Source: a virus (lineage: Duplodnaviria > Caudoviricetes). From it: a stretch of 64,000 bases of DNA. The translations under genes were made by a program, and so were the position numbers. Below, piece after piece: positions 1-64,000 of this stretch. Below the pieces are notes generated by a model that did no database searches, was not told the DNA's origin, and saw nothing but the letters and a program-made list of their open reading frames with translations. The DNA lies in IMG/VR virus record IMGVR_UViG_3300045015_000053; one strand, 5' to 3'. Within the stretch, counting starts at the first letter, position 1, and each line of letters opens with the position of its first letter.

Positions 1-1
1 G

Positions 2-265
2 TTACGGGAACTACGGACGAACGCGGGCCTCAGCCAGTTCCGATTGGCCGAACTAGCTGGTGTTCCGTTCCGCGAAGCGAGCCGACTGGAACACGGTCGG
101 CCCGTCCCGCCCGAAACGAAGGCCAAACTGCTCGCCTACTTCGGCGTGACCGAGTTCGATGATCCTCCGATGGACGCGCCGGCCGACAACCCGGCGCGTC
201 CATTCCCAGACGATGATGACGACCTCTACCGTTGTCAGTGGCCTTTACCCATTCCGAGGCTGTAA
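2..265 (+). CDS. XRE-family HTH regulator (5' truncated by window edge)
   Basis: Frame from nt 2 reads LRELRTNAGLSQFRLAELAGV..SRLEHG, a typical XRE/Cro HTH pattern. Confidence 0.7.
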   Translation, partial: LRELRTNAGLSQFRLAELAGVPFREASRLEHGRPVPPETKAKLLAYFGVTEFDDPPMDAPADNPARPFPDDDDDLYRCQWPLPIPRL

Positions 266-267
266 AC

Positions 268-468
268 ATGATCGGTGCTTTCATCGGGTTCGTCATCAGT
301 TTGCCGTTCGTGATCGCGGTCGATAGCGTCAGCAACTGGTGGATGCTGTGGGCCGCTCTGATCGGCTTCTTCTTTGAACTCGTCGTCCGGCTCGGCGGCG
401 GGGAAGGATTCGGTGACGCCCTCTTACACTTCGGAGCATGGTCATGGGTCGCAAGCGAGACAACGTGA
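268..468 (+). CDS. small membrane protein
   Basis: ATG 268, two hydrophobic stretches. Confidence 0.45.
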   Translation: MIGAFIGFVISLPFVIAVDSVSNWWMLWAALIGFFFELVVRLGGGEGFGDALLHFGAWSWVASETT

Positions 469-788
469 AAGCTCTCGAAAAGTTCAGCACCGCCGAACTC
501 GAAGGGGAGATCGTCAGACGCAAACAGGGCAGCAGCGAGTGGGGCTATGTCGTCATGACCAATGACGAGGACTATGACGACAAGCGCCCACGATTCGGCA
601 TCGTTAACGTCAAATACTGGCAGAAAAACGAGGGACTCGAAGATCGCTGCCTCGGCCACGACGTTCGTCTCCCTCGCGGGTTTCACGAGTCGCAAGAGTC
701 CCAGTATACATACAGCGGCACTCTGAAGGACGGGAAGACGGCACTTGATAGTGCCGGTTTCAAGTACCTCGGCGAGTGTGACGATTAA
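438..788 (+). CDS. hypothetical protein
   Basis: ORF track, codon usage matches neighbours. Confidence 0.55.
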   Translation: MVMGRKRDNVKALEKFSTAELEGEIVRRKQGSSEWGYVVMTNDEDYDDKRPRFGIVNVKYWQKNEGLEDRCLGHDVRLPRGFHESQESQYTYSGTLKDGKTALDSAGFKYLGECDD

Positions 789-797
789 GGTGCAATC

Positions 798-1004
798 ATG
801 GCAGAAGAACGGAACAAGAAGTGTCCGGCGTGCGGTGGGACGGGAGAACTCGCCACCTCTCACCGCTTTACCTGCTACGAGTGTAACGGCCACGGCAAAG
901 TCACCGACTCCGAACACGCGAGGATCGCCAAGAGCGAGGCCGAAATCGGCCGTGCCTTTGACGCCAGACTGACCGCGAGTGAATACCGACAGATGGGTGG
1001 ATGA
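798..1004 (+). CDS. small DnaJ-type zinc-finger protein
   Basis: CPACGGTG and CYECNGHG (CxxCxGxG x2). Confidence 0.65.
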   Translation: MAEERNKKCPACGGTGELATSHRFTCYECNGHGKVTDSEHARIAKSEAEIGRAFDARLTASEYRQMGG

Positions 1005-1423
1005 TGTTCGCGGTTCTTGTTTCTGACGGCACGCTGGAAAACAAGTGGGGACTGGACATGTTCGCCGTACTCTGTTCGGACGGTGCCATAACCGTCGAAG
1101 ACGTGACCGGAGCCTGCCGCCGCGAGCAGTGGGTTCCTTTGGCAGTCACCCGGCCGCGAGGTCAGCCCGAAGCCAACCCCACCCTTCTGCTGTTCGACAA
1201 CGAGCGAACCGCGCGGAAGTTCGCGATGAAGAACTTCCCGAAGGACTGGCTCGTCTCGGTCGTACAACTCGCCGACGCCGACCACGAGTGGGTGAAAAAC
1301 AGGGGCTGGCTGACGGAGAAAATCGACTATCCACGCACCATGAACTCACACCCGGACTACGAATTGACATACGCCGTCCTCGAATTTAGGAACGTCCCCG
1401 ATGTCGGCATCATCCGAATGTGA
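1001..1423 (+). CDS. hypothetical protein
   Basis: start overlaps previous stop. Confidence 0.55.
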   Translation: MMFAVLVSDGTLENKWGLDMFAVLCSDGAITVEDVTGACRREQWVPLAVTRPRGQPEANPTLLLFDNERTARKFAMKNFPKDWLVSVVQLADADHEWVKNRGWLTEKIDYPRTMNSHPDYELTYAVLEFRNVPDVGIIRM

Positions 1424-2372
1424 CAACGATCTCGATGCCAAAAGCCGAGTGGCCAGAGAGGTTTTCGACCAACTGCCTCTCCGCAAGAAGGTCGAGTTTG
1501 TCCTGCTTTACGGGGAGTGGCAGTACCGCCCCGCAGAGTCAATCGCGGCCGAACTCGGCGTCACGGTGAAAGAGGTCCAGTGGATTCTGGGCGAGTTGGT
1601 GTTCGACGGTATTGCAGTGCTTCACTCTCACAGCGATTCATACAGACACGTTGAGAGGACGAACGTGGAAATGAGCCGCGAAGAGAAGTCGCTCAAAGAA
1701 GCGATGTTGTGGGAGAAAGCTCGGCCAATCGATCCGAACACATTCCTGCCGATAGACGATCTTGCTTCGGGCGAATCCGTACTCGATACGGATCAAGATG
1801 AGATGTGTGAAACCGCAAACGCTGGATTCTCTATGTCAGCGAATCCACGACCGCAAAGACAAAAACATCGCCGACACATGAGGGACTTGGTCATGTTGAC
1901 TGGATACCTGCCGGAAAACCTGATCGTCAAGGCGATCACGGACGCCATGATGCACGCCCGCGAGGTGTCCGAGCGGGAACACATCAAGGCCGACCGCATC
2001 GAGCGTGTCAACCAGTTCATCGTCAGCCTGCGCCGTCAACTCGGCTACATGGACGACAAGTACCGTACCGAACGTGAGTACCTGTCCGCGAAGCTCACGA
2101 ACAAGGAAGTCTGGTACGACATTGGCGTGTTGAACCCGGAACGCATCTGGGGCATCCACGACATGCCGTACACCACCGTTCAGCGGTGGGTTCTCCAAGC
2201 TCAAGCCGGAATTTCTGTCACCGGCAACCTTCAGCAAGCCATTGATGGTAGCCTGATGAACCTGAAGGGTACGATCTTGGTGGCGCAGGGTTGCAACCTT
2301 GTCACCGACCAACTCAACAAGGACGCGGACAAGGTGGTTTCTGAAATGGCGGCAATCGCCGCCAATCTCTAA
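1401..2372 (+). CDS. hypothetical protein with N-terminal winged-HTH-like segment
   Basis: AESIAAELGVTVKEVQWILGEL. Confidence 0.55.
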   Translation: MSASSECDNDLDAKSRVAREVFDQLPLRKKVEFVLLYGEWQYRPAESIAAELGVTVKEVQWILGELVFDGIAVLHSHSDSYRHVERTNVEMSREEKSLKEAMLWEKARPIDPNTFLPIDDLASGESVLDTDQDEMCETANAGFSMSANPRPQRQKHRRHMRDLVMLTGYLPENLIVKAITDAMMHAREVSEREHIKADRIERVNQFIVSLRRQLGYMDDKYRTEREYLSAKLTNKEVWYDIGVLNPERIWGIHDMPYTTVQRWVLQAQAGISVTGNLQQAIDGSLMNLKGTILVAQGCNLVTDQLNKDADKVVSEMAAIAANL

Positions 2373-2386
2373 GAGGACCGAACGTC

Positions 2387-3121
2387 ATGGGCAACGATCC
2401 GCAGACACAACAGCCGACCAACTTCGACCGCTTCTTCGCCGTTCTCGGATTCGATCCGGGGAAGGAAACGGGTCCGAAGGAAGAGGTCAAGGGACTCGGT
2501 CTGTTCGCCGAGGCGATGCGTGAAGTCGTCAAGGAACGCACCGAGGCCAACAAGGTCAAGGCGGTCGCCGCGATCCGTCAGGTGATCGACCTGAAGACCA
2601 AGTGGGACGACGAGGAACGCAAGTTCCTCGTGAGCAAGAACAAGTTCTTCAACGACTTTGGCAAGGTCGTCGCGAAGATCGAAGCCATGTCCCGTGGTGA
2701 AAGCCTCACCAGCATCGAAGCGTCCGAAGCCCGCGAGAAGGAAGGCGTCGAGAACGTCGTGCCACAAACGGCCGGCGCGGAGTTCGACCGCCTGTTCAAG
2801 ACGCTCGGTTTCGATCCGAGCCGCGAGGTCGGGCCGAAGGAAGAGGTCAGTGGTTCCGGCCTGTTCGCCGAGGCGATGAAGGAAGTCGTCAAGGAGCGGA
2901 CGGAGGCGAACAAGGTCAAGGCCGTGGCGGTCATCCGTCAGGTGATCGACCTGAAAGCCAAGTGGGACGAAGAGGAACGCAAGTTCAACTCCGCGAAGAA
3001 GAAGTTCTTCAAGGAGTTCGACAAGGCGCTCAAGCGGATCGAGGGGATGGCTCGCGGGGAGAACCTCGCGAGCGTCGAAGCGAAAGAGAAGGAAGAAGAA
3101 GGCGGCAAGAAGGACGAGTAA
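2387..3121 (+). CDS. protein made of two tandem ~120-aa helical repeats
   Basis: FDR..LGFDP..E.GPKEEV.G.GLFAEAM.EVVKERTEANKVKAVA.IRQVIDLK.KWD twice; nucleotide period 360 (2423 vs 2783). Confidence 0.8.
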   Translation: MGNDPQTQQPTNFDRFFAVLGFDPGKETGPKEEVKGLGLFAEAMREVVKERTEANKVKAVAAIRQVIDLKTKWDDEERKFLVSKNKFFNDFGKVVAKIEAMSRGESLTSIEASEAREKEGVENVVPQTAGAEFDRLFKTLGFDPSREVGPKEEVSGSGLFAEAMKEVVKERTEANKVKAVAVIRQVIDLKAKWDEEERKFNSAKKKFFKEFDKALKRIEGMARGENLASVEAKEKEEEGGKKDE

Positions 3122-4201
3122 TCAGTCCGAATCGGCGATCACGACCCACGCATTGTGGGTCGTGTCCCATTTCGGCAGTTCGGCGATGCCACTCTGTTCG
3201 TAGCCGAAGCTGATCTTGAAGTCGTCCCCGTACCGGCCTTTGGTCTTGGTGTTAACCTTGCCCATGAGCCGGACATTTCTTTTCATGTACTCCGAATACC
3301 CGTAGTTGCTTATGCCATTGTAAAAATCATCGATGTAGTCAGGTACGTCGAGTTCGATCACGCCCTGGCTCCAGCCGTGGTATTGCACCATCGCTCTGTC
3401 GCCGTCCCGCATCAGTTTCGGCCATTTTACATCGGCCATAAACCGTTTCACGAATTGCGGTTTGGTCATCTTTGTTTCGTCGGCCAGATCTTCGTGTACT
3501 TCCGGTGGTTGGAACTCGGCCATCGCCTCTGCCACTTCGGGTTCGCGTAGGAAGTCGATCTTCTGGGCCTTCTCGCCACGCAGTTTGTTGATGGCGTCTT
3601 TCATCTCGTCAACTTTGCCGCCCATCCTCTGAACCCACTCCTTGATCACCTCGGCCATAACCGCCGCGAAGATCTTGTCGGCGATGTTGTCGTAGCCGTT
3701 CGCGAGGCCGGCGACGAACCGCTTGGTCCCTTCCGCCCAAGCCGCACTGCCCACGTCGTCAAAGAGTTCTCCGTCAACCTCGAAGACGGCGTCAATGATC
3801 GCTTCCGTCGTCTCGTCGTCCAGTTCTTCTTTTTCTTTGAGGTGCTTCCGCAGTTCTTCCATGTGCTTGTTGACTTCGAGGACGTAAGCCGCTGTTTTAC
3901 CGGCACGCCACACCTTCGACCCACCCGACACAGCCCCGGATACGATCTTCCAGATACTTGTTGCCGCGCCTACAACGTTGCCCGTCGCCGCACTAGCCGC
4001 CAACCCGGTGACGCCTTTGGCGAGGCTCCAGGCGTCACCTGCGGCACCGGCCACGTCTTTGTTCCTCATCGCGTGTGCGGTCGCCACACTCGAAGTCGAT
4101 GGCTTGCCCAAGATCTTGTCCTTCAAGTCTTTCAGCCTGCCCTCGTCAATGAGCGGATCGCGGTTCTGAACGTATTCGTTGAATGATAGTGGTCACGCCA
4201 T
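3122..4201 (-). CDS. hypothetical protein; likely true start ATG 4201 with in-frame TGA at codon 3
   Basis: GGAGG then ATG GCG TGA CCA CTA TCA TTC AAC GAA TAC in frame with track ORF 3122..4126. Confidence 0.55.
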
Positions 4202-4265
4202 TTAGCCTCCGTTTTTAGTTAGACTTGGTTGGTGAACTTTGCCGACCCGCGACTATAATTTCATC

Positions 4266-4778
4266 ATGAGCAAAGAACAAACAATTCAGCACATCAACCG
4301 CGTCCGCAAGCTGATGAGCCGGGCCGTCTCCAGCCTCGTCGTTCGCGCCGTCAAACACGATGAGAGCAAGCTCAAGTCGCCCGAAGTCGAGATCTTCGAG
4401 GAATACACACCAAAACTTGCCGGAAGCACATACGGCAGCGAAGAATACGAGAGCTTCCGCAAGGCGATGAAACCGGGCCTTGACCATCACTACGCACACA
4501 ATTCTCATCATCCTGAGCATTTCGCCGATGGCGTTCACGGGATGAGTCTTTTGGACCTTTTGGAAATGGTGTGCGACTGGAAGGCCGCGACCGAACGACA
4601 CAACGACGGGGACATCCTCAAGAGCCTCGAAATCAACCAGAAGCGGTTCGGCTACGACGACAATCTGAAGAAGATCTTCTTCAACACCGTCAAGGAACTC
4701 GGTTTTCTGAACGAAGTGCCTACAGAACAACCGAAGCCGAACCCGGATCGTCCGGTATACCCGCGAAAAGAGGGATAA
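4266..4778 (+). CDS. HD-like phage protein (DUF5662-like)
   Basis: HI..V...HDESK...HHY.HN.HHPEH...DLLEMVCDW.AA. Confidence 0.7.
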   Translation: MSKEQTIQHINRVRKLMSRAVSSLVVRAVKHDESKLKSPEVEIFEEYTPKLAGSTYGSEEYESFRKAMKPGLDHHYAHNSHHPEHFADGVHGMSLLDLLEMVCDWKAATERHNDGDILKSLEINQKRFGYDDNLKKIFFNTVKELGFLNEVPTEQPKPNPDRPVYPRKEG

Positions 4779-5158
4779 TGTCAGCCTACGAACTTGCAGA
4801 AACACTCAAAGAGTTGTTACTCGAAGATGGCCGCGAAAATCCCTTCTACATGTCAAGCGACGACAAGGGTGACAGGTACAAAGCGGCCGTTACCGAAGTC
4901 ATCAAAAGACTTCAACACAGATTCGACAAAAACATGCCCAAAGAGGTTGTCACCGTTGGCGATCTCCGCGCCGCGTTGAGCTATTCGGAGGACGAAGAAC
5001 CCGTCGTCTTCGATCTCAAGGAAGACACAGTTTACGGGCAGAAGACCGTTCCGCTCAAATGCAGCGGCGTCGGTTCCAGTGGCGGCGGCAGGATCACGGT
5101 CCTCTGGCTCGACAAGAAAAACTACCCAAAAGACTACCTCCCGAAGAATGATGACTGA
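4778..5158 (+). CDS. hypothetical protein
   Basis: TAATG stop/start overlap. Confidence 0.55.
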   Translation: MSAYELAETLKELLLEDGRENPFYMSSDDKGDRYKAAVTEVIKRLQHRFDKNMPKEVVTVGDLRAALSYSEDEEPVVFDLKEDTVYGQKTVPLKCSGVGSSGGGRITVLWLDKKNYPKDYLPKNDD

Positions 5159-5162
5159 ATCC

Positions 5163-5175
5163 GGTCTATACTGAC
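5163..5175 (+). promoter_or_regulatory. GGTCTATACTGAC motif (copy 1 of 4 exact)
   Basis: exact copies at 5163, 27701, 46378, 51453, each 23-32 nt before a start codon. Confidence 0.6.
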
Positions 5176-5204
5176 CCGGATTCCATACTCAACCAGAGGC
5201 TGTC

Positions 5205-5804
5205 ATGGAAAGCGCCATTTATGGCAAAGGCATGGCCGGCAAGGGAGTTACGCCGTCCATCGCCCTTTGCAATCCGAAGTACGCTCACAACGTGGGTACG
5301 ATTGTCCGCGCCGCTTCTTGTTTCGGAGCGAAGCAAGTTTGGTTTTCCGGCAACCGGGTGTCGCTCGACCCGAAGAAGGGGGAGCGGTTGCCGCGAGAGG
5401 AGCGGATGAAGGGCTACAAGAACGTCGAACTGCGTCAGTACGACTACTTCTTCGACATGTTCGAGAAGGACGTGGTTCCGGTGGCGATTGAGCTTCGCCC
5501 CGGCAGCGAGTTGTTGACGGACTTCGTCCACCCGGAGAAGGCGTTGTACGTCTTCGGGCCGGAAGACGGCAGCATCCCGCAAGTCATGATGCGTCACTGC
5601 CATCGGTTCGTCGTGATCCCCACACACCACTGCGTCAACCTCGCGGCGGCGGTCTACATGATCCTGTACGACCGCATGTTGAAGCGGCACCAGACCGGCG
5701 AGGAACCGATCACCTCGATGGACGAAATCCTGAAAGAGAATCGGGGCTGGTCGTCGCCCGACAACAACGGCGAAACCCGTGACTTGCTGGAAACGATGAA
5801 GTAA
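5205..5804 (+). CDS. SpoU/TrmH-family (SPOUT) RNA 2'-O-methyltransferase
   Basis: NPKYAHNVGTIVRAASCFG; FGPEDGSIP; CVNLAAAVYMILYDR. Confidence 0.85.
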   Translation: MESAIYGKGMAGKGVTPSIALCNPKYAHNVGTIVRAASCFGAKQVWFSGNRVSLDPKKGERLPREERMKGYKNVELRQYDYFFDMFEKDVVPVAIELRPGSELLTDFVHPEKALYVFGPEDGSIPQVMMRHCHRFVVIPTHHCVNLAAAVYMILYDRMLKRHQTGEEPITSMDEILKENRGWSSPDNNGETRDLLETMK

Positions 5805-5808
5805 AAGG

Positions 5809-5838
5809 CTCCCCGTGGCACAAACCACGGGGGGTTTT
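5809..5838 (+). terminator. intrinsic terminator
   Basis: CCCCGTGG-cacaaa-CCACGGGG followed by GGTTTT. Confidence 0.7.
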
Positions 5839-5855
5839 GCTAAAAATGGCCTATA

Positions 5856-6401
5856 GTGACGGTGTTTCCACAAGAAGGGGATGTTGCCGTGAACTATGCT
5901 CGTAAGCTTCTCGCTTGGACGAACCGCTCCGAGAAGCCGTATGCGACTCACTCGGTCGTTTTGGTCGTAGAAGACAACAAGCGGAAAGGCACCTTCGGGC
6001 TGTGCATCAACCGCCCCGCGCCGATCCTGCCGTGTACCTGTGGTCAGTGTCCGGTTCCGCCCGTGCCTCTGTACCTCGGCGGGCCGAAGCATCTTGACAA
6101 CCGATACTTTCTTCTCCATGATCAACCGCTGGCTGCGGACAAGCGTGACCGCGTCATCGAAAAGGTGTACGTCTCATGCCCATACGCTCTGAAGGAACTT
6201 CAGGGTGAAGGCAAGGACCGGGGCAAGATGATCACCGGGTACTTCCACTGGCTTCCCGGCGAACTCGAAGAAGAGGTCGCGATGGGCTGGTGGGAGGTCA
6301 ATGACAAGCCCACGCACGAACAGGTTCTTGTTTCGGAACCGCGCCACGTTTGGGGGAAACTGGTCCCCCTGACCGAACGGATCTATCCGAGTGCGAACTG
6401 A
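5856..6401 (+). CDS. YqgE/AlgH (DUF179)-like protein
   Basis: VVLVVE...GTFGLCINRP; LYLGGP; GYFHW.PGELEEEVAMGWW. Confidence 0.8.
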   Translation: MTVFPQEGDVAVNYARKLLAWTNRSEKPYATHSVVLVVEDNKRKGTFGLCINRPAPILPCTCGQCPVPPVPLYLGGPKHLDNRYFLLHDQPLAADKRDRVIEKVYVSCPYALKELQGEGKDRGKMITGYFHWLPGELEEEVAMGWWEVNDKPTHEQVLVSEPRHVWGKLVPLTERIYPSAN

Positions 6402-7465
6402 TGCTCACCTGTCCCGAATGCGGCGCGGAAATGATTCTCCGCGAGACGACGAAGTACACCTACAAGAACGGCGACCCTCGCAAGTTCTACGGGTGCAGCA
6501 GATGGCCGGATTGTAACGCCACGCACGGCGCACACCCCAACGGTTCGCCGTTGGGTGTTCCGGCCAACAAGGAAACGAAAGACGCTCGAATCGCCGCACA
6601 CGCGGCCTTCGACGGCCACTGGCAGGAACTCGGCCTTCAACGCAACGAGGGCTACCGGCTGCTCAGGGACATCATGGGTATGAGCAAAGAAGAAGCTCAT
6701 ATCGCCAACTTCAACAAGGAACAGTGCCAAACATTGATCGACAAGATCAAGCAACGCAGGGAGAATCCGATGGTCAGGGGCTTCAAAGGCGTCACCTTTT
6801 CTGGCGCGGACTGTGACACCGAGATCGGGACTCTCGTTGAGCTTCAGGGGCGGTTTCCGTACATGGAGGTTGGCGTTCTCTGGTCGCTGACGAAAGCCGG
6901 TACTCCGCGTTACCCACACCGAGATTGGATCGAAAAGGCCACCGAGCGTGGTCTGCGGTTCTCGCTGCACCTGTGCGGCAAGGTCGCGCGGACGATGGTA
7001 GAAGGCACCGAAACACCGGAAATCCCCGGCAAGCCGAAACGCATCCAGATCAACTGTAACGGGATGCGGGGGATGACGGGCTGGTTCCGGGCGTTCCACT
7101 CGATCATCCAAAAGAACACGGAACTGGACAGCGACCTTCAGTTCATCATTCAGGCCGGCGAAGCGGCGGGTGCGTACTGGGTCGGCCGTGCCGAGGGCGA
7201 AGGTCACAACGTCGCGCCGCTGTTCGACAAGAGCGGCGGGCGTGGTGTGGAGACGGACGACTGGCCCGCCCCGCTCGCGGTCAGTTACAACGGGTACGCG
7301 GGCGGCATCGGCCCGGACAACGTGCAGGCGGTCGTGAAGAAGATCGGGACGTTCAAGACCGACTTCTGGATCGACATGGAGTCTCGCATCAGGACGGGGG
7401 ACAAGTTCGACTTGGACAAAGTCGTCCACGTCCTCAATCTCGTGGACACAATGATCGAACGGTGA
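6401..7465 (+). CDS. topoisomerase-type Zn-ribbon/DUF3268-like domain in frame with TrpF-like TIM-barrel phage protein
   Basis: CPECGAEM..FYGCSRWPDC; second half has LFDKSGGRG, GYAGGIGPDNV, WIDMES; internal GGGAG-N6-ATG at 6770. Confidence 0.65.
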   Translation: MLTCPECGAEMILRETTKYTYKNGDPRKFYGCSRWPDCNATHGAHPNGSPLGVPANKETKDARIAAHAAFDGHWQELGLQRNEGYRLLRDIMGMSKEEAHIANFNKEQCQTLIDKIKQRRENPMVRGFKGVTFSGADCDTEIGTLVELQGRFPYMEVGVLWSLTKAGTPRYPHRDWIEKATERGLRFSLHLCGKVARTMVEGTETPEIPGKPKRIQINCNGMRGMTGWFRAFHSIIQKNTELDSDLQFIIQAGEAAGAYWVGRAEGEGHNVAPLFDKSGGRGVETDDWPAPLAVSYNGYAGGIGPDNVQAVVKKIGTFKTDFWIDMESRIRTGDKFDLDKVVHVLNLVDTMIER

Positions 7466-7468
7466 CAA

Positions 7469-7693
7469 ATGACTCTCGAAGAACTGAAAGAAATCGTGAT
7501 CGAGAAGTTCAAGGCGTCTTTGATTCAACGCAATCAGTGGTCAAAGGTGATCATTGATTCCCCAGACGTTTTGCGAGCCGCCATTCTTCAAGAGGACGGG
7601 ATGATTATCGCTTACGGCGACATCATCAAAACGATTGACCCGGATTGGGAACTGGACCCCAATTTCAAAGCATACGAAGTACAAACAGGGTGA
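7469..7693 (+). CDS. hypothetical protein
   Basis: ORF track. Confidence 0.5.
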   Translation: MTLEELKEIVIEKFKASLIQRNQWSKVIIDSPDVLRAAILQEDGMIIAYGDIIKTIDPDWELDPNFKAYEVQTG

Positions 7694-7700
7694 GGAAGTC

Positions 7701-8009
7701 ATGACGCTTCAAGAGATCTATGCGATCATCTGGAAAGAAGGCGTGAATTCGCCTTCTTTGCCGCGAGGGTGGCTTCTTCCGCAAAACCTGAAACCGGCCC
7801 AGATCAACGAACATTTCCCGGTCGATGCTTTGGTCATGGTTATGGCCGATTCTTACGGGGAACGCGATTTCGTTTACCCGAATCTGAGAAAGAGATCGTG
7901 GTGGTTCGGTCGTGTCGAGGCAGCAACAAGTGACAGGAACGTTCGTGTCAGAAGTACGTTTTCGGGAGCAGTTCGTTCGGTTCCGTACAATAAGATCAGG
8001 ATTTACTAA
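7701..8009 (+). CDS. hypothetical protein
   Basis: GAGG-type RBS before ATG 7701. Confidence 0.5.
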   Translation: MTLQEIYAIIWKEGVNSPSLPRGWLLPQNLKPAQINEHFPVDALVMVMADSYGERDFVYPNLRKRSWWFGRVEAATSDRNVRVRSTFSGAVRSVPYNKIRIY

Positions 8010-8010
8010 C

Positions 8011-8448
8011 ATGACCGTCGTCTGCCAGAACCGCAAAGCCCGCTTCGATTATGAGGTTGTCGAAACCGTCGAAGCGGGTATTGTGCTGAAAGGCACGGAA
8101 ATCAAATCCGTGCGAAACCACCGCGTTTCTCTCGACGGAGCGTATGCCAGCGTGGACGCCGGAAACGTTACGCTAGTCGGCTGCAACATCGAGCCGTATT
8201 CGCACGGCAATGTTCACAATCACGAAGCCAAGCGTGACCGACGCCTGTTGCTCAACCGGAGCGAGATCGACAAGATCGCGAGCAAAGCGGCGGTGAGGGG
8301 GTTCACGTTGATCCCGCTGTCGATGTACATCAAGGACGGTCGCGCCAAGATCGAACTGGCCGTCTGTCGCGGTCGGCAGACGCACGACAAGCGGCACGCC
8401 ATCAAGGACCGCGAAGTGAAGAAGGCGATGAAACGGGGAAAATTCTGA
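8011..8448 (+). CDS. smpB: SsrA-binding protein SmpB
   Basis: NRKARFDYEVVETVEAGIVLKGTEIKSVR; RDRRLLLNRSEI; KIELAVCRG..HDKR. Confidence 0.95.
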   Translation: MTVVCQNRKARFDYEVVETVEAGIVLKGTEIKSVRNHRVSLDGAYASVDAGNVTLVGCNIEPYSHGNVHNHEAKRDRRLLLNRSEIDKIASKAAVRGFTLIPLSMYIKDGRAKIELAVCRGRQTHDKRHAIKDREVKKAMKRGKF

Positions 8449-8518
8449 TTTTTCATGCCCGCGCAGGCGGTCGAGGCGACATACCTCTATAGAAGACCGC
8501 TCCCACATGAGGTGTATC

Positions 8519-9001
8519 ATGACGAATCTGGCAAAGCTCCATCAGGCGGCTCGGTTAATCGCCGAGGTCAACGCAACCCTCAACAACACCAGTCGCAAGT
8601 GCGACTGCTGCGGGTTGACGGTCTACGAGAAACCCGACGAGTGGGATCTGAAACAGATGCTCTCGGCCGCGTTGAGCAGAGTCGAAAAGGTCGTCGGCAA
8701 GATGAAAAACAACGACAAAAAAGACCAGCGGGTCACGCCCGCTGCGATGATTCTGGATGTGGACGGGGTCGCCATCGTCAACAAAAAAGATGGCGTCAAC
8801 CCGGATCAAGATCCGGCCAACATGCTGTTGTTCGACCGCTTCGGTGACGGGCGGTGGTACATCGCCTATCTTTCCAAAAAGACTTTGGGGGATAGTTGGG
8901 TTATGGTGACCGTGTATTCCACCGAAAACGGCAAGCGTGTCTCGTGTGATTACGGAGTTTCACCCGAAAACCAACTCACACGCATCCGTAAGGTTTCGTA
9001 A
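8519..9001 (+). CDS. hypothetical protein
   Basis: GAGG RBS, CDCC motif. Confidence 0.5.
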   Translation: MTNLAKLHQAARLIAEVNATLNNTSRKCDCCGLTVYEKPDEWDLKQMLSAALSRVEKVVGKMKNNDKKDQRVTPAAMILDVDGVAIVNKKDGVNPDQDPANMLLFDRFGDGRWYIAYLSKKTLGDSWVMVTVYSTENGKRVSCDYGVSPENQLTRIRKVS

Positions 9002-9094
9002 GAAAAGAAACCCGAAATTCCTATCAACTGCGTGTATTTATAGGAACGGCGGCGCGAATCCCACGCCGCAAACTTTTCCAAGTAAAAGAGGAAT

Positions 9095-9601
9095 ATGGGT
9101 TCCAAACCACACAGCAGGCCGTGGCACAACGGCACAATCGAAGACTGCGAAATCAAAGAGCCGAGGCTCTACAATCGCGAAGAAGTCGATCAGCCGATGC
9201 TCGACATTCGCGAAGAGGCCAACAAAGCTCGCGAGAGCGGGATCATCGGCGAGTCCGGCGCGGAAGCATTCTTCTGCAACACCACCGTCTGCATCAAAGA
9301 GAAGAATGACGCCTTGAAGTTGTCGGGCCTCCAGTGCCACGACGACCTCATCATGGATCTGTTCAAAGAGAAGTGCGAGCAGTACAAACGCGGTCACGAC
9401 CGCATCAAAGACATCCGCGAGGAACAGGTGCAGCAAGAAAAGCTGCTCGAAGCTCTCGCTTTGAAGATCGGTTACGACGCGGTTTCCTTCTCGGAGTACG
9501 GCGTCAAAGTCAGTCGCGGGTTGTTGAAGCAGAACTTCCCCTCGATTTACGACAATCGCGGGCGTAGAATCGAAAACTACGGTGACGGTTGGGATGCCTG
9601 A
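9095..9601 (+). CDS. hypothetical protein
   Basis: GAGG RBS, ORF track. Confidence 0.55.
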   Translation: MGSKPHSRPWHNGTIEDCEIKEPRLYNREEVDQPMLDIREEANKARESGIIGESGAEAFFCNTTVCIKEKNDALKLSGLQCHDDLIMDLFKEKCEQYKRGHDRIKDIREEQVQQEKLLEALALKIGYDAVSFSEYGVKVSRGLLKQNFPSIYDNRGRRIENYGDGWDA

Positions 9602-9610
9602 GATTTTTGG

Positions 9611-9639
9611 TTGACAACGGTGCGAAACTGGCCTACATT
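9611..9639 (+). promoter_or_regulatory. sigma70-type promoter
   Basis: TTGACA-N17-TACATT. Confidence 0.7.
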
Positions 9640-9676
9640 GATTTCATCAGGCCGCAGCACCACCCGTGGGCCGCAA

Positions 9677-9706
9677 CCCCGGAGCGAGCCAAAATTCGCT
9701 CCGGGG
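9677..9706 (+). promoter_or_regulatory. 11-bp GC hairpin in 5' leader of pth2-like gene
   Basis: CCCCGGAGCGA-gccaaaat-TCGCTCCGGGG. Confidence 0.65.
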
Positions 9707-9731
9707 CATTTAACTCAAACTGGATACTACG

Positions 9732-10112
9732 ATGAAGACTCAGATCACTGCCGAACACCTGTAGGTTTCTGAAGAGAACACTCCGTACTGTTACCTCTTC
9801 TTGCGGGAAGATCTTCCCCGCGTCTACAGTGCGGTCCAAGCGTGCCATGCCGCCATCGGCGGCGGGCAGTTCTTGATCCCCCAAAACATCCCACACCCGC
9901 ACCTCGTTCTGCTCAGGGCTTCCTCCGAGCAGGAGCTTCGCAACATCGCGTCCCGTTTGGAACGCGACGGGGTACGTCATTACGTTTTCACCGAGCCAGA
10001 CATCGGTAATCAAACTACTGCGTTGATTACCGAGCCGGTATATGGTGACAAGCGTCGAGCGTTCCGTCGTTATCGCTGTGTGAACGAACCGCCGAAATTA
10101 GATAGCGGATAA
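9732..10112 (+). CDS. Pth2-like peptidyl-tRNA hydrolase with in-frame TAG at codon 11
   Basis: MKTQITAEHL*VSEENTPYCYLFLREDLP..AVQACHAA..HLVLL..EQEL..F.EPDIGNQTTA. Confidence 0.75.
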
Positions 10113-10150
10113 TTGTATGGAAACACATATGTGTTTCCATACATGGCGGC

Positions 10151-10630
10151 ATGGAAACAATCACTTGTATTCGATGCCGCCAATCCAAACCTCCAGAAGC
10201 TTTTCGTTTTAGAAACAAGTCTCTGGGGAAACGAGACACGCGATGTCGCGAATGTTTTTGCGACTATCACAAGCTGGTTTACGACCGGCTAACACCAGAA
10301 CAAAAACAACAAAAAACGAAGTCTTCAACCGACTGTCGGAGGCGACTTAGGGCGAAGCTACATGCGGTGGTGTGGAATTACCTGTCTACGCACCCATGTG
10401 TGGATTGCGGTGAAAACGACCCGGTCGTTCTGGAGTTCGATCACCGCGATCCTGAGCAAAAAGTAGAAACGATCTGCGGCTTGCTCAGAAATCTGGCTGA
10501 CAACCACACGCTGCTGACTGAAATTGCAAAATGCGACGTAAGGTGTGCCAATTGCCACCGACGCAAAACAGCAAAGCAATTTGGTTGGCACGCATTACGA
10601 GAGACTTATTATGAACACGAAAACGAATGA
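10151..10630 (+). CDS. HNH endonuclease
   Basis: CVDCGENDPVVLEFDH...KCDVRCANCHRRKT; N-terminal CxxC pairs. Confidence 0.85.
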   Translation: METITCIRCRQSKPPEAFRFRNKSLGKRDTRCRECFCDYHKLVYDRLTPEQKQQKTKSSTDCRRRLRAKLHAVVWNYLSTHPCVDCGENDPVVLEFDHRDPEQKVETICGLLRNLADNHTLLTEIAKCDVRCANCHRRKTAKQFGWHALRETYYEHENE

Positions 10631-11102
10631 AAAGGGTGCCTTCGAGGGTCGATTTGGTTGGCACCCGTGCGACCGGGAAACCTACCTCAAGCTGAAGCTG
10701 ATCCACAAGGTCTTCTGGGAGTCGATCTTCCGGTCGGCCCAGTGGTATCGGTGGGACCGCAAGGAACCCCAGAACCGCGTACAGCGGTTCCATCGGGTCG
10801 AGGGCAAGCGGGAGAAGCTGTTTCCGCCGAAGCCGCTGCCCGAACCGAAGCTTCCGCCGTACCTGCTGAAGATCGAACACAAGAAGATCCACCGGACGTA
10901 CACCGGGGACTACAAGCAGTGGATCGACCACGAGAAAGAAGTGGTCTGGTACACGCTGAAGATGAACCCGGACCTGTACGCGGCCGTCGCGGACTTCCAG
11001 AACGCGCGGACGCCGGTGATCGAAAGTCAGGTTCGGCCGCTGTCCTGCACGGCCGAAAAGATCGAAACCCTGTACCAGCAAGCCGTGGAGTGGCTTCGCT
11101 GA
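10611..11102 (+). CDS. hypothetical protein
   Basis: ORF track, typical codon usage. Confidence 0.55.
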   Translation: MNTKTNEKGAFEGRFGWHPCDRETYLKLKLIHKVFWESIFRSAQWYRWDRKEPQNRVQRFHRVEGKREKLFPPKPLPEPKLPPYLLKIEHKKIHRTYTGDYKQWIDHEKEVVWYTLKMNPDLYAAVADFQNARTPVIESQVRPLSCTAEKIETLYQQAVEWLR

Positions 11103-11107
11103 GAAAC

Positions 11108-11144
11108 AAGAAGCCCGGTAGTCAAAAAGACTACCGGGCTTCTT
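11108..11144. terminator. 16-bp perfect inverted repeat, probable bidirectional terminator
   Basis: AAGAAGCCCGGTAGTC-aaaaa-GACTACCGGGCTTCTT. Confidence 0.75.
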
Positions 11145-11153
11145 ACATAACGT

Positions 11154-11738
11154 ATGCAAACGTCTTTCCTTTTGTGGATCGAAAACAAAGATCCCGAACT
11201 CGCCCGTCTGTTGGAAGCGGAATGGGGCCGACGCGACCGCAAGGGCCGCGTGGGACTCATCGCCGGTTCCGCCGCCGCTGCCGCCGCTGCTCTGGCTGGA
11301 GCTTGGTGGATGGGCGGCAGCGATGCAAAACCCACTTCCCACGCCGCGCCCCTGCCCGCACAAGTTGCTAAGAAAGAAGCCTCTCCGAAGCCGGTTTCGA
11401 CGGAATTAGACTGGTACACGGGGCCGGACAAAGAGTATATTTTCAAGTACGCTTGTGACCCGTCGAACAACGGAAACACTTACTTCCGTTACTATGGTAG
11501 AGACGGGGCGACACAAGAGGGTTGGATCGCCAGAGTTCAGATGCCGGCTTCCGACACACAACCTCTGCGAGACGAAGACCTCGAAGCCCGGTTCAAGAGG
11601 CTCGCCCACGACGCCACGGACAAGATGAAGGACGTAAAGTGGCAGATCATAGCAAAAGGCCGAAAGAATCCGTACCCCAGAGAGGCGGGGACGGTGGAGA
11701 TCGTGCTGTACGCCAAAAAACCAGTCGGAGAAAGATGA
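11154..11738 (+). CDS. single-TM protein with MQTSFLLWIE N-terminus
   Basis: Ala/Gly-rich TM segment; N-terminus resembles other M-x-F-x-x-W starts. Confidence 0.6.
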   Translation: MQTSFLLWIENKDPELARLLEAEWGRRDRKGRVGLIAGSAAAAAAALAGAWWMGGSDAKPTSHAAPLPAQVAKKEASPKPVSTELDWYTGPDKEYIFKYACDPSNNGNTYFRYYGRDGATQEGWIARVQMPASDTQPLRDEDLEARFKRLAHDATDKMKDVKWQIIAKGRKNPYPREAGTVEIVLYAKKPVGER

Positions 11739-12736
11739 GCGAGACTGAAACCCAGTCGCCCGCCCGTTACCGTATTCAAGTAATTGTGAACCGCGAGATC
11801 ATCTGCTCGCCCGCGAACGTGGACGAAACCGTGTCCTTCGAGTTGGGACGGCTCGCCAGTATGGGCTGCACATGCGTCGGCCACAACGTCACCAAGATCA
11901 AAGAAAAGCCCCAGAAAAAGCGGCTCGGCGAGTTCACGCTCGATGACGTGATCCCCTACATCGCTACCTGCTCCCAACGAAACTACGTCGCCAACGGCCA
12001 CACCTACACCGTGCGAATGAACTCGCAGCGGTACTTCGTGTTCCGCGACAGTCCGAGTTGCGTGGCGTGCGGCTTGACCGGCACCAAGATGATCTTGGAA
12101 CAGCATCCCGGTGACAAAACCGCTCACTTCAACCTGTACGCCGAAGAGAACGGCGAACTGGTGCTGATGACGAAGGACCACATCCGCGCCAGGAGTGCCG
12201 GCGGCGAGGACCGCCACAGCAACTACCAGACGATGTGCAGTATCTGCAACAACATCAAGGCACACGAGTCGGTCGCACTGGAAGACCTCAGAAATCTGAG
12301 AGCGATCTACAACCGGCACGTCAACACGATGGCGAAGCGGGAATTGCACAAGGTTCTCGAAGAGGCCAAGAGACAGGTCGTCAGGAAGTCACTGCAAGAG
12401 GCGAAATGGGACGCAACTTACATTACGCAGCAGGATCTGAACGTTTTTGTCTATACTGACGGGGAACTGGAAGCGGTCAGCGTTTACGCGCCGCTCGACG
12501 GCGAACACGTCTCTTGCATCTGCAAGGGGTGTCCGATGTCGGGAACGGTAGTCAACGGCTGGTTCGTGGCCGAACTCGTGGACGGCACCAAAGTGCGTAT
12601 GCCGTCTCGGTTCGTCAGACTCCTCGAAAAGAGTGGCGACGATGAAACGGGACTGTCGGACTCTGGAACTGCGTGTAATGACTTCGCCGAAGACTTGGGA
12701 GAAGTTCAAGCAGAAGGTGCGGGAAGCACGTCCTGA
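11735..12736 (+). CDS. HNH endonuclease-domain protein
   Basis: CVACG..MTKDHIRARSAGGEDRHSNYQTMCSICNNIK. Confidence 0.85.
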   Translation: MSETETQSPARYRIQVIVNREIICSPANVDETVSFELGRLASMGCTCVGHNVTKIKEKPQKKRLGEFTLDDVIPYIATCSQRNYVANGHTYTVRMNSQRYFVFRDSPSCVACGLTGTKMILEQHPGDKTAHFNLYAEENGELVLMTKDHIRARSAGGEDRHSNYQTMCSICNNIKAHESVALEDLRNLRAIYNRHVNTMAKRELHKVLEEAKRQVVRKSLQEAKWDATYITQQDLNVFVYTDGELEAVSVYAPLDGEHVSCICKGCPMSGTVVNGWFVAELVDGTKVRMPSRFVRLLEKSGDDETGLSDSGTACNDFAEDLGEVQAEGAGSTS

Positions 12737-13109
12737 TTTCCCGCCCTACGCCCGCGCCTTCTGTGCCATGCTCCTGTACGTCTTGGAGAACGCCGACGAA
12801 GGCGTCTTCAAAAGCAACCAGACCGCCATTCTCGCCCGCCTTCCCTTCACTCAGTACAACATGATGGTTGGGCCTGAGCGGGACAGGCAGCTTTTCTTCT
12901 ACACCCCGTTCGGCGACACGATCTTCGTGACGGACGAAAAGCACTTTTTGGACGAAACGACCTCAAGTGACGCACTTCTGGAGCCGATCCAGATTGTGTA
13001 CCCCGATTGCCTCGACCGCGACGAACTGAAATGGACGCGATTCCCGCTCCCGTTCGGTTCACACGGCCAGAACGCGATCAACCTGAACTCATTCGGAAAA
13101 TGGTCATGA
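12678..13109 (+). CDS. hypothetical protein (paralog-like to next gene)
   Basis: IQIVYPDC..W..F..GQNAINL. Confidence 0.55.
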   Translation: MTSPKTWEKFKQKVREARPDFPPYARAFCAMLLYVLENADEGVFKSNQTAILARLPFTQYNMMVGPERDRQLFFYTPFGDTIFVTDEKHFLDETTSSDALLEPIQIVYPDCLDRDELKWTRFPLPFGSHGQNAINLNSFGKWS

Positions 13110-13552
13110 AAGATCTTCTTCGCAATCTGCATGTCGTCACCACGCACCAAACGTGGAGCCTGTTCGTGAAACAGGTTTCTGCAATCCCAGAGGCCACGCC
13201 AGAAACCGCCTTCCGTCAGATTCTGAAAATGGCAATTCAGACCTTCCCCGCAGCACGGTATTCTGACAACATGAAGGCACTGCGCAAAAGATGGGAAGGG
13301 AAAGCGGCCAGCGTCAAGGCGTGGACTGCCAGCATCGGTCTGCCTAGCGAGGCCGAAACCTTCCAGATCATCCCGGCCGAAAATAGGCTTGTGTTTTCCG
13401 CCGAGAAGTGTGGTGTGCCGTTTTTGGAAGACATGATCCAGATCGCATATCCTGAGTGCATGTACAAGCCGTTTAACTGGATGCCGTTTAGCCGTCAAGT
13501 AGTTTTTGAAGGTCAAAACAAGTCCGGCATTAACATTGGAGACGTGAAGTGA
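13106..13552 (+). CDS. hypothetical protein (paralog-like to previous gene)
   Basis: IQIAYPEC..W..F..GQNKSGINI; ATGA overlap. Confidence 0.55.
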   Translation: MKDLLRNLHVVTTHQTWSLFVKQVSAIPEATPETAFRQILKMAIQTFPAARYSDNMKALRKRWEGKAASVKAWTASIGLPSEAETFQIIPAENRLVFSAEKCGVPFLEDMIQIAYPECMYKPFNWMPFSRQVVFEGQNKSGINIGDVK

Positions 13553-14826
13553 ACCCCAACATCCGCCCACTCCCCGACAAAATCGGCGTCGGCTTCCTGA
13601 GTCCTGAAAAGATCGGCGCGAGCGATTACCGCGAGGAGCGGGCCGCTCACGTCTGGCACTACTTCTTCACACCAGAACGTTGGACTTGGCCGCTGTGGGA
13701 CTCGGCCGATCAAGAGAAACCCGGCCCGTCGTTCAAGATCGACGCCTTCTCGCCCAATCTCAACAAGAGCCTGCACTTCGGCCATTTGCGTCAACTCGCA
13801 CTGGCCCATTGCATCGGCCGTCTACTGCCACGCACGCAATTCGTTTCGCTGTTGGGATGCACCGGCATCCTTCAGTCGGCACAAGACGAACTGAAGGACT
13901 GGCTCGATTTCCTCAACATGCGTCCGAAACTGTACTACGACGCCCTGATGCCGCACGACCCGACCATCGTGGAGCGTCACGATGGAGAAGGCGACAAGGC
14001 CGGCGCGATGGTGTGGGACGGACCACTCGGCCCGGTCGTCGTCATGCGGAAGCCGGACGAATCGGGTCACCGCCGTCCGACTTATGCCTTCCACGATCTC
14101 GCTTTTGCGAAGATCGTGGGACCGGACTATTACATCACCGGCGCGGAACAAGTTGAACACTTCCGCAGTCTGGGGTTGGGCAACAAGCACCTGCCGATGG
14201 GCCTCGTCGTTGACGCCGAGGGCAAAAAGCTGAAGAGTCGTTCCGGTGACGCGATGACGGCCAAAGAGGGCTTCGAGGCGGTCGAACTCGCCATGAAGCC
14301 GGTTCCAGATCCGAAGAAGATCGTCTGGAACATCGTGGCGTGGAACATGCTGTCGGTCGGCCGCAGCACGAACGTCAAGTTCGAGCCGGAAAAGTGGGTG
14401 AAGCCGGAAGCTCCGGGGATGTACTGCTCGTACACATGGGCGCGGCTGTACTCCGCTCTGGGCGGGCTGTACCGTGGCGACGGCAGTGACATGACCCAGA
14501 GCGATGCGGAACTGGCGGGGTATTCTCAGTACCGCCACTACTACATCGCGAAGGCTCGCCAGAGCATGGACCCGGCTCCGCTGGCGAACTACCTGTACGA
14601 TCTGTGCCGCCGCGCTACGAAGGCGTACCACAGCGAGCGTATTCGTGACGGTCGTCGCGGGTTCCAGTTCGCGGTGAGCCACGCGATGAACGGCATCTAC
14701 GACTGCATGAACGCCCTCGGCCTGTTCCCAATCAAGATGCGGGAGGAAGACGATGTTCGAGACAACGGGGCCGCATTACTGCCCGAACTGCGAGCCGATA
14801 CTGAACAAGAAAGACCGTCGTGTTGA
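13549..14826 (+). CDS. argS: arginyl-tRNA synthetase-like protein (compact)
   Basis: FSPNLNKSLHFGHLR (HIGH), KLKSRSG (KMSKS-like), YITGAEQ.EHF, DALR-like MYCSYTWARLYS. Confidence 0.75.
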   Translation: MNPNIRPLPDKIGVGFLSPEKIGASDYREERAAHVWHYFFTPERWTWPLWDSADQEKPGPSFKIDAFSPNLNKSLHFGHLRQLALAHCIGRLLPRTQFVSLLGCTGILQSAQDELKDWLDFLNMRPKLYYDALMPHDPTIVERHDGEGDKAGAMVWDGPLGPVVVMRKPDESGHRRPTYAFHDLAFAKIVGPDYYITGAEQVEHFRSLGLGNKHLPMGLVVDAEGKKLKSRSGDAMTAKEGFEAVELAMKPVPDPKKIVWNIVAWNMLSVGRSTNVKFEPEKWVKPEAPGMYCSYTWARLYSALGGLYRGDGSDMTQSDAELAGYSQYRHYYIAKARQSMDPAPLANYLYDLCRRATKAYHSERIRDGRRGFQFAVSHAMNGIYDCMNALGLFPIKMREEDDVRDNGAALLPELRADTEQERPSC

Positions 14827-15022
14827 CGAGCCGCTGAAGCTGGTCGTCAAGAACTACTCAGGGTGCGCCGTGGACATCGCCGTGTGTCCCCGGTGCAATC
14901 ACCGCTTCCAGATCTCGTACAAGGTCGATAAGGTTTTGGACGTGGAAGAAGAGTTTCGCAAGATCGAGAGGTCTTACGAAGAACAGTACGCAAACATTCG
15001 AGACAAAAAGAAGAAGAAATGA
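14753..15022 (+). CDS. small Zn-ribbon protein
   Basis: CPNC ... CPRC. Confidence 0.55.
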   Translation: MFETTGPHYCPNCEPILNKKDRRVDEPLKLVVKNYSGCAVDIAVCPRCNHRFQISYKVDKVLDVEEEFRKIERSYEEQYANIRDKKKKK

Positions 15023-15402
15023 CACTCGAAGAGTTCCTCGCCGCACCGTATCCCACCAACGCATTCATCGACCGCGAGGGGTGGGACACGTTGTACGTCC
15101 GCAAGGCTCCCATTGGCGTCAAGATCAACGGCAAAGTCCACCGCGTGAACAAGGTCTTCACGTTCGCGAACATCGGCGTGGACGAGCCGGGGCAAGGACT
15201 GTTCACTAAGTTGGTTGAGGAGTTGGTGGCACAAGGGTGGGCGATCTACGTCGAGTGCGTCCACGACTTGAACCCGCGATTCCAAGACGGGTTGCGGCGG
15301 CGCGGTTATCTGGAGTTGAGGGAAGAGGGCGGGCGGTCCTCGAACTTTCTGTTCAACTACGAGGGACACACCCACGAATGGGTGTATCACGGCGGAATTT
15401 AG
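15019..15402 (+). CDS. GNAT-like protein
   Basis: ANIGVDEPGQGLFTKLVEEL..IYVECV..NPRFQDGLRRRGY. Confidence 0.5.
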   Translation: MTLEEFLAAPYPTNAFIDREGWDTLYVRKAPIGVKINGKVHRVNKVFTFANIGVDEPGQGLFTKLVEELVAQGWAIYVECVHDLNPRFQDGLRRRGYLELREEGGRSSNFLFNYEGHTHEWVYHGGI

Positions 15403-16076
15403 AGTTCGCGGGGCGACATAATCTTGTCGTACTTGTCGTAGTTGATGTAATCCCTCATCGCCGAACACAGGTATTCGGCCGTCAGTTCAGAGATGCCCCG
15501 GTCGTTCCTGATGTTGCGGGACAGTTCGATCTGCATGCTCGACACTTTGTTGTCGTACTTGTGCTTGCGGAAGAATTGGTTCATGTTGTTTCTGGCCCAC
15601 CCACTGTACATGCCGCCGGACTTCCCGACCCACACGTCCATGCCTTCGTTCTGCAACAGCGTGTAGAACAGGTTCTTCCTCCACGGTTCGCAACTGAAGC
15701 TGTTGGGCGACCCCGCGCCGTAGCCGATCACGGCGTCAACGCCGGGTTGAGCGGCCATACCGTGGATGAAGAAGATGTGGCAGAAGGGGTTCTTTTTCAG
15801 TATCTCGTTCTTGAGCGTCCAGAGCGGAATCAAGAACTCGTCAAACACCACATCGACCATGTGGGTCTGGTTATTACAGTCGGCCGTTTCGGTCGCGTAA
15901 TCGTAAGCACTGCCCCGTCGCCAGCCGTGGTTGATCACCGCGCTGCACTGCAACAGATCGACCAGATGGTGGGCGACGATGTCCGTGTTCACGTCGTCGC
16001 CTTTGGCCGCGTGAGGAGCGACGATCAGAATGGGCGACTTGCGTCCCCGGTGAATGCCAACTCGTTCCAAATACAT
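15399..16076 (-). CDS. Zn-dependent hydrolase-like (N-formylglutamate amidohydrolase-like) protein
   Basis: LIVAPHAAKGDD.NT; FFIHGM; QIELSRNIR. Confidence 0.45.
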   Translation of the reverse strand: MYLERVGIHRGRKSPILIVAPHAAKGDDVNTDIVAHHLVDLLQCSAVINHGWRRGSAYDYATETADCNNQTHMVDVVFDEFLIPLWTLKNEILKKNPFCHIFFIHGMAAQPGVDAVIGYGAGSPNSFSCEPWRKNLFYTLLQNEGMDVWVGKSGGMYSGWARNNMNQFFRKHKYDNKVSSMQIELSRNIRNDRGISELTAEYLCSAMRDYINYDKYDKIMSPREL

Positions 16077-16093
16077 TGTACCCCTCTGGTATT

Positions 16094-17677
16094 CTAGCCC
16101 TTTTTCCTTACCGCGAACCAGTCCCAGTCGTATTTGTTGAGGTAGCTACAAACGTGGCTCCCCAGTTCTTTTGAGTAGCTCTCTTTGCAGTCTTCCCAAC
16201 CGGCCAGCCTCAACATGCTCGCCCACCACTCCATTGATCTTATGCAGAGGTGGGTCGGATCTTCGTTTTCATTCGCACGCTTCTGTCTGTCAAATGAGTT
16301 GGCCGTATCTAGTACCGCAAAGAAAGTAGCTCCAGACCGACAGACGCGATTCAACTCTTTCAACACGAACGGAACCAGTTCCGGCCTCATGTGTTCGAGT
16401 ACCTGTTGCGAGTGAACGCCTGCGAACTTTTGATCCTCGAACATGTGCATGTTAGCGCCGTCGCCAACGTAAAGTGGGATTTCGGGCCATTTCTCTCGGC
16501 CCAGTTTGACGGTGTATTCGTTCAGGTCGATTCCAGACGGTTTGCAGCCGTTTTCTTGAAGTCCCTTCGCAATCGCGCCGCACGCACAACCGAACTCAAG
16601 TACCTCTTTGCCTCTCCACTTCATGCAGTCGGCGATCCATCGGCCGTACTCTCGCTGCCAATCTCCGTAGGCGGCATAATCACACCCCGCCTCTTTGTGC
16701 TGTTCGTAGTAGGCTCGGTCATACGCGGTGGACCTGAGCAGTTTGGACTGTTGCATCGGGTTGCCGCAGTACGGAGCCGTTTTCAGCTTCTCGACAACCG
16801 TTTCCAGCAGCGTTGATCTGAAGTCGGCGTAGCGGCGGTATTGGTACTTTCGCTCGAAGTATTCGATGCCGAACGGACGGTTCTTGGCCTTCATGAACTT
16901 GCCGGCGTCGGACGGGATCAGGTGCAGAACGTCGCTCAACTCGAAGAAGTGAATCGGGTGGTGCCTGACCCAAATGCCGATTGACGGCGTTTGAGTAGCG
17001 CCGGCGACGTGTAACGGCCCGCTGTCAACTCCGATGAACAGTTTCGACTTCGAGATCAACGCGGCGATTGTCGCCATGCAGCCGGTGCTGGTGCCGCCCC
17101 ACATCGGGTGAAGTTTGTCCGGGTTGAAGATGGTGCGTTGATCGGGGAGCGGGCTTCTCCGGTCCCAGTCGAGGATTACCGGCGTGTAGTCGTTCCGAAC
17201 GAGGTGTCTGCACACTTCGCCGACATCATCGTGGTTGATGTTCTTCTTGTCCTGGCTGCTCGTACCCTGATAGTGGATCGTGACGATTCCCTTCGACGGC
17301 GGCAACGACTTCAGGTAATCGTCAACGAGACTGAGGTGTTGTCGTTCGGGGTCGATCTGATACCTGAACAGCGACTCGTCGGGAGCGATTTTGAACTCTT
17401 CCAGAAGAGATCTGGTGACTTTGCCGCTCGGCAGGTTTTCGTAGCACTGTTGCGGCTCGAACCATTTTGTCGATACGATCTGGTCGAACGTGAGTTTGGG
17501 TGGCCGCGAGCCGCGAACGAACGAGTTTTCGCAAAGTTGTCTGAGGCCGGTGTGTTTGCCAACGGGGATCTCCGTAAACACCTTCCAGTCGGGTCGGTAT
17601 TTACGGAGGTGTTTGAGTACGATGGAGAACTGAGCGGTGTCGCCGAGGCCGTGGTTGTGGCTGATAAGTACGTTCAT
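16094..17677 (-). CDS. GT9 (heptosyltransferase-like) glycosyltransferase fused to class I SAM methyltransferase
   Basis: HGLGDTAQF; LFIGVDSGPLHVAGA; C-terminal LEFGCACG..GIDLN..VLEH. Confidence 0.85.
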   Translation of the reverse strand: MNVLISHNHGLGDTAQFSIVLKHLRKYRPDWKVFTEIPVGKHTGLRQLCENSFVRGSRPPKLTFDQIVSTKWFEPQQCYENLPSGKVTRSLLEEFKIAPDESLFRYQIDPERQHLSLVDDYLKSLPPSKGIVTIHYQGTSSQDKKNINHDDVGEVCRHLVRNDYTPVILDWDRRSPLPDQRTIFNPDKLHPMWGGTSTGCMATIAALISKSKLFIGVDSGPLHVAGATQTPSIGIWVRHHPIHFFELSDVLHLIPSDAGKFMKAKNRPFGIEYFERKYQYRRYADFRSTLLETVVEKLKTAPYCGNPMQQSKLLRSTAYDRAYYEQHKEAGCDYAAYGDWQREYGRWIADCMKWRGKEVLEFGCACGAIAKGLQENGCKPSGIDLNEYTVKLGREKWPEIPLYVGDGANMHMFEDQKFAGVHSQQVLEHMRPELVPFVLKELNRVCRSGATFFAVLDTANSFDRQKRANENEDPTHLCIRSMEWWASMLRLAGWEDCKESYSKELGSHVCSYLNKYDWDWFAVRKKG

Positions 17678-17685
17678 CCGCCTAT

Positions 17686-17781
17686 TTAGCCGCGTCCCAG
17701 AACTCTTCCGCTTTCGTCATGGCGGCGATGATGTTGTCCGCGCCGGTGGCCATGCCAGTCGGCAGTCAACCACGTCTTCAT
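17686..17781 (-). pseudogene. metallophosphoesterase remnant (deletion scar)
   Basis: MKTWLTADWH then out-of-frame unrelated tail; ATG overlaps upstream stop. Confidence 0.5.
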
Positions 17782-18152
17782 TTGACTTCTCTGTGTTCGT
17801 GACCAATGGGGACGCTCATAACCCCGTGTTCGCGACAGGATCGGATCTCGTTCGGATCGTTGTCGTAGTGAAGGCTGACGCCAAGTTCTTTGGCGAACGG
17901 GCCTTTCGGCATGTGGGCAGTATAGACCACTTTGAGGTGATCCAGCCCCAGAATCTTGAGATGCTCGATCAGTACGATTCGGTCTGGTTTATTAACCCTG
18001 TACCACTCTTCTTTGTCGTGCGACGGATCGCGGGCGGTGAGGATTATTACCTCGTCTCCGAAAGCGATGTGATTGTGCAGGATCTCGCAGATGTGTTCGA
18101 CGTGGTCGTGGACGCCGGAAATCGTGTCATCGAAGTCGAAACTAACCTTCAT
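17778..18152 (-). CDS. HAD-superfamily phosphatase-like protein
   Basis: MKVSFDFDDTI (DxD motif I); LHYDNDPNEI. Confidence 0.7.
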   Translation of the reverse strand: MKVSFDFDDTISGVHDHVEHICEILHNHIAFGDEVIILTARDPSHDKEEWYRVNKPDRIVLIEHLKILGLDHLKVVYTAHMPKGPFAKELGVSLHYDNDPNEIRSCREHGVMSVPIGHEHREVK

Positions 18153-18817
18153 GCGTAACTCCTGTTTAGATTCCCTTCGTATTTTACACCATTCACAATT
18201 CTTGTTGTAGCCCAAAGAGGGCGAAGATTGGACAAAGCGTTTACTACAGATGGCGGGGTGTTTTGATGGAAGGCTGCGACGGGGATGATATGGTCAACGT
18301 GCCATTCTCCGTGGTTATCCCAAGACATTCCTTCAGTCCAAAGGGACTCTAAGTGCTTTCGGAGTTCCTTCGCCGAATAGCCCAACATGTTTATCGTTCG
18401 GTCGTTTTTCTTTGTGTTCATCCTTCGCAAAGATCCCGACAACAACGAACGCCAGACAACAATTGGCTTGTTCTTTTTACGCCATTTGCGTGCATAATTT
18501 GCAGCCCGTTTTTTCGATGACGGTTTGGCCCAGTACGCGGGGTAGTTTGCATTTGTCCTGGCTTTGATTGATTCTTTGTTTTTCTGGTAGTGGGCTTTTT
18601 TGTACTCTTTGACACAAGGCAGTTTCTGTCGCTCGCACATGCGAGCTATTACCGATTTGCGATTTGCGGCGTACCAGTTTTTCTTTCGCTCGCTATTTTG
18701 TGGATAGGTTTTGCGGCAGTCGCGGCAATAAGGTTGCAGGCCGTCTTTTCGAGAGGCATCCTTCCCAAAAGCGACTGCCGGCTTTAGCACGGAACATTTG
18801 GCACAAAGTTTGTTCAT
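18149..18817 (-). CDS. HNH endonuclease
   Basis: CAKC..CRDC; WHVDHIIPV...NALSNLRPLW. Confidence 0.85.
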   Translation of the reverse strand: MNKLCAKCSVLKPAVAFGKDASRKDGLQPYCRDCRKTYPQNSERKKNWYAANRKSVIARMCERQKLPCVKEYKKAHYQKNKESIKARTNANYPAYWAKPSSKKRAANYARKWRKKNKPIVVWRSLLSGSLRRMNTKKNDRTINMLGYSAKELRKHLESLWTEGMSWDNHGEWHVDHIIPVAAFHQNTPPSVVNALSNLRPLWATTRIVNGVKYEGNLNRSYA

Positions 18818-18958
18818 GTTGGCTCCTAAATACGGAATCCTATGCAGCAAATCGAGATTAACATTGTTGACCTGACCTCTGCCATTCTAGAGGTTCGTTC
18901 TTATTTCGCAAAGCGCGGAATTCGAGTGAACCTTGCCAAGAAAAAAGCGCAGCACAAC

Positions 18959-18987
18959 TTTACAAGTGGCCCACTTTTGCCTATCCT
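18959..18987 (+). promoter_or_regulatory. sigma70-type promoter (TTTACA class)
   Basis: TTTACA-N17-TATCCT; same class at 31202, 34174, 38489, 39281 (N16), 43958. Confidence 0.65.
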
Positions 18988-19019
18988 GATAAAACCAACT
19001 GAACCGGGAGGGAGCAACA

Positions 19020-19343
19020 ATGGGCCACGTCTTTTTGAAAGAAGACGAGTTTCTGGCGGCGTCGGCCGAGATTCGGCGTAACCGCCACGGCTACCGAGTC
19101 CAGCACGGCTCCCAAACCTATTACGTCTGGGCTTCCACTTCTACCCACGCGATGGGCCTCGTCGCCAAGCACACTCAGGCGATGACTTCCGAGGTCTACA
19201 CCCAACGCGAAATCAAACACAACGTCTCGGCCCCGTCAACCATTGACGCCAAGCTCGTTTCCTACGTTTCCGCGATGACTCCCGACCAGCAGCAGAAACT
19301 TCGCGAAATCCTTCGCGCAATTCCAGAGACTCCGCAGTCCTGA
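19020..19343 (+). CDS. hypothetical protein
   Basis: GGAG RBS. Confidence 0.55.
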   Translation: MGHVFLKEDEFLAASAEIRRNRHGYRVQHGSQTYYVWASTSTHAMGLVAKHTQAMTSEVYTQREIKHNVSAPSTIDAKLVSYVSAMTPDQQQKLREILRAIPETPQS

Positions 19344-19382
19344 ACTTGTCAGGGGTGTGGCGTCTCTCATTCGAGGTGATTT

Positions 19383-19628
19383 ATGGGTGTCGCCAACTAC
19401 GCGATCCTCGAAAACCGGAGCAACGACAAGGTTCTCGTGATCGAGGATCGCGGCCCGTGGCACAGGTACAAAACTGTGACCAACGCGGCCGAAGAGGTGG
19501 TCGCCGAGTTGCACGCCTCCGGGCGGCTCGGCACCCGTCGCCTGTTCTACTACGACAGCGACGGGCGGAAAGACGAACTCACACACAACGGGAACGGCGT
19601 GTTCACCGGCTTCGCTCCCGGCAGTTGA
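19383..19628 (+). CDS. hypothetical phage protein
   Basis: GAGG RBS; TVTNAAEEVV..L..RRLFYYDS. Confidence 0.6.
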   Translation: MGVANYAILENRSNDKVLVIEDRGPWHRYKTVTNAAEEVVAELHASGRLGTRRLFYYDSDGRKDELTHNGNGVFTGFAPGS

Positions 19629-19636
19629 GGACGATC

Positions 19637-19882
19637 ATGCCACAGGTCGATTTTGCCGCGAACCACCGAGAGATCTTGGCCTCTCTGTGGATTACGGAAA
19701 ACCAGAAGAAATTGGTCGAGATGGACACGCCCGGCAGCAACGAGGCGTGGCGTGCGTTGGCCGCAATCATCCTGACCGAAAAGCACGCGATGTACCTCGC
19801 GCGGCACGAACCCAGACTCCTCGAACAGTGTCAAAAGGCACTGCTCTCGAAGGGCGAACCCAAACAGGAACCCAAGTCATGA
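19637..19882 (+). CDS. hypothetical protein
   Basis: GAGG RBS. Confidence 0.5.
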   Translation: MPQVDFAANHREILASLWITENQKKLVEMDTPGSNEAWRALAAIILTEKHAMYLARHEPRLLEQCQKALLSKGEPKQEPKS

Positions 19883-20259
19883 CCATCTGGGAAGCAGAGA
19901 TCGGTTTCCGTCGCGTTGTTCAGACGCCCGGCAACACCATCGAAAAGATCAGTGCGGCAGCGGAACAGGAGTTCCAGCGGCTGACCGGAACCGACTCGGA
20001 TTTCTTGTTTTGCAAAGTCGGGGATCTCGACCCCATTCAGAGGAAGATCCAACATATCGGCAACGAGCCGATCACTGTGTTCGAGATCAAGATCGGCGTC
20101 GAGGACAACGTGAAACTCCCAGACGGCGCGGACCTCCCCATGCGTCTGGCGGTCGGAGCAGCGTTCGCGAAAGTGACCGGCTTCGGCCAAGACTACTTGT
20201 ACAGCGGGTGGGGTGCGAGCCTGACGCCCGACGAACTCAACCGACTGGAGAGCAAGTGA
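19879..20259 (+). CDS. hypothetical protein
   Basis: ATGA overlap. Confidence 0.55.
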   Translation: MTIWEAEIGFRRVVQTPGNTIEKISAAAEQEFQRLTGTDSDFLFCKVGDLDPIQRKIQHIGNEPITVFEIKIGVEDNVKLPDGADLPMRLAVGAAFAKVTGFGQDYLYSGWGASLTPDELNRLESK

Positions 20260-20885
20260 TGCGTCGTGCCGTCAAGATCACCAACAAGACCGAATTCTGC
20301 ACGCGGGCCATCCGCAGCATGATTCTGGCGGTGGCCCGGCGGGAACTCAAGAAGGGCGAATACAAAAACTTCGTCGTCAATGTCGGGACGCCCAAGAGCG
20401 CATTCGTGACCGGGAACGCCATGATCTCCCGGCACGGTGCGACGGCCAGCTTCTCACTGTTCATCCCGAAGGCCCAGACCGACATGGTTGAAGTCGCCAA
20501 CCGCGTCAAGACGTGCCTCGATTACGTTCGCGGGCGGTTCGGGTACAAGGACGGAACGCTGTTCCGCGACTGGTACGAACGCAAGGGCAAAGCCGAAGAC
20601 TTTCAGTACCTGCCATCCCAGACGCTCCCGAAGGCCGCGCCGAAGCCGCCGAAGGCCAAAGGTGCCGCAGCCGCTCTGGAAGGCATGGCGAAGGCTCAAG
20701 AGCGTGTGACGCATTGGGAAGGCCGGTTGCGGTCGGCCGAGACTCGCCTCAAGAAGTGGAGACGACGGTTGCGGTACTACGAAAACCGCAGCCACGATCT
20801 CGGCAAGTCCGAGGCGGCGGCGAAGGAAGCCAACAGCATGACGGCTTCGGAGTTCAGCAAGATGACACCCGTCAACGAGCAATGA
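20259..20885 (+). CDS. hypothetical basic protein
   Basis: TGATG overlap; C-terminal coiled segment LKKWRRRLRYYE. Confidence 0.55.
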   Translation: MRRAVKITNKTEFCTRAIRSMILAVARRELKKGEYKNFVVNVGTPKSAFVTGNAMISRHGATASFSLFIPKAQTDMVEVANRVKTCLDYVRGRFGYKDGTLFRDWYERKGKAEDFQYLPSQTLPKAAPKPPKAKGAAAALEGMAKAQERVTHWEGRLRSAETRLKKWRRRLRYYENRSHDLGKSEAAAKEANSMTASEFSKMTPVNEQ

Positions 20886-20894
20886 TTTCTGGAA

Positions 20895-20923
20895 ACAAGA
20901 GCGGCGTTTTACGCCGCTCTTGT
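20895..20923. terminator. 13-bp perfect inverted repeat
   Basis: ACAAGAGCGGCGT-ttt-ACGCCGCTCTTGT right after stop. Confidence 0.65.
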
Positions 20924-20955
20924 CATGTCTTTTCTTGGGTCGGGAAAAACTTTGG

Positions 20956-20989
20956 CGCAATTTCGGAGACGGCGGATTCCTGTGCGTAT
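20956..20989 (+). promoter_or_regulatory. CGCAAWTYCRGAGAC-N14-YTTGT class motif (first of 7 copies)
   Basis: 15-mer at 20956, 22148, 23315, 37214, 39703, 45225, 63781; five have YTTGT exactly 14 nt downstream (this copy has CGTAT). Confidence 0.65.
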
Positions 20990-21032
20990 CGGTAGTGTGG
21001 ACACGACGATCACAACCCAAACGGAGCGAGCC

Positions 21033-22145
21033 ATGAGCCGCACGACCACTTTCCGCAACCAGAGCTACAACGTCATCGCCTACCCGTTGAGCCAGATCAT
21101 CGGCACCGACAACTGCCGTCGTCCCTGCCCGATGCTGTGGAACCTCGGCCTCGATCCGTGGGAGGCGTACCGCCAAGTCATCAGTGACGACCTTGCCGAA
21201 GTGCGGAAGGGCGTGGCGGTTCTGGAACAGTCGCCCCGGTTCTGCGAGATGGCGGCGACCCTCAAAGACGACACCCAACTTCAGGCCATCGGCCTTCGCA
21301 GCTACCGCGCCCGCGCCGGCAAGGTGGAAGGCGAGCAGCAGTACGAAGACCGCGCGGCCCTCTCGTTCGGCAACGGCCGGTTGTTCGGAATGGCGTTGCT
21401 GGAAGGGCGGCGGAAGCTGGCCCTCGCGGACGGCGAGAAGGTCAGCAAGACCCCGCTCACCATCGACGCGATCCTGATGCGTCTGACGCGGGAAGAGAGC
21501 TACGAGTTGAGCATCATCGAGAACGACAAGCGTTCCGAGATGGATGACCTCGACTGGGGTCTGCTGTTCGACCGCGACCTCAAGACGGTCAACCCGCAAA
21601 CCAAGAAGCTGCACACGATCAAGGAAGTCGCGGAGAAGCGGGGCAAGAACTACCACTGGGTTCGCGGCCGTGCGGCTCTGCCGTACCTGCCGGCCGAAAT
21701 GCTCGCCGAGATCACCGACTGGGACAAGGTGAACATTGACGCCCTCTGCCAAACGGCGTTGACGTACAAGGCGGGCGCGAAGCAGGACGCGGTCGTGGAT
21801 CAGGGCGAAGCCCCCGCGACTAGCACCGTGCCGACCAACAAGACTTCCGATGCGGTCGCGATCCTGTCGATGGACTCGGACGGCGAAGAAACGCCCTCGA
21901 CCGGGACCGGGAACGAGCCGAAGAACGAAGGCGAAGGCGACAAGGAAACCGTCGTCCAGACCCCGGAGCGGAAGTCGCGGTTGCCGCGTTCGGTTCAGCC
22001 GAAGAAGCGTCGGACGGTGATGACGATGAAGGAAATGGGCGAGTTCTTCGCCGAACAGGAAGACGACGCGGCGAAGGCGATCATCGCGCAGTGCATGAAG
22101 ATGACCGTCGAAGAGGCGAAAGCTTACGCCGAAACGCTGAACTGA
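21033..22145 (+). CDS. ParB/Spo0J-like protein
   Basis: QLQAIGL..GNGRLFG..LSIIENDKRSEM..TIKEVAEKRGKNYHWV; acidic tail. Confidence 0.65.
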   Translation: MSRTTTFRNQSYNVIAYPLSQIIGTDNCRRPCPMLWNLGLDPWEAYRQVISDDLAEVRKGVAVLEQSPRFCEMAATLKDDTQLQAIGLRSYRARAGKVEGEQQYEDRAALSFGNGRLFGMALLEGRRKLALADGEKVSKTPLTIDAILMRLTREESYELSIIENDKRSEMDDLDWGLLFDRDLKTVNPQTKKLHTIKEVAEKRGKNYHWVRGRAALPYLPAEMLAEITDWDKVNIDALCQTALTYKAGAKQDAVVDQGEAPATSTVPTNKTSDAVAILSMDSDGEETPSTGTGNEPKNEGEGDKETVVQTPERKSRLPRSVQPKKRRTVMTMKEMGEFFAEQEDDAAKAIIAQCMKMTVEEAKAYAETLN

Positions 22146-22289
22146 CACGCAATTTCGGAGACAAGCGGAAACCCCGCTTGTCTCTAGTGTTGCCCAAAGA
22201 ATCGCCCGGCTCTCGCGTATCACTCTTGACGGCACTAAGCTGTCCGCGTAAACTGGGTCAGTTGTAAAGACTACAAACCGGAGAATGCC

Positions 22290-23291
22290 ATGACGGACTT
22301 CGACGTGATCGTCCCGCACAAGTCGGTCAGCAGCGAACGCCTCGGCGAGTGCTGTGAGATCATGATTCGCGGCAACGACGCTTACCGCAAGTGGATGCCG
22401 AACATCACCCGGCGTCGGAGTCGCGAGTGCCGCGACCTGATCGTCAAGGGCAAGAGCGACGAGGTTCTGAAGTACATTCCGGCCGAGCGGCACGCCGAGT
22501 TCAAGGCCGATCTGCCGGTGATCTGCAACGTCGAGTCCGTGATGAACGACTTGCTCGGCCACCACGTCAGGATGATCGTCAAACTCGCAACCCGCTGGTC
22601 AAAGACCAACGAGGGCGAGAAGTCGGCGAAGCGGTCCTACTACGACGGCGGCGATCTGGCGAGCGAAGGGTTCATCGCCATGTTCGACGCCATCCGCAAC
22701 TACAACCGGGACCACATCAAGTTCGTGACCTACGCTTGGACCACTGTGAACCGCCGGATGTTCGCCTCCCTCATGGCGACTTCCCCCATGTCTTGCTTCA
22801 CGCGGCAAGAGCAGAAGATGCTCAAGAACGCCGTCAAGAAGCAGTTGGAAACCGGGAACCGCAATCTGGCGGATGCGGTCGCGGGCGGTGTCGTGACGGG
22901 CGACCAAGCCGCGCTGGTGCGGGAAATGCTCACGATCAAGGTGGTTCTGGCGTCCCGTCTGGAAGAGTCGATGGGACCGGACAGCGAGGGGTTCGACTTC
23001 ACCAGCATGCGGGAAGGCGTCTCTACCGACCGTTCGGGGCAGCCCAACGATGCTTGGGGGTTGTACGACTTCATGGAACGTGCGGAACTGGACGACTGCG
23101 AGCAGGACGTGCTGTTGTCGAGCCTCACGCCCTTCCGGGGCTGGCAGGCCGAATGCTCCACGCGGCACAACCTGTCGCGAACCTCCGTCCACAACATTCT
23201 GCAACGGGCGTGCAACAAGATTCGGCACGTTGCCGGTCTGCGCGAAACCGACGCCAACATCGCCCAGTTGATGGTGTCGATGTCTGACTAA
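22290..23291 (+). CDS. sigma70-family RNA polymerase sigma factor
   Basis: region 2: HVRMIVKLATRW..DLASEGFIAMFDAIRNYNRDHIKFVTYAW; region-4-like C-terminus. Confidence 0.75.
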   Translation: MTDFDVIVPHKSVSSERLGECCEIMIRGNDAYRKWMPNITRRRSRECRDLIVKGKSDEVLKYIPAERHAEFKADLPVICNVESVMNDLLGHHVRMIVKLATRWSKTNEGEKSAKRSYYDGGDLASEGFIAMFDAIRNYNRDHIKFVTYAWTTVNRRMFASLMATSPMSCFTRQEQKMLKNAVKKQLETGNRNLADAVAGGVVTGDQAALVREMLTIKVVLASRLEESMGPDSEGFDFTSMREGVSTDRSGQPNDAWGLYDFMERAELDDCEQDVLLSSLTPFRGWQAECSTRHNLSRTSVHNILQRACNKIRHVAGLRETDANIAQLMVSMSD

Positions 23292-23382
23292 GAAATTGTC
23301 TCATGGAATGAGGGCGCAATTCCAGAGACTTCGCCCTAGACTGTTTGTTAGTAGCGTCGGCATACCCTAACAGGAGTTCGAG

Positions 23383-23829
23383 ATGAACGAGCAACCCTAC
23401 TTCGGCTGGTACTCTCAAGAAGCGGCCGAAAACTACGGTAGCGTGATCTACGTCAAAGACGGTGTCAACATCGAATGCACTACCGTCGCCAAAGACCCGA
23501 ACTATCAGTACGGGTTCAAGGACGCCGTGTTCCTCGGCGAAGTCGGCCAGTACAGCCACAAGGGGCGGCACGGCACCAACGAACCACGCCAGTTCACGCC
23601 GCTACGCGAATTCGATCCCCCGTTCACGCTCAAGAGCCACCTCAACTACCCGGTTATCGCGCCGGAAAAGGTTCAGGAGTTCATCGACAAGCTCAACGCG
23701 AGCGGCTTCACCTTCGACAAGTCGCTCGCCGACGTGAAGAAGGTACAGGTTCAAGAAGAATGCGATCAGCCGACCGTTCTGGCGGTCGAGGCCAACGGCG
23801 ACACGGTCGTCGTTTCGGGAGGCAAGTGA
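23383..23829 (+). CDS. hypothetical protein
   Basis: AGGAG RBS. Confidence 0.55.
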   Translation: MNEQPYFGWYSQEAAENYGSVIYVKDGVNIECTTVAKDPNYQYGFKDAVFLGEVGQYSHKGRHGTNEPRQFTPLREFDPPFTLKSHLNYPVIAPEKVQEFIDKLNASGFTFDKSLADVKKVQVQEECDQPTVLAVEANGDTVVVSGGK

Positions 23830-24335
23830 TGAACCTCGCCGACCTTCGAGCCGCCCGCGACGAAACAGCCGTCGCACACACGCTGCTCCGCGACCAGATG
23901 AGTAACGAGATTAGCCAGCGGCTCGAAGAGGCGAAAAGACAGATCAGCAGGGAAGTTCACGACAAGTACAACGTCGAACTGGAACGGGCCTTCAAAGCCC
24001 GAACAGAAGCGTTCACGGCCTGCCAGAAGGCCGAGGTCGCGGCTGCTGCGGAAAACGCCCCGGTTCCGGTCGGCACCAAGCTGATCGGTTGGGGATACCC
24101 CAAGTACGCCGGCTACGGGGCCAAGCGTGAGGCTCAGGTTACTGGTGTGCTGGAGGTATATTCCAACAGCACACAGGTGCAGGCCAACGCCCGCCGGAAG
24201 ATGATGCTGTCGCCCGGCGTTTACATTGTTCGGTTGCTCAAGAAGGACAACACGCCCGGCGCGATTGTCGAACGCTACGGCGTCGGCAAATACGTCTGGC
24301 TCCCCGAAGGCGAAACCCCGAAAGAGGGCAAGTGA
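23829..24335 (+). CDS. hypothetical protein
   Basis: TGATG overlap. Confidence 0.55.
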   Translation: MNLADLRAARDETAVAHTLLRDQMSNEISQRLEEAKRQISREVHDKYNVELERAFKARTEAFTACQKAEVAAAAENAPVPVGTKLIGWGYPKYAGYGAKREAQVTGVLEVYSNSTQVQANARRKMMLSPGVYIVRLLKKDNTPGAIVERYGVGKYVWLPEGETPKEGK

Positions 24336-24913
24336 TGGTTCGCACACTGGCACAAGAAGGCCGCGCACCGACAGAGGCTCACTACCTCTCCGACCACGGC
24401 AAACCGCTCGAAATGTCGAACGGGTTGTACAAGCGGGTGATCCCGTTGAAAGAGGTCGCGGCGACCGGCCACTACTCCGATATGGCGAAGCTTGCCAAGA
24501 TCTTCAATCACGAAGTCTTGGAAGACAATCACGGGACGTGGCGGTGGCGGCGGAACCTCCTGACGACATGGGTTTTTGAACACGGGCCGTTCCACACGCC
24601 CTCAAACACGTCCGACGCCACCGACCACAAAGAGCCGTGGGCGCGGCCCACGAAGCAGTATCGCGGGACCATCGACCTCAACAACCTGTGGACCGACTTC
24701 CACAACGGAATGTTCTCGCTCGAAGAGATGATGAAGTTCTACATGGAGATCGGGTACTCGCTCTGTGGTTACGCGGAGGTCTTCGGCCAACGCGAGGCGT
24801 TCGAGTTCGGACTGCCCGACGCCAAGAAGCCGAAAGGGAACCGCGACAGTTACACCGAAACGCTGATCGACTACGTCGCTCGCGTCCACAAGGGGAAGGT
24901 ACTCAGTCTGTGA
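24332..24913 (+). CDS. hypothetical protein
   Basis: ORF track. Confidence 0.55.
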   Translation: MMVRTLAQEGRAPTEAHYLSDHGKPLEMSNGLYKRVIPLKEVAATGHYSDMAKLAKIFNHEVLEDNHGTWRWRRNLLTTWVFEHGPFHTPSNTSDATDHKEPWARPTKQYRGTIDLNNLWTDFHNGMFSLEEMMKFYMEIGYSLCGYAEVFGQREAFEFGLPDAKKPKGNRDSYTETLIDYVARVHKGKVLSL

Positions 24914-24917
24914 CGCC

Positions 24918-25445
24918 ATGAACGAATTCATCTACGACAAGATCTTCATTTTGAATGGAGATCAAACCCTCCCCGACGATCTGGCGGCGTTGACGGTCGC
25001 TGCTGTCAACGCCGCCTCTGATTTGAAGCTGACCCAAGTTCCCAGTTTCGATGACGTGAAGCGAGAAGACGATGGCGACTTCTACACGGCAGCCAACTCC
25101 GCGAAGGAAGAAAACCTGTATGTCGCGACTGTCGGCGTGGCGTGGTTCAAAGACCGGCGCGGCCTCAAGCACGTTCGTGTGATCGGTGCGACGGTGAAGT
25201 CCAAGTCGTGGAAGTCGAACCGCCTGTGGCCCGCCCACCTCGTGCCGGCCGAGGTCGTCTACCCAGGAGTTCGTTGGGACGGCAGCGGGTACACCCTCCA
25301 CTGCAAGTGCGGCCGACAAATGGCGTGCGAAGCCCCGCGTTGGAACGGCCGGACCTGTGAAATCTGTCAGGAGTTGGAGCAGTATGCGAAGGACAACGAC
25401 GGGGCCGAGGTGTATTTGCCCGCGCAAAAGCGGAGACAGAAATAG
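24918..25445 (+). CDS. hypothetical protein with Cys motifs
   Basis: CKCG..C..CEIC. Confidence 0.5.
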   Translation: MNEFIYDKIFILNGDQTLPDDLAALTVAAVNAASDLKLTQVPSFDDVKREDDGDFYTAANSAKEENLYVATVGVAWFKDRRGLKHVRVIGATVKSKSWKSNRLWPAHLVPAEVVYPGVRWDGSGYTLHCKCGRQMACEAPRWNGRTCEICQELEQYAKDNDGAEVYLPAQKRRQK

Positions 25446-25481
25446 GTGTGCTTGTTATGGGTGTCCCCATGAGGTAGAGAG

Positions 25482-25889
25482 ATGTCTGCTGTAAACAAGA
25501 ACGTCCTGACGATCCGCTACATCGGCCCCGACGACGCACACGAGTACGTCGTTCAACGCGGCGATAAAATGTTCTGGAGCGGCTTCAACTGGGTGAAAAC
25601 CATTGACTCCGCGAAGGTGTTCACCGACCACAAGGCGGCGCAAGCCACGGTCGCGGCCCTGATGCACCAGCGGCACAAGGGTAAGCCGAGCCGCAAGTTC
25701 AAGTTGAACGTCACCGTCACCCTGACCGACGAAAACGTTCAGAACATTCCGGCCTCCTCGCTCGCCGCGTGGTTGCACGCCGCGCTGCGGCTGGACATCG
25801 AGAACTTGATCTACGGCGACGGCCCGACCGCCGACAGCTACGTCAAGGCACGGATCGAGATGTCCTCGTTCCAAGAAACCCCGGAGTGA
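25482..25889 (+). CDS. hypothetical protein
   Basis: GAGG RBS. Confidence 0.55.
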   Translation: MSAVNKNVLTIRYIGPDDAHEYVVQRGDKMFWSGFNWVKTIDSAKVFTDHKAAQATVAALMHQRHKGKPSRKFKLNVTVTLTDENVQNIPASSLAAWLHAALRLDIENLIYGDGPTADSYVKARIEMSSFQETPE

Positions 25890-25892
25890 GCA

Positions 25893-26117
25893 ATGGTTGC
25901 CGTCAACATGTCCAATTTCGGGTTCGACGGCGACCGGCCGTTCACGAAGGAAGACGCCCTCAACTTCGAGGGCGAGAACGTGGCTGTCAAACTGTTTGAT
26001 TCGGGGCTTTCTCGCATCTGCGAGGGCGTCCTGAGCGAAGTCACTGACACGACGATCAAGGTCGGTGACGAAGTCCTCCTCAACGAGTGCGTCCGCAAAG
26101 TCACCTTCAAGGATTAA
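25893..26117 (+). CDS. hypothetical protein
   Basis: ORF track. Confidence 0.5.
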   Translation: MVAVNMSNFGFDGDRPFTKEDALNFEGENVAVKLFDSGLSRICEGVLSEVTDTTIKVGDEVLLNECVRKVTFKD

Positions 26118-26120
26118 GTC

Positions 26121-26921
26121 ATGCCCGCCAAGAAGCCCGCCAAAGAAGTCGATCCGCTGGACGATTTCCGCAAGAAGATGAACCGTGAAAACCGCGCCAA
26201 CAAGAAAGCGTTGGATGGCCTGAAGGCCAACAAGCACTTCAATGCTGAGACGGTCATGGCCGAGCTTTTCGCCGGTCTGGAATGCGGCTCCCTTCACATC
26301 GGTTGGGCGTTAGACAAGTTCTGGGGTCTGAAGGTCGCGGAGACGATGCCCAAGCTGCAAAAGATCTACGACGAGGCCGTGAAGCGGAACTACACCCGCG
26401 AGAACAACCTGTCCTTCAACGACATGGACGACAAGCTGTTCGTCATGCCGCACGACCAGTATTGTGTCCTCTGCCACGAGTTGCAGAGTTCCAACTACGT
26501 CTACGTCTGGGAACGGAACGCGCCGTCCAAGTTCCAGAAACTGCACGTCCGGCGTTACTTCGACGTACTGAAGGTCGAAGACAAGTTCGACAAGCAGGAA
26601 GAAGCCGAGTTCAAGAAAAAGGTTCGTGAGAAGGGCAAGCGTGCGGGGATCATCGCCGCGCAACGGTTCGTTGAGAACTACGCCGACGACTACCCGGAAA
26701 ATCCGTACCCGAAGCGGCTCTCGCTGGACAGCTACATCAAGGCCGGCTTCGAGATGAAGTACGGCGACTGCCGTGACGAGGGCTACATCCTGACGTGGGA
26801 CCAGTTCCGCGACTCGGTTGATCGGTCGTACTACGAACACAGTCGGATCGAAGCAGTCCTCGACTGCTACATTCCGAGCATCGAATACGCACTCTTTGAA
26901 GAAGGGCGGGAAGAAGAATGA
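26121..26921 (+). CDS. hypothetical protein
   Basis: ORF track. Confidence 0.55.
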   Translation: MPAKKPAKEVDPLDDFRKKMNRENRANKKALDGLKANKHFNAETVMAELFAGLECGSLHIGWALDKFWGLKVAETMPKLQKIYDEAVKRNYTRENNLSFNDMDDKLFVMPHDQYCVLCHELQSSNYVYVWERNAPSKFQKLHVRRYFDVLKVEDKFDKQEEAEFKKKVREKGKRAGIIAAQRFVENYADDYPENPYPKRLSLDSYIKAGFEMKYGDCRDEGYILTWDQFRDSVDRSYYEHSRIEAVLDCYIPSIEYALFEEGREEE

Positions 26922-27691
26922 AGCTCACATTCGCCGGTGTCGGTTCGGCCTTCACCGACAGCCGTTACTGGCAATCGAACATGTTCTTCACCTCGAAGCA
27001 GGGGAAGAGATTGATGATCGATTGCGGCGGTGATGCCCGGTTCAGTTTCGGCGAACACGGCGCTACCAACCGCAACATCGGGGATTGGTCGGATGGCGTT
27101 TACATCAGCCACCTTCACGCCGACCACATCGGCGGGCTGGAGTGGTACGCCTTCTGCACCTACTTCAATCCCAACGTGTCGCGGCCCAAGTTGTTCATCG
27201 TGGACGAACTGGTCGATCCGCTGTGGGAGAGCTTGAAGGGCGGGCTGGCCTCGCTGGAAGGCAAGGTCATGACGCTCGAAGACTTCTTCGACGTGCGTGA
27301 GTTGCACATCAACAGCAGCTTCGTCTGGGAGGAACTGAACTTCACCCCGATTCAGACCGTTCACATTATGAACGGCATGGGGATCGTGCCTTCTTACGGG
27401 TTGCTCGTCAAAGAAAACGGCAACCCCGCGACCGCGTTCATCACCACGGACACGCAATACTGTCCGCGCCAGATCGAGCGATTCTACGAACGCTCCAGCA
27501 TCATCTTCCACGACGCCGAAACCGGCGCGAGACGGAGCGGCATTCACGCATACTACGACGACCTCAAGACGTTGCAAGCCGAACACAAGGCGAAGATGTG
27601 GTTGTATCACTACAACCCCGACCCGACCCAAGAAGCCGAGGCAGACGGGTTCAAAGGGTTTGTGAAAAAGGGACAAACCTTCGAGATCTAA
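26918..27691 (+). CDS. MBL-fold metallohydrolase, RNase Z/cAMP-phosphodiesterase-like
   Basis: LMIDCG; SHLHADHIGGL (HxHxDH); FITTDTQ; IFHDAE; WLYHY. Confidence 0.85.
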   Translation: MKLTFAGVGSAFTDSRYWQSNMFFTSKQGKRLMIDCGGDARFSFGEHGATNRNIGDWSDGVYISHLHADHIGGLEWYAFCTYFNPNVSRPKLFIVDELVDPLWESLKGGLASLEGKVMTLEDFFDVRELHINSSFVWEELNFTPIQTVHIMNGMGIVPSYGLLVKENGNPATAFITTDTQYCPRQIERFYERSSIIFHDAETGARRSGIHAYYDDLKTLQAEHKAKMWLYHYNPDPTQEAEADGFKGFVKKGQTFEI

Positions 27692-27736
27692 AGTCTTCTC
27701 GGTCTATACTGACGGTGAAGAAAGAGGACTCAAAAC

Positions 27737-28132
27737 ATGATCAGCCCAAAAGAACTCCGCAAACTGACTGACGAAGCTCTGGTCAACGCCGAGAAGGAAC
27801 GAACTCGGCAGGCCGAGGAGCAGTTGCGGATTGCCGAAGAGAACAAAAAGAAACGCGAGAACCGCGCCGCGACGATTCTGGCCGAGATCCCCGCAAAAGC
27901 TCGCGAGGCGGCGGTGAAGGGGAGTTGTTCGGTCGCCATCATGCGACTAGAATACCCTGAGTTCGACAAACCGTCCGGCACCCACTTCGCCCTTTGCGAA
28001 CCGCAATGGTTGAAGGGCGCGGCCAAGATCGTGTGGGATCACTGCGTCGAGGCCAATCTGAAGCCGAGGCTGGAACACTGGCACGACGGCGTGGGCATCC
28101 ACGAGAGCTTCGACATCATCGTACAATGGTAG
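27737..28132 (+). CDS. hypothetical protein
   Basis: GAGG RBS. Confidence 0.55.
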   Translation: MISPKELRKLTDEALVNAEKERTRQAEEQLRIAEENKKKRENRAATILAEIPAKAREAAVKGSCSVAIMRLEYPEFDKPSGTHFALCEPQWLKGAAKIVWDHCVEANLKPRLEHWHDGVGIHESFDIIVQW

Positions 28133-28139
28133 TCTTCTT

Positions 28140-28772
28140 GAAGGGTAGGCCACAACCAAAGGGTGGCCGGCTCGGTAAGAGCCGCAGTCGGGAATCTTGC
28201 CCGGTCTGGCATACATCGTGATAGACATAGTATGCCCACGAGGAGCCGCGCGAAAACTGGTGTATAACACTGGTGGCCTAGACGAATCCAAAGTCGAGAA
28301 ATTGGGACGGTGGTAACGTCGTAAGCGTTACCGCACCAACGCGAAAAATGGCCCGGTCGCTCTGGGGAACAGGGCGGCGACGAGCAAAGGTCGAAAACGC
28401 CGTCCGTGGTTGACGTAAAACTAGCCCTTCCTGGCGCGAAGTGAAACTCGTTGTGTTTTCTGGTTGTCGCTACAACCGGCCCCATTTCAACAGTTGGGGG
28501 CAAATTAACTGGCCCTTTTCAATGGTTGGGGTAACTAACTAGCCCTTTTAAGCGGGTTGGGGCAAGCTCAGGAATCTGAGCGGACTAACTGCCGATCTTG
28601 TCAGTTCTCCGTAACTGAACTGACCCGATGACGCCGGATCGTGAAGCCGTCCAGCTAGAAAACCCGTCATGCGTGTGGTTCGCCATTGCATGGGGATGCT
28701 GGCCCTTGAAATAGATCGTTCCGGCGTTTGACGCACTCATCGCCCCGGTCAGAAATGGCCGGGGCGTTTTCT
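28140..28772 (+). ncRNA. candidate large structured ncRNA
   Basis: ~640-nt intergenic stretch without a convincing CDS, at least 10 stems, UUCG/GAAA tetraloops, ends in terminator. Confidence 0.55.
28741..28772 (+). terminator. intrinsic terminator
   Basis: CGCCCCGGTCA-gaaa-TGGCCGGGGCG-TTTTCTT. Confidence 0.8.
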
Positions 28773-28845
28773 TGTTCCAAAAAACTCGGACAGCCGCCCG
28801 TAGTCACCGTTAAGAACCAACGTCGCCCCCAACAAGGTACTCAAG

Positions 28846-29598
28846 ATGAGCAGCATCCACATCACGAGCTTCGTTCGCCGCCAAACCCCGCAGAGCGGTT
28901 TCTCGCACTGGACGATCAGTGACGACGAACTGATCTCTCGCGTGGTGGCGGGCCTCCCCAACGCCAAGCGGGGCTACCGCGACGGCGTGTTACTCGTGCC
29001 GGTCAAGCCGGACGGGTTCTTCGCCGGCCTCGTCAAACTCAAGGACGGGGACAAGCTCGTCGGCGAGTACAAAGCACGCAGACCCGGCGAAGACCCACGC
29101 AAGTCAACATACGCCCTCGACGGCGTCAAGATGCCCGCCGTGAGCGTGTACGTCGTCCTCTACGCTCACGACGTGTTGGCCGAGAAGAACGAAAACGAAA
29201 CCGACGCGGCGTTCGAGGTCGTGTCCGTCAACGCGAACGTGACGGAAGAGGAAGCTCCGATTCCGACCGGCGCTCTCATCGCCAACCACTTCGGGCTGTC
29301 CGGTGGCACGAACACCAACATGACGGACAGCGAGTTCGTCGCGTTGCTCCGCAAGAGCGTGGAGTTCTGGAAGGACAAGGCTTTGGCCTGTCCGCAGGAA
29401 CTGAAGCCCGACGCAGTCGCAGTTGATATTTTCAACTGCATGTTCCGTGGGTGGGCTGCTGGCGACTTCCGCCTCGCGTCCGGCATCAGCTATGGGCAAG
29501 TGATCGAGTGGACGAAGTCGCAGGGCGGCGATCCCACACCGCTACTCAGGCGAATGGCGGAACTCGAAGAGTTGGCTAAGAACTACAAAGACAGCTAA
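28846..29598 (+). CDS. DUF3228-like protein
   Basis: FVRRQ..S.FSHW; GYRDGVLLVPV; VVLYAHDVLAE; NHFGLSGGT. Confidence 0.65.
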   Translation: MSSIHITSFVRRQTPQSGFSHWTISDDELISRVVAGLPNAKRGYRDGVLLVPVKPDGFFAGLVKLKDGDKLVGEYKARRPGEDPRKSTYALDGVKMPAVSVYVVLYAHDVLAEKNENETDAAFEVVSVNANVTEEEAPIPTGALIANHFGLSGGTNTNMTDSEFVALLRKSVEFWKDKALACPQELKPDAVAVDIFNCMFRGWAAGDFRLASGISYGQVIEWTKSQGGDPTPLLRRMAELEELAKNYKDS

Positions 29599-29640
29599 AA
29601 GACGGCTCGACAATTTAGCCGCAGGAAACACATCCTGCGG

Positions 29641-29647
29641 CTAAATA
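29641..29647 (+). promoter_or_regulatory. CTAAATA late-promoter-like element
   Basis: exactly 5 nt before ATG; same geometry on - strand at 17683-17689 and 57927-57933. Confidence 0.55.
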
Positions 29648-29652
29648 GTTTC

Positions 29653-30228
29653 ATGAAAACCTTCGCAGAGTGGCTCGCCGTGGAAGCTCGCGCACCCAAG
29701 AACGAGTTGTTGCAATACGCACCCAACAAGAAGTATTTCACCATTTCTCCGCAATGGCACGACTTCTCTATTTGGTTTGAAAAGCAACCGCCGTCCGACG
29801 CCGAACTCAGGATGATGGCCGAAATCATCAGCGGTCACGGATTCCCGACCAGAGTTGCCAAGACGGGCGAGCAATGGCCCTACAGCGGTGACAGGCGGTA
29901 CGACGATCTGGCTGACGAAATCCGTCACAAGTGGGACGTTGCAGTTGATGACGCCGTCGAGGGCGTCCGAAAGTATCGCGCCGTTGTCGGCAGGAAGATC
30001 TCACACGGCACTCACCACGACGGCGGCGAGCGGATGCCATTCTATAACGACCAGATCGCCACCATCGTACACAACCTGCGATACGTCAAAGACGACCCCG
30101 AAAAAGCCAAGAAGATGTTCGACGCAATGGACCGCAACACCAAGTTCATTCTCGTTCACGACGCCGGTATGTTCACCTCGGACGGCGCATTGACTCCAGT
30201 CGCATCACAGTACCTCCGAGGCTACTAA
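29653..30228 (+). CDS. hypothetical protein with MKTFAEW N-terminus
   Basis: resembles T4 internal-protein capsid-targeting sequence. Confidence 0.55.
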   Translation: MKTFAEWLAVEARAPKNELLQYAPNKKYFTISPQWHDFSIWFEKQPPSDAELRMMAEIISGHGFPTRVAKTGEQWPYSGDRRYDDLADEIRHKWDVAVDDAVEGVRKYRAVVGRKISHGTHHDGGERMPFYNDQIATIVHNLRYVKDDPEKAKKMFDAMDRNTKFILVHDAGMFTSDGALTPVASQYLRGY

Positions 30229-31184
30229 CTAAGATGAGGGATTGCCTTCTCGCCCACCCACGCGAGAATCTTGGTATCACCACGCTCTACCGCCTCGATC
30301 CAGCGGTGTTTGCCTTCGATAACGACCACCGGCCCTTTCACTGTGTAGGTGGGGTGTTTGCTCAACACTTCGTTCGCTTCCACGATGATCGGCCCTAAGC
30401 TTTGGCTGCACGGCAGGTACTGCGGTCCTGTCGGTTTGAGTTTGGCGGTTTCCACTTCCATCAACTTGAACTTCTTGCTCACCACCAGATCAATCGGCAC
30501 CGGGTCCAGCATTCCACGCACCTGATGCTCGTCAACTTCGGCTGCGTACTGGAAGAAACCCCACGAAACGGCTTGTTTGAAGAAGTCCTTCATCTTCCCG
30601 AACATCACGAACTTCTGGTCGTCGTCCTCCACGATTCCGTCTTTGGCCGCGAACGCGGTCATGGGATTCTTGTTTTCCGATTTTAGCAGCCGGCTCAGGT
30701 ACGGGAAAACGGCGGGCGGCACCAGTGATCGCGCCGCTTCGTAGCCTTTGTTGATGCACACGTCTTTGACGGTACTGGATCGGATGTTCCTGATCTTGTC
30801 CGGGCCGAAGACGTAGTAGAAGTTGAGTTGCGGGCCGTGCGCCCGCATGTTCCGCTCGATGGCCTGCTCGTACACCAGATCGCGAGCATCGCGAACCCCA
30901 CGAACGAGACAGATGTCGTTAAAATGAATGCCGCGTTCTGCGACCTGTTTCTTGCACCAGTCAACTGTCGTGGGGGTGTCAAGTATCTGGACGTAGGCTT
31001 TGGTGTGGGAGATTGATAGGGAGAGCATGTCCGCGCGTTCGCGGAGGGTGAAGGTGTAGTGCTTGGCGGGGTTGGGGCCAATGACCGCCTGAACCTCGTC
31101 GGCCATCTTGCAGGCTTGTTCGATGAGGTAAACGTGGCCGAGTTGTACGGGATCGTAACTGCCGGCGACGACAGCGATTTTCAT
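30225..31184 (-). CDS. coaD: phosphopantetheine adenylyltransferase fused to ParB/Srx-like domain
   Basis: GSYDPVQLGH; LVRGVRDARDLVYE; RSSTVKDV; C-terminal PIIV..VVIEGKHRW. Confidence 0.75.
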   Translation of the reverse strand: MKIAVVAGSYDPVQLGHVYLIEQACKMADEVQAVIGPNPAKHYTFTLRERADMLSLSISHTKAYVQILDTPTTVDWCKKQVAERGIHFNDICLVRGVRDARDLVYEQAIERNMRAHGPQLNFYYVFGPDKIRNIRSSTVKDVCINKGYEAARSLVPPAVFPYLSRLLKSENKNPMTAFAAKDGIVEDDDQKFVMFGKMKDFFKQAVSWGFFQYAAEVDEHQVRGMLDPVPIDLVVSKKFKLMEVETAKLKPTGPQYLPCSQSLGPIIVEANEVLSKHPTYTVKGPVVVIEGKHRWIEAVERGDTKILAWVGEKAIPHLS

Positions 31185-31255
31185 CTTATTCCTCGAACTG
31201 GTTTACAATGTGACCTAGCCGGCCTATTTTGATTTTACCACGAACGGGGGTTCCC

Positions 31256-31609
31256 ATGACGACGACTGACGCGATTCGGAAGGCTCTCACCGACTATCGT
31301 CGGGATCAAGTAGCGGTCATTCACCAGATGGCCCGCGAACGCGGCATGGACGAACGCGACCTCTCCGTCGCGCAGTACCGCTACTTGATTCTCGAAGAGG
31401 CGTCGTGGTCCGAGAAGGCGTCCCGCGCCACCTGCCTCCCGGCAGACGAGCGGGAGATGGAGAGCCGCTACGCCGCGAAACTTCGCTCCATCGCCTCCAA
31501 CATCACAACCAGCGAGAAGGATCATGGGCTTCAACACGACGGTGGTCGTTCTGAACGACGTTCTGGGCGAAATCGAGAAGGACGAAAAGTTCGGCGAGAA
31601 GCTCGCTGA
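31256..31609 (+). CDS. hypothetical protein
   Basis: downstream of TTTACA-N17-TATTTT promoter. Confidence 0.5.
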   Translation: MTTTDAIRKALTDYRRDQVAVIHQMARERGMDERDLSVAQYRYLILEEASWSEKASRATCLPADEREMESRYAAKLRSIASNITTSEKDHGLQHDGGRSERRSGRNREGRKVRREAR

Positions 31610-31838
31610 CGCGATCAAGTCGTTGTCCGGCCCCGACCCCGTTTCCATGTTGGGTGGCGGGGTCAAGGTGCTGGCAACGCACCACAACAGCAACGTAGCT
31701 GTTGTGGCGGTCGGCGGCAACTACGGAACGGTTCTCGCGTGGGGACCGGACGTTTCACACCACACCTACGAAGGTCAAGAAAAGCTTCTCAAGGCTCTGG
31801 CCGAGAAGCTCGGATACCGCCTTACCAAGAAGCCATGA
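31524..31838 (+). CDS. hypothetical phage protein
   Basis: MGFNTTVVVLND; ORF track. Confidence 0.6.
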   Translation: MGFNTTVVVLNDVLGEIEKDEKFGEKLADAIKSLSGPDPVSMLGGGVKVLATHHNSNVAVVAVGGNYGTVLAWGPDVSHHTYEGQEKLLKALAEKLGYRLTKKP

Positions 31839-32089
31839 AATACATCGTCTGGGATCTGATTTCTGACTACGACGGCTTCTGGCAAACCGAGTGCGCCACT
31901 TGGGAAGAAGCTGTCGCGTGCGTCCGTGCGGCCTGCAAAGAAAACAAAAAGGCTCTCGCCCAGTTCAAGAAGTGGCAAGAGGGCAAGATCGCCGAAATCC
32001 GCGTCATGGGCAAGGGGTTCGGCAAGTCCGAAGCCACCGAAGTCAACGTCTTCGTCACCAGCAAAAAACTCACCGAGCCGCAAGAATGA
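31835..32089 (+). CDS. hypothetical protein
   Basis: ATGA overlap. Confidence 0.5.
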   Translation: MKYIVWDLISDYDGFWQTECATWEEAVACVRAACKENKKALAQFKKWQEGKIAEIRVMGKGFGKSEATEVNVFVTSKKLTEPQE

Positions 32090-32457
32090 ATCTCGCGTTC
32101 TTCAACTTCTCCGTCAAGATGACCGACGCCGACATTCGGCGCTCGGTCTACGAGGCAGCCGTCATCACCCAGAAGATGGGCGAAGGCGTACTCGTCAGCA
32201 TCGACGGATACGACAACGACCCCCGCGACCTCTGGAACATCCCCGAAGTCGTCGTCTTTGCCAAGCGATTGGTCGCCAACGGCGTGTGCAGCGTAGCCGT
32301 CGTTTCGACCATCCTCGACCCGAAGTTCGACGGGCCGGGTGGCAGACCGTTCGGCGGCTTCGAGGTCTGGTTGCTGCTGGTGGCCGAGAAGGTGGGCGTC
32401 CCGTACAACGCGGCACCCCCATCGGTCCCGCTGCCGGTCGCCAACGGCAAGAAGTAA
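32086..32457 (+). CDS. hypothetical protein
   Basis: ATGA overlap. Confidence 0.5.
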   Translation: MNLAFFNFSVKMTDADIRRSVYEAAVITQKMGEGVLVSIDGYDNDPRDLWNIPEVVVFAKRLVANGVCSVAVVSTILDPKFDGPGGRPFGGFEVWLLLVAEKVGVPYNAAPPSVPLPVANGKK

Positions 32458-32458
32458 A

Positions 32459-33664
32459 ATGACCGCTGACGTGCGGACATATCATTGTGTCCGCACGTCC
32501 TTTGTCACATTTACATGGGTGCCAATCATGCCTGCTTCAGTCAAGCCCCCGTTGGTTTCCGAGCTTCAATACTTCAGCCGCATTTGCGCCCAAGCAATCG
32601 GTCGCGTCAAGCCGGAAAACCTGTTCTTCTTCTCGATCCAGAACATCAACCAGATCCACCGCGATGCACTGCTCAACACGAGCGTGTTGCTGGACACGTT
32701 GCCGCTCGGCGAGAACTGTGCCACGGTTCTGTCCACGTCAATTCGCAAGTCCCCCTTCAATCAGCTTTCGATCAGGCTGATGTATCAGAAAGACACGGGC
32801 GTCAAGTATGCTCTGCTCTACTACCTGAACAACTTCGGACAGGCCCAATACTATCTGGTCGTCCAACAAACCAAGTTCAGGAAACTTTACCAGTACGCAA
32901 TCAGGACCGGGCGGAACAACCTGAAGTTGGAGCCGCCGGTTCTTTACGACAACGTGATCGACAAGATCAACGACCTCGTCATGGGCGTCAAGAAGGACCG
33001 GGTCTTCAAAGACTACGGCATCCGCCTGAATCGCGGTCTGATCTTCTACGGCCCACCGGGTAACGGCAAGACGTTCGCGAGCAGGTACATTCAACAGCTT
33101 TGCGCCAAACACCTGATACCCTGCGGCGTGTACAAGACCGTTGACATCGAAGTCGCGTACAAGGAAAACAGACTGGCCCACGTTTTCAACGTGGCACACG
33201 TTCAAATCTTCGATGACGTGGACATCAACCTGTTCGTTCGTCGGGGTGCGAACACGGTAACGTCTTCGATCCTGTCCGCAATGGACGGCGTGACGACCAG
33301 CCAGAAAGCGTGTCTTCGGTTCTTCACGACCAACGAAGACATCGACAGCATGGACTACGCTTTCCTTCGCCCCGGACGCATCGACACCTGCGTCAAGATT
33401 GACAAGCCCGACCAGAAGTTGACGGCCATCTTTTGGGAGCGGTGGAAGAAGAAACCGAAAGAACTGGTGGTCGAAAAGCTGGTGAAGGCTTCGGCCGATA
33501 TGTCCTTCGCGCAGATGGAGTTTCTGAAGATCATCCTCGTTCAGAACTTCCAGCAGAACAAGCAGTGGGACATTACGAAAGCGGTCGAGATGCTGAAGGC
33601 GTCTTATTCGAGGCGGCGCGGCAAGAACGCCGGGTTCCGCCCCGACACCTGTGTGGAAGAATAA
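32459..33664 (+). CDS. AAA+ ATPase
   Basis: Walker A GPPGNGKT; Walker B QIFDDVD; SRH LRPGRID. Confidence 0.9.
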   Translation: MTADVRTYHCVRTSFVTFTWVPIMPASVKPPLVSELQYFSRICAQAIGRVKPENLFFFSIQNINQIHRDALLNTSVLLDTLPLGENCATVLSTSIRKSPFNQLSIRLMYQKDTGVKYALLYYLNNFGQAQYYLVVQQTKFRKLYQYAIRTGRNNLKLEPPVLYDNVIDKINDLVMGVKKDRVFKDYGIRLNRGLIFYGPPGNGKTFASRYIQQLCAKHLIPCGVYKTVDIEVAYKENRLAHVFNVAHVQIFDDVDINLFVRRGANTVTSSILSAMDGVTTSQKACLRFFTTNEDIDSMDYAFLRPGRIDTCVKIDKPDQKLTAIFWERWKKKPKELVVEKLVKASADMSFAQMEFLKIILVQNFQQNKQWDITKAVEMLKASYSRRRGKNAGFRPDTCVEE

Positions 33665-33739
33665 AACCGCCGCTTCCCTATCACGATTTTTTTTGATATG
33701 ATAGGGTGGGGTTGAAGGCGGTTTACACAAAGGTGTGTT

Positions 33740-33928
33740 ATGAAGATGTCATGGGACGATTTCCGTTATCTGGGTTACATCCTCTTCGGCGTGGGCATCG
33801 CCACGCTCGCCAAGTCGGGCGGCATGGCCTGCGCGGGCTACGAGATCTCGCCCACTCAAACAGGCATCTTCGGTGCTGTCTGTTTGATCTTCGGTAGCTC
33901 GTGGTTGTCTCGTACCGACAAGAAGTGA
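33740..33928 (+). CDS. small two-TM protein
   Basis: two hydrophobic helices. Confidence 0.5.
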   Translation: MKMSWDDFRYLGYILFGVGIATLAKSGGMACAGYEISPTQTGIFGAVCLIFGSSWLSRTDKK

Positions 33929-33932
33929 GATC

Positions 33933-34139
33933 ATGAGCAAGCACAAGAAAAAGTTCGGCGTCTACCACTGGGACACGTTCGACAACACGAGCCTGTTCCT
34001 AAAGGACTTCGACACCGAAGAAGAGGCCGAAGCGTTCGTCCACGAACGGTATGCCGGTCGCATCCGAAGTACCGGCGCGGATCGCGTGGACATCGTTGAA
34101 GGTCCGGGGCATGTGGTTCAATCTTTTTCTGTAAGTTGA
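33933..34139 (+). CDS. hypothetical protein
   Basis: ORF track. Confidence 0.55.
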   Translation: MSKHKKKFGVYHWDTFDNTSLFLKDFDTEEEAEAFVHERYAGRIRSTGADRVDIVEGPGHVVQSFSVS

Positions 34140-34228
34140 TCCTGAAAAATTACTGCGAATTCAATTTCGCATCTTTACAACAGGCGCAGGAAACTTTAGA
34201 CTCTAAGAACACTCAACGGAGGTTCGTC

Positions 34229-34714
34229 ATGAGTTTCGAGGAAGTCCTGCGGCAGAAGATCAGCGGCACCAAGTCCAAAGTCGGCCGCAGCGTGCTGAAG
34301 GTCGCTCTGGGCGAGTTCCAGCAGAAGAACGCCAACGGAAAGGCTACCGAACAGGACGGCCTTTCCGTTGTCGAGAAGATCATCAACGGCAACCGCGAAA
34401 CGCTCGCCGTTTTGAAACAAGAAGACGCCCGTCGCGCCGACCTCGAAGAAGAGATCGTTACCCTCTCGTCGCTCCTCCCGACCTACCTGACGGCGGATGA
34501 GGTGTTGGAGAAGGTCCGCGCCGACAGTTCGCTGTTCGGGGAAGTCAATACAGTGCTGAGTCAAGGCGACAAAACCCGTCCGGTCGAAGACCCTGCGAAC
34601 GCCAAGCTGGTCGGTCGCGCGACGGGTTCGGTCGTCAAGTTCTTCAAGTCGGCAAACATTGCCGTGAAGGGCGACACCGTCAAAGAAGCCCTGTCGCGGT
34701 TGTTTCGTGAATAG
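34229..34714 (+). CDS. YqeY/GatB-like protein
   Basis: VLKVALGEFQQK..VVEKII..NRET..EEIVTLSSLLPTYLT. Confidence 0.65.
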   Translation: MSFEEVLRQKISGTKSKVGRSVLKVALGEFQQKNANGKATEQDGLSVVEKIINGNRETLAVLKQEDARRADLEEEIVTLSSLLPTYLTADEVLEKVRADSSLFGEVNTVLSQGDKTRPVEDPANAKLVGRATGSVVKFFKSANIAVKGDTVKEALSRLFRE

Positions 34715-34722
34715 GAGCTAAC

Positions 34723-35115
34723 ATGTCCACCATCGCTGACACGACCGAGTTCTCTCTCGACATCGGTGTCAACCCCGGTTTCTTCCACGACAACGCGGTT
34801 AAAGACCCGTTGAAGGTGGTCGCAGACCTGTGGCAGAAGTTCGCGGAAGAGATCTTCAAGGACTGTAACGTCTACGTCGCGGCGGTGATCTGCCCCACGA
34901 AAACCGTGTACAACACGGCGTGGGGCTGCCCGGCCGGTGGCGAAGACACCATCACCATCCACGGCGTTCGGAACCCGGAATTCACTCCGAACGAGGACGT
35001 GTGGAAGGTGACGGTGGGCCGCGTGGCGATTCGGTTGGCGAAAGAACTTCAACAATCTACGGCCTACTTGGTGTTCAGGAAGGTCGAGTTGTTGTACCTC
35101 AAGGCGAGTGCCTAG
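34723..35115 (+). CDS. hypothetical protein
   Basis: AGGAG RBS. Confidence 0.55.
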   Translation: MSTIADTTEFSLDIGVNPGFFHDNAVKDPLKVVADLWQKFAEEIFKDCNVYVAAVICPTKTVYNTAWGCPAGGEDTITIHGVRNPEFTPNEDVWKVTVGRVAIRLAKELQQSTAYLVFRKVELLYLKASA

Positions 35116-35117
35116 TC

Positions 35118-35456
35118 ATGCCGAAGCCGAACCCGCTGAACGAGATCCCCATCGCGCAGATCCTGTACCTGCACAAGATGTTCGGGGTCCAGCAAAAGGC
35201 AGAAAATCACGTTTCAATCGATTTTCTGCCCTATACTGTGCAGATCAAGTGGCTCGTCGCGGAGATGCTGAAGCGTTTCCCGAAGAGTCCGTGGACCGAA
35301 AAGCTCGTTTACCGTACCCTCATCCGGCTGCGGAAAGCGGACTTGGTCGGGAAGACCGAACGCGGCGGCAACGAACAGCCCCCGCAGTTCCCCGACGATA
35401 ACGACCACGGCGGCGAGAACGAAAAACTCGTCTTCCAAGAAGAAGGCGAAGTCTAA
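35118..35456 (+). CDS. hypothetical protein
   Basis: ORF track. Confidence 0.5.
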   Translation: MPKPNPLNEIPIAQILYLHKMFGVQQKAENHVSIDFLPYTVQIKWLVAEMLKRFPKSPWTEKLVYRTLIRLRKADLVGKTERGGNEQPPQFPDDNDHGGENEKLVFQEEGEV

Positions 35457-35471
35457 CCAAGAAGGTGTCCC

Positions 35472-36875
35472 ATGTTCAAGTGGCTCAAGCGATGGTTCGG
35501 TATGGACGACGAACCCGTCCGAAGCGACGAGTTCGTCCGTCAAAAACAAGAATTCGACAAGCACAAGGCTCGCGTTGTCGAAACCTCAAGGACCGTCTCG
35601 AAGCCGGTTTCCATCCCGACGATTTCAACCGCCCCGAAGCCGCAATTACAGCCCTACGTCGGCCACGACGAAGCTGTCATCGTGGCCTGCTTCTTCAACC
35701 CCCAGAACTCGCCGTACCGCCTTCTGGCCTTCCAGAAGTGGTACAGCAGCATCAAGCACCTGAACCACCGCATCATCGAGTGCCTCATCGGTGACGCCGA
35801 GAGCCAACTGCCGGAAAGCCCGTACATCACGCAGGTGACGACGGACTCCCTGCTGTGGCACAAGGAATCGCTGCTGAACAAGGTGATCTCCGAACTGCCC
35901 TTCCAGTACAAGTACGTCTTCTGGCTGGACACGGACGTACTTTTCACCAACCCGAACTGGTTGGTCGAGGGGGTCGAGAAGCTCCAGACGGCCAAGATCA
36001 TTCAGCCGTTCGAGTATTGCGTCCACCTCCAGAAGAACCAGACGGCTCCCGACTTCGATGTCAACCAGTACCGCTCGCTGGTCAACGACGCGAAACGTCG
36101 GCACCCGATGCTGTGGCGCAGCTTCCTCGCGAACTGGGTGACGTGCCGCGAAGCCGCTCTGAACCACAACTACGACGTTCACGGTCACGTCGGGTTCGCG
36201 TGGGGCGCACGCCGCGAAGTTCTCGACCGCACTCAACTGTACGACAAGGCGTTGATCGGTGGTGCGGACCACATCATCGCGCACGCGGCAACCGGGCAGA
36301 TCCCGTGCAACTGTATCAGCCGGGCGTTCACCCTCGACATCGACGGGGTGGCCGAGTGGTCGAAGGATTTCTTCGACTCGGTCGGCGGCAAGGTGGACTT
36401 CGTGAGGGGCGACCTGTACCACATCTGGCACGGCGAGGTGAAGGACCGCGAGTACCTGAAGCGGATCGTGGAGTTCGCCCCGGAGATCCAGTTCATCACG
36501 CGGCGGGACGCCAACGGGCTGTGGATCTACGACGGCAGCAACCCGTACATGAAGCGGTACTACCGCAAGCGGGAAGTCACCGTCTACGAGCCGGAAGAGT
36601 TCGGCGGGTTCGACGCCGGGTTCTTCGAGGAGATGGGCTACCAACTGGCCGATCTCGCGATGACCTTCGGTCAGCCGACCTGTGACAACACCGGCGTTAC
36701 CGACGAGCCGCAAACGTCGTATAATGACGGCAGTCAGACGGTTTCCGATCCCGAACCGTCGATTCCGTCAGCACCGGCCGCAGAACCCGTCCAGTCGTTC
36801 ACGCCGGCATACGAGCCGGGCCACTGGGACTACACGCCGCCGGGCGCGGAAGACCGGGGATCGACCTTCTCGTAA
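35472..36875 (+). CDS. glycosyltransferase-like (GT-A) protein
   Basis: VACFFNP; LWHKESLLN; YVFWLDTDVLF (DxD); GHVGFAW; LIGGADH. Confidence 0.6.
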   Translation: MFKWLKRWFGMDDEPVRSDEFVRQKQEFDKHKARVVETSRTVSKPVSIPTISTAPKPQLQPYVGHDEAVIVACFFNPQNSPYRLLAFQKWYSSIKHLNHRIIECLIGDAESQLPESPYITQVTTDSLLWHKESLLNKVISELPFQYKYVFWLDTDVLFTNPNWLVEGVEKLQTAKIIQPFEYCVHLQKNQTAPDFDVNQYRSLVNDAKRRHPMLWRSFLANWVTCREAALNHNYDVHGHVGFAWGARREVLDRTQLYDKALIGGADHIIAHAATGQIPCNCISRAFTLDIDGVAEWSKDFFDSVGGKVDFVRGDLYHIWHGEVKDREYLKRIVEFAPEIQFITRRDANGLWIYDGSNPYMKRYYRKREVTVYEPEEFGGFDAGFFEEMGYQLADLAMTFGQPTCDNTGVTDEPQTSYNDGSQTVSDPEPSIPSAPAAEPVQSFTPAYEPGHWDYTPPGAEDRGSTFS

Positions 36876-36884
36876 GGCGAAAAC

Positions 36885-37235
36885 ATGCTCGGTATGAACC
36901 TCAATGCGGGAAAGCGTAAGTTGCTTTCCCGCATTCTCATTAAGAAGCTCAGGCTAAAAGGCAAGAAGTTCGTCTTCAAAGACGGCGTACTCTTTAGCGT
37001 CAAAACGGGGCTTGCAATGGCTACTACGAAGGGGTCTGAAGCTGCTCACAAGGCGTGGGAAACACGTCGCCGCAGAGCCGCAACGGGCAAGTCTGAGAAA
37101 ACCCCGGCTGAAAAGGCGTGGGACACGCGGCGAAAAAACGAGGCAATTGAGGAACAGGCGAACATCGACGCCATCAAGATCCTCGATGATCTAGCCGCCG
37201 AGCGGGAGTCTGGCGCAAATTCGGAGACTTCTTGA
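36885..37235 (+). CDS. basic protein with repeated KAW(E/D)TRR motif
   Basis: AHKAWETRRRR and AEKAWDTRRK. Confidence 0.5.
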   Translation: MLGMNLNAGKRKLLSRILIKKLRLKGKKFVFKDGVLFSVKTGLAMATTKGSEAAHKAWETRRRRAATGKSEKTPAEKAWDTRRKNEAIEEQANIDAIKILDDLAAERESGANSETS

Positions 37236-37268
37236 CGAGCCACTTGTCCTCTTCAGGAGGACCGTGTC

Positions 37269-37601
37269 ATGAAACAGCGTGCGACTTACCCGAAGACCTA
37301 CGCCACCATCGTCGGTTACGTCATCCACGGCTACCGTGTCAACCACGGGCATCGGGTGAACGGCACCTTCACCCCCGAAGAGTGGCGTGTCGTTGCGTAC
37401 CGGCCGGGCAAGCGTCGGTACTACTACGAGAACTTCACCATGACCGTCAGGCTCGAAAACGGGGAAGAACTCGTTCTCGACCGTGAGCAAATTGCCTATA
37501 ACGGGAAGAGAGACGGGTCGGCCAAGATCGGCGCGAAGATCAAGATGTACCATCACCCGCGAGACACCCGTCAGTGGCGGTACAAACTGCTCGGAGAGTG
37601 A
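37269..37601 (+). CDS. hypothetical protein
   Basis: AGGAGG RBS. Confidence 0.55.
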   Translation: MKQRATYPKTYATIVGYVIHGYRVNHGHRVNGTFTPEEWRVVAYRPGKRRYYYENFTMTVRLENGEELVLDREQIAYNGKRDGSAKIGAKIKMYHHPRDTRQWRYKLLGE

Positions 37602-37602
37602 C

Positions 37603-38055
37603 ATGACTAGCGACGAGCGGGACCGTCTCAACTACCGCAAAGCCAACCAGAAGTATTACGGCCTTACCGATGAGCAGTGCGACATGCACATGGAACTCAT
37701 GGGTAAGGCCATTTCGCTTTGGCCCGCCGCACTTCAGACCCACTACCAAGAACAGTGTGTTGCCGAGGAACCCTCCGAGGAAAACGTCAACTACTGGGTG
37801 GCCGAGTGGTTGAAGGCTGGCAACACTCTCGAAGACCCCTACAAAAACGAAACCGAAGAAGAGGCCGAAGCCGGTCGGCGCGAGGCCATCAAGTTGCTCG
37901 GTTTCGATCCGAAAGACGATACGCCCGGCATGGACCTGACCGATTTCGTCAAGTCGGGCGAGTTCCCAGACATCGCGAAACCGTTCCCCAAAGAGGTGAG
38001 CGACCTCTTGAAGAAACAGTACGAGAAGAACAAGAACAACAAAAAGAAATGGTGA
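37603..38055 (+). CDS. hypothetical protein
   Basis: GGAG RBS. Confidence 0.55.
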   Translation: MTSDERDRLNYRKANQKYYGLTDEQCDMHMELMGKAISLWPAALQTHYQEQCVAEEPSEENVNYWVAEWLKAGNTLEDPYKNETEEEAEAGRREAIKLLGFDPKDDTPGMDLTDFVKSGEFPDIAKPFPKEVSDLLKKQYEKNKNNKKKW

Positions 38056-38059
38056 AACA

Positions 38060-38207
38060 CGCGGCTGGTGCAAAGAGACGGGCTAACCACCCGTTGCTAG
38101 ACACGATCCACAAATTAGCACGCCGACCAGCAAGCCATAAAGAGCGGGGATGTATGGTTCCCGCAGTCGGAGATCCCCAGTGGAGAATCGGGAGCCTGGG
38201 GGCCGCG
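38060..38207 (+). ncRNA. candidate structured intergenic RNA
   Basis: closing stem CGCGGCT/GGCCGCG enclosing ACGGG/CCCGT, GCGGGGA/TCCCGC, CCCCAG/CTGGGG stems. Confidence 0.35.
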
Positions 38208-38231
38208 CGTCTTACAACCGGAGAGATTCAC

Positions 38232-38486
38232 ATGGCAGCTACTAAAGAAAAGCTTGAGATCACTACCGAGATATGGGGTCTGAACATTGTCTTCAAGGCC
38301 GGGAGACTCGGTGTGGTTTTCACCACACCAGAAGGCCATCGCAAAGTTTCGTGGACGCCACTCCCGCCAAAAATGGCCGAAACGATCAAAGCCGAGATTG
38401 AGAAGCACGTTGCAGCGAAAGAAGCCAACGCGAAACTTACTCCGCAAGAACTTGCCGACAAATACGCAGAAATGATGGGAACTTGA
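38232..38486 (+). CDS. hypothetical protein
   Basis: GGAGA RBS. Confidence 0.55.
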   Translation: MAATKEKLEITTEIWGLNIVFKAGRLGVVFTTPEGHRKVSWTPLPPKMAETIKAEIEKHVAAKEANAKLTPQELADKYAEMMGT

Positions 38487-38528
38487 CCTTTACAAATCGC
38501 CCGCTGTAGCCGATCCTTATGGTGCCTT

Positions 38529-38759
38529 ATGACCAAAACGAAGAAAGAGCCTCGGAATCTGCTCGCCCTCACCGAAGAAGAACTGAAGGCGAAGCCACTC
38601 ACGATGGTCGAGCAGAAAGTTGCGATTCTGCTTCTGAAAGCAGTGGCGCAATACACTGAGGTCACAGAAGTTCTGTTCAGGGCGCAGGCAGAAGAACTCG
38701 AACGGCTCAGGAAGTTCGAGTTCGACCACACCGACCACGACTACGCCAAAGGGTGCTGA
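38529..38759 (+). CDS. hypothetical protein
   Basis: downstream of TTTACA-N17-GATCCT. Confidence 0.5.
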   Translation: MTKTKKEPRNLLALTEEELKAKPLTMVEQKVAILLLKAVAQYTEVTEVLFRAQAEELERLRKFEFDHTDHDYAKGC

Positions 38760-38760
38760 A

Positions 38761-39189
38761 ATGTCCGAGAACGCGAAGCTCATCATACCCGACAAACTGA
38801 AGATCGGGTTTCAGAAGCGAGAAGGAACTTACACCGGCAAGCTCGCCTTTGTCGTCTACATCGACAGCAAGGGCGTGCTTCGCAAGGCGGGTGTCTACAT
38901 CTTCAACGTCGCGACAAAAGACGACTTCATCGCCGACTCCAAGTACGACTGGATCGCCGAAGCGATCAAGAGCATGCCGAAGATCATGCGTGAGTCGGGC
39001 ATCAAGTCCGTGGCGATCCCGGCTCTGGGCTGCGGACTCGGCTGTTTGGATTGGAAGGTCGTCAAGCAAATGATCGTCACAGAGGCGACACGGCCGGTCG
39101 AACACAAGAGCATCGTTGACGACCAGCCGGTGGTGAAGACAGTGGAAAACTGGCACGACATCGAAGCGGAGGTCTATGAACCGCTGTAA
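38761..39189 (+). CDS. chimeric ORF: unrelated N-terminus plus C-terminal half of a macro (DarG-like) domain
   Basis: YIFNVATK..SKYDWI..IKSVAIPALGCGLGCLDWKVVKQMI; macro N-half absent. Confidence 0.6.
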   Translation: MSENAKLIIPDKLKIGFQKREGTYTGKLAFVVYIDSKGVLRKAGVYIFNVATKDDFIADSKYDWIAEAIKSMPKIMRESGIKSVAIPALGCGLGCLDWKVVKQMIVTEATRPVEHKSIVDDQPVVKTVENWHDIEAEVYEPL

Positions 39190-39249
39190 CCGACAACTCT
39201 CGGCCGCACCTCAACCACCAAGTCGAAACAACTCACAAAACCACTCCTC

Positions 39250-39280
39250 AAGAACGATGGGAACTTCCCATCGTTCTTTC
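39250..39280. terminator. 14-bp inverted repeat terminator
   Basis: AAGAACGATGGGAA-c-TTCCCATCGTTCTT then T-rich. Confidence 0.65.
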
Positions 39281-39325
39281 TTTACAAATGGACGTTTTGT
39301 CCTATCATGACGGCTGGAGACTACC

Positions 39326-39604
39326 ATGAACCGCAAGTACAATAATCTGACTGGCATCCCGATCTTCAACGACATGGAGCGGGCGTTACTCCATGCCGAA
39401 CTGATCTCGCGGCCCTGCAAGGTCTGCGGGGCCAAAACGGGGTTCCTGTGCCGTCAAGGGAAGTGGAACGGCACAAAGAGCGTTTACAACGCCAAAGACC
39501 CTAAAATGGAGGCTGGCAGGGTTCATATGGGGCGTCTGCCGGCCGGTTTTGATTCCGAAAAAGCGGTTGACGAAGCTCTGAAAAGGATGAAGGGCAATGC
39601 GTAA
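39326..39604 (+). CDS. small Zn-finger protein
   Basis: CKVCGAKTGFLC..H; GGAG RBS. Confidence 0.55.
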   Translation: MNRKYNNLTGIPIFNDMERALLHAELISRPCKVCGAKTGFLCRQGKWNGTKSVYNAKDPKMEAGRVHMGRLPAGFDSEKAVDEALKRMKGNA

Positions 39605-39769
39605 GATCCTCGTCGCGGTCCTGTCAATGGTTGCCGGGGCCGCAATCGCGTGGTTTCTGACCACGCCCGACGCCCACAACAAACTGGTGCAGGTAATTTC
39701 TGCGCAAATTCAGAGACACTGAGCCTGCTCGCTTGTAAGGGGTAAGTTGAAACCCCACTGGACACTGAA

Positions 39770-41479
39770 ATGGCACTTTCCACCAACATCTTCGACGCGA
39801 AGTGCAGCCGTTGTCCGACCACGTTCGGTGCGAAGCAAGGCTTCTACGAGAAGACCCAGAACGGGATTGTCTTCTACTGCAAGAACTGCGCTGCCAAAGT
39901 CGGCGAAAGCCCGGCTTCCGTTCCGGTCAACAACACCCGGCGGCTGACCGCCAACTTCGAGATTTTTACCCCGAAGGAACCGGACAACCTGCCCATCATC
40001 CGTGCGTTCCCCGGCGCTCGCTGGACCGGCCAGTGCTGGTCCGTTAGCCGCGAAGAGGGGGACCGCGTCCGCGTTCTCGAACTTGCCGACCGCCTCGGCC
40101 TTCAGGTCGATCCGAGCCTCCGCACCATCAAGTTGTGCGGGCGGGCCGAGGCCGCTAAGACGCGCGGGCTGTACCCGTTCCAAGTCGAGGGCGTCGATTT
40201 CGTCAGCAAGAAGGCTCACGCCCTTCTCGGCGATCAGATGGGACTCGGCAAGACCGCCCAGTCGCTCATGTCGTTGGAAGAAAGCGACCGCGTTCTGGCG
40301 GTGGTTCCCGCGAGCCTCAAGAACAACTGGCGGGCCGAAATCCTGCTGTGGCGTCCAGAGTTCAAGATCAAGATCATCAAGAAGAAAACCGACTTCGTTC
40401 TGCCGGTCGCGGGCGAAATCGTCATCATCAACCGCGAATTGCTCCCCGACTACCTTACTCCCGTCAAGGTCGAGGGCGAGAAGTACCCCGTTGCCAAATG
40501 GCCCGAAGGGGTTCGGCAGTACGTCGGCGAGATTCTTGTCATTGTTGACGAGGCTCACAAGTACAAGAACTGGCAGGCCAAGTGCAGCAAGAAGATGGGG
40601 CAGTTGAGCCGCGCGGCCCGAAAGGTTATCGCGTTGACCGGCACCCCGCTGCTCAACAAGCCGGGCGACCTGTTCGGCGTCCTGTCGAGCGTCGGCATGG
40701 TGGGCGAAGTGTTCGGGACGTGGAACCGCTTCAAGGAACTGTTCAACGCCCAAGACGGCCAGTACGGACTCGAATGGGGCATGCCCAGTCCCGAAGTGCC
40801 GGAACGTCTCCGTCGCGTCATGCTCGCCCGCCGCCGCGAAGAGGTGCTTCCGAACCTCCCGCGCAAGCAATACGTCGATCTGCCGGTGGACAACACCAAG
40901 TCCATCGACAAGCAGTTGGACGCACTGGACAAGGTCCACGGCAAGTTGTCCCGCGAAGGCGGCAGGCTGCCGCCGTTCCAAGACTTCAGCCGCATCCGCG
41001 CCGAGATCGCCGAGGCCCGGATTCCCGAAATGCTGGAGTTCGTGGAGAACTGCGAGGAACAGGAAGAACAGCTTGTGGTGTTCTCCTACCACCTCGCACC
41101 GCTGGATCAGTTGGCGATGCGTGAAGGGTGGGCGGTCATCAGCGGCGATACGCCGCTCGATCAGCGGCAGCAGATCGTGGACGCCTTCCAGCAGGGACAC
41201 TTGAAGGGCGTCGGGCTGACGATTCAGGCCGGTGGCGTGGGTCTTACCCTCACGGCCGCGAACAAGATGCTGTTCGTGGACATGGACTGGGTTCCGGCGA
41301 ACAACTGGCAGGCAGAAGACCGCATCTGCCGTATCGGGCAGGAAGCTGACAAGGTGACGATCTATCGGATGGTCAGCAACCACCCGCTCGACCGTCACGT
41401 TCACACCCTGCTCGCCACCAAGATCGCTTTGATCGAGGCGGCGACGTTACAGCAAGCCAAAGCGGTATTGCCCACATGA
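39770..41479 (+). CDS. SNF2/HARP(SMARCAL1)-like helicase with N-terminal Zn finger
   Basis: LGDQMGLGKT; IVDEAH; LTGTP; AGGVGLTLT; QAEDRICRIGQ. Confidence 0.9.
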   Translation: MALSTNIFDAKCSRCPTTFGAKQGFYEKTQNGIVFYCKNCAAKVGESPASVPVNNTRRLTANFEIFTPKEPDNLPIIRAFPGARWTGQCWSVSREEGDRVRVLELADRLGLQVDPSLRTIKLCGRAEAAKTRGLYPFQVEGVDFVSKKAHALLGDQMGLGKTAQSLMSLEESDRVLAVVPASLKNNWRAEILLWRPEFKIKIIKKKTDFVLPVAGEIVIINRELLPDYLTPVKVEGEKYPVAKWPEGVRQYVGEILVIVDEAHKYKNWQAKCSKKMGQLSRAARKVIALTGTPLLNKPGDLFGVLSSVGMVGEVFGTWNRFKELFNAQDGQYGLEWGMPSPEVPERLRRVMLARRREEVLPNLPRKQYVDLPVDNTKSIDKQLDALDKVHGKLSREGGRLPPFQDFSRIRAEIAEARIPEMLEFVENCEEQEEQLVVFSYHLAPLDQLAMREGWAVISGDTPLDQRQQIVDAFQQGHLKGVGLTIQAGGVGLTLTAANKMLFVDMDWVPANNWQAEDRICRIGQEADKVTIYRMVSNHPLDRHVHTLLATKIALIEAATLQQAKAVLPT

Positions 41480-41730
41480 TCGTCAAAGACATCTACACGA
41501 ACCCCGGCCTCGTGTCGGGGTTCGACTTTGCCAAAAACGGCCGCGAAACACTCGACTGGCTGCGTGAGATGTGGCAGTGGAATCGGGATCGTCGCGCCCG
41601 GTCTATCCTCGACAAGTTCTCTCGCAAGTTCGCCGCGTGGAAGAAGAAGCAAGAGGAAGACAAGAAGTACAAGGAAGACTTGAGGTTCGTTCTGAACGCT
41701 CTGAATAAACTGGCTCGTGAGGCCGCTTGA
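41476..41730 (+). CDS. hypothetical protein
   Basis: ATGA overlap. Confidence 0.5.
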   Translation: MIVKDIYTNPGLVSGFDFAKNGRETLDWLREMWQWNRDRRARSILDKFSRKFAAWKKKQEEDKKYKEDLRFVLNALNKLAREAA

Positions 41731-41731
41731 C

Positions 41732-41941
41732 ATGACAGAAAAGGAACACATTAAGCTGTCTCGACTCGGCGATCACTTCTGGCTGGCTTACAGTCGGTTG
41801 ATCGCCGAGACGCTGAAGCAGGCACCCGAACACCTGCGCCCGCATCTACTGGCAATGTTACAAGACAAGTCGTCGGTATACGGCTCGGTCTACGAACGGT
41901 ACATGCAAGGAGACTCCGTTGAAGACCCCAACGCCGGGTGA
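41732..41941 (+). CDS. hypothetical protein
   Basis: ORF track. Confidence 0.45.
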   Translation: MTEKEHIKLSRLGDHFWLAYSRLIAETLKQAPEHLRPHLLAMLQDKSSVYGSVYERYMQGDSVEDPNAG

Positions 41942-42307
41942 AATCGCCACCCTCTACGGCCAGTACATCTACAACATCGCCCGGCGGATGCTGCGGTGCG
42001 ATGCTGACGCGGAAGACGTTCTTCAAGATGTGCTGAAGACCGTGCTTTTGAAGCTGCATACCTTCAAGGGCGACTCCGATCTCAAAACGTGGCTCTACCG
42101 CGTATCGTTCAACGCGGCTCTGGCGGCGCGAGAGAAAATCGTCAAGAGGCAGGCCCGTTTCTGCTCCTGTGACTGGTCATGTCCCACTTCGAGGACAAGA
42201 GCAACGGCCAGATCGGAATCGAACTCGGATTGAGCTTGCCGGCAGTCAAAAGCAGACTCCACCGCGCACGTCGCAGGATGCACAAGCTCTTACAGGCTTA
42301 CTACTAA
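41919..42307 (+). pseudogene. split/frameshifted ECF sigma factor
   Basis: region 2 (YNIARRML..AEDVLQDV..DLKTWLYRVSFN) in one frame; region 4 (SNGQIGIELGLSLPAVKSRLHRARRRM) in another, ending TAA 42305-42307. Confidence 0.75.
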
Positions 42308-42344
42308 CAGTTCTTGTTTCCATAAGCTACAGAGCCTGTAAGCT

Positions 42345-42375
42345 AACAAGCTACAAGCCCTGTAGCTTGTTTTCT
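42345..42375 (+). terminator. intrinsic terminator
   Basis: AACAAGCTACA-agccc-TGTAGCTTGTT-TTCT. Confidence 0.65.
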
Positions 42376-42454
42376 GTCTTGCGGTTTGTTGCTCGGCGAT
42401 GTAAAGTAAACTAAGTTGCGGCGAGTACAATCTCGCTAAACCAAGAGGTTTGCA

Positions 42455-42919
42455 ATGCCCGCGAAAAACTTGACTCCAGCCGACCGCCTCTCTCTGAACA
42501 AGGCCGAAGACCTCACTACCATCGCGTCCTACAGGGTCGCGACCGTAGGCAACGAAGGCGTCACCTCCACGCCGAACGGCCTGATGATGAGCAAGAGGCT
42601 CACTCTGCTCTCGGTGGGCGAGATCAATCCGTTCTGCGAAGAAGGTGTCGAGGACGACATCGCTAGGTTCAAAACGCCCGAAGAGGCGGAAGAGGCCAGA
42701 GACAAGTACGTCCGCGAGATGGCCGGCGTCGGGATTACCGCGAAGGTGGTCGTCACGGCGGTAAACGCCGCAGGAACCGTTCTGGCAATCGACGGCGAGT
42801 TCATCAGTGTGCCAGACGACGAGTTCGTTGACGACGGCAGCGGCGACTGGAAAGATGACGAGTGCGAAGGCGGTATGTGTAATATGGACGGGGTGTGCGA
42901 CAAGCACCAATCCCGATAA
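42455..42919 (+). CDS. hypothetical protein, acidic Cys-containing tail
   Basis: GAGG RBS. Confidence 0.5.
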   Translation: MPAKNLTPADRLSLNKAEDLTTIASYRVATVGNEGVTSTPNGLMMSKRLTLLSVGEINPFCEEGVEDDIARFKTPEEAEEARDKYVREMAGVGITAKVVVTAVNAAGTVLAIDGEFISVPDDEFVDDGSGDWKDDECEGGMCNMDGVCDKHQSR

Positions 42920-42949
42920 CCGTTTCTGGACCGTGGCGGGGGCCGAACC

Positions 42950-43429
42950 ATGCCTAACAAACAGTTGAACCGATCCGAGATAATCGCGTTGGGTGACAAC
43001 AAACCGTTCACCAGCGCGGCCAAAGAAGTCGGAATCGCACCCAGAAGCTTCGTATCGCTTTACCGCACGATGGGCGGCGAACGAAAAGGGTGCATCGAGA
43101 GGAAACCGCCGGGCCGTCGCGAGCTTGTTGAAGCTCTGAAGGCGAAGACGAAACGCGAGGTGGCGGAACACTACGAAATCGGCTACAAAACCCTCATCAA
43201 GTGGATCAAGAACTACAAGATCCGCGATCAGATCTTCACCCCCGACATGATGAGTCTGGCTCGCGCGGCCCGAATGCTGAAGGTGAGCAGGATGACGCTC
43301 TCGAACTGGTACAGGGAGGGCAAGGTGCCGGGAGCGGTGAAGATCAACGACACGAGGGTGATGGTGCCAAAAGCTACCGTCAACATGTTGCTGTTGATCA
43401 ACAAGAAGAAAGAACTCGGCGATACATAA
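42950..43429 (+). CDS. multi-HTH DNA-binding protein (MerR/excisionase-like C-terminal HTH)
   Basis: REVAEHYEIGYKTLIKWIK; SLARAARMLKVSRMTLSNWYREGKVPGAVK. Confidence 0.7.
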   Translation: MPNKQLNRSEIIALGDNKPFTSAAKEVGIAPRSFVSLYRTMGGERKGCIERKPPGRRELVEALKAKTKREVAEHYEIGYKTLIKWIKNYKIRDQIFTPDMMSLARAARMLKVSRMTLSNWYREGKVPGAVKINDTRVMVPKATVNMLLLINKKKELGDT

Positions 43430-43433
43430 TGGC

Positions 43434-43952
43434 ATGAATAGCGAACAATACGGGAAGATGGTGGCCGAGATCGCTCGACTGTACGTCTGTGAAAACAAAT
43501 CCTATCTGAAGACCGCAGTCAAGACCGTAATCAACCTGACCCCGGCCGTGATCTTCGCCAACTCACCCCGTGAACCCACCGAAGACGAACTCCTCGAAAC
43601 CGTCGAACGACACAATCCGTTCGCGGTCGAGGACATGTCCGAAGAACTGCGATACCGCTATCTGGCCGTCTGCAAGCTCGAACTCGACATCGCCGACGCG
43701 GTCAAAGCCTATCGCGTCGAGCGGGCGGTCATTTCACACTATCGCTTGCTCGAAGACCAAACCCGTTATTTGACGTGGCTGGAAGCGGCACCGGAAATAG
43801 AGGGTAAGAAGGACGATGAAATGGCCGAATTCAACCAGTTGAATGAGGCCGAAGAGGTCGCGCACTGTTACACGTCGGTCATGTCTGCCGTTGGAATTCG
43901 CCACGATGTTGAGGTCGTCGGCTTCAACCGTTTCCACGAACGCATCTCCTAA
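43434..43952 (+). CDS. hypothetical protein
   Basis: ORF track. Confidence 0.5.
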   Translation: MNSEQYGKMVAEIARLYVCENKSYLKTAVKTVINLTPAVIFANSPREPTEDELLETVERHNPFAVEDMSEELRYRYLAVCKLELDIADAVKAYRVERAVISHYRLLEDQTRYLTWLEAAPEIEGKKDDEMAEFNQLNEAEEVAHCYTSVMSAVGIRHDVEVVGFNRFHERIS

Positions 43953-43992
43953 AAGGGTTTACAAACTGCCCCGTTTTGTCGATAATGGGTGC

Positions 43993-44199
43993 ATGGACCC
44001 TGAAACCCGAAACTGGTTAATCGAATACATCAGTTGCGAGAGCAACCACCGCTGGTTCGTAGTAAGCTGCCCGGCCGATTGGGATCAACGTCGCGTCCAA
44101 GAACGCGCGGAATCCAATTGCGGCGGGTGCGGTGACGACATGGCCGAAATCCTGTCGGTTAGCGAAACGCACGAAGAATCCAACCATAACTGGAGCTAA
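43993..44199 (+). CDS. hypothetical protein
   Basis: downstream of TTTACA-N17-GATAAT. Confidence 0.45.
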   Translation: MDPETRNWLIEYISCESNHRWFVVSCPADWDQRRVQERAESNCGGCGDDMAEILSVSETHEESNHNWS

Positions 44200-44200
44200 C

Positions 44201-44692
44201 ATGGGCCTCATCCGTCGCGGCGCGTTCTGCAACGAATCCACGCTGTTCCAGCGGGTCTGTGCGCCTCGAAAGACTTCCGTCTTCTGCTTCGGCGGCGGGG
44301 GTTCTGGCCTCTCCAAAGAATCGCAGGAAATGATCGACAAGTATTTCGGGTGGGAGTACATGGGCGAGGCACAGTTCGAGTTCGGCAAAGCCGCCGAGTG
44401 CCTCGCGTTCATGTTCGAGAACCGTGACAAACTCGTCACCTGCGAGAACAACGGCTACTTCTTCCTCGTTCGCGAGGACGTGAAGGACCAAGCCTTCGCA
44501 CAGTTCGCGGCGGTTGAGAAGAAGGGCGGCGGTCACGGCCGCAGTCTGGGGCTGAAGCGAGCCGAAACCCTCGGCTGGTTCGATTTCGAGAACGGTTACT
44601 TCGTCGGCCGCACGGCCGAGATCCGAGACGCGGTCAAGCAACTGCTCGATGAGGACGCGGAAGATGAAGCCCCAAACGATCTTGCCAATTGA
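44201..44692 (+). CDS. hypothetical phage protein
   Basis: GGAG RBS; EYMGEAQFEFG. Confidence 0.55.
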   Translation: MGLIRRGAFCNESTLFQRVCAPRKTSVFCFGGGGSGLSKESQEMIDKYFGWEYMGEAQFEFGKAAECLAFMFENRDKLVTCENNGYFFLVREDVKDQAFAQFAAVEKKGGGHGRSLGLKRAETLGWFDFENGYFVGRTAEIRDAVKQLLDEDAEDEAPNDLAN

Positions 44693-45224
44693 AGGCCCGA
44701 TCAGGTTCAAACCGGACGCCGACAAGGGCTACAGGGAACTTGTCGGCGCACTCAGGCCGCACTACGCCTCGATCAGCGGCTACGATCCGAAGACCGTAGT
44801 TCATTTGCTGGCGAGCATGTGGGCGCACCCGGCCAACGAGTACGAAGCCACGAAGCTTCTGACTGGCAAGCCCGCGCAGATCTACCACCACCTTCAGCCG
44901 CCCGAAGGGGACTACAAGATCGAGGCGATGGGCGTCAGCAGCAACCTAGTGCGATTCCTACACGGTTGCGACATCCTGTTTTATCGGTACGAGAAAGATA
45001 ACCCGCTCGAAATCATCAGCATGTTCGCCAAAGACAGGTGCTTCCTGTCGCTCGATCCGATTTCGACCACGGATTTTGAAGCCGGGATGTTCGGTGAGTA
45101 CGATTACCGGGGCGTATTCGTCGTCTACCAGTTGGGCGTCCGCGCCTTCCCCGAATGGTCCGAAGCCGTGTGGAAGTCCTTCCAGTGCGAAGTACAGCCG
45201 CACATCATTTTCTCAATGCCGTAA
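44664..45224 (+). CDS. hypothetical protein
   Basis: ORF track. Confidence 0.5.
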   Translation: MKPQTILPIEGPIRFKPDADKGYRELVGALRPHYASISGYDPKTVVHLLASMWAHPANEYEATKLLTGKPAQIYHHLQPPEGDYKIEAMGVSSNLVRFLHGCDILFYRYEKDNPLEIISMFAKDRCFLSLDPISTTDFEAGMFGEYDYRGVFVVYQLGVRAFPEWSEAVWKSFQCEVQPHIIFSMP

Positions 45225-45296
45225 CGCAATTTCGGAGACATGGTTCCTGAACGCTTGTTAGTTGCGGGTTCCACTCAAACTCGATGAGGAAGTGCA

Positions 45297-45641
45297 ATGC
45301 CTGTCACGCTCGCGGCACCGAGGGAGTTGACTTTGGTGCCTGTGTTTCATGTGAAGAACGCCGAAGAACTTGAACGCCTCCAGAACGAGTTCTCCCAGTT
45401 CAAACGCCGATTCGAGTTGGCCTCCTACATCGGCGAGGACAAGGTCATCAACGTGTTCGTGAGCAACGAGTACACCACTCTTTCCGAGCGGACGGTTATC
45501 ACGGTCTGCGCCTGCAAGATTACGCTAAGGGACACGCGCGATCTCGGCGAAGTGTGGTCCTCTCCGGTCGAAACCTTTTACCGTTTCGGTAACGGTATCA
45601 AAGCCCAAATCTTCGTCATCCGCAACACGATGCCAAAATGA
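45297..45641 (+). CDS. hypothetical protein
   Basis: GAGG RBS. Confidence 0.5.
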   Translation: MPVTLAAPRELTLVPVFHVKNAEELERLQNEFSQFKRRFELASYIGEDKVINVFVSNEYTTLSERTVITVCACKITLRDTRDLGEVWSSPVETFYRFGNGIKAQIFVIRNTMPK

Positions 45642-46420
45642 AACCAATACCCGAACTCGGCAAACGCTACTATCGCAAACGCGGCATGACCGCGTCCGTT
45701 CGCCTTGTCACCAAGATCGAAGGTGACAAGGTGTTCTGGCGTTTGCTCTACGGCCCCGGAGCCAAAAAACACCCAGAAGGACAAACCACGCTCAACGGGA
45801 TGAAGAGGTGGATGACGGCCGAATACAGCGGCGACGAAAACTACTACAGGCTCGACGGCGCGGTGATCTACCAAAGCTACCTCGTCCAGAACGTTGACGG
45901 CGAAACAGCGTTCCGCTGCGGTCGCAAACGCGCCCTGTTCTACCTCCGCAAAGGATACGCCGTTGAGGTCGGTGATCACCTCATCAAGCTCGTTACTTCT
46001 GAAACGGTGGACCGCCTGAAGCAATTGCACGGCGAGGAACTCACCCCGTTCTTCATGGCTGTTAAGAATCAAAAATGCGTCGTCTGCGGCGTTGACCGGC
46101 CGCTCACACGGCACCACGTCGTGCCGCGCCGTGTCACGAAGATCCTGCCCAAGACGGTGAAGTGCCGTATCTCGAACATCCTGTTCGTTTGTGTGAAGTG
46201 TCACTCGAAGTACAACGACAACGACATCCAACACGAAGAACTCGATCCGCAAGCTTGGGTCGATCACTTCAACAAGGTGATGGAGCCGAAACAACTGCCA
46301 GAAGGATGGACGATTTTCACTGTCAAAGAGGGCGTTTTAGACGAAAACGGAGATCCGCCGCCACTTCAGCCGGTTCCGGTCTATACTGACCAAGTTGTCG
46401 AAACCCCTGGTGGAGTCTGA
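45638..46420 (+). CDS. HNH-domain protein (EXD2 C-terminal-like)
   Basis: CGRKRALFYLRKGYA; KNQKCVVCG..LTRHHVVP..NILFVCVKCH. Confidence 0.7.
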   Translation: MKPIPELGKRYYRKRGMTASVRLVTKIEGDKVFWRLLYGPGAKKHPEGQTTLNGMKRWMTAEYSGDENYYRLDGAVIYQSYLVQNVDGETAFRCGRKRALFYLRKGYAVEVGDHLIKLVTSETVDRLKQLHGEELTPFFMAVKNQKCVVCGVDRPLTRHHVVPRRVTKILPKTVKCRISNILFVCVKCHSKYNDNDIQHEELDPQAWVDHFNKVMEPKQLPEGWTIFTVKEGVLDENGDPPPLQPVPVYTDQVVETPGGV

Positions 46421-46422
46421 AC

Positions 46423-46797
46423 ATGGGCAAGATGAACATCAACGGCGTCGAGTACGACGTTCCTAACGGTTCGAGTGTGTCGGTGGTCAACGGTGTGGTG
46501 ACAATCGGCGGCAAACAGGTTACGAGCTACACCGAGCCGGTCAAGCTGAACGTGTTCATCACCGGCGACGTGGGCAGCGTCAACGCGGCCGGCAACGTCG
46601 AGGTTCGCGGCAACTCGAAGGCCGTCGATGCCGGCGGGAGCGTGGATGTCGGCGGCAACGTGGACGGCAAGGTGGATGCCGGCGGGAGTGTCACCTGCAA
46701 GGATGTGAAGGGCGATGTGGACGCGGGCGGCAGCGTCACCTGCGGGAACGTTTCCGGCAGCGTGGACGCGGGCGGCAGTGTTAGTTACCGAAAGTAA
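46423..46797 (+). CDS. Gly/Val-rich beta-solenoid repeat protein
   Basis: VDAGGSV four times at ~15-aa period. Confidence 0.7.
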   Translation: MGKMNINGVEYDVPNGSSVSVVNGVVTIGGKQVTSYTEPVKLNVFITGDVGSVNAAGNVEVRGNSKAVDAGGSVDVGGNVDGKVDAGGSVTCKDVKGDVDAGGSVTCGNVSGSVDAGGSVSYRK

Positions 46798-46807
46798 AGG
46801 TGCAATC

Positions 46808-47164
46808 GTGAGCGGAACCAACGCAGTTGTCGAAGTTGACATCGGCATCGACAACGTCTACGGCCACCAATTCGTTCAGAACGAAGAGGTGCGAAACACG
46901 GATCGCGGCCAGCAGGCCGTCTACCCACTGAGCCAGACCAACTTGGTCGTGGGCGGGCTGTGTGGTTCCGTTTACCTCGGCGACCAGCACATCGGGTTGG
47001 TCGCCGACACAACCGATGGGTACAAGATCATCGACCCCACCGGCAAAATCGAGTCGGTGCGGATCAACCGCACTACCGGCAAACTCTTCATCAACTGGAA
47101 GGAACCGATCAAGGCGGGCGAATCCCGCGTGATCGTCTCCTACGAGTACGGCACAAAGGGCTGA
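46808..47164 (+). CDS. hypothetical beta-rich protein
   Basis: AAGG RBS, GTG start. Confidence 0.5.
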   Translation: MSGTNAVVEVDIGIDNVYGHQFVQNEEVRNTDRGQQAVYPLSQTNLVVGGLCGSVYLGDQHIGLVADTTDGYKIIDPTGKIESVRINRTTGKLFINWKEPIKAGESRVIVSYEYGTKG

Positions 47165-47165
47165 G

Positions 47166-48281
47166 ATGAACATCCTCCGCAAACTCGTACTACGCATTCA
47201 CGAAACTCCGACCCGTGCCGTCCTCGCCATCACCGGGGGCGGCACGGAAGCAATCGGGGAGCTTCTGCGTTATGGACAAGGCTCCAGCACCATTCTGGAA
47301 GCCGTCGTCCCATACGACCAACAAGCGTTCCGCGACTTCGTCAAAGGCACGCCCGACAAGTATTGCTCGTCGGAAGCCGCCAACGATCTCGCGGCATCGG
47401 CTTATCTTCGCGCCCGCCAATTAACGAGCGAAGGGCCGGTCGTCGGCGTGGGCGTCACCTGTTCGCTCACGAAGGACGGAGAGCGAGCGGGCCGCAAGCA
47501 CAACGCATACATCGCCGTACAGGGTGACGACTCGACATACGAGTGCGAGGTTCTGCTGAAAGATGCCGTTCGCACCCGCGCCGAACAAGAGGCTCGTGTG
47601 GCCGAGGCCATCATCGGCTGTCTGGCGATGATGTGCGGAATCCCGGCGTCCGAAAATTGCATGTCACACAACCTCATCTGCAACGGCACCCACTACGGCG
47701 TCGGGCAAGAACTGATGGATGTGTGCAGGGGGCAACTGGACGTTACGCCGCAGTGCAGCCGCGAAAATCGCGTCATCTTCTCCGGGGCGTTCAATCCGCT
47801 CCACGCGCAACACGAAAAGATCGCGGCGAAGGTGGCCGAACTCACCGGGCAACGTGTCGATCTGGAAGTCTGCATCAAGAACGTGGACAAGCCCGCGCTC
47901 AGTCACGCGGTCATTCATCAACGGCGTGACCATTTGAGTGTGGCTATGTACCAGAAGGATTGGGCCGGTTCACTGTTCTGGACCAGCACACCCACCTTCA
48001 AGCAGAAGGCTCTGGCCTTCCCGAAGTCCACCTTCGTCATCGGGTGGGACACCTTCACGCGGCTCAACGATCCCAAGTACGGCGATCTTGACGAAGCCGT
48101 GGCCGTGTTCAGGAAGATGGGTACAAAATTCCTTGTCTTCCATCGTATCATCAACGGCGTATCCAGTGCGGACGCCCCGGCGACCGAATGGCGAATGGCC
48201 GAGTTCGCCAAGATCATCTCGGCCGAGGAACTTCCTCCGGTCGATATTTCCAGCACTCAGATCCGTAACGCGGGAACCTGA
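47166..48281 (+). CDS. CinA-like domain fused to NadD/NMNAT-like nucleotidyltransferase
   Basis: AITGGGTEAIGELL..GSSTILEAVVPY; GAFNPLHAQH; FVIGWDTF.RL.DPKY; DISSTQIR. Confidence 0.75.
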   Translation: MNILRKLVLRIHETPTRAVLAITGGGTEAIGELLRYGQGSSTILEAVVPYDQQAFRDFVKGTPDKYCSSEAANDLAASAYLRARQLTSEGPVVGVGVTCSLTKDGERAGRKHNAYIAVQGDDSTYECEVLLKDAVRTRAEQEARVAEAIIGCLAMMCGIPASENCMSHNLICNGTHYGVGQELMDVCRGQLDVTPQCSRENRVIFSGAFNPLHAQHEKIAAKVAELTGQRVDLEVCIKNVDKPALSHAVIHQRRDHLSVAMYQKDWAGSLFWTSTPTFKQKALAFPKSTFVIGWDTFTRLNDPKYGDLDEAVAVFRKMGTKFLVFHRIINGVSSADAPATEWRMAEFAKIISAEELPPVDISSTQIRNAGT

Positions 48282-48283
48282 AC

Positions 48284-48661
48284 ATGGAACTCAAGGCGCT
48301 ATACACCGAAGGCAACAAGCCCGAAAGCGTCGATAAGGCCGAGGAAACAAGAAAAGTCTTCCTCGACGCCATGAAGACTTTTCTGGCGATGCCGACCAAT
48401 CCGGTTCTTAGCGCCGAGCAGAAGAAGAAGATCACGGACAAGGTCGAGTGGCTGCTGGCGAACGAGTTCCGGCCGACGTTCTGGCGAAATCTGGACTGCC
48501 AACTGAACCTCCGGGTCATCGAAGGCGTCGTTCAGATGACGCCGAAGCTGCTCGTGTGGGCAGAATACCGGAAACAGTCCGTTCCGAAGGTGAAGGAAGG
48601 CCAGACCATCCCTCACGCCAAGAACGGGAAAATCATCAGAAGCGCAAAGGGACTGTCATGA
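48284..48661 (+). CDS. hypothetical protein
   Basis: ORF track. Confidence 0.5.
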   Translation: MELKALYTEGNKPESVDKAEETRKVFLDAMKTFLAMPTNPVLSAEQKKKITDKVEWLLANEFRPTFWRNLDCQLNLRVIEGVVQMTPKLLVWAEYRKQSVPKVKEGQTIPHAKNGKIIRSAKGLS

Positions 48662-49263
48662 AGAACGTCTACAAGGTCAACGGGCTTCCGTTCTGGAACG
48701 CCAACGAGATTGCCGAACGCGAACACCTCGTTCGCGTTTTCCCTCTTTACCTAGAAGAGTTTTTGCGAACCGAGAACGCCGCGTGGCACTCGCACCGCAT
48801 CGAAGCTCCCGTCCTGACGCCGCACGACCACATCAACCCCAACTACACTGATCAGGACGTGTGCAAAGTGTACGACCGCCACATCGAGAACGGCGAGCCG
48901 CACAAAGCCTACTTCGAGTGGGCGGTTCGCGGCTGGCTCTCCGACGAAGCACACCGCTACCCGATGGGGAAAGGCGCTAAACCCGAATACTCCTACTGGG
49001 ACGGCCAGAAACTCAGCTACGTCGAAGCCCGCAAGAAGATCTACGCCCCGCTGTACGCCGGCGCGGTCGAACACACCGACGCCTTCAAACGCCTCAAAGA
49101 GATCTACGAGGCCGAGAAAGAGATCTGGCTCTGGGACTTCGACGCCTACGACCACCACAAGCTCGGCATGACCTACGAGCAGGTGATCAATTCGGAAACA
49201 AGAAAGATGGGCCACTGCTTCGTCCTCGGCATGCTACTCGAAAACCAACGGGTGTGGGAATGA
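48658..49263 (+). CDS. probable chimeric ORF (class II aaRS-like N-terminus plus unrelated phage domain)
   Basis: NGLPFWN..EI..RE..WHSHRIEAPVLTP then abruptly KVY..YFEW..RYPMGKG..YVEARKKIYAPLY..WDFD. Confidence 0.4.
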   Translation: MKNVYKVNGLPFWNANEIAEREHLVRVFPLYLEEFLRTENAAWHSHRIEAPVLTPHDHINPNYTDQDVCKVYDRHIENGEPHKAYFEWAVRGWLSDEAHRYPMGKGAKPEYSYWDGQKLSYVEARKKIYAPLYAGAVEHTDAFKRLKEIYEAEKEIWLWDFDAYDHHKLGMTYEQVINSETRKMGHCFVLGMLLENQRVWE

Positions 49264-49499
49264 ACGAAAAGAAACTGATACTCGTTCGGGTCGAACAGTA
49301 CGTCAGCCCCGAATGGGGACAAGACCGCACCCAGTGGGTCAGGTACTTCTTGGCACCCGACCTCGAAACTGTCAAAAAGACCGTGTACGAGCGGTACGGC
49401 AAGCCACACTACTACAGCATGGACCGCGAAGAACTGAAATACAGCTTCAGCGAAGAACAGTTCGAGACACTCGACACGAGGATCGAAGACCGTGAGTGA
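49260..49499 (+). CDS. hypothetical protein
   Basis: ATGA overlap. Confidence 0.5.
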   Translation: MNEKKLILVRVEQYVSPEWGQDRTQWVRYFLAPDLETVKKTVYERYGKPHYYSMDREELKYSFSEEQFETLDTRIEDRE

Positions 49500-49500
49500 T

Positions 49501-49620
49501 ATGAAAAACAAACTGCAAAAGGTCGTCTTCCTCAAAGACCACCGCTGTTTCAAAGCCGGCGAAGAGGTCGAGTTCGGCCCCGCCGTCAACCTGCTTGAAA
49601 CCTGTCATGAGCGTATGTAG
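49501..49620 (+). pseudogene. truncated SMC/AAA-ATPase-like N-terminus
   Basis: MKNKLQKVVFLKDHRCFKAGEEVEFGPAVNLL then stop after 7 more codons, just before the expected Walker A. Confidence 0.5.
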
Positions 49621-50004
49621 TATTACAAGACAAAGTTAAAAAAGGAGATAGCCGTGACCAAGTGGAAAGCGACGTGGCGGTGCGACCTAGAAGAAGAATT
49701 CTGCACCGACTTCCACGTCTACGAACTCGACACCCAGACACTCAGCGAAGCCGCACTGTTCATCGAACAGGACATCGGCTGTCGCGGCACCCTCATCAGC
49801 CTCGAACGCGAACTATGAACTACACGCGGCAATCGATCCTCGAAGCCCTCAAACTCGCCGGCAAGCCCATCAACCGCGACAAGCTATTCAAAGAGTGGAT
49901 CGAATACGCCGACATGGACCTCGTCCGCTTCAGCGAACAAGTGGTGACGGGCAGCGGCACGCTAATGGTCTTCAACGCCGCCGTCGTAGACCTCCTCAAC
50001 AGTC

Positions 50005-50256
50005 ATGAACCCCGCACAAGAAGTGTGTTTCAAACTGATCGTCAAATTGACACGCGGCCTCGAAGCACAAGGGGTACTCGCCACTTATCCGTACCTAAGA
50101 GAACAATCGGGCAAACAAGCTCCAAGCACGATCCCGCACTTTGAACACTGCTTCCGGCAAGCACTCAAAGACGAACTGATCTTCGACATCAAGGGGTTGT
50201 ATTCCACCAAGCGGCCCGGCGGCATCCGCGACCTCGATGACGGCTGGCAATCATGA
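50005..50256 (+). CDS. hypothetical protein
   Basis: ORF track. Confidence 0.45.
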   Translation: MNPAQEVCFKLIVKLTRGLEAQGVLATYPYLREQSGKQAPSTIPHFEHCFRQALKDELIFDIKGLYSTKRPGGIRDLDDGWQS

Positions 50257-50585
50257 CCGACAGTTACAACCCAAGCCCGACCGAAGGTTACATCTGTCGA
50301 AAGTGCCGTTGCACGCAAGGGTTCCTCTTGCCGTCCGGCATGACCGTAGTCTGCCTGAACTGTCCGTGGGAAGAAATGGTTCCAGCAATGATACCCACAG
50401 CACCAGCGAACTACCAAAAAGACGGAGTCCCCAAGCACTTCAACGACTTGAAGGACTACGAGTACCAACTGCTCGTACTCTTCAAGAAACTCCTCGAAAA
50501 CGGCCCGCAAAGCCCCGACCAACTTTTCGAGTGGTCGAGCCGCCAGTATCGCTTTGAACACCCCGTCGCGAGCTATCGGTTTTAG
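50253..50585 (+). CDS. small Zn-ribbon protein
   Basis: CRKC..CLNC; ATGA overlap. Confidence 0.5.
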   Translation: MTDSYNPSPTEGYICRKCRCTQGFLLPSGMTVVCLNCPWEEMVPAMIPTAPANYQKDGVPKHFNDLKDYEYQLLVLFKKLLENGPQSPDQLFEWSSRQYRFEHPVASYRF

Positions 50586-50729
50586 GCCGCAGCCACCGAC
50601 CCCGCAGTCAACCGCCTCTGCCTCCTTGCCTTCTTGCACCAAGAATATCTCGAAATGCACGACGGCAAGATCACCCTGCCCCAACCGCGAACGCTCGACG
50701 CGTCGTGGCGGGCCTAACCGGAGAAACAC

Positions 50730-50945
50730 ATGCAGTCCCTCAAGCTCGCCCTCGACCTCTTCCCCGGACTTGACACGGGCGAAAAGACATGCACCATCCG
50801 CAAGGGGAAACGAGATATTGACCTCGGCCCCCTGCTCCTCGCATCCCCTTGCGGCAATCAGAGCCGCGAAGTCTACGTCTACGAGGTGCGGGTCAAAACC
50901 CTCCACAACCTCACCCAAGACGAGGCATACGCGGACGAAGCCTAA
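50730..50945 (+). CDS. ASCH-like protein, possibly truncated
   Basis: GEKTCTIRKGKR; LTQDEAYAD. Confidence 0.5.
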   Translation: MQSLKLALDLFPGLDTGEKTCTIRKGKRDIDLGPLLLASPCGNQSREVYVYEVRVKTLHNLTQDEAYADEA

Positions 50946-50946
50946 A

Positions 50947-50980
50947 CGAAGAAGGGGGAACCGAAACTCCCCCTTCTTCG
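50947..50980. terminator. 13-bp inverted repeat between convergent genes
   Basis: CGAAGAAGGGGGA-accgaaac-TCCCCCTTCTTCG. Confidence 0.7.
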
Positions 50981-51118
50981 CTACCGTGGCGGCGGGGCCG
51001 GCATCGGGTAAGGTACGGCTGGTGGCGGAATCATCACGTCGTCGCATTGGCACTTCTTCTTGCGGTGGACGCAACCCACACACAGAACCACCGCCAGCAG
51101 CAGAATCACATTCTTCAT
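50981..51118 (-). CDS. 45-aa proline-rich lipoprotein (not in ORF track)
   Basis: AAGGAG RBS; MKNVILLLAVVLCVGC lipobox-like; PPPAVPYPMPAPPPR. Confidence 0.6.
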   Translation of the reverse strand: MKNVILLLAVVLCVGCVHRKKKCQCDDVMIPPPAVPYPMPAPPPR

Positions 51119-51496
51119 GACGAACTCCTTTAGTTGGGCCGGATCAGTCTACACCGCCACAACCAGTACCGGAGGCCGAACAATGAATCAAGACCAACAA
51201 CCGCCAGCTACAGACCCGCACGCCCCGAAACACCTGAAACCGCTCCGCATCTTACGCAGAACCCCGAACAGATCACCGAGGAACTCAAAGCGAGAGCCTC
51301 GAAGGTCAAGAAGAAGATCGCACGACTCGAAAAGCTGAAACGGGTCAGCCACGAAGTCATGCGGATGCGGTGTTGCGCGGCTCCCTAGTTAAGAACAAAC
51401 TAGCAGAGCGTCATGCCAAAAAAGTGATTTCCCCAATGGGAGATGCCATTTTGGTCTATACTGACATCCTCGTGATTAAGGGCGAGGGCGACAGCA

Positions 51497-52972
51497 GTGA
51501 AGAACTTCAACGTGGCAACAGATTCCTTGTTCTTTGTCGCCGAGGGCGATCAAGAAAAGCTCGTTTCTGCTCTCGACATCGAGAAGAACGGCAAGAAGTA
51601 TTCACAGTTTCTTGGCTCGCCAATGCAACAGGCGACCTACATGAACGCCATCGTCGCCATCCTCAGCGATTTGAAGGCCAATGGGAACACGTCCCAATAC
51701 GACATGTCCACCTTCATGCAGCAGCCCGACTTGTCAACCAAGTACAACATCTACTTCCCGTGGAAAACGCTCGCGAAAAACGATGTGCATCGCGAGATCG
51801 GCTATTGCAGTTCACGGATTCCTGTAGGCCAAAACGAAGCGTATCGTTTTAACCCGCACCCACAAGCTTTTGAGTACGAGCTTTGCCAACGATGCTGCGC
51901 ATATGGTTTTTTGGAAAACATCCTGTTTGCCCGTAGTGGTGGGCAAGGATGGAGTCCTGCTTTGGCCGGTGAAAACCCCCTGTATGTCTGGAAGACCGGG
52001 GAGAACCTCGCCGACTTCATTCAACTGAACAGCGGCCAGCCTGAAAAGGCCGGGTGGGACGTTCTGAAAACCCTCGGTACTCCAGAATCTCCCAACTTGC
52101 TAACGCGCAATCAAACATACACATACAACCCAAGACTGATGGAATGTGTGTGGAAGGCACCGCTACAACCTTGCTTTTTGTGCGGCGACTGTGAAATGCC
52201 TCATGGCAGTGAAATGTATTCTCGTGGGATCAATACGAAGTTTACCAAAGAGTCACTTTTGAAAGGCTTTCAGAAGAAATGGCACGGGTTCAAACCGACC
52301 GAGAAGGAACATTTCTTAATTGTCCCGTGCGAAGATGATAGGAAACTTGTGCGTAAAGACGGCAAACGCATGATCGCTACGGCAGACAACAAAACTATTG
52401 CCGAAGCCGCCTACGCTCAATTTGGTGACAAATGGATCGCAATCGGAATGATGGTTGAAAGTGTTAAGAAGTCCTCGATTTTCGAGCAGTATCTCGTGAC
52501 CCCTGACACTTGCCCGCAGCGAAGGAAACAGCCCCCGCACAAAAACTTCAAGAAGAGGCTTGACGGCTCAAGGCCCAAAGTCGTTGTTCCAAAACCGATC
52601 ATCTCTACAGCGGAGGTAAGCCGCGAGATGATCGCAAAGGCCGTCGCATGCCTGAGCGAGATCCCCCAAGAAAAGCTCGCAATGTTACGCAACGCCTGTT
52701 ACGGCGCGAGGCATGAAAGCGATGCCGAGGTGTTGGATTTTCTGGACGGTCTTTGGCGGAAGGTTTACCAGAAGACCCGACTGACTTTCAAGAGGGTCTT
52801 TTTTCAACTGGTTCTCGCCTACGCCTGCAACCCGCGCAGTCGCAAGAGCGGTTACCTTGCTAAACATTTGGCTCGCAACGTTCAGCTATTGGCACAATCG
52901 CCCTGTTCTGCCGTTGTGTTCGGCGAAGTCGATTGGTACTGTGTTTTCTCAACCATGTGTGGAGTGAAGTAA
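51497..52972 (+). CDS. cas8e: type I-E large subunit Cas8e(Cse1)-like with probable C-terminal Cas11(Cse2) fusion
   Basis: first gene of cas7-cas5-cas6 operon, FNVATDSLF start; C-terminus LAMLRNA..LVLAYACNP..LARNVQLL..EVDW resembles Cse2. Confidence 0.6.
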   Translation: MKNFNVATDSLFFVAEGDQEKLVSALDIEKNGKKYSQFLGSPMQQATYMNAIVAILSDLKANGNTSQYDMSTFMQQPDLSTKYNIYFPWKTLAKNDVHREIGYCSSRIPVGQNEAYRFNPHPQAFEYELCQRCCAYGFLENILFARSGGQGWSPALAGENPLYVWKTGENLADFIQLNSGQPEKAGWDVLKTLGTPESPNLLTRNQTYTYNPRLMECVWKAPLQPCFLCGDCEMPHGSEMYSRGINTKFTKESLLKGFQKKWHGFKPTEKEHFLIVPCEDDRKLVRKDGKRMIATADNKTIAEAAYAQFGDKWIAIGMMVESVKKSSIFEQYLVTPDTCPQRRKQPPHKNFKKRLDGSRPKVVVPKPIISTAEVSREMIAKAVACLSEIPQEKLAMLRNACYGARHESDAEVLDFLDGLWRKVYQKTRLTFKRVFFQLVLAYACNPRSRKSGYLAKHLARNVQLLAQSPCSAVVFGEVDWYCVFSTMCGVK

Positions 52973-52973
52973 A

Positions 52974-54485
52974 ATGGCTACGCTCAGAAATGTGTTCCTC
53001 GGCATGTCGCAAATTACGCACTACGGTGCGGGACTTCCGAATCGCGACAAGAGCGGTGTGTACAAACATATCCCCGTGGGCAACGTGGATCGCGGGATGG
53101 TGTCGCCACAGTGCCGCCGTCAGCACGTTCGTGAAGAGATCGTCAAGCGTATGCCGCACCTCGAACTTTCCGACCAGACGCGGCACTACCCAGACATCCT
53201 CATCCCGATGTTGACAGACACGTCCGATAAATTCGGCGGCGTCGCGTTGACCGAATCGGAAGCAAATGTGGTCATGCAGTATTTCCGCACCCTGCTACAG
53301 AAGAAGACCCGCGAAACGAAAAACGGTCGTTCAAACGCCACCTACAAACATTGGCCGGACTCCATGCGACTGGTGGCTGCGGCATGTCGAAAAATCAAAG
53401 AGAATGGCGGGCAACAATGGTCCGACATTTCCACCCCGTCATCCACCATCGTCATCGAGAACATTCTCGCCGATCTGGGGCTTGAGAAACAGGACAAAAA
53501 CGATGACGATGATGATGACAAGAAAGATCCCGAACTGGAAGCCACTCGCAACCGAATCCTCAAAGAACTCCCCGGCCGCATGGAGGCCGCGAAGATCGGT
53601 TACGATCAAGGTAACGAATTGAAGGCACTCGTTATCGCCATCCGCGATAACGTGCCGCAAGAGCAGCCGGAACAAGCGGAGAAAATCGAGAAGCCCAACC
53701 AGAAGCCTCAAGCCGGTGGCAAGAGGGGTGCCAAGAAGACCGTCGAAACCAGCGGACTGGATGAAATTCGCGATAATTTCAAGAAAGCCTTGCTCGCAGA
53801 GACGAGCAAAATCAAGGGCAAGAAAATGCTTCGGCTTTCTGACTGGTGTGTGCCGCCATTCGACGTAGCCCTGTTCGGCAACATGCCCAACGAGAACCTC
53901 CACCGGCAGGTTACGCCCGCCATGAACAACACGGCGGCTATCTCAGTCAACCCGTTGGCCCCGGTCACCGTTTTCAATACCATCGTTGATACCAAACGGC
54001 CGGAATCGAACATGGTGCCGGATCAGAGCTACATGTACGACGCCGTTATGTACTCGTTCGACATGCTTGACTCCAACCAGTTGTTCCAGAACATGGAGCG
54101 AGAGGCCACGGTCGCAGAAGTCGAAGCACTGATCGCGTCGTTCATCGAGTCACTGCCCGGTGCCAAACGCGGCACCTCGGCGATCAATTCGCCGCCGATT
54201 CTCGTATCAATCGTGCTGTCGGAGTACAACCAACTGTGTTGCGAACGCGCCTTCGTAGAGGCAATCAATACGCAAACGGATGATGTTTCACGCATCGCCA
54301 CCGAACGGCTGTACGGTTTCATGCAGAAGAACCAAGAACAGTGGGAACCTCTCGATACGTTCGTCTACTCGGTCGATCCCGTACCAGAGAAACTCAAAGC
54401 CCGAACCTACCGCAACACGCGGAAGTTCGCGCGAGCCGTCGCCGAACGCTACGTTGAACTGCGTTGTAGCGTGACCAAGAAGTAA
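52974..54485 (+). CDS. cas7: type I-E Cas7 (Cse4/CasC) with large insertion
   Basis: LPNRDKSGVYK..G..RGMVSPQCRR..RE; DVALFGNM; AISVN; DAVMY; LPGAKRGTSA. Confidence 0.8.
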   Translation: MATLRNVFLGMSQITHYGAGLPNRDKSGVYKHIPVGNVDRGMVSPQCRRQHVREEIVKRMPHLELSDQTRHYPDILIPMLTDTSDKFGGVALTESEANVVMQYFRTLLQKKTRETKNGRSNATYKHWPDSMRLVAAACRKIKENGGQQWSDISTPSSTIVIENILADLGLEKQDKNDDDDDDKKDPELEATRNRILKELPGRMEAAKIGYDQGNELKALVIAIRDNVPQEQPEQAEKIEKPNQKPQAGGKRGAKKTVETSGLDEIRDNFKKALLAETSKIKGKKMLRLSDWCVPPFDVALFGNMPNENLHRQVTPAMNNTAAISVNPLAPVTVFNTIVDTKRPESNMVPDQSYMYDAVMYSFDMLDSNQLFQNMEREATVAEVEALIASFIESLPGAKRGTSAINSPPILVSIVLSEYNQLCCERAFVEAINTQTDDVSRIATERLYGFMQKNQEQWEPLDTFVYSVDPVPEKLKARTYRNTRKFARAVAERYVELRCSVTKK

Positions 54486-54538
54486 AACGAAGACCACATT
54501 TCCCGATTTATCGGGAGTCACCAATAAAGGTCCAAGAC

Positions 54539-55597
54539 ATGAGCGTCATCAAACTGTTTTTGGCCGGCTCACGACAGTGTTACGGACTCGAAAATATCGG
54601 CCAAACCAAGCCGTGGCCGACCAAAAGCGCCGTCGCTGGCATCGTGGCAAATGCGCTCGGCCTCGACTACAAAGACACGACCGAATTCCTCAAAGATTTC
54701 AATAAGACCAAAGTACACGTTCGCGTGGACTCTCCCGGTTCTATCTGCGAAGACTTCCAAGTCGCCACCGGGTTTGGTGATGCAAACGGCCGCGCCCGCA
54801 CAATGAAGGAAAAGGTTGCTTACGTCGATAACGGGGTCGTTAAAGAATATAACGCCCCGAAAAAAACCATGTTTACACCCACATACCTCTGCGATGCGAG
54901 GTTCATGGTTTTTATCGAAGGCCGACGCGAGGTTCTCGAAACTTGGGTCGCCGATCTCGAACGGCCCAAACGTCCCCTTTATCTCGGACGGTCGTCATGC
55001 CTCCCAAGTGAAAACATCTTCGTGTCCCACGAGGACCGAGACATTCAGGAACTGATCGAGAACAGTGTACTCGAACTACTGCCGGGAACCAAATACGAGG
55101 GTCAAAAAACACTCAATACGATCATGGAAGTCCAGAGTGGCGGGTACTTCATCCGAGATGTCGTTCTTACGTTCAAACCGAGCCACACACACGGTTCACG
55201 AATGGTTGTTCAAAAGCCAGTGGTCGTGAAAAATGTTGTCCCGTGGCTGCAAGGCGTGGGCCTTTCCGGGCGAAGAAATCGTCCGAGTAAAAAGGCACGC
55301 GATGAACGCCTTTCATATGACAACAATCGTTGCGTCGAGTGCGGGGCAGTCAAGGACGTGCAATATCACCACGTCACATACGAGAACTATGGGTGTGAAA
55401 AGCTCGAAGACGCCCGAACCCTCTGCGTCATTTGTCACCGCGCCTGCACGCTTCTCAACAGTCAATTCGGTCACTTTGATCCGAGGGAACTGCCAGAAGA
55501 AGATTACGAGGTCTACCGGAACGTGCGTGACCAGATCGCGGTAGAACATATGAGGATTTTGGAATCAAGAAAGCAACTGCCGAAGTTGCCCTACTGA
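54539..55597 (+). CDS. cas5: type I-E Cas5 fused to C-terminal HNH nuclease
   Basis: PTKSAVAGIVANALG; VRVDSPG..DFQ; YLCDARF; PLYLGRSSCLPS; then CVECG..YHHVTYE..E..D..TLCVICH. Confidence 0.9.
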   Translation: MSVIKLFLAGSRQCYGLENIGQTKPWPTKSAVAGIVANALGLDYKDTTEFLKDFNKTKVHVRVDSPGSICEDFQVATGFGDANGRARTMKEKVAYVDNGVVKEYNAPKKTMFTPTYLCDARFMVFIEGRREVLETWVADLERPKRPLYLGRSSCLPSENIFVSHEDRDIQELIENSVLELLPGTKYEGQKTLNTIMEVQSGGYFIRDVVLTFKPSHTHGSRMVVQKPVVVKNVVPWLQGVGLSGRRNRPSKKARDERLSYDNNRCVECGAVKDVQYHHVTYENYGCEKLEDARTLCVICHRACTLLNSQFGHFDPRELPEEDYEVYRNVRDQIAVEHMRILESRKQLPKLPY

Positions 55598-55638
55598 TTC
55601 AGCCCATTCCACTATGTCCCATTTTTTGGGAGACTCTT

Positions 55639-56253
55639 ATGTATCGATGCTTCCTGAAGGTCAAACCCAGTGCCATGATGTCCAGACTGTACGACTGGCA
55701 CGGGTGGTATGGAATCATTCTCAACGGGTGGCAAGACACTAGGTTTCATCAACAGCCTCGGTCAGAAAATCGATCCATCCTGTACCGGGTCGAGAACGAA
55801 CAGATTGTCGTTCAAAGTACAGAACGGCCAGATCAGCCAATCCGCGCACCAGAGATCGCCAGTTGTGTGATCGAGGAGTATAACCCGAAACCATTCGGGA
55901 AGACCAACATCGAAGTGGTCATGGCCGTTTACACGCGGGGCAAGCGGACCAAAGGCGTTGCGCCGCCCGGAGTCAGAAAGAACCCCACTGCCGGACTATA
56001 CCTGCCACTCGAAAAGCGACAGTTCTTCCTCCGCAAAATGCAAGACAACGGGTTCGTCGGCGACATCATTTCGCTATCGGTCGGCCAGACGTTTTCGTTC
56101 TCTTCACCTCACGGTCAAAGTAGAATTGAACTGCCGGTGGCAAACTTCAAAGCCACAGTGGACATCAAGGACACTAACGCCTTCCTCGACATGATGAAAC
56201 GAGGCGTCAGCCGCAACAAAGATTCTGGCTGTGGACTTATCGTTCTGCGATAA
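55639..56253 (+). CDS. cas6e: type I-E Cas6e (Cse3)
   Basis: ILYRVE..IVVQS..PD; C-terminal G-rich loop GVSRNKDSGCGLIVL. Confidence 0.8.
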   Translation: MYRCFLKVKPSAMMSRLYDWHGWYGIILNGWQDTRFHQQPRSENRSILYRVENEQIVVQSTERPDQPIRAPEIASCVIEEYNPKPFGKTNIEVVMAVYTRGKRTKGVAPPGVRKNPTAGLYLPLEKRQFFLRKMQDNGFVGDIISLSVGQTFSFSSPHGQSRIELPVANFKATVDIKDTNAFLDMMKRGVSRNKDSGCGLIVLR

Positions 56254-56309
56254 TACGCGAGAGCAGAGGTGTTGAACACTTCCTCTGAATTCGATCTTTG
56301 AAAACTTAG

Positions 56310-56363
56310 ACAATTACGCCACGCGAGCTACGCACAAGGCAACCCCTCGCGTGGCGTAATTGT
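56310..56363. promoter_or_regulatory. 18-bp perfect inverted repeat in CRISPR leader
   Basis: ACAATTACGCCACGCGAG-N18-CTCGCGTGGCGTAATTGT. Confidence 0.8.
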
Positions 56364-56397
56364 AGTACCGATAATAGTTCGATTTGTGGCCATGAGC

Positions 56398-57294
56398 CTC
56401 AAACCCTCAATCCCATTCATTGGGAGTTGTCATCTTACCAAGCTCGATGTTCAAGTGACGCCCGCAGACCTCAAACCCTCAATCCCATTCATTGGGAGTT
56501 GTCATAATTGCTCTTTGAGACGCAGCAACTTCGAGACTTCCGACTCAAACCCTCAATCCCATTCATTGGGAGTTGTCATGGCGAGCGGCTGCTTCGGGTG
56601 ATCCAGAAGAAAGAACTCAAACCCTCAATCCCATTCATTGGGAGTTGTCATCCGATCTTCATGGGCAACCTTCAGGAAGGCACAACCCCGCCTCAAACCC
56701 TCAATCCCATTCATTGGGAGTTGTCATCGCTCGGTGCTGGTCTGCGAGTCGGACGGTGAATGCTCAAACCCTCAATCCCATTCATTGGGAGTTGTCATAC
56801 GAAGGACGGCAAAGGGAAACTTGGCATGGTCCGGCTCAAACCCTCAATCCCATTCATTGGGAGTTGTCATCTCTGGGTTCTGGTCCGGCGGCAGCAGCTT
56901 CTTCATCAAACCCTCAATCCCATTCATTGGGAGTTGTCATCCGTACCCGACCGCTTTGGAAACAAGAATGCCCGCCTTAATCCCTCAATCCCATTCATTG
57001 GGAGTCGTCATAGCAGCTCAGTGTCGATGGTCGCGAGTTGCGAGTCCGCTCAAGTCCCAATCCCATCTTTTGGGAGTTGTCATCTGGGAGCCGCAAGCCG
57101 ATGGGTAGAAGACCAGCAATTTTTGTAACTAATCCCATTTCGTTCGGAGTCGTCATAAGACCGACAGATGGGCAGCATGACTGGCTGCAAATTCAATCCC
57201 ATTTTTTTGTTGGGAGTTGTCATGACGGGTTCGATGGCCTGGATTGCGCTGATGGCACACTTCTCAAACTCGTCCCATTCATTGGGAGCTACCT
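56398..57294 (+). CRISPR. CRISPR array 1: 13 repeats (36 nt), 12 spacers
   Basis: CTCAAACCCTCAATCCCATTCATTGGGAGTTGTCAT at 56398, 56470, 56544, 56616, 56692, 56763, 56835, 56905; degenerate copies at 56976, 57049, 57121, ~57187, 57263; first ten spacers 34-40 nt. Confidence 0.97.
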
Positions 57295-57921
57295 GACTAA
57301 CTCAATCACCTTCGGCGGCACCTTTTCCGAAACGTAATAGGACGGCCACCTGCTGTCCTCCGAACCACGCCCGTCATTCTGCAACTTGTCTTCCAACACC
57401 GACCGCTTCACCTTCAACACCACCACCGGCGACGGCCGATCCGAATTGTGTTCCTCATGTTCCTCCACCCTCTGCTTCCAGAACTTCACCCCGCCCTTCT
57501 CGGCAAAAAACACCTTGCCCGAACTGTAGTCCGAGTAGTTCGTAAACTGCTTGACTGCCGTAGGAGACAACCCGTTCTTGCGAATCAGCGGCAACCGCGA
57601 TTTCGTCGTAACGTGGTAAAGGTAATCGTCCTTACCTTCCTTCTGAATGGCCTCGCGGTCCAACCTAGCGGCCAATTTCTCGTGATCGACGTTCCTGTAA
57701 CGCTTCGCCAGTTCGCGGTAAACGAACGCGGCGTAACCCTCGGACACGCCGAGCTTTTTGCCAATCTCCGCAATCGACAAACGACCCGTCGCAGCCAGTT
57801 GCTGCATCGCCCACGGCTTGATGGAAGGCTCAATCGAGGTGTACCACGCTTCCCACGCCTCCCACGGGTCGCCGGCAGAAGGCGGAACACTCATTTCTAG
57901 CCACAGTTTGAAAGTCGTCAT
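57289..57921 (-). CDS. ADP-ribosyltransferase-fold (KptA/Tpt1-like) protein
   Basis: YLYHVTTKSRLPLIRKNGLSP; KVFFA; VVVLKV; YYVSEKVPP; starts MTTFKLWLE. Confidence 0.55.
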   Translation of the reverse strand: MTTFKLWLEMSVPPSAGDPWEAWEAWYTSIEPSIKPWAMQQLAATGRLSIAEIGKKLGVSEGYAAFVYRELAKRYRNVDHEKLAARLDREAIQKEGKDDYLYHVTTKSRLPLIRKNGLSPTAVKQFTNYSDYSSGKVFFAEKGGVKFWKQRVEEHEEHNSDRPSPVVVLKVKRSVLEDKLQNDGRGSEDSRWPSYYVSEKVPPKVIELVR

Positions 57922-57936
57922 GACCCTATTTAGGGC

Positions 57937-57965
57937 TTGACGCACATCAACAAAAAGCCTAATCT
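57937..57965 (+). promoter_or_regulatory. sigma70-type promoter
   Basis: TTGACG-N17-TAATCT. Confidence 0.55.
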
Positions 57966-57999
57966 GACTTCCACACAGAACAACAAAAGGAATTCCGAC

Positions 58000-58552
58000 A
58001 TGAGCCGCTCCGTCATCTGCCGCTGCCGCCACGAAGACTGCGGGCAAGACACCTTCGTCGCACACATTGACGACAACCGCCTGCTGCCCCGAATGCGGAC
58101 GGCAACAGTCACCCGACGTACTCGGCGTCCCCAACGGCCTGTACAAGCACTACAAGGGCAACACCTACCGCGTCACCGGCTACGGTCTGCTCACCGACCC
58201 CGAAACGCGAGTGGTTTACTACCACAACATCGAGACGCCCGACCAACTGATGGCCCGGCCGACTACAATGTTCATCGAGAACGTCAACGGTCAGCCCCGG
58301 TTCCAATACATCGGCGGCGAAAGCCCCAACACGTTCCCCGCCCTCGTGAAAGCCGAACTGGAACGCGCCCGCAGACTGCATCCGGGCAACCAACGCTGCC
58401 TGCACGAAGCATACGGCGTTCTTCAGGAAGAAGTTGACGAGTTCTGGGATCTCGTCAAATTCAAGAAACCCGACCCCAAGAAGGTACTGGAAGAACTGGT
58501 TCAGGTCGCTGCTATGGCACAGAGAAGTGCCGAAGATCTGGAACTCACATGA
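58000..58552 (+). pseudogene. frameshifted Zn-ribbon + DUF1653 + MazG-like protein
   Basis: ATG 58000 CRCRHEDC frame; next frame CCPECG, GLYKHYKGNTY (DUF1653), EAYGVLQEEVDEFW..EELVQVAAMA (MazG-like). Confidence 0.6.
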
Positions 58553-58716
58553 GACGACACAACACGTTGCCCGACGATGAATTCGACTACTACCCGGAAG
58601 AGAAGCCCCCGCCGAGACAACCACAGTGGCTCGGCATCGTCGCCCTCGTCGCCCTGCTCGTGATCCTTGTGTTCGTCTTACACGATTCGGCCGTCAAACT
58701 CGGACTCGTCAAATGA
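58549..58716 (+). CDS. small single-TM protein
   Basis: ATGA overlap; WLGIVALVALLVILVFVL. Confidence 0.5.
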   Translation: MRRHNTLPDDEFDYYPEEKPPPRQPQWLGIVALVALLVILVFVLHDSAVKLGLVK

Positions 58717-59017
58717 AAAAGGCATTCAACGTGTTCGCCCAGTTGTTCCTCGCCACAAAACACCACACGGCAGCTACATGCCAGACTTTGAGTATCCTGA
58801 TCGTTTTGTGGAGGTGAAAAGCCCGTGGACACTTGCAATTTGCAAAGGCGAGAAACCAAGTAAAAACAACTTGTGTAGTGATGTGCAATGGCGTAAGATC
58901 CAGTACGTTAACGACCACTTCAAAACGGTTGAAGTGGTCGTACTATCCAAAGCGGAAGCCGCAAAGCTTTTCGCCAAAGCTCAAACGGGAGTCCTCCAAT
59001 TCGCTACGCCAGCATAG
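58667..59017 (+). CDS. PD-(D/E)xK nuclease-like domain, possibly fragment
   Basis: YMPDF...FVEVKSPW; no good start/RBS. Confidence 0.5.
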   Translation: MCSSYTIRPSNSDSSNEKGIQRVRPVVPRHKTPHGSYMPDFEYPDRFVEVKSPWTLAICKGEKPSKNNLCSDVQWRKIQYVNDHFKTVEVVVLSKAEAAKLFAKAQTGVLQFATPA

Positions 59018-59104
59018 TACCTCCCCGACCTCAAAACCTGCCTGCAACGCGCCGGGATCACCGAAACCAACGTCAAACTGAAGGGTTTCCATGAAGACGG
59101 CAGC

Positions 59105-60088
59105 AGACCAATGGCTTAGGCAGGTGCAGGCAAGGTTGTATGCGATTCGCTTACGGTCTGCAAGCTATCGGTCAAGACCAATGGCTTAGGCAGCAGTCAG
59201 CCTTGAGGACTACGAAAGAACGCATGTCTGCAAGCTATCGGTCAAGACCAATGGCTTAGGCAGATTCCGCTCATCTGGTTCCACTTGGGGTATATCGAAT
59301 CTGCGAGCTATCGGTTACGACCGATAGCTCAGGCAGGAGGGTTGGCGACGGCAGGCATCGGCGCTCTGCGTGCTATTGGTTACGACCAATCGCTCAGGCA
59401 GCCGTCCGTGTCTGGGATTGCGACGACGTGCAGCATCTGCGAGCTATTGCTTACGACCAATGGCTCAGGCAGTAGCTGATGCCGAGTTCATCGGCAACCT
59501 GCGAGTTATCGGCTAAGGCCAATGACTCAGGCAGGACGACTACCTCGATCTGACGCCACTTCTGCGAGTTATCGGCTAAGGCCAATCGCTCAGGCAGAAC
59601 CGCTGCCTCGTGTTGCCAATGATGACCGCGACCCTGCGTGCTATTGGTTACGACCAATCGCTCAGGCAGCCCCAGTCGAACAGGACGTTGGCGACGGCGT
59701 TCATCTGCGTGCTATTGGTTACGACCAATGGTTCAAGCAGATTCGGCAGCATTACGGATCTTTTCGATGAACCTGCGAGCTATCGGTCAAGACCAATGGC
59801 TCAGGCAGAACTATAAGCCCGTGTCGCCTGTCTGCGAACCATCTGCCACGGCTCATGGTTCAAGCAGGTTCAAGCAGGACATCCTGCTGTTCGACTCTCT
59901 GACCGCAAACGACTGCGAGCTATCGGCTAAGGCCAATCGCTCAGGCAGTGTTGGATGTATGCGAAGTCGCCGTTGCTCGCCTGCGGGCCATCGGTTGCGA
60001 CCAATGGCTCAAGCAGATCTTGAAGTTCGCGTCATTGCATTTGTTCTGATACCTGCGAGCCATCGGTTACGGCCAATGGCTCAAGCAG
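59105..60088. CRISPR. CRISPR-like array 2: 14 full + 1 partial 36-nt hairpin repeats, spacers 23-45 nt
   Basis: consensus CTGCGAGCTATCGGTTACGACCAATGGCTCAGGCAG at 59158, 59228, 59301, 59366, 59437, 59499, 59562, 59634, 59705, 59773, 59832, 59913, 59981, 60053; unique spacers. Confidence 0.85.
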
Positions 60089-60355
60089 AAGCACTACGTC
60101 GCACTCGCCACAGGCTCGCAACCTAAACACCCCGAACACCCGTAAAACGACAACGGCCAACCCGTCACCAGATCGTCACCACGACGCTCAAAAACCAACC
60201 CGGCATCTTCAACAGCTACCAAGAGGCCATCACAACACTCGCGCAATACGCACAACACGCTCCCCGATTCAAACTCGGCGACCAAACCGACTACGAACTC
60301 CACCTCAAAACGTTCACCGATAACTACAACTACGACAACTGAAAGGCACACAACC

Positions 60356-60787
60356 ATGAACCGCCGCGAACTCCTCTCCCTCCCACTGCTCGCCCTCACA
60401 CCCCCACAAAACCCCCTCCAAGTCCAAATGATCAACTACCAGGGACCGGGAAGACCCAACGATGTCGATCCCAAATGGGCAGAAAGGCTCCTAGAAGGCT
60501 CTACAATCGATCTTCCGAACACGCAAACCCGCTACCTACACCAACGAAAACAAAACGTGAGCATCCAAGCCACTAACTTCCTACACGCCAACGTCTTCAA
60601 CCACGTTGACGAGGTCAAAAAGAAAGCCGCCAAAGCCTTCCCACACTCCTACAAAGGCTTCTGGCAAGATCACACACACATTCACCTCCAACTGGACCAA
60701 ATTGTTCACTCCATCCCGCAACCCGCCCCTACCCCGTGGAACGACGAACAGTCGGTCCACAGGGGCAATGATGGGCAAGGCTATTAA
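60356..60787 (+). CDS. hypothetical protein with Tat-like signal
   Basis: MNRRELLSLPLLAL. Confidence 0.45.
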   Translation: MNRRELLSLPLLALTPPQNPLQVQMINYQGPGRPNDVDPKWAERLLEGSTIDLPNTQTRYLHQRKQNVSIQATNFLHANVFNHVDEVKKKAAKAFPHSYKGFWQDHTHIHLQLDQIVHSIPQPAPTPWNDEQSVHRGNDGQGY

Positions 60788-60805
60788 CAACTGGGGTCCG
60801 AAACC

Positions 60806-61042
60806 ATGAGTGACTTCATCTGCATCCACTGCCGCAAAGAGAAAGCCAAACCACTCACGGAAGAGGAACGGCCGTACTTCTGTACCAAGACCTGCGCCAC
60901 CAAATACGCACTCAACATCGCCAACAAACTCGCCGACTGCCCCAACTGCAAATCTACCCTCACACACAGACGGGGTGGAGGGTACTACTACGACAATGAT
61001 CGCAGGTGCGGGGAGTGCGGACACACATGGGAGCCGAAATGA
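60806..61042 (+). CDS. small Cys-rich Zn-finger protein
   Basis: CIHC..FCTKTC..CPNC..CGECG. Confidence 0.6.
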   Translation: MSDFICIHCRKEKAKPLTEEERPYFCTKTCATKYALNIANKLADCPNCKSTLTHRRGGGYYYDNDRRCGECGHTWEPK

Positions 61043-61260
61043 ATAAGGAAGACAAACGCCGACTCCGAAACCTCAAGAAGAACATCAAGAAGCTCGGTCA
61101 CCAGAAACAACGACACAAAACCAAACAACTCCTCAACCAAGACCCGACCAACGAGGAGCTACAACAGGACAATACCGACTACGGCAAACTTGCCTCCGAT
61201 ACCCTCAACGGACTCGACAAGGATAAGACACGGAAGACCGAGTGGCACCAGAATACATAA
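61039..61260 (+). CDS. small basic protein
   Basis: ATGA overlap. Confidence 0.45.
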   Translation: MNKEDKRRLRNLKKNIKKLGHQKQRHKTKQLLNQDPTNEELQQDNTDYGKLASDTLNGLDKDKTRKTEWHQNT

Positions 61261-61264
61261 CGAC

Positions 61265-62236
61265 ATGGAAATCTACCAAGACATCGTCGTCAAGGGGAAC
61301 CTAGTCAAAAAAGGAATTCGCCCCTGCGAGGAACGCTACCAAGCCGTCAGAAACGTCTGCCGACTCTTCCAAAGACCTATCACCGTACTCGACATCGGCG
61401 CGAACCTCGGCTACTTCTCCTTCAAACTCGCACAAGAGTTCAAAGGCACCTTCGTCATGATCGAAGGCGGCAAAGAAGAACAAAATTACCTCCTCACCCT
61501 CTGCAAACTCAACGACAACAACCAAGTCGTTCTACTCAACAAACACATCACCCTACAAGACCTCAACGAACTCGCAAACACCGAACACTTCGACATCACT
61601 CTCGCACTCAGCGTCATACACTACTTCAACGAACCACTCGACCAAGTCTTCAAAGCCATGACCAGACTCGGCAACTACCTCGTCATCGAAATGCCACACC
61701 CACAAGAACACGCCCACAACCAACACCGCGTACAACAAGAACCACTCCCCCTACACGAATACCACACCGAAATCCTCACCCAAACACCCACACACACCGC
61801 GCCCGGACTCAACAGGGACACAATACTCGTTCACTGCCCACAGAAGACACTCGACAAACCGTACTGGGACTGGCTCCCACACAACAGCTTCTACCAGAAA
61901 CCCGAAATCGTCTCCACACACGAACTCAAATACATCCAGTTCCAACGCAAACCCGACTCCCGACACTGGATCGATGGCATCAACTTCTCCACCTTCATCG
62001 CACTCAAAGGCAACTTCCCCACCAAACACAAACTCGTTCAGCAACTCAAGAAAATCGATACCTCAAACTCCACCGACACCCGACAGTGGAACATGATCCT
62101 CTCCAGAGACACAATCACACCCATCGACCACAAAGACCCACAAGCACCACACACCAACCCACAACACGAAAGAAATTGCCTCGACACCATCATCCAACGC
62201 TTCCAGAACGACCAACTCGCACCCAACGCCCTCTAA
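61265..62236 (+). CDS. class I SAM-dependent methyltransferase
   Basis: VLDIGANLGYFSF; FDITLALSVIHYF. Confidence 0.8.
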   Translation: MEIYQDIVVKGNLVKKGIRPCEERYQAVRNVCRLFQRPITVLDIGANLGYFSFKLAQEFKGTFVMIEGGKEEQNYLLTLCKLNDNNQVVLLNKHITLQDLNELANTEHFDITLALSVIHYFNEPLDQVFKAMTRLGNYLVIEMPHPQEHAHNQHRVQQEPLPLHEYHTEILTQTPTHTAPGLNRDTILVHCPQKTLDKPYWDWLPHNSFYQKPEIVSTHELKYIQFQRKPDSRHWIDGINFSTFIALKGNFPTKHKLVQQLKKIDTSNSTDTRQWNMILSRDTITPIDHKDPQAPHTNPQHERNCLDTIIQRFQNDQLAPNAL

Positions 62237-62238
62237 AC

Positions 62239-62347
62239 ACGCGACAATAGCTCACAGGCTATATCCCCGCGCTACTATAGCCCCACGCGACAATAGCCCC
62301 AGAGCTATAGCTTCACGAGGCTATATCCTCACCGGAGCTATAGCCCC
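62239..62347. repeat. cluster of short degenerate direct repeats
   Basis: ACGCGACAATAGC x2, AGGCTATATCC x2, CTATAGC x3. Confidence 0.65.
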
Positions 62348-62399
62348 ATGCACACATACACACACCAAATACCATCCACATATACTCCCACACATCTAT

Positions 62400-63780
62400 C
62401 ACCACATTCTAATCAGCCCCGCAAAAAGTCTGTGCTAAAACATGAACAGCATACACCCTGGACCAAACAGAACCCTGTGCAGACATAATCAGCACAAACA
62501 CAAATATGTTTTACTTCGCCCAAAATGTCCGAGCCGCTGATTTCAAAGCAATCCATACACACAAATAAACATCAATGCCAACTAATAGAAACTCGCAGAT
62601 CGGCGACTAATAGCACCCGAATCCTCACCAACTACTATTAGAAAGTTGTGTGCAACAGGCCGACAACACACCCCTTGACCCAGGTAAAGTCTGATCCACT
62701 CAAGCCAAATACCTCTGTGCAAAGGACTTCTGAACAAATCGGTGTATCTCAGATAAATTACGCTCAGGAAGGCGTCGAGAACTGATTGACTGGATTGTCT
62801 TTGTGTCGGTTGGAGGCGCTTGATCCAAGTGGTGGTTTGGTAGCGAGATGGGAGCGGAATAGAAAATGGGCCTAGTCCGTTTGCCACCCCGCCCGCCAAA
62901 AATCCTCACGCCCAGGTGCGATAAGACATGAGGAACAAATCCCAATCAAATTCAACTTGAAGAAACGATGTGTGCAGAATGATTTTCAAAGTGAGATAAT
63001 GTGGGACAGTGGTAATACAACCCCACCGAACATGTTGAAATTCAAGACAAATAAGCATGTAATTGTTTGACTTATACCTGAATTGTGTCGAAACCATCGA
63101 GCTAAAACATGCCGGGGCAGAGTCACTCCGGGGGGTCTGTGCAAGCTGGTGAGAGTCACTTTGTGCTAGGGGAGAGGTAATCGCGCCGCGACCCCTGGAT
63201 TAGCTCTGGGGGTTCTGTGCAAGGTGTTTGGCGTATAACTTTGCTGGTTCTCGGAGGAGTTAGTTGGCCTATCGGGTGAGCATGGCTTTGCCGGGGCAGA
63301 ACGGTACATAAGCGTCATTATCGGACTGACTGTAGTTCTGTGCAGATGGTTCTTAGGGAGAGGGACATATGGACAATGGATATTTCTACTGTCCATATGG
63401 CGAAAAATGACCGAACGGCGAGCATCTTGTCGGGAGAAACACGGACAAACTCAGGGGGAAACGCGACATTCATTTCCGCACAACAGGATCTCGCGTTCCC
63501 AGTTGTGTGCAGTGCGGTTCCCAGTTGAGTACCGAGCGGCGCGGCAGTACCTGGGGAGTACCTCCAGGCTCCCGCGTCCCGCCTGAGTACCTTTCGGCTC
63601 CCGGTCGGGGGTTCCGGGGCAGCGGCGACCGAAACTAAAGCGATCTTCAGAATGAAGTTTTCAAAGCGTTGTACTTTGCCTTTCGGCAAAGGTTTTTCAT
63701 GGCGTTGTACCGGCGATAGTGCTATTTGTTTTTCATAGCGTTGTACCTGCTGGGTTTCACACCATGTGCGGGCGGTGCCG
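62400..63780. other. putative replication origin region
   Basis: ~1.4 kb without convincing CDS, AT-rich core, C>G to G>C skew flip, 8x TGTGCA, 3x 17-bp iteron-like repeat. Confidence 0.55.
63658..63746 (+). repeat. three 17-bp direct repeats at exact 36-bp period
   Basis: TTTTCA(A/T)(A/G)GCGTTGTAC at 63658, 63694, 63730. Confidence 0.85.
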
Positions 63781-63839
63781 CGCAATTTCGGAGACTTGGT
63801 TTGCGCCGCGTGTAGGGTTACACGAACTTGGAGGTTGTC

Positions 63840-64000
63840 ATGCTGATGGCAGAACGGCTCGCGCTGGCTTGGATGGACGGCGAGTACAGCCTGATGTTGA
63901 ACTTGCTGCGTGAGTTGGACACGCCGCGAGCGTTCCGCATGGGCGTGCGTGTCTACACGATGATCGAAGCCCAGTGGGGCAACGGCGCGGACTTCCTCAA
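63840..64000 (+). CDS. hypothetical protein (3' truncated by window edge)
   Basis: GGAGG RBS, ATG 63840, open to end. Confidence 0.55.
   Translation, partial: MLMAERLALAWMDGEYSLMLNLLRELDTPRAFRMGVRVYTMIEAQWGNGADFL

Follow-up and report, generated by a model that had tools for sequence, protein, structure and literature searches.

A Pth2-like gene with an in-frame UAG codon

The gene described here is located in a DNA window (the whole stretch that was analyzed, 64,000 nucleotides from IMG/VR virus record IMGVR_UViG_3300045015_000053) of a huge lake-water phage. Positions 9732 to 10112 encode a 126-residue protein with a Pth2 fold, and the eleventh codon of this gene is UAG (Table 1). The gene opens with ATG at 9732 and continues with AAG ACT CAG ATC ACT GCC GAA CAC CTG, followed by the TAG and then by GTT TCT GAA. 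A TTG codon at 9801 and the terminal TAA both share the frame of this ATG.

Table 1. The Pth2-like locus and translation-related neighbors, in window coordinates
Feature	Position	Strand	Description
SpoU-type methylase	5205-5804		Translation-related neighborhood
SmpB gene	7912-8448	+	Pfam SmpB, E = 3.6e-54; 1.3 kb upstream of the gated gene
Sigma-70-type promoter-like site	9611-9639	+	TTGACA, 17 nt, TACATT; 10/12 matches
5' leader hairpin	9677-9706	+	Predicted fold; 12 pairs (11 Watson-Crick and one G-U)
Ten-codon leader, the proposed true N-terminus	9732-9761	+	Peptide MKTQITAEHL; conserved in 8 distinct loci
In-frame UAG gate	9762-9764	+	Codon 11, with G at +4; invariant in 8/8 clade loci
Pth2-like body	9765-10112	+	115 codons and TAA (10110-10112); in frame with the leader
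TTG usable by gene callers as a start	9801-9803	+	Homologous codon varies (ATG, TTG, GTT, GTC)
Weak arginyl-tRNA-synthetase-like protein	13549-14826		DALR domain

A first-pass annotation of this region had described a consensus promoter, an 11-bp leader hairpin, and a coding string running from an ATG through a TAG in frame with a Pth2-like domain. The promoter is found where it was placed; shuffled versions of the region contain 0.4 promoter-like sites on average, and the layout TTGACAA ... CCTATATT also occurs upstream of homologs in the relatives L003, L005, and L008. The hairpin is likewise present, with a G-U pair added to its 11 Watson-Crick pairs, but it is not conserved: an alignment of relatives lacks the hairpin segment in L003, L004, and L005. 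Judged from this alignment, the hairpin is specific to the present phage and outside the conserved device, and we leave it out of the core device because relatives do not conserve it. The coding string is as the annotation gave it.

The same annotation had argued that the full protein can be made only if the TAG is passed, and the anatomy of the gene bears this out. The stretch from the TAG to TTG 9801 encodes VSEENTPYCYLF, which holds most of strand beta-1. This strand corresponds to residues 19 to 25 of the read-through protein in an AlphaFold model, and TTG 9801 is residue 24, so initiation at the TTG would delete a core strand. Neither the start codons ATG, GTG, and TTG nor the codons ATT, ATC, ATA, and CTG are found between the TAG and TTG 9801. 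Moreover, TTG 9801 is not preceded by a Shine-Dalgarno sequence comparable to that before the leader start, and in all relatives an AAGGA or GGAG Shine-Dalgarno-like sequence lies within the roughly 20 nt upstream of the leader start. The in-frame stop is located between a Shine-Dalgarno-preceded start and beta-1, and no other usable start is available. TTG 9801 is most likely an internal Leu codon rather than a start.

Two other arrangements at the stop codon were considered and set aside. Frameshifting by +1 or -1, or hopping, at CUG-UAG-G is rejected because no frame change separates leader from body and because relatives conserve a Val codon directly after the stop. A hairpin based on the ACCU ... 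AGGU symmetry around the stop is rejected because its loop would comprise just 0 to 2 nt.

A perfect 28-bp palindrome (10115-10142; GTATGGAAACACAT then ATGTGTTTCCATAC) is located 3 nt past the stop codon of the Pth2-like gene. Its core, CATGGAAACA, is repeated at 10150-10159 over the ATG of the next gene (10151-10630), which encodes a Cys-rich protein that has an HNH-like D-H ... N ... C-x-x-C-H motif and no Pfam hit.

Conservation among close relatives

Two public contigs of the present phage were reached by means of a window protein: L009 (Logan SRR35359075, 182 kb), whose positions minus 8600 give window positions, and L010 (JGI 3300045005). A stretch of 531 nt around the gene, TAG included, is 100% identical in the window, L009, and L010. 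Identity across three assemblies defeats the objection, raised with the first-pass reading, that the TAG might be a sequencing error.

Six further distinct homologs, from other metagenomes and one 586-kb contig, have 53% to 76% protein identity, and the clade loci are monophyletic on the protein tree with 100/100 support. Searches with an alignment of this close clade found nothing in GTDB genomes or IMG/VR, and one contig only in metagenomes. Seven of the eight clade loci, including that of the present phage, contain a ten-codon leader of the form M-x-x-x-[LIM]-T-A-x-H-[LT], the TAG, and a Val codon. The leader is also present in the eighth locus, L007, where its start is GTG. The comparison of homologs suggested along with the first reading therefore favors it, as the leader and TAG are kept in 8/8 clade loci.

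Leader changes among the clade loci are synonymous (Thr as ACT or ACC, Ala as GCC or GCT, His as CAC or CAT, and Leu as CTG, TTG, or CTA). The codon after the TAG always specifies Val (GTT, GTG, or GTA), and the segment PYCYLF is conserved with synonymous changes. Synonymous-type changes on both flanks of the TAG indicate that the ribosome reads this stretch in frame on either side of the stop. A start codon is absent directly after the TAG in four distinct loci, which account for five of the fetched relatives; a possible start (GTG) is present at this position in only one distinct relative, L001, which is represented twice because L002 duplicates it. The codon equivalent to TTG 9801 is GTT or GTC, and hence not a start, in L001 and L008; therefore, no downstream start could yield an intact domain in these two relatives.

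In L006 (an ENA contig of 653 bp), positions 216-245 contain an out-of-frame copy of the gene start (M-R-D-D-L-S-H-V-Y-G-A) between the gate and the domain. The insert is either a local duplication or a product of chimeric, low-coverage assembly. Despite the out-of-frame copy, the leader and TAG of L006 remain in frame with the domain.

Identity of the protein and its gene neighborhood

The Pfam PTH2 profile (PF01981) scores the read-through protein at 20.3 bits, which is below the gathering cut-off of 23 bits. Profile positions 7-99 are covered by the read-through protein, and only 19-99 by a version that starts at the TTG. The AlphaFold model, which was built from 82 homologs, has a mean pLDDT of 91.7. 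When the model was compared with the PDB by using Foldseek, ranks 1-13 were all Pth2 structures (E = 1.8e-5 to 1.2e-3, TM about 0.6-0.69); Pth2 hits include AF2095, MJ0051, PH1539, human Bit1, and S. solfataricus Pth2, and unrelated folds begin at E = 0.07 (rank 16). The modeling thus confirms the Pth2 alpha/beta fold predicted for the read-through protein. Single-sequence searches also gave PDB matches to large toxin proteins (E = 0.014); these are weak, and the fold and profile results are preferred.

A profile of the family matches Pth2 chains in the PDB (E = 4.9e-6 to 7.6e-3), and its R-x-D-L and V-Q-x-x-H-A motifs align with every Pth2 chain shown. In an E-P-D motif, the Asp (residue 90) hardly varies, and the sole alignment reaching that position pairs it with the D of D-A-G in 24bt_A. 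We take this residue to correspond to the catalytic Asp of the D-x-G motif (D86 of S. solfataricus). The family has a two-residue deletion exactly where Pth2 chains carry r-g-K, t-g-K, or k-g-K, and the deleted Gly-Lys loop presumably carries the catalytic Lys (K18 of S. solfataricus). Because this loop is deleted and the Pfam score is below threshold, peptidyl-tRNA hydrolase activity is not assured. We term the protein Pth2-like; it likely acts on a tRNA ester bond.

Several neighbors of the gene are related to translation (Table 1). In L003, L004/L012, and L005/L013, smpB is likewise found 1.1-2.3 kb upstream of the homolog. SmpB is a conserved neighbor that gives context, and its participation in the device is not proven. 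A tmRNA gene was found neither in the window nor in the fetched flanks. The neighborhood at 5205-8448 also encodes a DUF179/AlgH protein, as well as a zinc-ribbon/DUF3268 protein with a weak PRAI-like tail.

A suppressor tRNA in a phage that uses the standard code

The present phage has one tRNA with anticodon CUA, predicted by ARAGORN at L009 7079-7150 on the plus strand. This location corresponds to window positions -1521 to -1450, just outside the window, and is 11.2 kb upstream of ATG 9732 on the same strand. In a targeted Rfam scan, the tRNA scores 53.9 bits against the full tRNA model, folding into a normal cloverleaf whose anticodon loop reads CU-CUA-AA. It was not reported when 106 kb were scanned with Rfam at the gathering threshold, which is a filter effect, because the targeted scan gave that score. 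With L009 identical to the window over the 531 nt compared, a suppressor tRNA whose anticodon matches the gate is present in the same genome. The tRNA is 11 kb distant from the gate in the present phage and is adjacent to it in many relatives. On the 586-kb relative contig, two tRNA(CUA) genes (54.6 and 47.4 bits) precede the homolog by 9-10 kb.

A second T-arm and acceptor 3' half is located at L009 7160-7215 (window positions of about -1440 to -1385), directly after the tRNA(CUA). It ends in the same ...AAGGTGGGC 3' end as the tRNA(CUA), and no complete tRNA was called there.

Of 84 genes called in the window by a crude gene finder, 44 end in TGA, 29 in TAA, and 11 in TAG (about 13%). That TAG is a true stop elsewhere, as the first-pass annotation had stated, is seen in ORFs 34136-34714 and 34723-35115, which both end in TAG and the second of which starts 9 nt past the end of the first. 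No other ORF that is TAG-gated or needs TAG to be read was found in the 64-kb window, and the window shows neither the many genes with in-frame TAG codons nor the loss of TAG as terminator that mark "code 15." The phage uses the standard code, in which TAG is a stop, and the gate that is kept in 8/8 clade loci is set within it. Because about 13% of the genes end in TAG, strong suppression should be costly.

Among the 11 TAG-ending genes, which include 27737-28132, 30225-31184 (minus strand), and 34723-35115, the base at +4 is T in six. The next in-frame stop follows a TAG after a median of 8 codons, compared with 19 for TAA and 32 for TGA (one-sided Mann-Whitney p = 0.009). From this small sample of crude gene calls, it looks as if the true TAG stops are hardened against the phage's own amber suppressor.

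Stop codons and anticodons match across the family

The protein family comprises 1065 representative clusters at E values up to 1e-3. A 12-sequence profile, a subset of a 60-sequence alignment, was used to collect 80 IMG/VR loci, each with flanks of 10 kb; most of them come from phages of 100-570 kb. At each locus, the domain was located by HMM, and we determined the in-frame stop that bounds it, any start between this stop and beta-1, any start up to 12 codons upstream of the stop, and suppressor tRNAs predicted by ARAGORN. The resulting survey set consists of 78 distinct loci, mostly from jumbo phages, and includes the present clade.

Strict gating is found in 54 of the 78 loci. In all 41 strictly gated loci with a suppressor tRNA within 10 kb, the stop codon corresponds to the anticodon of that tRNA, with no mismatches. 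These pairs comprise 36 TAG gates with CUA anticodons, four TGA gates with UCA, and one TAA gate with UUA. By a simple permutation that ignores relatedness, the probability of exact matching is about 3e-7. No suppressor tRNA was found in the fetched DNA of 13 gated loci, several of which are on short contigs. About ten further loci are gated more intricately, by two or three stops, by a stop that is internal, or with a start that closely follows the stop.

The leaders of the four TGA-gated genes are unrelated, and the genes are dispersed over the protein tree. The best tree needs four changes to explain the TGA gates, and well-supported branches force only one. Independent origins of the TGA gates were therefore rejected as a proven conclusion, as the protein tree is too poorly resolved.

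In the 40 strictly gated loci for which the base after the stop was tallied, it is G in 19, A in 18, C in three, and T in none (purine in 37/40). Established work on stop-codon context indicates that a 3' purine favors amber suppression and that a 3' U gives the strongest termination. Leaders in the family are usually two to four codons long, and the ten-codon leader is particular to the present clade. The local motif H-(L/T)-stop-V is seen again in lineages that are distant from it.

Some relatives (L015, L018, L022, and L044, all IMG/VR) have two or three TAG gates per gene; one TAG follows the leader, and another interrupts the domain around profile position 40. Three other IMG/VR loci, L086, L087, and L090, have an ordinary ATG start and are ungated, yet a CUA tRNA is located 350-600 nt downstream. 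Therefore, the linkage between enzyme and tRNA outlasts the gate, which hints that the two are functionally tied beyond regulation.

Gated genes in cultured phages

A tblastn search found the family in 37 phage records, six of which were inspected. The Pth2-like gene has an ATG-AAG-TAG gate in XacN1 and RAS14, ATG-ACT-TAG in ME3, ATG-GCA-CAA-TAG in CBB, and ATG-TTG-TAG in RsoM2USA. RaK2, the ungated one of the six, has an ordinary ATG start. In XacN1, the gated gene is ORF364, and the ATG-AAG-TAG is located just 5' of the annotated start, in frame with the Pth2-like domain. In ME3, an annotated tRNA with anticodon CTA is present about 450 nt upstream. Gene callers truncate or miss the gated genes in L009, L010, ME3, CBB, RAS14, and RsoM2USA, and these annotations can now be corrected. 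Because five carriers (XacN1, RAS14, ME3, CBB, and RsoM2USA) are in culture, bench tests are feasible now.

In L094 (XacN1 ORF364) and L099 (RAS14), which represent Xanthomonas/Stenotrophomonas phages, the domain makes up the C-terminal third of a roughly 280-residue protein whose third codon is TAG. A similar fusion is found in L025, L029, L066, and L075, with a normal start and no suppressor tRNA within 10 kb. In L025, L029, and L066, an ATG-TAG persists a few codons before the normal start.

Proposed mechanism and alternative explanations

What is established directly is the anatomy and conservation of the gene, that the tRNA is present, and that gate and anticodon match across the family. 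Together with the standard code of the phage, these points suggest that expression of the Pth2-like protein is probably gated by the phage's own amber suppressor tRNA. The host RNA polymerase would transcribe the gene from the sigma-70-type promoter at 9611, and translation would initiate at ATG 9732. With no reader of UAG present, RF1 would terminate translation and release a ten-residue peptide. Once the phage tRNA(CUA) is made and charged, the UAG could be decoded and the whole protein produced, and the purine in UAG-G would favor this amber suppression. The gene might be described as a translational AND-gate: it would report the activity of the suppressor in a phage where TAG otherwise means stop. 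Suppression itself, the inserted amino acid, and the action of the enzyme are parts of this account that we infer.

The first-pass annotation had named two triggers for passage through the TAG, a limiting supply of release factor or the presence of a suppressor tRNA. The second fits the data well, given the tRNA(CUA) 11.2 kb upstream and the agreement of gate and anticodon in 41/41 loci. According to the first, near-cognate host tRNAs would pass the UAG only when RF1 is scarce, and the gene would report termination stress. RF1 must indeed compete at the UAG, and a weak-termination context, mostly a purine and never U after the stop, would also aid near-cognate read-through. However, a pure sensor of this kind does not predict the gate-anticodon match, which extends to TGA/UCA and TAA/UUA, and the present phage itself has a canonical tRNA(CUA). 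We see no sign that a shortage of release factor is the primary signal, though RF1 must compete; this trigger is not supported as stated, and we regard an RF1 sensor as improbable.

It is very unlikely that the locus consists of two cistrons, namely a ten-codon upstream ORF and an enzyme that is started separately, by re-initiation after the TAG or at TTG 9801. Bacteria are known to terminate and then re-initiate at adjacent codons, and the GTG that follows the TAG in L001 is taken as a start by the gene caller. In other relatives, however, the codon after the TAG is GTT or GTA, which is not a start, and yet it always specifies Val. The position of the TTG is no more favorable to re-initiation, as its equivalent is GTT or GTC in L001 and L008, it lacks a Shine-Dalgarno sequence, and its use as a start loses beta-1.

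Genome-wide recoding, in which TAG would be read as sense throughout ("code 15"), has a still smaller chance of applying here. Recoded jumbo phages are well documented (bioRxiv 10.1101/2021.08.26.457843; PMC13037316), and the present phage does have a CUA tRNA. Nevertheless, TAG ends 11/84 of its genes, often with the next gene within a few bases, and no other ORF in the 64 kb needs TAG to be read. The T at +4 in 6/11 of these stops and the nearness of the next in-frame stop (median 8 codons) also argue against recoding.

A dead gene or an assembly error might be suspected because gene callers passed over the gene or cut it short in L009 and L010, but the chance of either is negligible: three assemblies are identical, and the gate is shared by eight diverged loci that are under purifying selection and by over 50 distant phages. 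Insertion of pyrrolysine at the UAG, suggested by the ARAGORN label "Pyl," which derives solely from the anticodon, is just as implausible. The general tRNA model matches this tRNA from end to end, and its D-loop and T-loop are normal; the stretches examined showed no pyl genes, and other phages have the same device with TGA and TAA gates.

Possible functions of suppressor-dependent expression

If expression depends on the suppressor tRNA, the question is what the phage gains. Our leading suggestion, which we hold tentatively, is that the enzyme clears tRNA esters, such as peptidyl-tRNA and stalled products, that are built up by overridden termination, and that it works alongside SmpB. A clean-up enzyme under this control would be made exactly when suppression is on.

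A second idea, which we consider rather unlikely, is that the enzyme acts specifically on the suppressor tRNA of the phage and strips it of its amino acid or peptide, perhaps forming a negative-feedback loop. More suppression would yield more enzyme, and more enzyme would yield less suppression. If this idea is true, the phage, which still depends on TAG for termination, would keep read-through at a fixed level, and the system would be a tRNA-based counterpart of RF2 autoregulation. The first-pass annotation had also drawn an analogy to feedback of the RF2 kind; this analogy is not supported in the form given there, and it would require that the Pth2-like enzyme act back on suppression.

Apart from its purpose, a conserved, stop-gated, and anticodon-matched family offers a concrete and testable target for the suppressor tRNAs of standard-code jumbo phages. 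Suppression of stop codons could act as a dedicated switch for one gene, beside its role in recoding of whole genomes, and the pairing of gate and tRNA could be an evolutionary stepping stone to such recoding. The leader, stop codon, and tRNA might also serve as a compact natural part for synthetic control of translation.

Comparison with known systems

The prfB gene, which encodes RF2, resembles the present gene in that an early in-frame stop in a translation-factor gene makes output depend on how the stop is read. In prfB, the stop is an in-frame UGA that is passed by a +1 frameshift, and the product acts directly on the gating codon. In contrast, in-frame reading by a tRNA is proposed here, and the leader and body are in the same frame, so that no +1 shift is called for.

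Archaeal and eukaryotic Pth2 proteins (PF01981; AF2095, PDB 3erj; S. solfataricus, 1xty; human Bit1, 1q7s) share with the phage protein the fold, the R-x-D-L and V-Q-x-x-H-A motifs, and the Asp. Unlike these proteins, the phage family has lost the Gly-Lys loop and scores below the Pfam gathering cut-off. The occurrence of PTH2 in jumbo phages was noted by Iyer et al. in 2021, without reference to a stop gate or suppressor tRNAs (PMC7824862).

XacN1 (PMC5852040) and Atu_ph07 (PMC6102473) are, like the present phage, standard-code jumbo phages that contain CUA or UCA suppressor tRNAs and Pth genes. The report on XacN1 described two CUA suppressor tRNAs whose target genes could not be identified (PMC5852040). 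The gated Pth2-like gene supplies a candidate for the target that was not named there.

Borges et al. described recoded phages in which TAG is read as Gln ("code 15") and that encode suppressor tRNAs (bioRxiv 10.1101/2021.08.26.457843). Work on recoded phages also proposes that in-frame stops hold back expression, especially of late genes, until the tRNA appears (bioRxiv 10.1101/2021.08.26.457843; PMC13037316). As in those phages, a phage-borne suppressor tRNA would decide whether a gene with an in-frame stop is translated. In contrast to them, the present phage follows the standard code, has TAG at the end of about 13% of its genes, and has one gated gene in 64 kb; moreover, the gated gene is always Pth2-like, and the stop is always at the very N-terminus.

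Neither a full-text literature search nor the papers cited here on suppressor tRNAs and recoding in phages and on PTH2 in jumbo phages gave a description of a stop-gated Pth2-like gene with a matching suppressor tRNA in standard-code phages. Phage suppressor tRNAs, stops that delay late genes in recoded phages, and PTH2 genes in jumbo phages are all already known. To these, the present window adds a clade in which a long, conserved leader precedes the stop and the matching tRNA is distant from the gene.

Follow-up and report, generated by a model that had tools for sequence, protein, structure and literature searches.

What occupies the interval between two plus-strand genes of a huge tailed phage (Caudoviricetes; record IMGVR_UViG_3300045015_000053), which a sequence-only reading of 64,000 nucleotides of this record (hereafter the window) had taken for a densely structured intergenic region of about 640 nt and a candidate large phage ncRNA? 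The gap between the genes is real: the upstream gene stops at TAG, the next gene starts at 28846 (Table 1), 9-11 stop codons fall in each of the three plus-strand frames of 28133-28779, and no gene is called there on the identical contig L047 either, for which an independent gene caller was used. The borders of the element derive from the empty site of the relative L069, in which the stop codon of the upstream gene is directly followed (positions 632-700) by the counterpart of the leader of the downstream gene. The interval thus delimited measures 647 nt, is single-copy in the window, lacks a credible ORF and ends with a strong intrinsic terminator. A conserved small ORF likewise does not explain it, as the 28-codon candidate (28628-28714) is frameshifted in L051 and was dropped. 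The homologues, the compensatory base changes and the lack of a coding explanation support the ncRNA reading, and we consider 28133-28779 to be probably a conserved structured RNA gene. The predicted RNA would be about 650 nt long, highly structured and derived from the plus strand.

Table 1. Features of the element and of its borders in the window (numbers separated by a slash give the places of the two arms of a stem).
Feature	Position	Strand	Description
Upstream gene	27737-28132	+	131 aa, no Pfam family; outside the element
Whole element	28133-28779	+	Predicted ncRNA cassette, 647 nt, from the base after the upstream TAG to the end of the T-run
Hairpin P1a	28148-28168	+	GGCCAC/GTGGCC (28148/28163), conserved loop AACCAAAG
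Motif with hairpin	28203-28236	+	Conserved motif GGTCTGGCATACA leading into GGCATAC/GTATGCC (28208/28230)
Hairpin	28256-28274	+	ACTGGTG-TATAA-CACTGGT
Core domain 2	28305-28405	+	Multi-helix junction, helices P2.0-P2.3 plus invariant joiners
P2.0	28305/28400	+	Long-range GGACGG/CCGTCC
P2.1	28312-28332	+	GGTAACG/CGTTACC (28312/28326), loop contains GUAA
P2.2	28356-28378	+	GTCGCTCTG/CAGGGCGGC (28356/28370), loop GGGAA
P2.3	28379-28392	+	
Invariant joiners of domain 2			CGCACCAAC-GCG-AAAATGGCCC and AAAACGCCGTCCGT
First unit of variable middle part	28427-28447	+	Hairpin CTTC-CTGGCGC-GAAG, then TGAAAC
Hairpin	28462-28477	+	GGTTGT-CGCT-ACAACC (28462/28472)
Three tandem units	28480-28590	+	About 30 nt each, each readable as an H-type pseudoknot (putative topology)
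Unit 1			CCCC (28480-83), CAGTT (28491-95), GGGG (28496-99), A-rich linker, AACTG (28507-11)
Unit 2	28512-28541		
Unit 3	28542-28590		Linker holds hairpin 28566-28581, GCTCAG/CTGAGC (28566/28576)
Hairpin	28601-28623	+	Inverted repeat TCAGTTC/GAACTGA (28601/28617), extendable to 28595-28629
Core domain 4	28631-28727	+	Long irregular hairpin, P4.1-P4.5
P4.1	28631-41/28717-27	+	
P4.2	28651-55/28698-702	+	CCAGC/GCTGG
P4.3		+	CCC/GGG
P4.4		+	CATGC/GCATG
P4.5	28675-28686	+	GTGG-TTCG-CCAT
Conserved internal loops of domain 4			GTGAAGCCG, CCCTTGAAATAGATCG
Intrinsic terminator	28741-28779	+	11-bp stem with 9 G-C pairs (hairpin 28741-28766), loop AGAA, then TTTTCTTGTT (T-run)
Leader of downstream 250-aa gene	28780-28845	+	82.6% identical to L069 632-700; outside the element

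Eleven of the twelve stems previously listed for the region are found in the sequence at, or at most 1-2 nt from, the places then given. The remaining one, ATGACG/CGTCAT, is present but probably lies outside the native fold, because it competes with the covariation-supported helices P4.1, P4.3 and P4.4. The minimum free energy of the plus strand has a z-score of -2.9 (none of 100 shuffles was as good) and that of the minus strand one of -1.6. A coding control of 647 nt starting at 28846 reaches -4.1, which is better than the element, and the element of L051 has a z-score of -0.6. We therefore reject folding energy as evidence, since it proves little alone when a neighbouring coding stretch scores better. 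The decisive support for the predicted structured RNA is comparative, not thermodynamic.

Homologues exist on two other contigs of huge phages, namely L059, in which the same upstream gene precedes the element, and L051, a 532-kb record in which it follows a phage bL12 gene; fragments were likewise recovered at the read level from two soil metatranscriptomes and one lake metagenome (X16, X17 and X9). L051 has no flanking gene in common with the window, and its phage has no copy of the 131-aa gene. The succession of a domain 2 junction and a domain 4 hairpin, by which we delimit the proposed new family (blocks CGCACCAAC..AAAATGGCCC, AGGTCGRAAACGCCGTCCGT and TGCGTGTGGYTYGCCATTGCA), is present in the window and in L051, and L059 displays domain 2 with its two blocks on a contig that ends before domain 4. 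Domains 2 and 4 are 80-95% identical between phages in which the proteins encoded on either side share 34% identity or are unrelated. In particular, domain 2 of the window is 87.6% identical to that of L059, compared to 34% identity of the adjacent proteins. A covariance model of domain 2 scores 154, 150 and 111 bits at the three loci and had no other match when run over 165 kb of loci and five entire phage records. No match was obtained by blastn against 50,697 phage records, with a 21-mer from domain 2 in the pattern scan or with two further patterns in GTDB genomes, and the antisense pseudo-protein, used as bait for relatives, had one match in IMG/VR (L051) and none in GTDB genomes. The remaining pattern matches are attributable to chance: 40 single matches of the tandem-unit pattern in IMG/VR, a block-4 match (L053) lying in a repeat-protein gene, and the block-2 matches L054-L058 and L060-L066 in metagenomes and GTDB genomes, among which L059 alone is real.

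Compensatory pair changes are observed in at least eight helices, the counts being based on two to three sequences from three loci, one of them truncated. In domain 4, pairing across the 30 pairs is 93% and 7 of them have changed on both sides, whereas sliding the partners leaves 0-1 such changes and 36-49% pairing. The 26 pairs of domain 2 are 91% paired, with six changed on both sides compared to 0-3 when slid. Shuffled data reach the observed covariation values in 3-6 of 500 shuffles, a weak control for so few rows. Within domain 2, a contig from a soil RNA library shares 95% identity and has two compensatory pairs in P2.1; the changes seen in X16 (28314 T>C with 28330 A>G, and 28315 A>T with 28329 T>G) affect both sides of two P2.1 pairs. 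The modelled register accommodates P2.0 and P2.1 of L051 poorly. The loop of domain 4 is UUCG in the window versus CUUG in a lake relative.

The 5' hairpins and the GGTTGN hairpin covary as well. P1a reads GCCGAC/GTTCGGC in L059 (loop TACCAAAG), where two pairs have both partners replaced, and GCGAC/GTCGT with the loop ACGAAAG in L051 (by eye). The hairpin at 28256-28274 has the L059 counterpart GCCAATC-TATAT-GGTTGGT, in which both partners differ in two pairs and a single partner in three. At the place matching GGCATAC/GTATGCC, L051 forms GACATGC/GTATGTC (by eye), and the motif GGTYTGRYATRCA, which occurs at 28203-28236 and nowhere else in the window, is found twice in L059 and twice in L051. 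The hairpin at 28462-28477 is kept as GGTTGT/ACAAC in L059 and as GGTTGA/TCAACC in L051, a replacement of T-A by A-T.

The predicted fold is specific to the plus strand, because G-U pairs in P2.2, P4.1 and P4.5 become A-C mismatches on the other strand; the plus-strand orientation of the terminator also supports an RNA of this strand. This terminator is missing in L051, where the next gene follows directly. Other abundant lake contigs also contain the sequence of its hairpin, there in dissimilar surroundings.

The same comparisons bear on the minus strand, where a frame of 154 codons (28503-28039) might be a real protein gene that accounts for the conservation. One minus-strand frame indeed has only one or two stops in the three homologues, in which 128, 116 and 89 amino acids are open. 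However, window and L059 are 87% identical in nucleotides but 80.5% in amino acids in this frame, the five synonymous and eight non-synonymous codon changes are much like those of other frames, a 1-nt indel separates the core from that of L051, and the changes are compensatory in RNA helices. An exhaustive search across 1.84 billion protein representatives returned one weak match (E 8e-4, a repeat protein), taken as chance, while Pfam and PHROGs returned nothing; moreover, the frame was not called by the gene caller and would share 94 nt with the upstream gene. Given the lack of a synonymous excess and of protein relatives, we dropped this ORF as coding and regard it as extremely unlikely to be a gene.

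Between the two cores lies what appears to be a variable array of small H-type pseudoknots. At the place of its first unit, L051 and L059 display one to four units consisting of a short hairpin with a CUGG/UGGA loop followed by U(A/G)AAAC (by eye). The tandem units of the window were detected by TRF and a repeat search; their pattern has five overlapping matches over the three units compared to 0.13 expected, and no match elsewhere. Stem 2 has C-G in unit 1 and T-A in unit 2. L051 and L059 keep GTC-CT-GGTT-T-GAC ... AACC, and the hairpin at 28601-28623 is found in the window lineage only. We interpret the three 30-nt units as a local expansion of the variable pseudoknot array. The threefold direct repeat, with its period of about 30 bp, could also be read as a DNA-level element, such as replication-origin iterons or a protein-binding repeat array. 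This is highly improbable, as the homologues conserve the flanking helices but not the repeats, the G-U pairs make sense only in a plus-strand RNA, and the surroundings have neither an AT-rich unwinding stretch (GC 57%) nor an adjacent replication gene.

The tandem units also recall ToxI and pseudo-ToxI, tandem repeats of about 30-36 nt folding as pseudoknots, of which phages are known to carry mimics. It is accordingly conceivable that the element is a counter-defence decoy or sponge, in which the repeated small pseudoknots or the junction domain would capture and sequester either an immune protein of the host or a signalling nucleotide, comparable to pseudo-ToxI repeats and RNA anti-CRISPRs. 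Several features are in line with such a role: the 30-nt units can form pseudoknots, an Apyc1-like anti-Pycsar gene (Pfam 8.6e-22) and an NMNAT-like gene lie two genes away on the upstream and the downstream side, respectively, and the distribution is accessory and patchy, as for counter-defence genes. We nevertheless consider it improbable, because conservation lies in domains 2 and 4, not in the tandem units, which are unconserved in L051 and L059, because no toxin-like or defence-like neighbour was found, and because the context in L051 consists of translation genes rather than counter-defence genes. In contrast to ToxI, there are only three units, which lie inside a larger conserved RNA, and no ToxN-like neighbour, whereas type III toxin-antitoxin repeat arrays immediately precede a ToxN/AbiE-type endoribonuclease gene; the downstream 250-aa protein is a weak DUF3228 match without a PADLOC match, and the presence of the 250-aa gene without the RNA in L069 counts against a ToxI-ToxN arrangement. 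The units also differ from the CRISPR repeat types of this phage (at 56.4-57.3 kb and 59.1-60.1 kb of the window; compared by eye), so that CRISPR-repeat mimicry was rejected, as were a CRISPR array and an RNA anti-CRISPR, since the units abut without spacers.

The sequence-only reading had been unable to match the region to GOLLD, ROOL or tmRNA by eye, and the Rfam comparison, which gave no match, indicates that it is none of them. At gathering thresholds, cmscan with Rfam 15 had no hit in the whole window, and none of the models of GOLLD, ROOL, OLE, raiA and HEARO reached its threshold; at E up to 10 the region has small matches of chance level only, and at E up to 5 L051 and L059 have nothing relevant. 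ARAGORN found neither tRNA nor tmRNA in the window, L051, L052 or L059, and searches of the literature yielded no description of such an RNA. The element nevertheless resembles GOLLD, ROOL (RF03087) and the wider class comprising OLE and raiA in its length of several hundred nt, its many helices and its invariant junctions. GOLLD and ROOL are likewise patchily distributed accessory genes carried by phages, have no known biochemical function and, as far as is known, act as folded RNA rather than message. Unlike the element, they often adjoin tRNA genes in phages and prophages; the element in turn has a variable array of mini-pseudoknots and so far occurs only in very large environmental phages. 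GOLLD, ROOL and OLE have been shown to form oligomers (cages) (PMC12286853).

The tmRNA shares with the element a run of small H-type pseudoknots (PK2-PK4) that varies in number and sequence between lineages inside a conserved RNA, and its occurrence in phages rich in translation genes. By contrast, the element lacks both a tRNA-like domain and a tag reading frame: we found neither a tRNA-Ala-like acceptor and T arm with a CCA end nor a conserved plus-strand frame, and ARAGORN and Rfam are negative at the three loci. Consecutive pseudoknots right after a stop codon are also known from the upstream pseudoknot domain of the tobamovirus 3' UTR (RF01080, UPD-PKib). The match to this family at 28594-28624 is at chance level (17.6 bits compared to a gathering threshold of 39, E 3.5), and RF01080 belongs to plant RNA viruses and has a tRNA-like end, whereas the element has no tRNA-like structure.

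Very strongly conserved junctions, GNRA-type loops and a cassette-like distribution would also fit a ribozyme or a self-mobile RNA, i.e., a self-processing RNA that went unrecognised or an RNase P-like catalyst. A 13-of-14 match, TGGCCTAGACGAAT (28276-28289), together with GGGTAGGC, presumably echoes E. coli RNase P RNA and served as a lead only; TGGCCTAGAYGAAT is another short string that we take to echo RNase P RNA. As no model supports them, these and the 5S rRNA echoes are treated as chance. No ribozyme, intron or RNase P model of Rfam scores at E up to 10, the P16-type pairing of TGGCCTAGACGAAT with GGGTAGGC is not kept in L059, and, unlike RNase P RNA, in which the conserved regions CR-I to CR-V form helix P4, the element has no equivalent of CR-I or P4 and, by eye, no GAGGAAAGUCC-type string. 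Mobility is further contradicted by its position between rather than within genes, by the absence of terminal repeats and target duplication, and by its single copy per genome. A catalytic or self-mobile RNA is hence very unlikely.

Close relatives for both of the unrelated genomic contexts (L069 and L074-L077) carry the same flanking genes without the element, which indicates an accessory cassette. The 131-aa gene family has about 80 members; no element follows the gene in the five relatives checked (L046, L069, L070, L071 and L072, the context of the latter being repeated by L073), and L059 (P0004) is the sole carrier among the relatives of this gene that were checked. L001 likewise has the 250-aa gene without the element. 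The family is uncatalogued and represents an accessory cassette of a few very large (about 0.5 Mb) phages.

These neighbourhoods also bear on a cis-acting role, either as a 3' UTR by which the upstream mRNA is stabilised or timed, or as a leader that controls the downstream gene. At each of the three loci the element begins at the stop codon of a co-oriented gene, its 5' end has no recognisable promoter, and the element of L051 continues, with no terminator in between, into the Shine-Dalgarno site of the gene that follows. Against such a role, however, the flanks differ between the window (131-aa and 250-aa proteins) and L051 (bL12 and a 96-aa protein), close relatives have the same flanking genes without the element, and 650 nt with invariant junctions far exceed the needs of mRNA stabilisation. 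The different downstream genes, and the strong terminator that parts the element from the downstream gene in the window, likewise speak against a riboswitch or cis-leader. We therefore regard a cis-acting UTR as unlikely and the element as a probable RNA gene in its own right.

Transcription of this gene may occur by read-through from the upstream gene, which we infer from the lack of a recognisable promoter, and the product would then persist as a stable folded RNA. The invariant domain 2 junction and the domain 4 internal loops may provide the surfaces on which a conserved partner docks; this partner would most likely be a protein or an RNA belonging to the translation or RNA-handling machinery, which these phages encode in abundance, and the variable string of pseudoknots might serve as a rigid, nuclease-resistant spacer or provide extra binding beads. 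As a tentative guess at the mechanism, the RNA may act in trans as an RNP scaffold or sponge. It is possible, though rather doubtful, that a new class of large "ornate" RNA specific to huge phages begins with this element, as a self-contained RNA gene which is exchanged horizontally, whose two invariant domains engage the translation or RNA quality control of host or phage or form a ROOL/GOLLD-like multimer, and which constitutes an RNA-based tool of host takeover.

Large intricate ncRNAs are rare, with a handful of bacterial and phage classes (GOLLD, ROOL, OLE, raiA and HEARO), each of which prompted structural and functional work. If confined to half-megabase phages already equipped with tRNAs, a tmRNA, Y RNAs, ribosomal proteins and aminoacyl-tRNA synthetases, a further class would add an RNA player to the reprogramming of the cell. 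The presence and absence of the element between near-identical flanks provides a natural knockout comparison, and the cores, at 100 nt, have a size suited to direct structural and binding work.

The ends of the cassette display no terminal inverted repeats and no target-site duplication. A 6-nt TTCTTG is located near both ends and is absent from the empty site. Fragments of relatives are present in two RNA libraries of separate studies, in which the reads could be carried-over DNA; each of the RNA runs holds at most a small share of the stretch, and none is listed as a holder of this phage. Over positions 28640-28701, a soil RNA-library contig differs from the window at one position.

The 713 bases between the TAG of the 131-codon gene and the ATG of the 250-codon gene contain no credible gene, and a third-party gene caller likewise placed none in the gap of L047, a contig identical to the window DNA. 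They harbour an element of 647 nt (28133-28779, + strand), in which each of the three forward frames is interrupted by 9-11 stops. Nearly all of the stems listed in the sequence-only reading were found at their positions, and the terminator noted there is a strong intrinsic one. The pattern of the tandem units is matched five times, with overlaps, over the three units (0.13 matches expected) and nowhere else in the window. The element occurs once in the window and once in the 532-kb record of a second phage (L051). Window DNA is present in many lake metagenomes, with the same protein also on a 475,914-bp contig.

Features of the element and of the neighbouring genes (window coordinates)
Feature	Position	Strand	Remarks
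Apyc1-like protein, metallo-beta-lactamase fold, 257 aa	26918-27691	+	Pfam Anti-Pycsar Apyc1, 8.6e-22, full length; two genes upstream of the gap
Upstream gene	27737-28132	+	131 codons, TAG stop
Domain 2	28305-28405	+	common core; invariant CGCACCAAC..GCG.AAAATGGCCC and AGGTCG.AAACGCCGTCCGT
Tandem units (n=3)	28480-28590	+	repeat, ~30 nt each
Domain 4	28631-28727	+	common core; CGTGAAGCCG, TGCGTGTGGTTCGCCATTGCA and CCCTTGA.AT.GATCG.TCC
Intrinsic terminator	28741-28766	+	strong hairpin, then T-run
Downstream gene	28846-29598	+	250 codons, ATG start
Cytidylyltransferase-like (NMNAT-type) protein, 319 aa	30225-31184	-	two genes downstream of the gap

First leads to relatives came from public sequencing runs compared with the window stretch. 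A contig from a soil metatranscriptome (X16) matches 28283-28433 with seven differences, four of which are both sides of two pairs in hairpin 28312-28332 (U-A to C-G and A-U to U-G); one from another soil metatranscriptome (X17) matches 28640-28701 with one difference, and in a lake contig (X9), which matches 28640-28718, the tetraloop is CUUG instead of UUCG. That two RNA libraries from separate studies contain fragments of relatives weakly suggests abundance and is no proof of transcription. Two further phage loci add to the homologues for which the earlier proposal had called: L051, in a 532,729-bp IMG/VR record, was found with the translated antisense frame as query, and L059, on a 1,938-bp contig that ends within the element, by an exact-pattern scan of metagenomes. 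All other pattern matches were due to chance, and 185,579 prokaryote genomes, also scanned, contained no genuine match. In L059 the gene before the element is a homologue of the 131-aa gene; protein identity between the two is 34%, and that of the RNA core 87.6% over 161 nt. The element of L051 lies behind a phage bL12 gene (Pfam 1.3e-20); a YqeY-like gene stands further upstream and an unrelated 96-codon gene downstream, and the 131-aa gene is absent from this phage. The candidate large phage ncRNA of the sequence-only reading is thus borne out, by homologues and covariation, as a conserved structured non-coding element; it is strand-specific and behaves as an independent genetic module.

Compensatory pairs, the covariation called for earlier, were found in domains 2 and 4 and in three further helices, each count resting on two or three sequences. 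In a MAFFT alignment of the window and L051 with a 30-pair model, domain 4 is 93% paired, and 7/30 pairs are altered on both sides (e.g., CCAGC/GCTGG versus GTTGC/GCAAC, and CATGC/GCATG versus CCTGC/GCAGG); when partners are moved by 1-3 columns, 36-49% remain paired with 0-1 double-changed pairs. Domain 2, with three sequences and 26 pairs, is 91% paired and has six double-changed pairs, four of them in helix P2.2, versus 0-3 when slid. A shuffle control, weak with so few rows, attains the observed values in 3-6 of 500 shuffles. In the 5' part, the window and L059 differ by two compensatory pairs in hairpin 28148-28168 and by another two in 28256-28274, and hairpin 28462-28477 has a T-A to A-T change in L051. 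A covariance model built from the window and L059 does not fit L051 at P2.0 and P2.1 in that register; inspection by eye shows a hairpin of different construction (GGCC..GACC-CGCAA-GGTC-GGCC) at this place in L051. Several modelled pairs are G-U and would become A-C on the opposite strand, hence the fold belongs to the + strand RNA, which is also the strand of the terminator. The + strand folding energy lies below that of shuffled sequences (z = -2.9, equalled by 0/100 shuffles; z = -1.6 for the - strand). We do not count thermodynamics as evidence for the element, because the adjoining 647-nt coding stretch 28846-29492 (+) scores z = -4.1 (0/40 shuffles).

The segment between the two cores contains short hairpins, each with an A-rich linker of the U(A/G)AAAC type behind it; in most cases the 3' side of the loop is able to pair with bases immediately beyond the linker. 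Judged by eye, these units may be canonical H-type pseudoknots in the order stem 1, stem 2, stem 1', linker, stem 2', a reading that we prefer to iterons for the tandem units. The first two units of the window read CCCC..CAGTT-GGGG-GCAAATT-AACTG and CCC..TGGTT-GGGG-TAACT-AACTA, with the first pair of stem 2 changing from C-G in the former to T-A in its paralogue; L051 and L059 have GTC-CT-GGTT-T-GAC, linker and AACC in common. Number, order and sequence of the middle units vary among the three phages, and the three tandem units of the window are a local expansion after the 28462 hairpin; in L051 the units stand before this hairpin.

A conserved small ORF, which had been raised as a competing explanation, does not account for the region. 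The 28-codon + strand ORF at 28628-28714, overlapping domain 4, is frameshifted in L051 by a 1-nt indel. In all three homologues an antisense frame stays unusually open (128, 116 and 89 aa), but between the window and L059 its amino-acid identity is only 80.5% at a nucleotide identity of 87%. Its codon changes (five synonymous, eight non-synonymous) resemble those of other frames. No relative emerged when 1.84 billion proteins were searched exhaustively with HMMER, and Pfam and PHROGs were blank; lacking a synonymous excess, protein relatives and such matches, an antisense protein gene was rejected.

L069, a contig of a close relative, lacks the element; its downstream protein shares 92% identity with that of the window over 143 aa, its upstream protein 52%. 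On this contig the counterpart of 28780-28845 (82.6% identical) begins immediately after the upstream stop codon and leads into the downstream gene, which sets the limits of the element at 28133 and 28779, terminator included. The difference between 52% and 92% indicates that the insertion point is also a mosaic junction. Relatives of the downstream gene of L051 (58-79% identical) have YqeY, bL12, aminoacyl-tRNA synthetases and Ro60-like proteins as neighbours and no element. The RNA, present or absent in two unrelated genomic contexts, is therefore an accessory module that is acquired or lost whole; neither terminal repeats nor a target duplication were seen at its ends. A cis-acting UTR is an unlikely interpretation, as the flanking genes differ between loci and the element of the window ends in a terminator. 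Other contigs of the same lakes, among them one with a depth of 127, carry the terminator hairpin (28742-28773) with two differences and between dissimilar flanks; the phage could share it with an abundant organism, perhaps the host, or have acquired it there. Two assemblies of the window phage (L048 and L049) break just past the hairpin, both at 28782.

Rfam 15 gave no match in the whole window at gathering thresholds and small chance-level matches only in the gap at E up to 10, and ARAGORN found neither tRNA nor tmRNA in the window, in agreement with the earlier failure to match GOLLD, ROOL or tmRNA by eye. GOLLD and ROOL are nearest by kind, being likewise phage-borne, several hundred nucleotides long and of unknown function, but the element belongs to neither, nor to any other Rfam family. 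With tmRNA it has in common solely a string of variable pseudoknots, here recognised by eye. The stretches 28276-28289 (TGGCCTAGACGAAT) and 28143-28150 (GGGTAGGC) resemble strings of E. coli RNase P RNA (13/14 and 8/8), a relation that no model supports. That the element is a ribozyme, also without a model in its favour, appears very improbable. Neither blastn against cultured and deposited phage genomes nor a search of the published literature yielded a match or a description. We rate the element as a new family within the known kind of large ornate RNAs, of real interest for RNA biologists, tempered by the small size of the family (three loci and read fragments).

Transcription would occur by read-through from the upstream gene, since the only nearby sigma-70-like site precedes the 131-aa gene and the element has no recognisable promoter at its 5' end; the transcript would then persist as folded RNA. 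Functional surfaces are probably provided by the sequence-invariant domain 2 junction and the domain 4 internal loops, and the pseudoknot string is probably structural. Tentatively, we propose that the element may be a trans-acting RNA serving as a docking site for a conserved protein or RNA partner, given the heavy load of translation and RNA-handling genes in these phages, the bL12 and YqeY neighbours in L051 and the tmRNA-like pseudoknot string. The bL12 and YqeY-like genes (L051 3295-3762 and 4655-5317, both -) form a huge-phage translation cluster, relatives of which (L075, L076) carry AlaRS-like and GluRS/GlnRS-like fragments and a Ro60-like vWA protein.

The product of 26918-27691 is likely, from its sequence, a cyclic-nucleotide-degrading counter-defence protein, with relatives of 42-43% identity on four other large IMG/VR contigs. 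This gene and the NMNAT-like gene nearby would suit a counter-defence sponge, to which we give little chance: parts other than the repeats are conserved, and a search for defence-related neighbours found none. The 131-aa protein, without match in Pfam, PHROGs and PADLOC, belongs to an unannotated family of ~80 proteins of ~130 aa with the conserved C-terminal motif KIVWDYCV..LKP.LE.WHDGVG. On a 548-kb contig a relative of its gene adjoins NAPRTase and CTP_transf_like genes, which hints at a counter-defence module for NAD salvage in the vicinity of this gene family. In a 458-kb IMG/VR phage (L001, 3040-4000) the same ~45-nt element, GATACCAACTAGGGGGACAC..GTGTCCCCCTAG followed by a T-rich run, stands after each small gene; this intergenic hairpin repeat is probably a terminator or regulatory unit.

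Follow-up and report, generated by a model that had tools for sequence, protein, structure and literature searches.

Can a type I-E Cascade carried by a huge phage cut DNA by itself, with a nuclease built into one of its own subunits? Canonical type I-E systems contain the Cas3 helicase-nuclease, two free Cas11 subunits, and Cas1-Cas2. The locus considered here occupies positions 51497-57289 of a 64-kb stretch of phage DNA (64,000 nucleotides, hereafter the window), where sequence reading and profile searches place cas8e-like, cas7e, cas5e::HNH, and cas6e genes followed by a leader and a CRISPR array. It likely encodes an RNA-guided DNA endonuclease of the type I-E Cas5-HNH Cascade kind that is borne by the phage and works as a self-contained unit.

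HNH-Cascades attract interest as multi-subunit tools for precise genome editing, and to our knowledge only one I-E Cas5-HNH representative has been characterized so far. This kind of system has been known since 2023, and its members cut double-stranded DNA precisely without Cas3 (Altae-Tran et al. 2023, PMC10910872). What is new here is the huge-phage carrier lineage, what is by sequence comparison the most divergent Cas5-HNH branch found, the lack of a separate cas11, a longer Cas7, and repeats and spacers that exceed those of the characterized system in length and variability.

Operon and carrier phage

The four ORFs of the locus (491, 503, 352, and 204 aa) are all intact and run in the same direction. 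Family matches and a reading of the array confirm the operon cas8e-cas7-cas5::HNH-cas6e-leader-array that an earlier sequence-only reading had described. The Cas5e, Cas6e, Cas7e, and Cas8e families are shared with canonical type I-E (E. coli K-12 casABCDE, cas3, cas1, cas2), as is a repeat hairpin followed by an 8-nt 5' handle. In contrast to the canonical system, with its repeat of about 29 nt and spacers of 32-33 nt, the window holds no Cas3, no free Cas11, and no Cas1 or Cas2, its repeat is 36 nt and its spacers 34-40 nt long, and an HNH domain sits on Cas5. Promoter and terminator scans at the locus give background levels only.

The carrier is a huge-phage lineage from lake water with contigs of up to 476 kb, and phage bearing the locus is detected in 13 lake-water runs spanning 2018-2025. 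Nothing similar to the locus or its array is found among INPHARED phages. An operon of these four genes, intact and in the same order, is present in at least two other phages, L004 and L010, which are taken to be related because their SNF2 helicases are 63-64% identical to the one encoded at 39770-41479 of the window. The operon proteins of L004 are 42-46% identical to those of the window.

The earlier reading had also noted the absence of cas3 and cas1, and no ORF of at least 230 aa in the 64-kb window of the ~476-kb genome matches the Cas1 or Cas3 Pfam families; likewise, no free cas11 ORF is found in the operon or the window. An incomplete system could be completed in trans by cas3, cas11, or cas1-cas2 encoded by the host or by another part of the 476-kb phage genome. 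In keeping with this, the cas gene search covered 64 kb of the ~476-kb genome, the 34-40-nt spacers and 36-nt repeat are unlike the ruler of I-E Cas1-Cas2 and hint that other machinery once supplied spacers, and two bacterial members of the Cas5-HNH family (L011 and L014) carry Cas1 and Cas2. However, most Cas5-HNH loci lack cas3 and function without it (PMC10910872), neither L004 nor L010 has cas3, cas1, or cas2 adjoining the operon within the DNA available for those loci, the window itself has no cas1 or cas3 among ORFs of that size, and no array with this repeat end occurs in 185,579 species genomes. Completion in trans is an unlikely explanation.

The CRISPR-Cas loci that Al-Shayeb et al. 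(2020, PMC7162821) reported from huge phages resemble this one in their giant genomes, a compact array, the lack of adaptation genes, and a Cas3-less type I variant. The systems in that study are Cas-phi and a type I-C variant that has a different helicase; the term "HNH" is absent from its text.

The Cas5-HNH fusion

The cas5e::HNH gene (54539..55597, plus strand) is a single 352-aa ORF composed of a Cas5 core (residues about 1-225), a linker, and a C-terminal HNH nuclease (residues about 255-320, nt about 55301-55498). The Cas5e core matches TIGR01868 above its cut-off (E 7e-24, residues 6-176). Among solved structures the best match is the Cas5-HNH of Ca. Cloacimonetes (8yb6_A, E 5e-21, aligned over 20-311), in an alignment that spans core, linker, and HNH. 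The Ca. Cloacimonetes Cascade was reported by Altae-Tran et al. (2023, PMC10910872) and is represented by structures 8yb6, 8yha, 8zlu, and others (PMC11794572). It shares with the phage system a Cas5e-linker-zinc-bound HNH arrangement with the same His/Asp/His, the Cas8e, Cas7e, and Cas6e partners, and the lack of cas3 in the locus, and it supplies the best solved-structure matches for both Cas5 and Cas8 of the phage. The two Cas5-HNH proteins are roughly 27-32% identical. The Ca. Cloacimonetes locus comprises five genes, a separate Cas11 among them, and combines a 378-aa Cas7 and 32-nt spacers with adjacent Cas1-Cas2. The phage version consists of four genes and lacks both a separate Cas11 and nearby adaptation genes; its Cas7 is 503 aa long, its repeat 36 nt, and its spacers 34-40 nt.

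Both CxxC pairs of HNH zinc ligands are present (C265/C268 and C296/C299), and the predicted catalytic residues H278, D291, and H300 align to H310, D324, and H333, named as catalytic in the Ca. Cloacimonetes enzyme (PMC11794572). In a family alignment of 32 members, C265, C268, H278, Y281, C296, C299, and H300 are invariant, and H277, T304, D314, and P315 are conserved in at least 90%. Because the three closest relatives, which are only 35-46% identical, also keep the catalytic and zinc residues, a dead HNH is not expected. The sequence-only reading had doubted HNH activity on account of the Thr in the motif "CHRACT"; this doubt is unfounded, since the Thr is conserved in at least 90% of the 32 members and the active solved enzyme reads "CHDACT". 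The fusion can be assigned on these grounds to the published type I-E Cas5-HNH family. The class proposed earlier, an I-E Cascade that lacks Cas3 within the window and carries Cas5-HNH on a phage-like giant element, is supported, and its kind is that described in PMC10910872.

Cas5-HNH proteins that share the HNH motif form at least 35 clusters at 50% identity; no relative is found in IMG/VR. A quick maximum-likelihood tree of the Cas5 part recovers a main Cas5-HNH clade (31 rows) with 99% support, and the four phage-type proteins branch outside it through weak nodes. A single clade of HNH-bearing Cas5 is not rejected by the AU test (p 0.27), and one origin of the fusion is favored because the HNH-specific motifs CH.A.T and DP are shared.

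Large, backbone, and processing subunits

The cas8e-like gene (51497..52972, plus strand, GTG start) encodes a 491-aa large subunit with Cse1-type profile matches. Alone, it matches PADLOC Cas8e weakly (E 5e-3), while a profile of three orthologues matches Cse1 of the solved Cas5-HNH Cascade (8yb6_J, E 3.6e-8), and the L010 orthologue scores above the cut-off of Pfam CRISPR_Cse1. The protein consists of a Cse1-type N-terminal domain (about 1-335), a basic linker, and a helical C-terminal domain of ~115 aa (about 376-491). With hhalign, these last 115 residues resemble Cse2 (E 0.04 and 0.17) and the C-terminal domain of Cas8e (E 0.28 and 0.67) weakly in both cases; the resemblance to Cse2 includes weak co-linear motifs. 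Atlas, Pfam, and PDB searches with the C-terminal domain return nothing informative and no Pfam or PDB match, and an AF2 model of Cas8 built from 3 sequences is unusable (mean pLDDT 37).

Among the oddities pointed out earlier, the enlarged Cas7 (503 aa) and a repeat longer than that of I-E (36 nt) stand, and the subunit fusion stays putative. A Cas8-Cas11 fusion is mentioned for some Cas5-HNH loci in PMC10910872, and one locus of this type (that of P0017) resembles the phage operon in having four genes and no free cas11. Its true fusion, however, is 632 aa long and matches both Pfam CRISPR_Cse1 and CRISPR_Cse2, whereas the phage Cas8 has 491 aa and no Pfam Cse2 match. A Cas11-like product from an internal start of cas8 at Met378, with GGAGG 11 nt upstream, was considered and rejected, as this start is not conserved in L004 or L010.

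The cas7e gene (52974..54485, plus strand) encodes a backbone subunit that matches PF09344 in two stretches (E 6e-30) and PADLOC Cas7e (E 8e-33). Profile matches to E. coli CasC (9e-9) and 8yb6_D (5e-5) cover its flanks only. At 503 aa, against 363-378 in solved I-E Cas7 proteins, it has about 125-130 extra residues, which alignment to normal-size Cas7e places between about residues 95 and 285 and which include an acidic/lysine-rich stretch. In an AF2 model with mean pLDDT 55, the insert is mostly helical with one disordered stretch; searches of Atlas, Pfam, and the PDB with it give nothing informative.

In the complex, the "belly" position of Cas11 would presumably be filled by the helical domain at the C-terminus of Cas8, the Cas7 inserts, or both. 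Contacts between HNH and Cas11 are required for full activity of the characterized complex (PMC11794572). A binding-only Cascade could be envisaged that mainly represses transcription or blocks replication, its HNH being inactive or only nicking without Cas11. Nuclease-less CRISPR systems of huge phages have been proposed as repressors (PMC7162821), and the characterized complex loses cleavage when the residues of Cas11 touching the HNH linker are mutated (PMC11794572); Cas11 has no separate gene here. Yet all HNH catalytic and zinc residues are kept in the phage protein and its three closest relatives, and the Thr is normal for the family, which makes a binding-only role quite improbable.

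A more specific proposal is offered tentatively, as a possibility somewhat short of even: huge lake-water phages may keep a distinct Cas11-free HNH-Cascade in which the "fingers" insert of Cas7 (~125-130 residues), the Cas8 C-terminal domain, or both replace Cas11 and position the HNH, guides of 34-40 nt are tolerated, and fixed guides act against competitors or the host. If true, type I nucleases independent of Cas3 would have a second architectural solution in this Cas11-free form. A deeply divergent, naturally four-gene form with no free Cas11 and flexible guides would reveal the contacts needed to position and activate HNH, and could provide a different engineering scaffold.

The last gene (55639..56253, plus strand) encodes a predicted cas6e-type pre-crRNA endonuclease of 204 aa, matching PF08798 (E 2e-12) and PADLOC Cas6/Cas6e (E 3e-13). 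Its C-terminal glycine-rich loop is conserved. In an alignment with E. coli CasE, the phage-type Cas6 has a Trp opposite the catalytic His20, with a conserved His 6 residues further downstream; because of this Trp, the crRNA-processing chemistry is not assured.

Array, guides, and proposed interference

The leader, read directly from the sequence (56254..56397, plus strand, 144 nt), contains a perfect 18-bp inverted repeat (56310-56327 / 56346-56363) with an 18-nt loop. It is assigned to the cas6e side because repeat decay sits at the far end of the array. The array itself (56398..57289, plus strand) has 10 recognizable 36-nt repeats at 56398-57083, seven of them identical, separated by nine spacers of 34-40 nt and followed by three further decayed repeats up to about 57289. 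Each repeat folds into a 5-bp stem (UCCCA/UGGGA) with a 5-nt loop, followed by the 8-nt GUUGUCAU. In the L004 array the repeat is 37 nt long and its 7-bp stem is a different one, but the 3' end, ...UGGGAGUUGUCAU, is shared.

The decayed last repeats, which leave only nine good spacers, and the absent adaptation module would suit a functionless relic heading for loss. Such decay is very improbable given seven identical repeats, four ORFs that are intact and hold their order in at least two related but divergent phages, and the recurrence of the locus-bearing phage in 13 runs over 2018-2025. Against a self-contained nuclease count the failure to find a protospacer in INPHARED phages, IMG/VR (four spacers), or the window, the lack of Cas11 as a separate gene, the Trp at the CasE His20 position, and the decay of the last repeats.

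The pathway that we infer for the self-contained nuclease, which takes in how the complex assembles, its stoichiometry, its cleavage, what the Cas7 insert does, and the targets, would run as follows. Transcription of the array would start from the leader, and Cas6e would cleave the transcript repeat by repeat at the 3' base of the hairpin (UCCCA/UGGGA), giving a crRNA with the 8-nt 5' handle GUUGUCAU, a 34-40-nt guide, and a 3' hairpin. Cas5-HNH would cap the handle, Cas6 would stay on the hairpin, and six or seven copies of the enlarged Cas7 would coat the guide. Cas8e would read the PAM and then open the R-loop. The HNH, tethered to Cas5 by its linker, would lie at the PAM-distal end and, by analogy with the Ca. 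Cloacimonetes complex, may cut both DNA strands just outside the protospacer, so that Cas3 would not be needed. Such a system would add a nuclease-competent type I system to the huge-phage repertoire and would explain DNA interference without Cas3.

The spacer search proposed earlier for targets and the PAM was run on INPHARED phages, IMG/VR (four spacers, each sixth base left free), and the window, and found no protospacer. Within the window, no self-targeting match extends beyond 12 exact bases. Spacer 3 matches the SNF2 gene of L010 at 19 of 21 positions, but this was rejected because its full-length score of 22/36 is at chance level, the best anywhere in the window being 23/36. Scans for two consecutive repeat 3' ends gave no match in IMG/VR; the single match in GTDB genomes and the seven in JGI metagenomes all proved to be tandem repeats of 39 nt or 68 nt that lack Cas homologues and are not CRISPR arrays.

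The guides of the phage are most likely a fixed set, because no cas1 or cas2 lies nearby and the array shows apparent stability over 2018-2025. The likely targets would be competing mobile elements or host genes. Spacer 1 is already present in a 2018 run, where contigs break at every repeat. In L002 the array is shorter, probably because the 31-mer assembly collapsed it and not because it is a true variant.

Gene content and carrier phage

Four closely packed ORFs lie on the plus strand of the locus at 51497–57289, encoding proteins of 491, 503, 352, and 204 amino acids, with a 144-nt leader and then a CRISPR array 3′ of the operon. ORF 2 matches Cas7e (PF09344, 6e-30; PADLOC Cas7e, 8e-33), ORF 3 matches Cas5e (TIGR01868, 7e-24, above the curated cut-off; also PF09704), and ORF 4 matches Cas6e (PF08798, 2e-12). 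Cas8e matches of ORF 1 by itself are weak. A profile of ORF 1 and two orthologues matches Cse1 of the solved Candidatus Cloacimonetes Cas5-HNH Cascade (8yb6_J, 3.6e-8), and the orthologue in L010, a locus of a related phage, passes the Pfam CRISPR_Cse1 threshold. These family matches bear out the order cas8e-cas7-cas5::HNH-cas6e-leader-array given in the sequence-only reading. The leader, which separates the cas6 stop from the first repeat, contains a perfect inverted repeat (56310–56363; 18-bp arms, 18-nt loop) that could serve as operon terminator, attenuator, or regulator site.

The locus probably encodes a working RNA-guided nuclease, independent of Cas3 and with the mechanism of the Cloacimonetes complex. 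Cas6 would process the crRNA, Cascade would assemble, Cas8 would read the PAM before R-loop formation, and the HNH would cut at the PAM-distal end. The Cas1 and Cas3 Pfam families have no match among the 35 non-redundant window ORFs of at least 230 aa, a size range above that of Cas2. PADLOC gives only SNF2-type and IetA-type matches in the window, among the 25 of 37 families listed. Dependence of the system on trans-acting genes outside the window is unlikely.

The carrier is best read as a putative huge phage, with no capsid or terminase gene seen. An identical Cas5-HNH protein is found on contigs that reach 475,914 bp, and L001, a JGI contig of 401,933 bp, carries it as well. The locus is present in lake-water metagenomes (13 runs, 13 studies, 2018–2025). 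Most window ORFs are without a family match; those with one include HNH endonucleases, methyltransferases, an SNF2 helicase, an Apyc1-type anti-Pycsar protein, and a sigma-70-like factor. The Apyc1 match (26918–27688, plus strand; 257 aa, metallo-beta-lactamase fold; PF23023, 78 bits where the cut-off is 50) is a phage counter-defence gene sharing the window with the CRISPR locus. The sigma-70 region 2 match (22290–23288, plus strand; 333 aa; PF04542, 2.9e-7) suggests that the phage has a sigma factor of its own.

L004 and L010, two further contigs from metagenomes, share this operon, with cas8 of 486–506, cas7 of 486–488, and cas5-HNH of 343–355 aa, plus cas6. The SNF2-family helicase (window 39770–41479, plus strand; L004 483–2189; L010 4990–6747) is 63–64% identical across these three related phages. 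It lies immediately upstream of cas8 in L004 and L010, with ~10 kb of other genes between them in the window, and looks like a conserved backbone gene, not a Cas3 substitute. With Cas proteins only 27–46% identical, the system is thus passed down intact within a lineage of related phages and changes faster than the backbone does. DUF6939 is weakly matched at window 48448–49260 (plus strand), upstream of the cas operon, and again directly downstream of cas6 in a further relative locus (L006, 1879–2454), a recurrence that may be chance.

The Cas5-HNH protein and its family

Among solved structures, the 352-aa protein matches the Cloacimonetes Cas5-HNH subunit best (8yb6_A and seven related entries, E 5e-21), and the alignment is unbroken over residues 20–311, spanning the Cas5 core, linker, and HNH. 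Key HNH residues of the solved enzyme, H310, D324, and H333 (PMC11794572), correspond to H278, D291, and H300 when counted along the alignment. An exhaustive profile-free search found 132 proteins with E no higher than 1e-10. Of the cluster representatives listed, at least 35 are Cas5 proteins of 290–470 aa with the motif C..C ... HH.TY ... ED.R..C..CH.A.T. In a 32-member alignment, C265, C268, H278, Y281, C296, C299, and H300 are invariant, and conservation reaches 90% or more at H277, T304, D314, and P315. The Thr of CHRACT, earlier taken to mark a missing final His, is conserved in this alignment and thus normal for the family; the enzyme shown by experiment to be active has CHDACT at this position. 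Judged by sequence, there is no reason to doubt HNH activity, and a complex that only binds its target is very unlikely.

A maximum-likelihood tree was built on the Cas5 part only, from 36 HNH-bearing and 40 plain Cas5e proteins. Thirty-one HNH-bearing proteins, the Cloacimonetes type among them, form one clade with 99% support. The window Cas5 pairs with the relative P0005, with P0006 and P0013 adjacent, and these four branch apart from the clade at weakly supported nodes. A single clade of all HNH-bearing Cas5 is not rejected by the AU test (p 0.27), and the HNH and the motifs after it can be aligned throughout. We take these proteins to form one family in which the phage type is the most divergent branch; that the fusion arose only once is likely, not proven.

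This kind of type I-E Cascade was already published by Altae-Tran et al. (2023), who also note Cas8-Cas11 fusions (PMC10910872), and structures followed in 2024–2025 (PMC11794572). What appears new is the carrier, a lineage of huge phages, and the divergent clade; the layout of four genes, which lacks Cas11 and has a Cas8 of normal size; the enlarged Cas7; and the long repeat with variable guide length, with prior mention possible in a 2022 Cell survey of virus-encoded CRISPR systems.

Cas8, Cas11, and Cas7

The bacterial-type locus L014 encodes Cse1 (450 aa), Cse2 (170 aa), Cas7 (372 aa), Cas5-HNH, Cas6, Cas1, and Cas2. In another bacterial-type locus, Cse1 and Cse2 are truly fused in a 632-aa protein that matches both Pfam families, and a Cas7 of 413 aa and Cas1 are encoded as well. 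In contrast, a free cas11 is missing from the phage type, whose Cas8 has only 486–506 aa, as expected of an ordinary two-domain Cas8e. The Cas8 C-terminal domain, ~115 helical residues, carries co-linear echoes of Cse2 motifs (L..LR, LW, and a DW near the end, the last invariant in a small Cse2 alignment). Against Cse2, hhalign gives E-values of only 0.04 and 0.17, with 0.28 and 0.67 for controls against the Cas8e C-terminal domain. The domain has no match in Pfam, PDB, or Atlas, and the AF2 model of Cas8 is unusable. A Cas8-Cas11 fusion and loss of Cas11 are thus equally good readings of the phage type.

Cas7 has 503 aa, compared with 363–378 aa in solved I-E complexes. Its profile matches only the flanks (residues ~8–55 to CasC 4–51, and ~286–425 to CasC 156–300), leaving roughly 125–130 extra residues by alignment, with a D/K/E-rich stretch within. 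These residues fall in the region corresponding to the "fingers" of E. coli CasC, and an AF2 model (mean pLDDT 55) predicts helices and a disordered segment there. The locus of another family member has a Cas7 of 472 aa and no called cas11. Hypothetically, the insert in Cas7 or the C-terminal domain of Cas8 might substitute for Cas11, which matters because cleavage by the solved complex needs contacts between Cas11 and the HNH linker (PMC11794572).

The CRISPR array and Cas6

The 36-nt repeat forms a hairpin (5-bp stem, 5-nt loop) with exactly 8 nt, GUUGUCAU, after it, a predicted Cas6e-type geometry leaving an 8-nt 5′ handle. The L004 repeat (37 nt) has a different 7-bp stem and the same ...UGGGAGUUGUCAU end, so the conserved parts are the handle and the stem base. 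Spacers are 34–40 nt here and 32 nt in the characterised system (PMC10910872); those of the phage would need six to seven Cas7 copies. The phage-type Cas6 keeps the C-terminal glycine-rich loop, has a Trp aligned with His20 of E. coli CasE, and has a conserved His six residues further on, by which processing of the transcript is likely.

Seven repeats are identical, decay grows with distance from the leader, and three remnants follow. A decaying relic is highly improbable; a working nuclease is the preferred reading. Mean spacer GC is 0.59, close to the 0.56 of the phage. The spacer search proposed earlier as a route to the PAM gave no match in the window, related loci, INPHARED, or, for four spacers, IMG/VR, and hence no protospacer or PAM. 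The leader-proximal spacer is already present in contigs of a 2018 run, so nothing points to recent acquisition.

A 285-aa ORF (57289–58146, minus strand) runs towards the array from its decayed end; it has only weak helix-turn-helix matches (E 4e-3 to 2e-2) and may be a regulator; L001 has a 258-aa gene called at this place. In a second array, at 59157–59955, a 37-nt unit occurs 12 times at a spacing of 59–81 nt. The copies are 64–86% identical, yet every one forms a hairpin over its full length (consensus copy −15.9 kcal/mol, z −3.6). This array is unrelated to the cas-linked repeat and no obvious substrate for the Cas6e of the locus.

Follow-up and report, generated by a model that had tools for sequence, protein, structure and literature searches.

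Canonical type I-E CRISPR-Cas systems, such as those of Escherichia coli K-12 and Thermus thermophilus, carry cas3 and cas1-cas2. Their arrays, which Cas6e/Cse3 processes, have a repeat of 28-29 nt, and the Cas1-Cas2 ruler holds their spacers at a constant 32-33 nt. A type I-E variant with a Cas5-HNH protein has been described from Cloacimonetes ADurb.Bin088 (Altae-Tran et al. 2023, PMC10910872), and structures of the Cas5-HNH Cascade, 8yb6 among them, are available (Liu et al. 2025, PMC11794572). The Cloacimonetes locus comprises five genes, including Cas11, and has a 29-nt repeat with the tail GTGAACCG, 32-nt guides, and a 61-nt crRNA. Cascades of this kind attract interest because they are compact and cut DNA precisely. 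Huge phages provide a further point of comparison: almost all of them are without Cas1, Cas2, and Cas4, some share repeats with their hosts, and the study that reported this did not describe an HNH-armed I-E Cascade (Al-Shayeb et al. 2020, PMC7162821).

Here we analyze a CRISPR array and its cas genes in a stretch of viral DNA of 64,000 nt, referred to in its whole length as the window. The locus shares with the Cloacimonetes system a Cas5e with a homologous C-terminal HNH domain, a Cas7e, a Cas6e, the absence of Cas3 nearby, and, behind the stem-loop of the repeat, an 8-nt tail whose second letter is T and whose sixth is C. It has neither the fifth gene nor the 29-nt repeat, the 32-nt guides, and the 61-nt crRNA of that system; its Cas5-HNH is 352 aa long and not 388 aa, its Cas7 has 503 aa, and its setting appears to be that of a huge phage. 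The predicted Cas6e fold, the hairpin near the 3' end of the repeat, the geometry of a putative 8-nt handle, a leader on the cas side, and the apparent addition of new spacers at the leader end are common to the locus and to canonical I-E systems, from which it differs by a longer repeat, by longer and more variable spacers, and by the absence of cas3 and cas1-cas2 from the window. An interference module with a compact array and no adaptation genes nearby is also what huge-phage systems present, although hosts with similar repeats are known for some of those and none was found for the window. What differs from known systems is the apparently lineage-specific long repeat, which belongs to a Cas5-HNH derivative of type I-E in a probable huge-phage setting with no adaptation genes nearby.

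Results

A four-gene operon encoding a cas8e-like protein, cas7e, cas5-HNH, and cas6e, all on the same strand, ends 144 nt upstream of the array (Table 1). The cas8e-like protein has no match of its own in Pfam, NCBIfam, or PADLOC, and the protein at the cas8 position of a related locus, L030, has a weak Cse1 match in Pfam. The cas7e gene starts 2 nt past the cas8 stop and encodes a protein about 120-140 aa longer than canonical Cas7e; a separate cas11/cse2 gene is absent from the operon, which has four genes only and no ORF between cas8 and cas7. Cas5-HNH matches the solved Cas5-HNH chain 8yb6_A over both domains (residues 20-311, E 5e-21), and its CxxC, HH, and CxxCH motifs are intact and invariant among its relatives. 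By Pfam and by a predicted double-RRM fold, the gene adjoining the array encodes a Cas6e: its AlphaFold model (pLDDT 69) matches T. thermophilus Cse3-RNA best (2y9h, TM 0.60, E 3e-7), with E. coli CasE and 8yb6_B, which is Cas6 in the I-E HNH Cascade, as other fold matches, its C-terminal G-rich loop (GCGL) aligns with that of E. coli CasE, and His37 is invariant in five relatives.

Table 1. Positions of the CRISPR-Cas features and other elements discussed, in window coordinates
Feature	Position	Strand	Basis or remark
SNF2 helicase	39770..41479		64% identical to L004 483-2189
cas8e-like large subunit, 491 aa	51497..52972	+	30% identity (E 7e-39) to same-position L030 protein
cas7e-like backbone subunit, 503 aa	52974..54485	+	Pfam Cas_CT1975 E 6e-30; PADLOC Cas7e E 8e-33
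cas5e fused to C-terminal HNH nuclease, 352 aa	54539..55597	+	TIGR01868 casD_Cas5e E 7e-24, above cut-off
Repeat-like hairpin TCCCA-TTTTT-TGGGA	55617..55631	+	between cas5 and cas6; core search, fold
cas6e-like endoribonuclease, 204 aa	55639..56253	+	Pfam PF08798 E 2e-12, 48 bits vs cut-off 25
Leader, 144 nt	56254..56397	+	between cas6 and R1
Leader motif TCTTTGAAANCTTRGAC, 17 nt	56295..56311		L004 counterpart at 7062-7078
Perfect 17-bp inverted repeat in leader, 18-nt loop	56311..56327 / 56346..56362		
CRISPR array, 13 repeats and 12 unique spacers	56398..57298	+	
Well-conserved array part, R1-R9 (36 nt) and S1-S9 (34-40 nt)	56398..57047	+	repeat/spacer reading
Starts of R1-R9 (36 nt each)	56398, 56470, 56544, 56616, 56692, 56763, 56835, 56905, 56976	+	
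Trailer end, degenerate repeats R10-R13 with three old spacers	57048..57298	+	repeat/spacer reading
Starts of R10-R13	~57049, ~57121, ~57187, ~57263	+	
Second array, different ~36-nt repeat	59105..60088		
ORF	61190..62236		
Short tandem array	62238..62348		follows the ORF above

No Cas1, Cas2, Cas3, or Cas4 family match was obtained among the 160 ORFs scanned in the 64-kb window, a search that covers 64 kb out of a genome of about 400 kb. At least one bacterial-type Cas5-HNH locus has a Cas1 gene downstream of cas6, so not every member of the family has lost its adaptation genes. Two metagenomic contigs, 402 and 476 kb long, carry an identical Cas5-HNH, and the other genes of the window are phage-like (PHROG matches, sigma factors, SmpB, Apyc1, and HNH endonucleases); judged from this gene content and from those contigs, the array-bearing contig appears to be phage-like and 0.40-0.48 Mb in size. 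Upstream of 51 kb, ORFs encode a macro-domain protein that PADLOC also identifies as DarG-like, a SpoU methylase, two proteins with sigma-70 region 2, SmpB (E 4e-54), and an Apyc1-like anti-Pycsar protein (E 9e-22).

The array shows what is generally expected of a CRISPR array, namely at least three near-identical repeats of 23-50 nt, unique spacers of similar length, and adjoining cas genes. Each repeat consists, from 5' to 3', of a 13-nt flank, a TCCCA stem arm, a TTCAT loop, a TGGGA stem arm, and the tail GTTGTCAT, so that a hairpin with a 5-bp stem and a 5-nt loop is followed by exactly 8 nt. R1 to R7 show no sequence difference, R8 deviates at base 1, and R9 deviates at three bases. Spacers S1 to S9 measure 36, 38, 36, 40, 35, 36, 34, 35, and 36 nt (mean 36.2, sd 1.7). 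The mean spacer G+C of 0.60, against 0.56 for the window, says little. Decay then grows stepwise to the right: R10 has an altered loop, R11 a damaged stem, and R12 an expanded loop, and R13 is without the 8-nt 3' tail. The 15-nt stem-loop core occurs at 11 sites in the window with up to two mismatches, against 0.10 expected from shuffles; 10 of these lie within the array and one between cas5 and cas6. The stem is short, and the predicted fold of a single repeat is not significantly better than that of shuffles (z = -1.4); in the minimum-energy fold the stem is extended via a bulge, which would leave a 4-nt tail.

The anatomy described by the sequence-only reading is borne out. A 36-nt repeat with a TCCCA-TTCAT-TGGGA stem and exactly 8 nt behind it is found in nine repeats, spacers of 34-40 nt are found across the nine well-defined ones, and the geometry that was called Cas6-compatible, a stem followed by an 8-nt tail, now stands beside a gene for a predicted Cas6e. 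Degeneration runs to the right, the cas operon and the 144-nt leader stand on the left, and plus orientation is thereby supported. The array that had been placed up to 57294 is real, and only its end shifts, since the last degenerate repeat reaches about 57298.

The plus orientation is supported by the direction of the operon, by the 144-nt leader with its motif TCTTTGAAANCTTRGAC, and by the polar decay of the repeats, and also by the conserved 3' tail and by a G-U pair in the repeat stem of the related locus L004 that is possible only in plus-strand RNA. The reverse orientation, raised by an L004 repeat that starts with the reverse complement of ATTGAAAC, was rejected on these grounds (operon direction, polar decay, conserved 3' tail, and plus-strand-only G-U pair) and on that of polymorphism at the leader end. 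Only window-type loci and L004 were found to have the leader motif, in each case within the leader. Even with two mismatches allowed, the window contains no second copy, and a recurrent general phage promoter was rejected because of this single occurrence; the motif may be an array promoter or a regulator site. It is kept in both leaders despite Cas protein identities of only 40-45%. The leader also contains a perfect inverted repeat (Table 1), otherwise flagged only by a spurious miRNA-like Rfam match and with no clear counterpart in L004.

A profile search of 1.8 billion representatives returned 22 proteins at E ≤ 1e-30; three of these (P0002, P0003, and P0010), and no others, form a group with the window protein. 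No relatives were found in IMG/VR by single protein or by profile, and a word-based search with Cas6 returned the query alone. Two arrays only were recovered from the clade of the window; the L030 contig ends before its array, and none was seen in L006 within 10 kb. The closest relative with an array is L004, whose Cas5-HNH is 44-45% and whose Cas6 is 40% identical to those of the window, and the 64% identity between the neighboring SNF2 helicase genes indicates that L004 comes from a related phage. In L004 and in L030 (4990-6747) this helicase gene directly precedes cas8, whereas in the window it is 10 kb further upstream. It may be a conserved neighbor of this Cascade clade, or its presence may simply be phage synteny.

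The L004 repeat is 37 nt long. Its flank again measures 13 nt, its stem has 6 bp, one of them a G-U pair, and closes a loop of 4 nt, and its tail is identical (GTTGTCAT); the one complete L004 spacer has 36 nt. As L004 shares the repeat design at Cas identities of 40-45%, the long repeat appears to be a stable trait of one phage-borne sub-lineage. Across the wider family the picture is different, as three Cas5-HNH loci (Cloacimonetes, L032, and L040) have 29-nt repeats with spacers of 32-35 nt. L032 combines the 29-nt repeat with the tail GTGGTCGG and spacers of 32-33 nt, and the phage-like contig L040 (477 kb) carries 24 such repeats with the tail GTGAACCG and a period of 61-64 nt. A 36-nt repeat is thus not standard for Cas5-HNH loci in general and recurs in design only within the clade, in L004. 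In the tails of all loci read, T stands at position 2 and C at position 6, as in GTTGTCAT; the E. coli I-E tail ATAAACCG has both letters at these places as well. The repeat had also been called non-I-E. This holds for its length and for its spacers, which are noncanonical, but not in the sense of a repeat foreign to I-E, as its 3' 23 nt have I-E geometry.

The phage-borne loci L040 and L031-L033 are like the window in their phage context and in an operon of Cse1-like protein, large Cas7, Cas5-HNH, and Cas6e; they differ in their 29-nt repeats and 32-35-nt spacers. In L031 and L040, as in the window, a large Cas7 goes with the absence of cas11, which L032 and L033 also lack; bacterial-type Cas5-HNH loci have a Cse2 or a Cse1-Cse2 fusion (L036 and the P0017 locus). 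The canonical I-E array of 24 repeats in L040 (8506-9990) is located inside the operon, between cas7 and cas5-HNH. At the same cas7/cas5 position the locus in ENA ERZ1758346 has a gap that is free of genes, which hints at an L040-like layout.

The single core site outside the array is a hairpin that precedes cas6 and copies the stem and loop size of the window repeat (5 bp, 5-nt loop). Its 3' arm and the next G make up GGAG, a Shine-Dalgarno site that stands 7 nt ahead of the cas6 ATG. At the equivalent site L004 (~6398-6413) has a hairpin whose 6-bp stem and 4-nt loop are like those of its own repeat, ending in GGGAG before the ATG, and L030 (~11043-11056), whose array was not captured, has a hairpin with a 5-bp stem and a 4-nt loop that ends in GGGAG. 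Because this operon-internal hairpin changes shape with the repeat, repeat and Cas6 are likely to have evolved together. Its position and likeness to the repeat suggest that Cas6 may bind its own mRNA there, and the hairpin is a candidate site for Cas6 autoregulation or for processing of the operon.

These observations bear on the proposal of the sequence-only reading that the effector was re-coupled to an array of another type, probably from the host, in which case host Cas1-Cas2(-Cas4) would expand the array and the host would share the repeat. Repeats of 36 nt with spacers of 34-40 nt recall Cas4-containing or type III adaptation more than I-E, and the L004 repeat begins with GTTTCAAT, the reverse complement of ATTGAAAC, a tag typical of I-B, I-C, I-D, and III repeats. 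Adaptation genes are lacking within the window, and huge phages, which generally have no Cas1, Cas2, or Cas4, in some cases share the repeats of their hosts (PMC7162821). Against this, the 3' 23 nt of the repeat combine I-E geometry with an I-E-like tail, L004 has the same 13-nt flank, stem, and identical tail although its Cas proteins are only 40-45% identical, and the hairpin in the 5' UTR of cas6 co-varies with the repeat. Moreover, the search for the repeat in a bacterium, from which the host was to be recognized, gave no matching array in 185,579 species genomes, a metagenome collection of 241 million records, IMG/VR, GenBank phages, PLSDB, or the Rfam CRISPR-DR families. We therefore regard a re-coupling to a host array as unlikely, and any such event would predate the split of the window and L004 phage lineages, since flank, stem, tail, and a 36-nt spacer are shared between the two.

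The searches behind this negative result were of several kinds. A 20- or 22-nt exact core of the repeat gave no match in IMG/VR or in the species genomes. A two-copy pattern, in which the 12-nt 3' end of the repeat occurs twice at a distance of 45-70 nt, gave none in IMG/VR, 6 matches in genomes, and 14 in the JGI metagenomes; none of these 20 is a CRISPR array, all being tandem repeats of 15-91 nt or coding repeats. The Rfam CRISPR-DR families gave no match to the window repeat at E up to 1, and the whole array gave none in GenBank phages or PLSDB plasmids. The repeat searches used exact words, which a diverged host repeat or an unsampled host would escape. Targets were sought as well: 24-nt seeds of S1-S3 found none in IMG/VR, and all spacers, compared with the window and the fetched loci, gave chance matches of at most 14 nt and no protospacer.

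Taken together, the comparisons indicate that the long repeat is probably native to the CRISPR lineage of the phage clade and did not come from a host. It can be envisaged as an I-E derivative in which the Cas6e/Cas5 recognition module, stem-loop and 8-nt tail, has been retained and the 5' flank lengthened from the canonical 5-7 nt to 13 nt, the rest keeping the I-E design. The repeat would then have co-evolved with the cas genes of the clade, with no recent uptake from a host array.

Variation among strains gives some insight into how the array changes. The array is identical in three independent assemblies (the window, L001, and L037). In a strain from another run, L002/L038, which is 99.8% identical with 13 mismatches and 6 gaps over 12 kb, R1 is joined straight to S8; the seven leader-side spacers are absent and the five older ones are common to both. 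The Logan contig L039 breaks inside R1, as expected of a k=31 assembly that stops where several spacers follow one repeat, and the unbranched path of L002 indicates that the short form is probably real in that sample. Compared at the sequence level, the two forms would be a picture of acquisition at the leader end, but a single deletion between R1 and R8 would look alike. The first repeat of L002 has C at base 1, like R1, where R8 has A, and such a deletion explains this more simply; a one-base slipped integration of spacer 7 would be an alternative account.

If spacers are added at the leader end, the source of the integrase has to be considered. Canonical I-E Cas1-Cas2 works with a fixed 28/33-bp ruler. 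A spread of 34-40 nt and a 36-nt repeat do not fit this ruler, so the integrase is most likely of a non-I-E type and acts in trans. The adaptation module could be supplied by the host or lie elsewhere in the 0.4-Mb phage genome. The suggestion that a different adaptation machinery expanded this array is accordingly reasonable in view of its repeat and spacer lengths; the host with the same repeat that went with this suggestion was not found.

It is also conceivable that the array is a frozen inheritance, still processed and used but no longer growing, with old spacers gained by an ancestor that possessed an adaptation module and a strain difference that is due to deletion. This would accord with a window that has no adaptation genes, with the same array in the window, L001, and L037, with an L002 first-repeat C as from one R1 × R8 recombination, with the decay of four of the 13 repeats, and with spacers of which none has a detectable target. 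Yet R1 to R7 are 100% identical, as they would be after recent leader-proximal duplications, the polymorphism lies exactly at the leader end, and blocks of the leader are conserved with L004, which together make an array that has ceased to grow improbable in our judgment. The remaining reading, a chance coding or non-coding tandem repeat in place of a CRISPR array, could point to several spurious ORFs of 83-156 aa that cross the array, but it is refuted by the array anatomy and has a negligible probability, as unique spacers of similar length separate identical 36-nt repeats, a complete Cascade operon with Cas6 lies directly upstream, degeneration is polar, and a relative has a homologous array.

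Discussion

The combination of array anatomy, cas family assignment, and comparison with related loci leads us to favor, at slightly better than even confidence, an explanation in which this is the cognate and predicted functional array of a phage-borne, Cas3-less, I-E-derived Cas5-HNH Cascade, with a lineage-specific repeat and with adaptation in trans. The array would be transcribed rightward from the leader, and the Cas6e-like enzyme would bind the 5-bp TCCCA/TGGGA hairpin and cut at its 3' base. From this putative cleavage site, the crRNA is predicted to consist of an 8-nt 5' handle, GUUGUCAU, a guide of 34-40 nt, and a 28-nt 3' handle formed by the 13-nt linker and the hairpin, and to measure about 70-76 nt in total. 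The 5' handle would be held by Cas5, the guide would run along the Cas7 backbone, and Cas6 would remain on the 3' hairpin. If the HNH domain of Cas5 acts like its counterpart in the Cloacimonetes complex, it may then cut the target (PMC10910872, PMC11794572).

The distance from handle to hairpin, that is, spacer plus flank, is about 49 nt in this array and about 37 nt in canonical I-E systems. The additional 12 nt or so correspond to about two 6-nt Cas7 steps. Added to the larger size of Cas7 and the lack of a cas11 gene, this hints, speculatively, at a different stoichiometry of the complex. A more far-reaching proposal, which we put forward as possible but rather doubtful, is that the I-E Cascade of this clade was redesigned for a crRNA of about 70-76 nt, with a larger Cas11-less backbone, spacer loading in trans by an integrase of non-I-E type, and a Cas6 that binds the repeat-mimic hairpin over its ribosome-binding site and so limits its own synthesis. 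Since this hairpin covers the start site of cas6, crRNA processing may be subject to a simple feedback, a mechanism of which we found no description.

A clade that tolerates guides of 34-40 nt and a longer 3' handle would reveal flexibility in the Cascade ruler and in the geometry between HNH and Cas6. The array in the window is also a clean case in which to ask how phage arrays without visible cas1-cas2 gain spacers.

Two further repetitive elements lie beyond the trailer. About 1.8 kb downstream there is a second array with no adjoining cas gene, whose copies vary in sequence yet retain a long hairpin. A short tandem array with 16-nt (46-nt) units, similar to CTATAGCCCCACGCGA, follows an ORF further to the right (Table 1).
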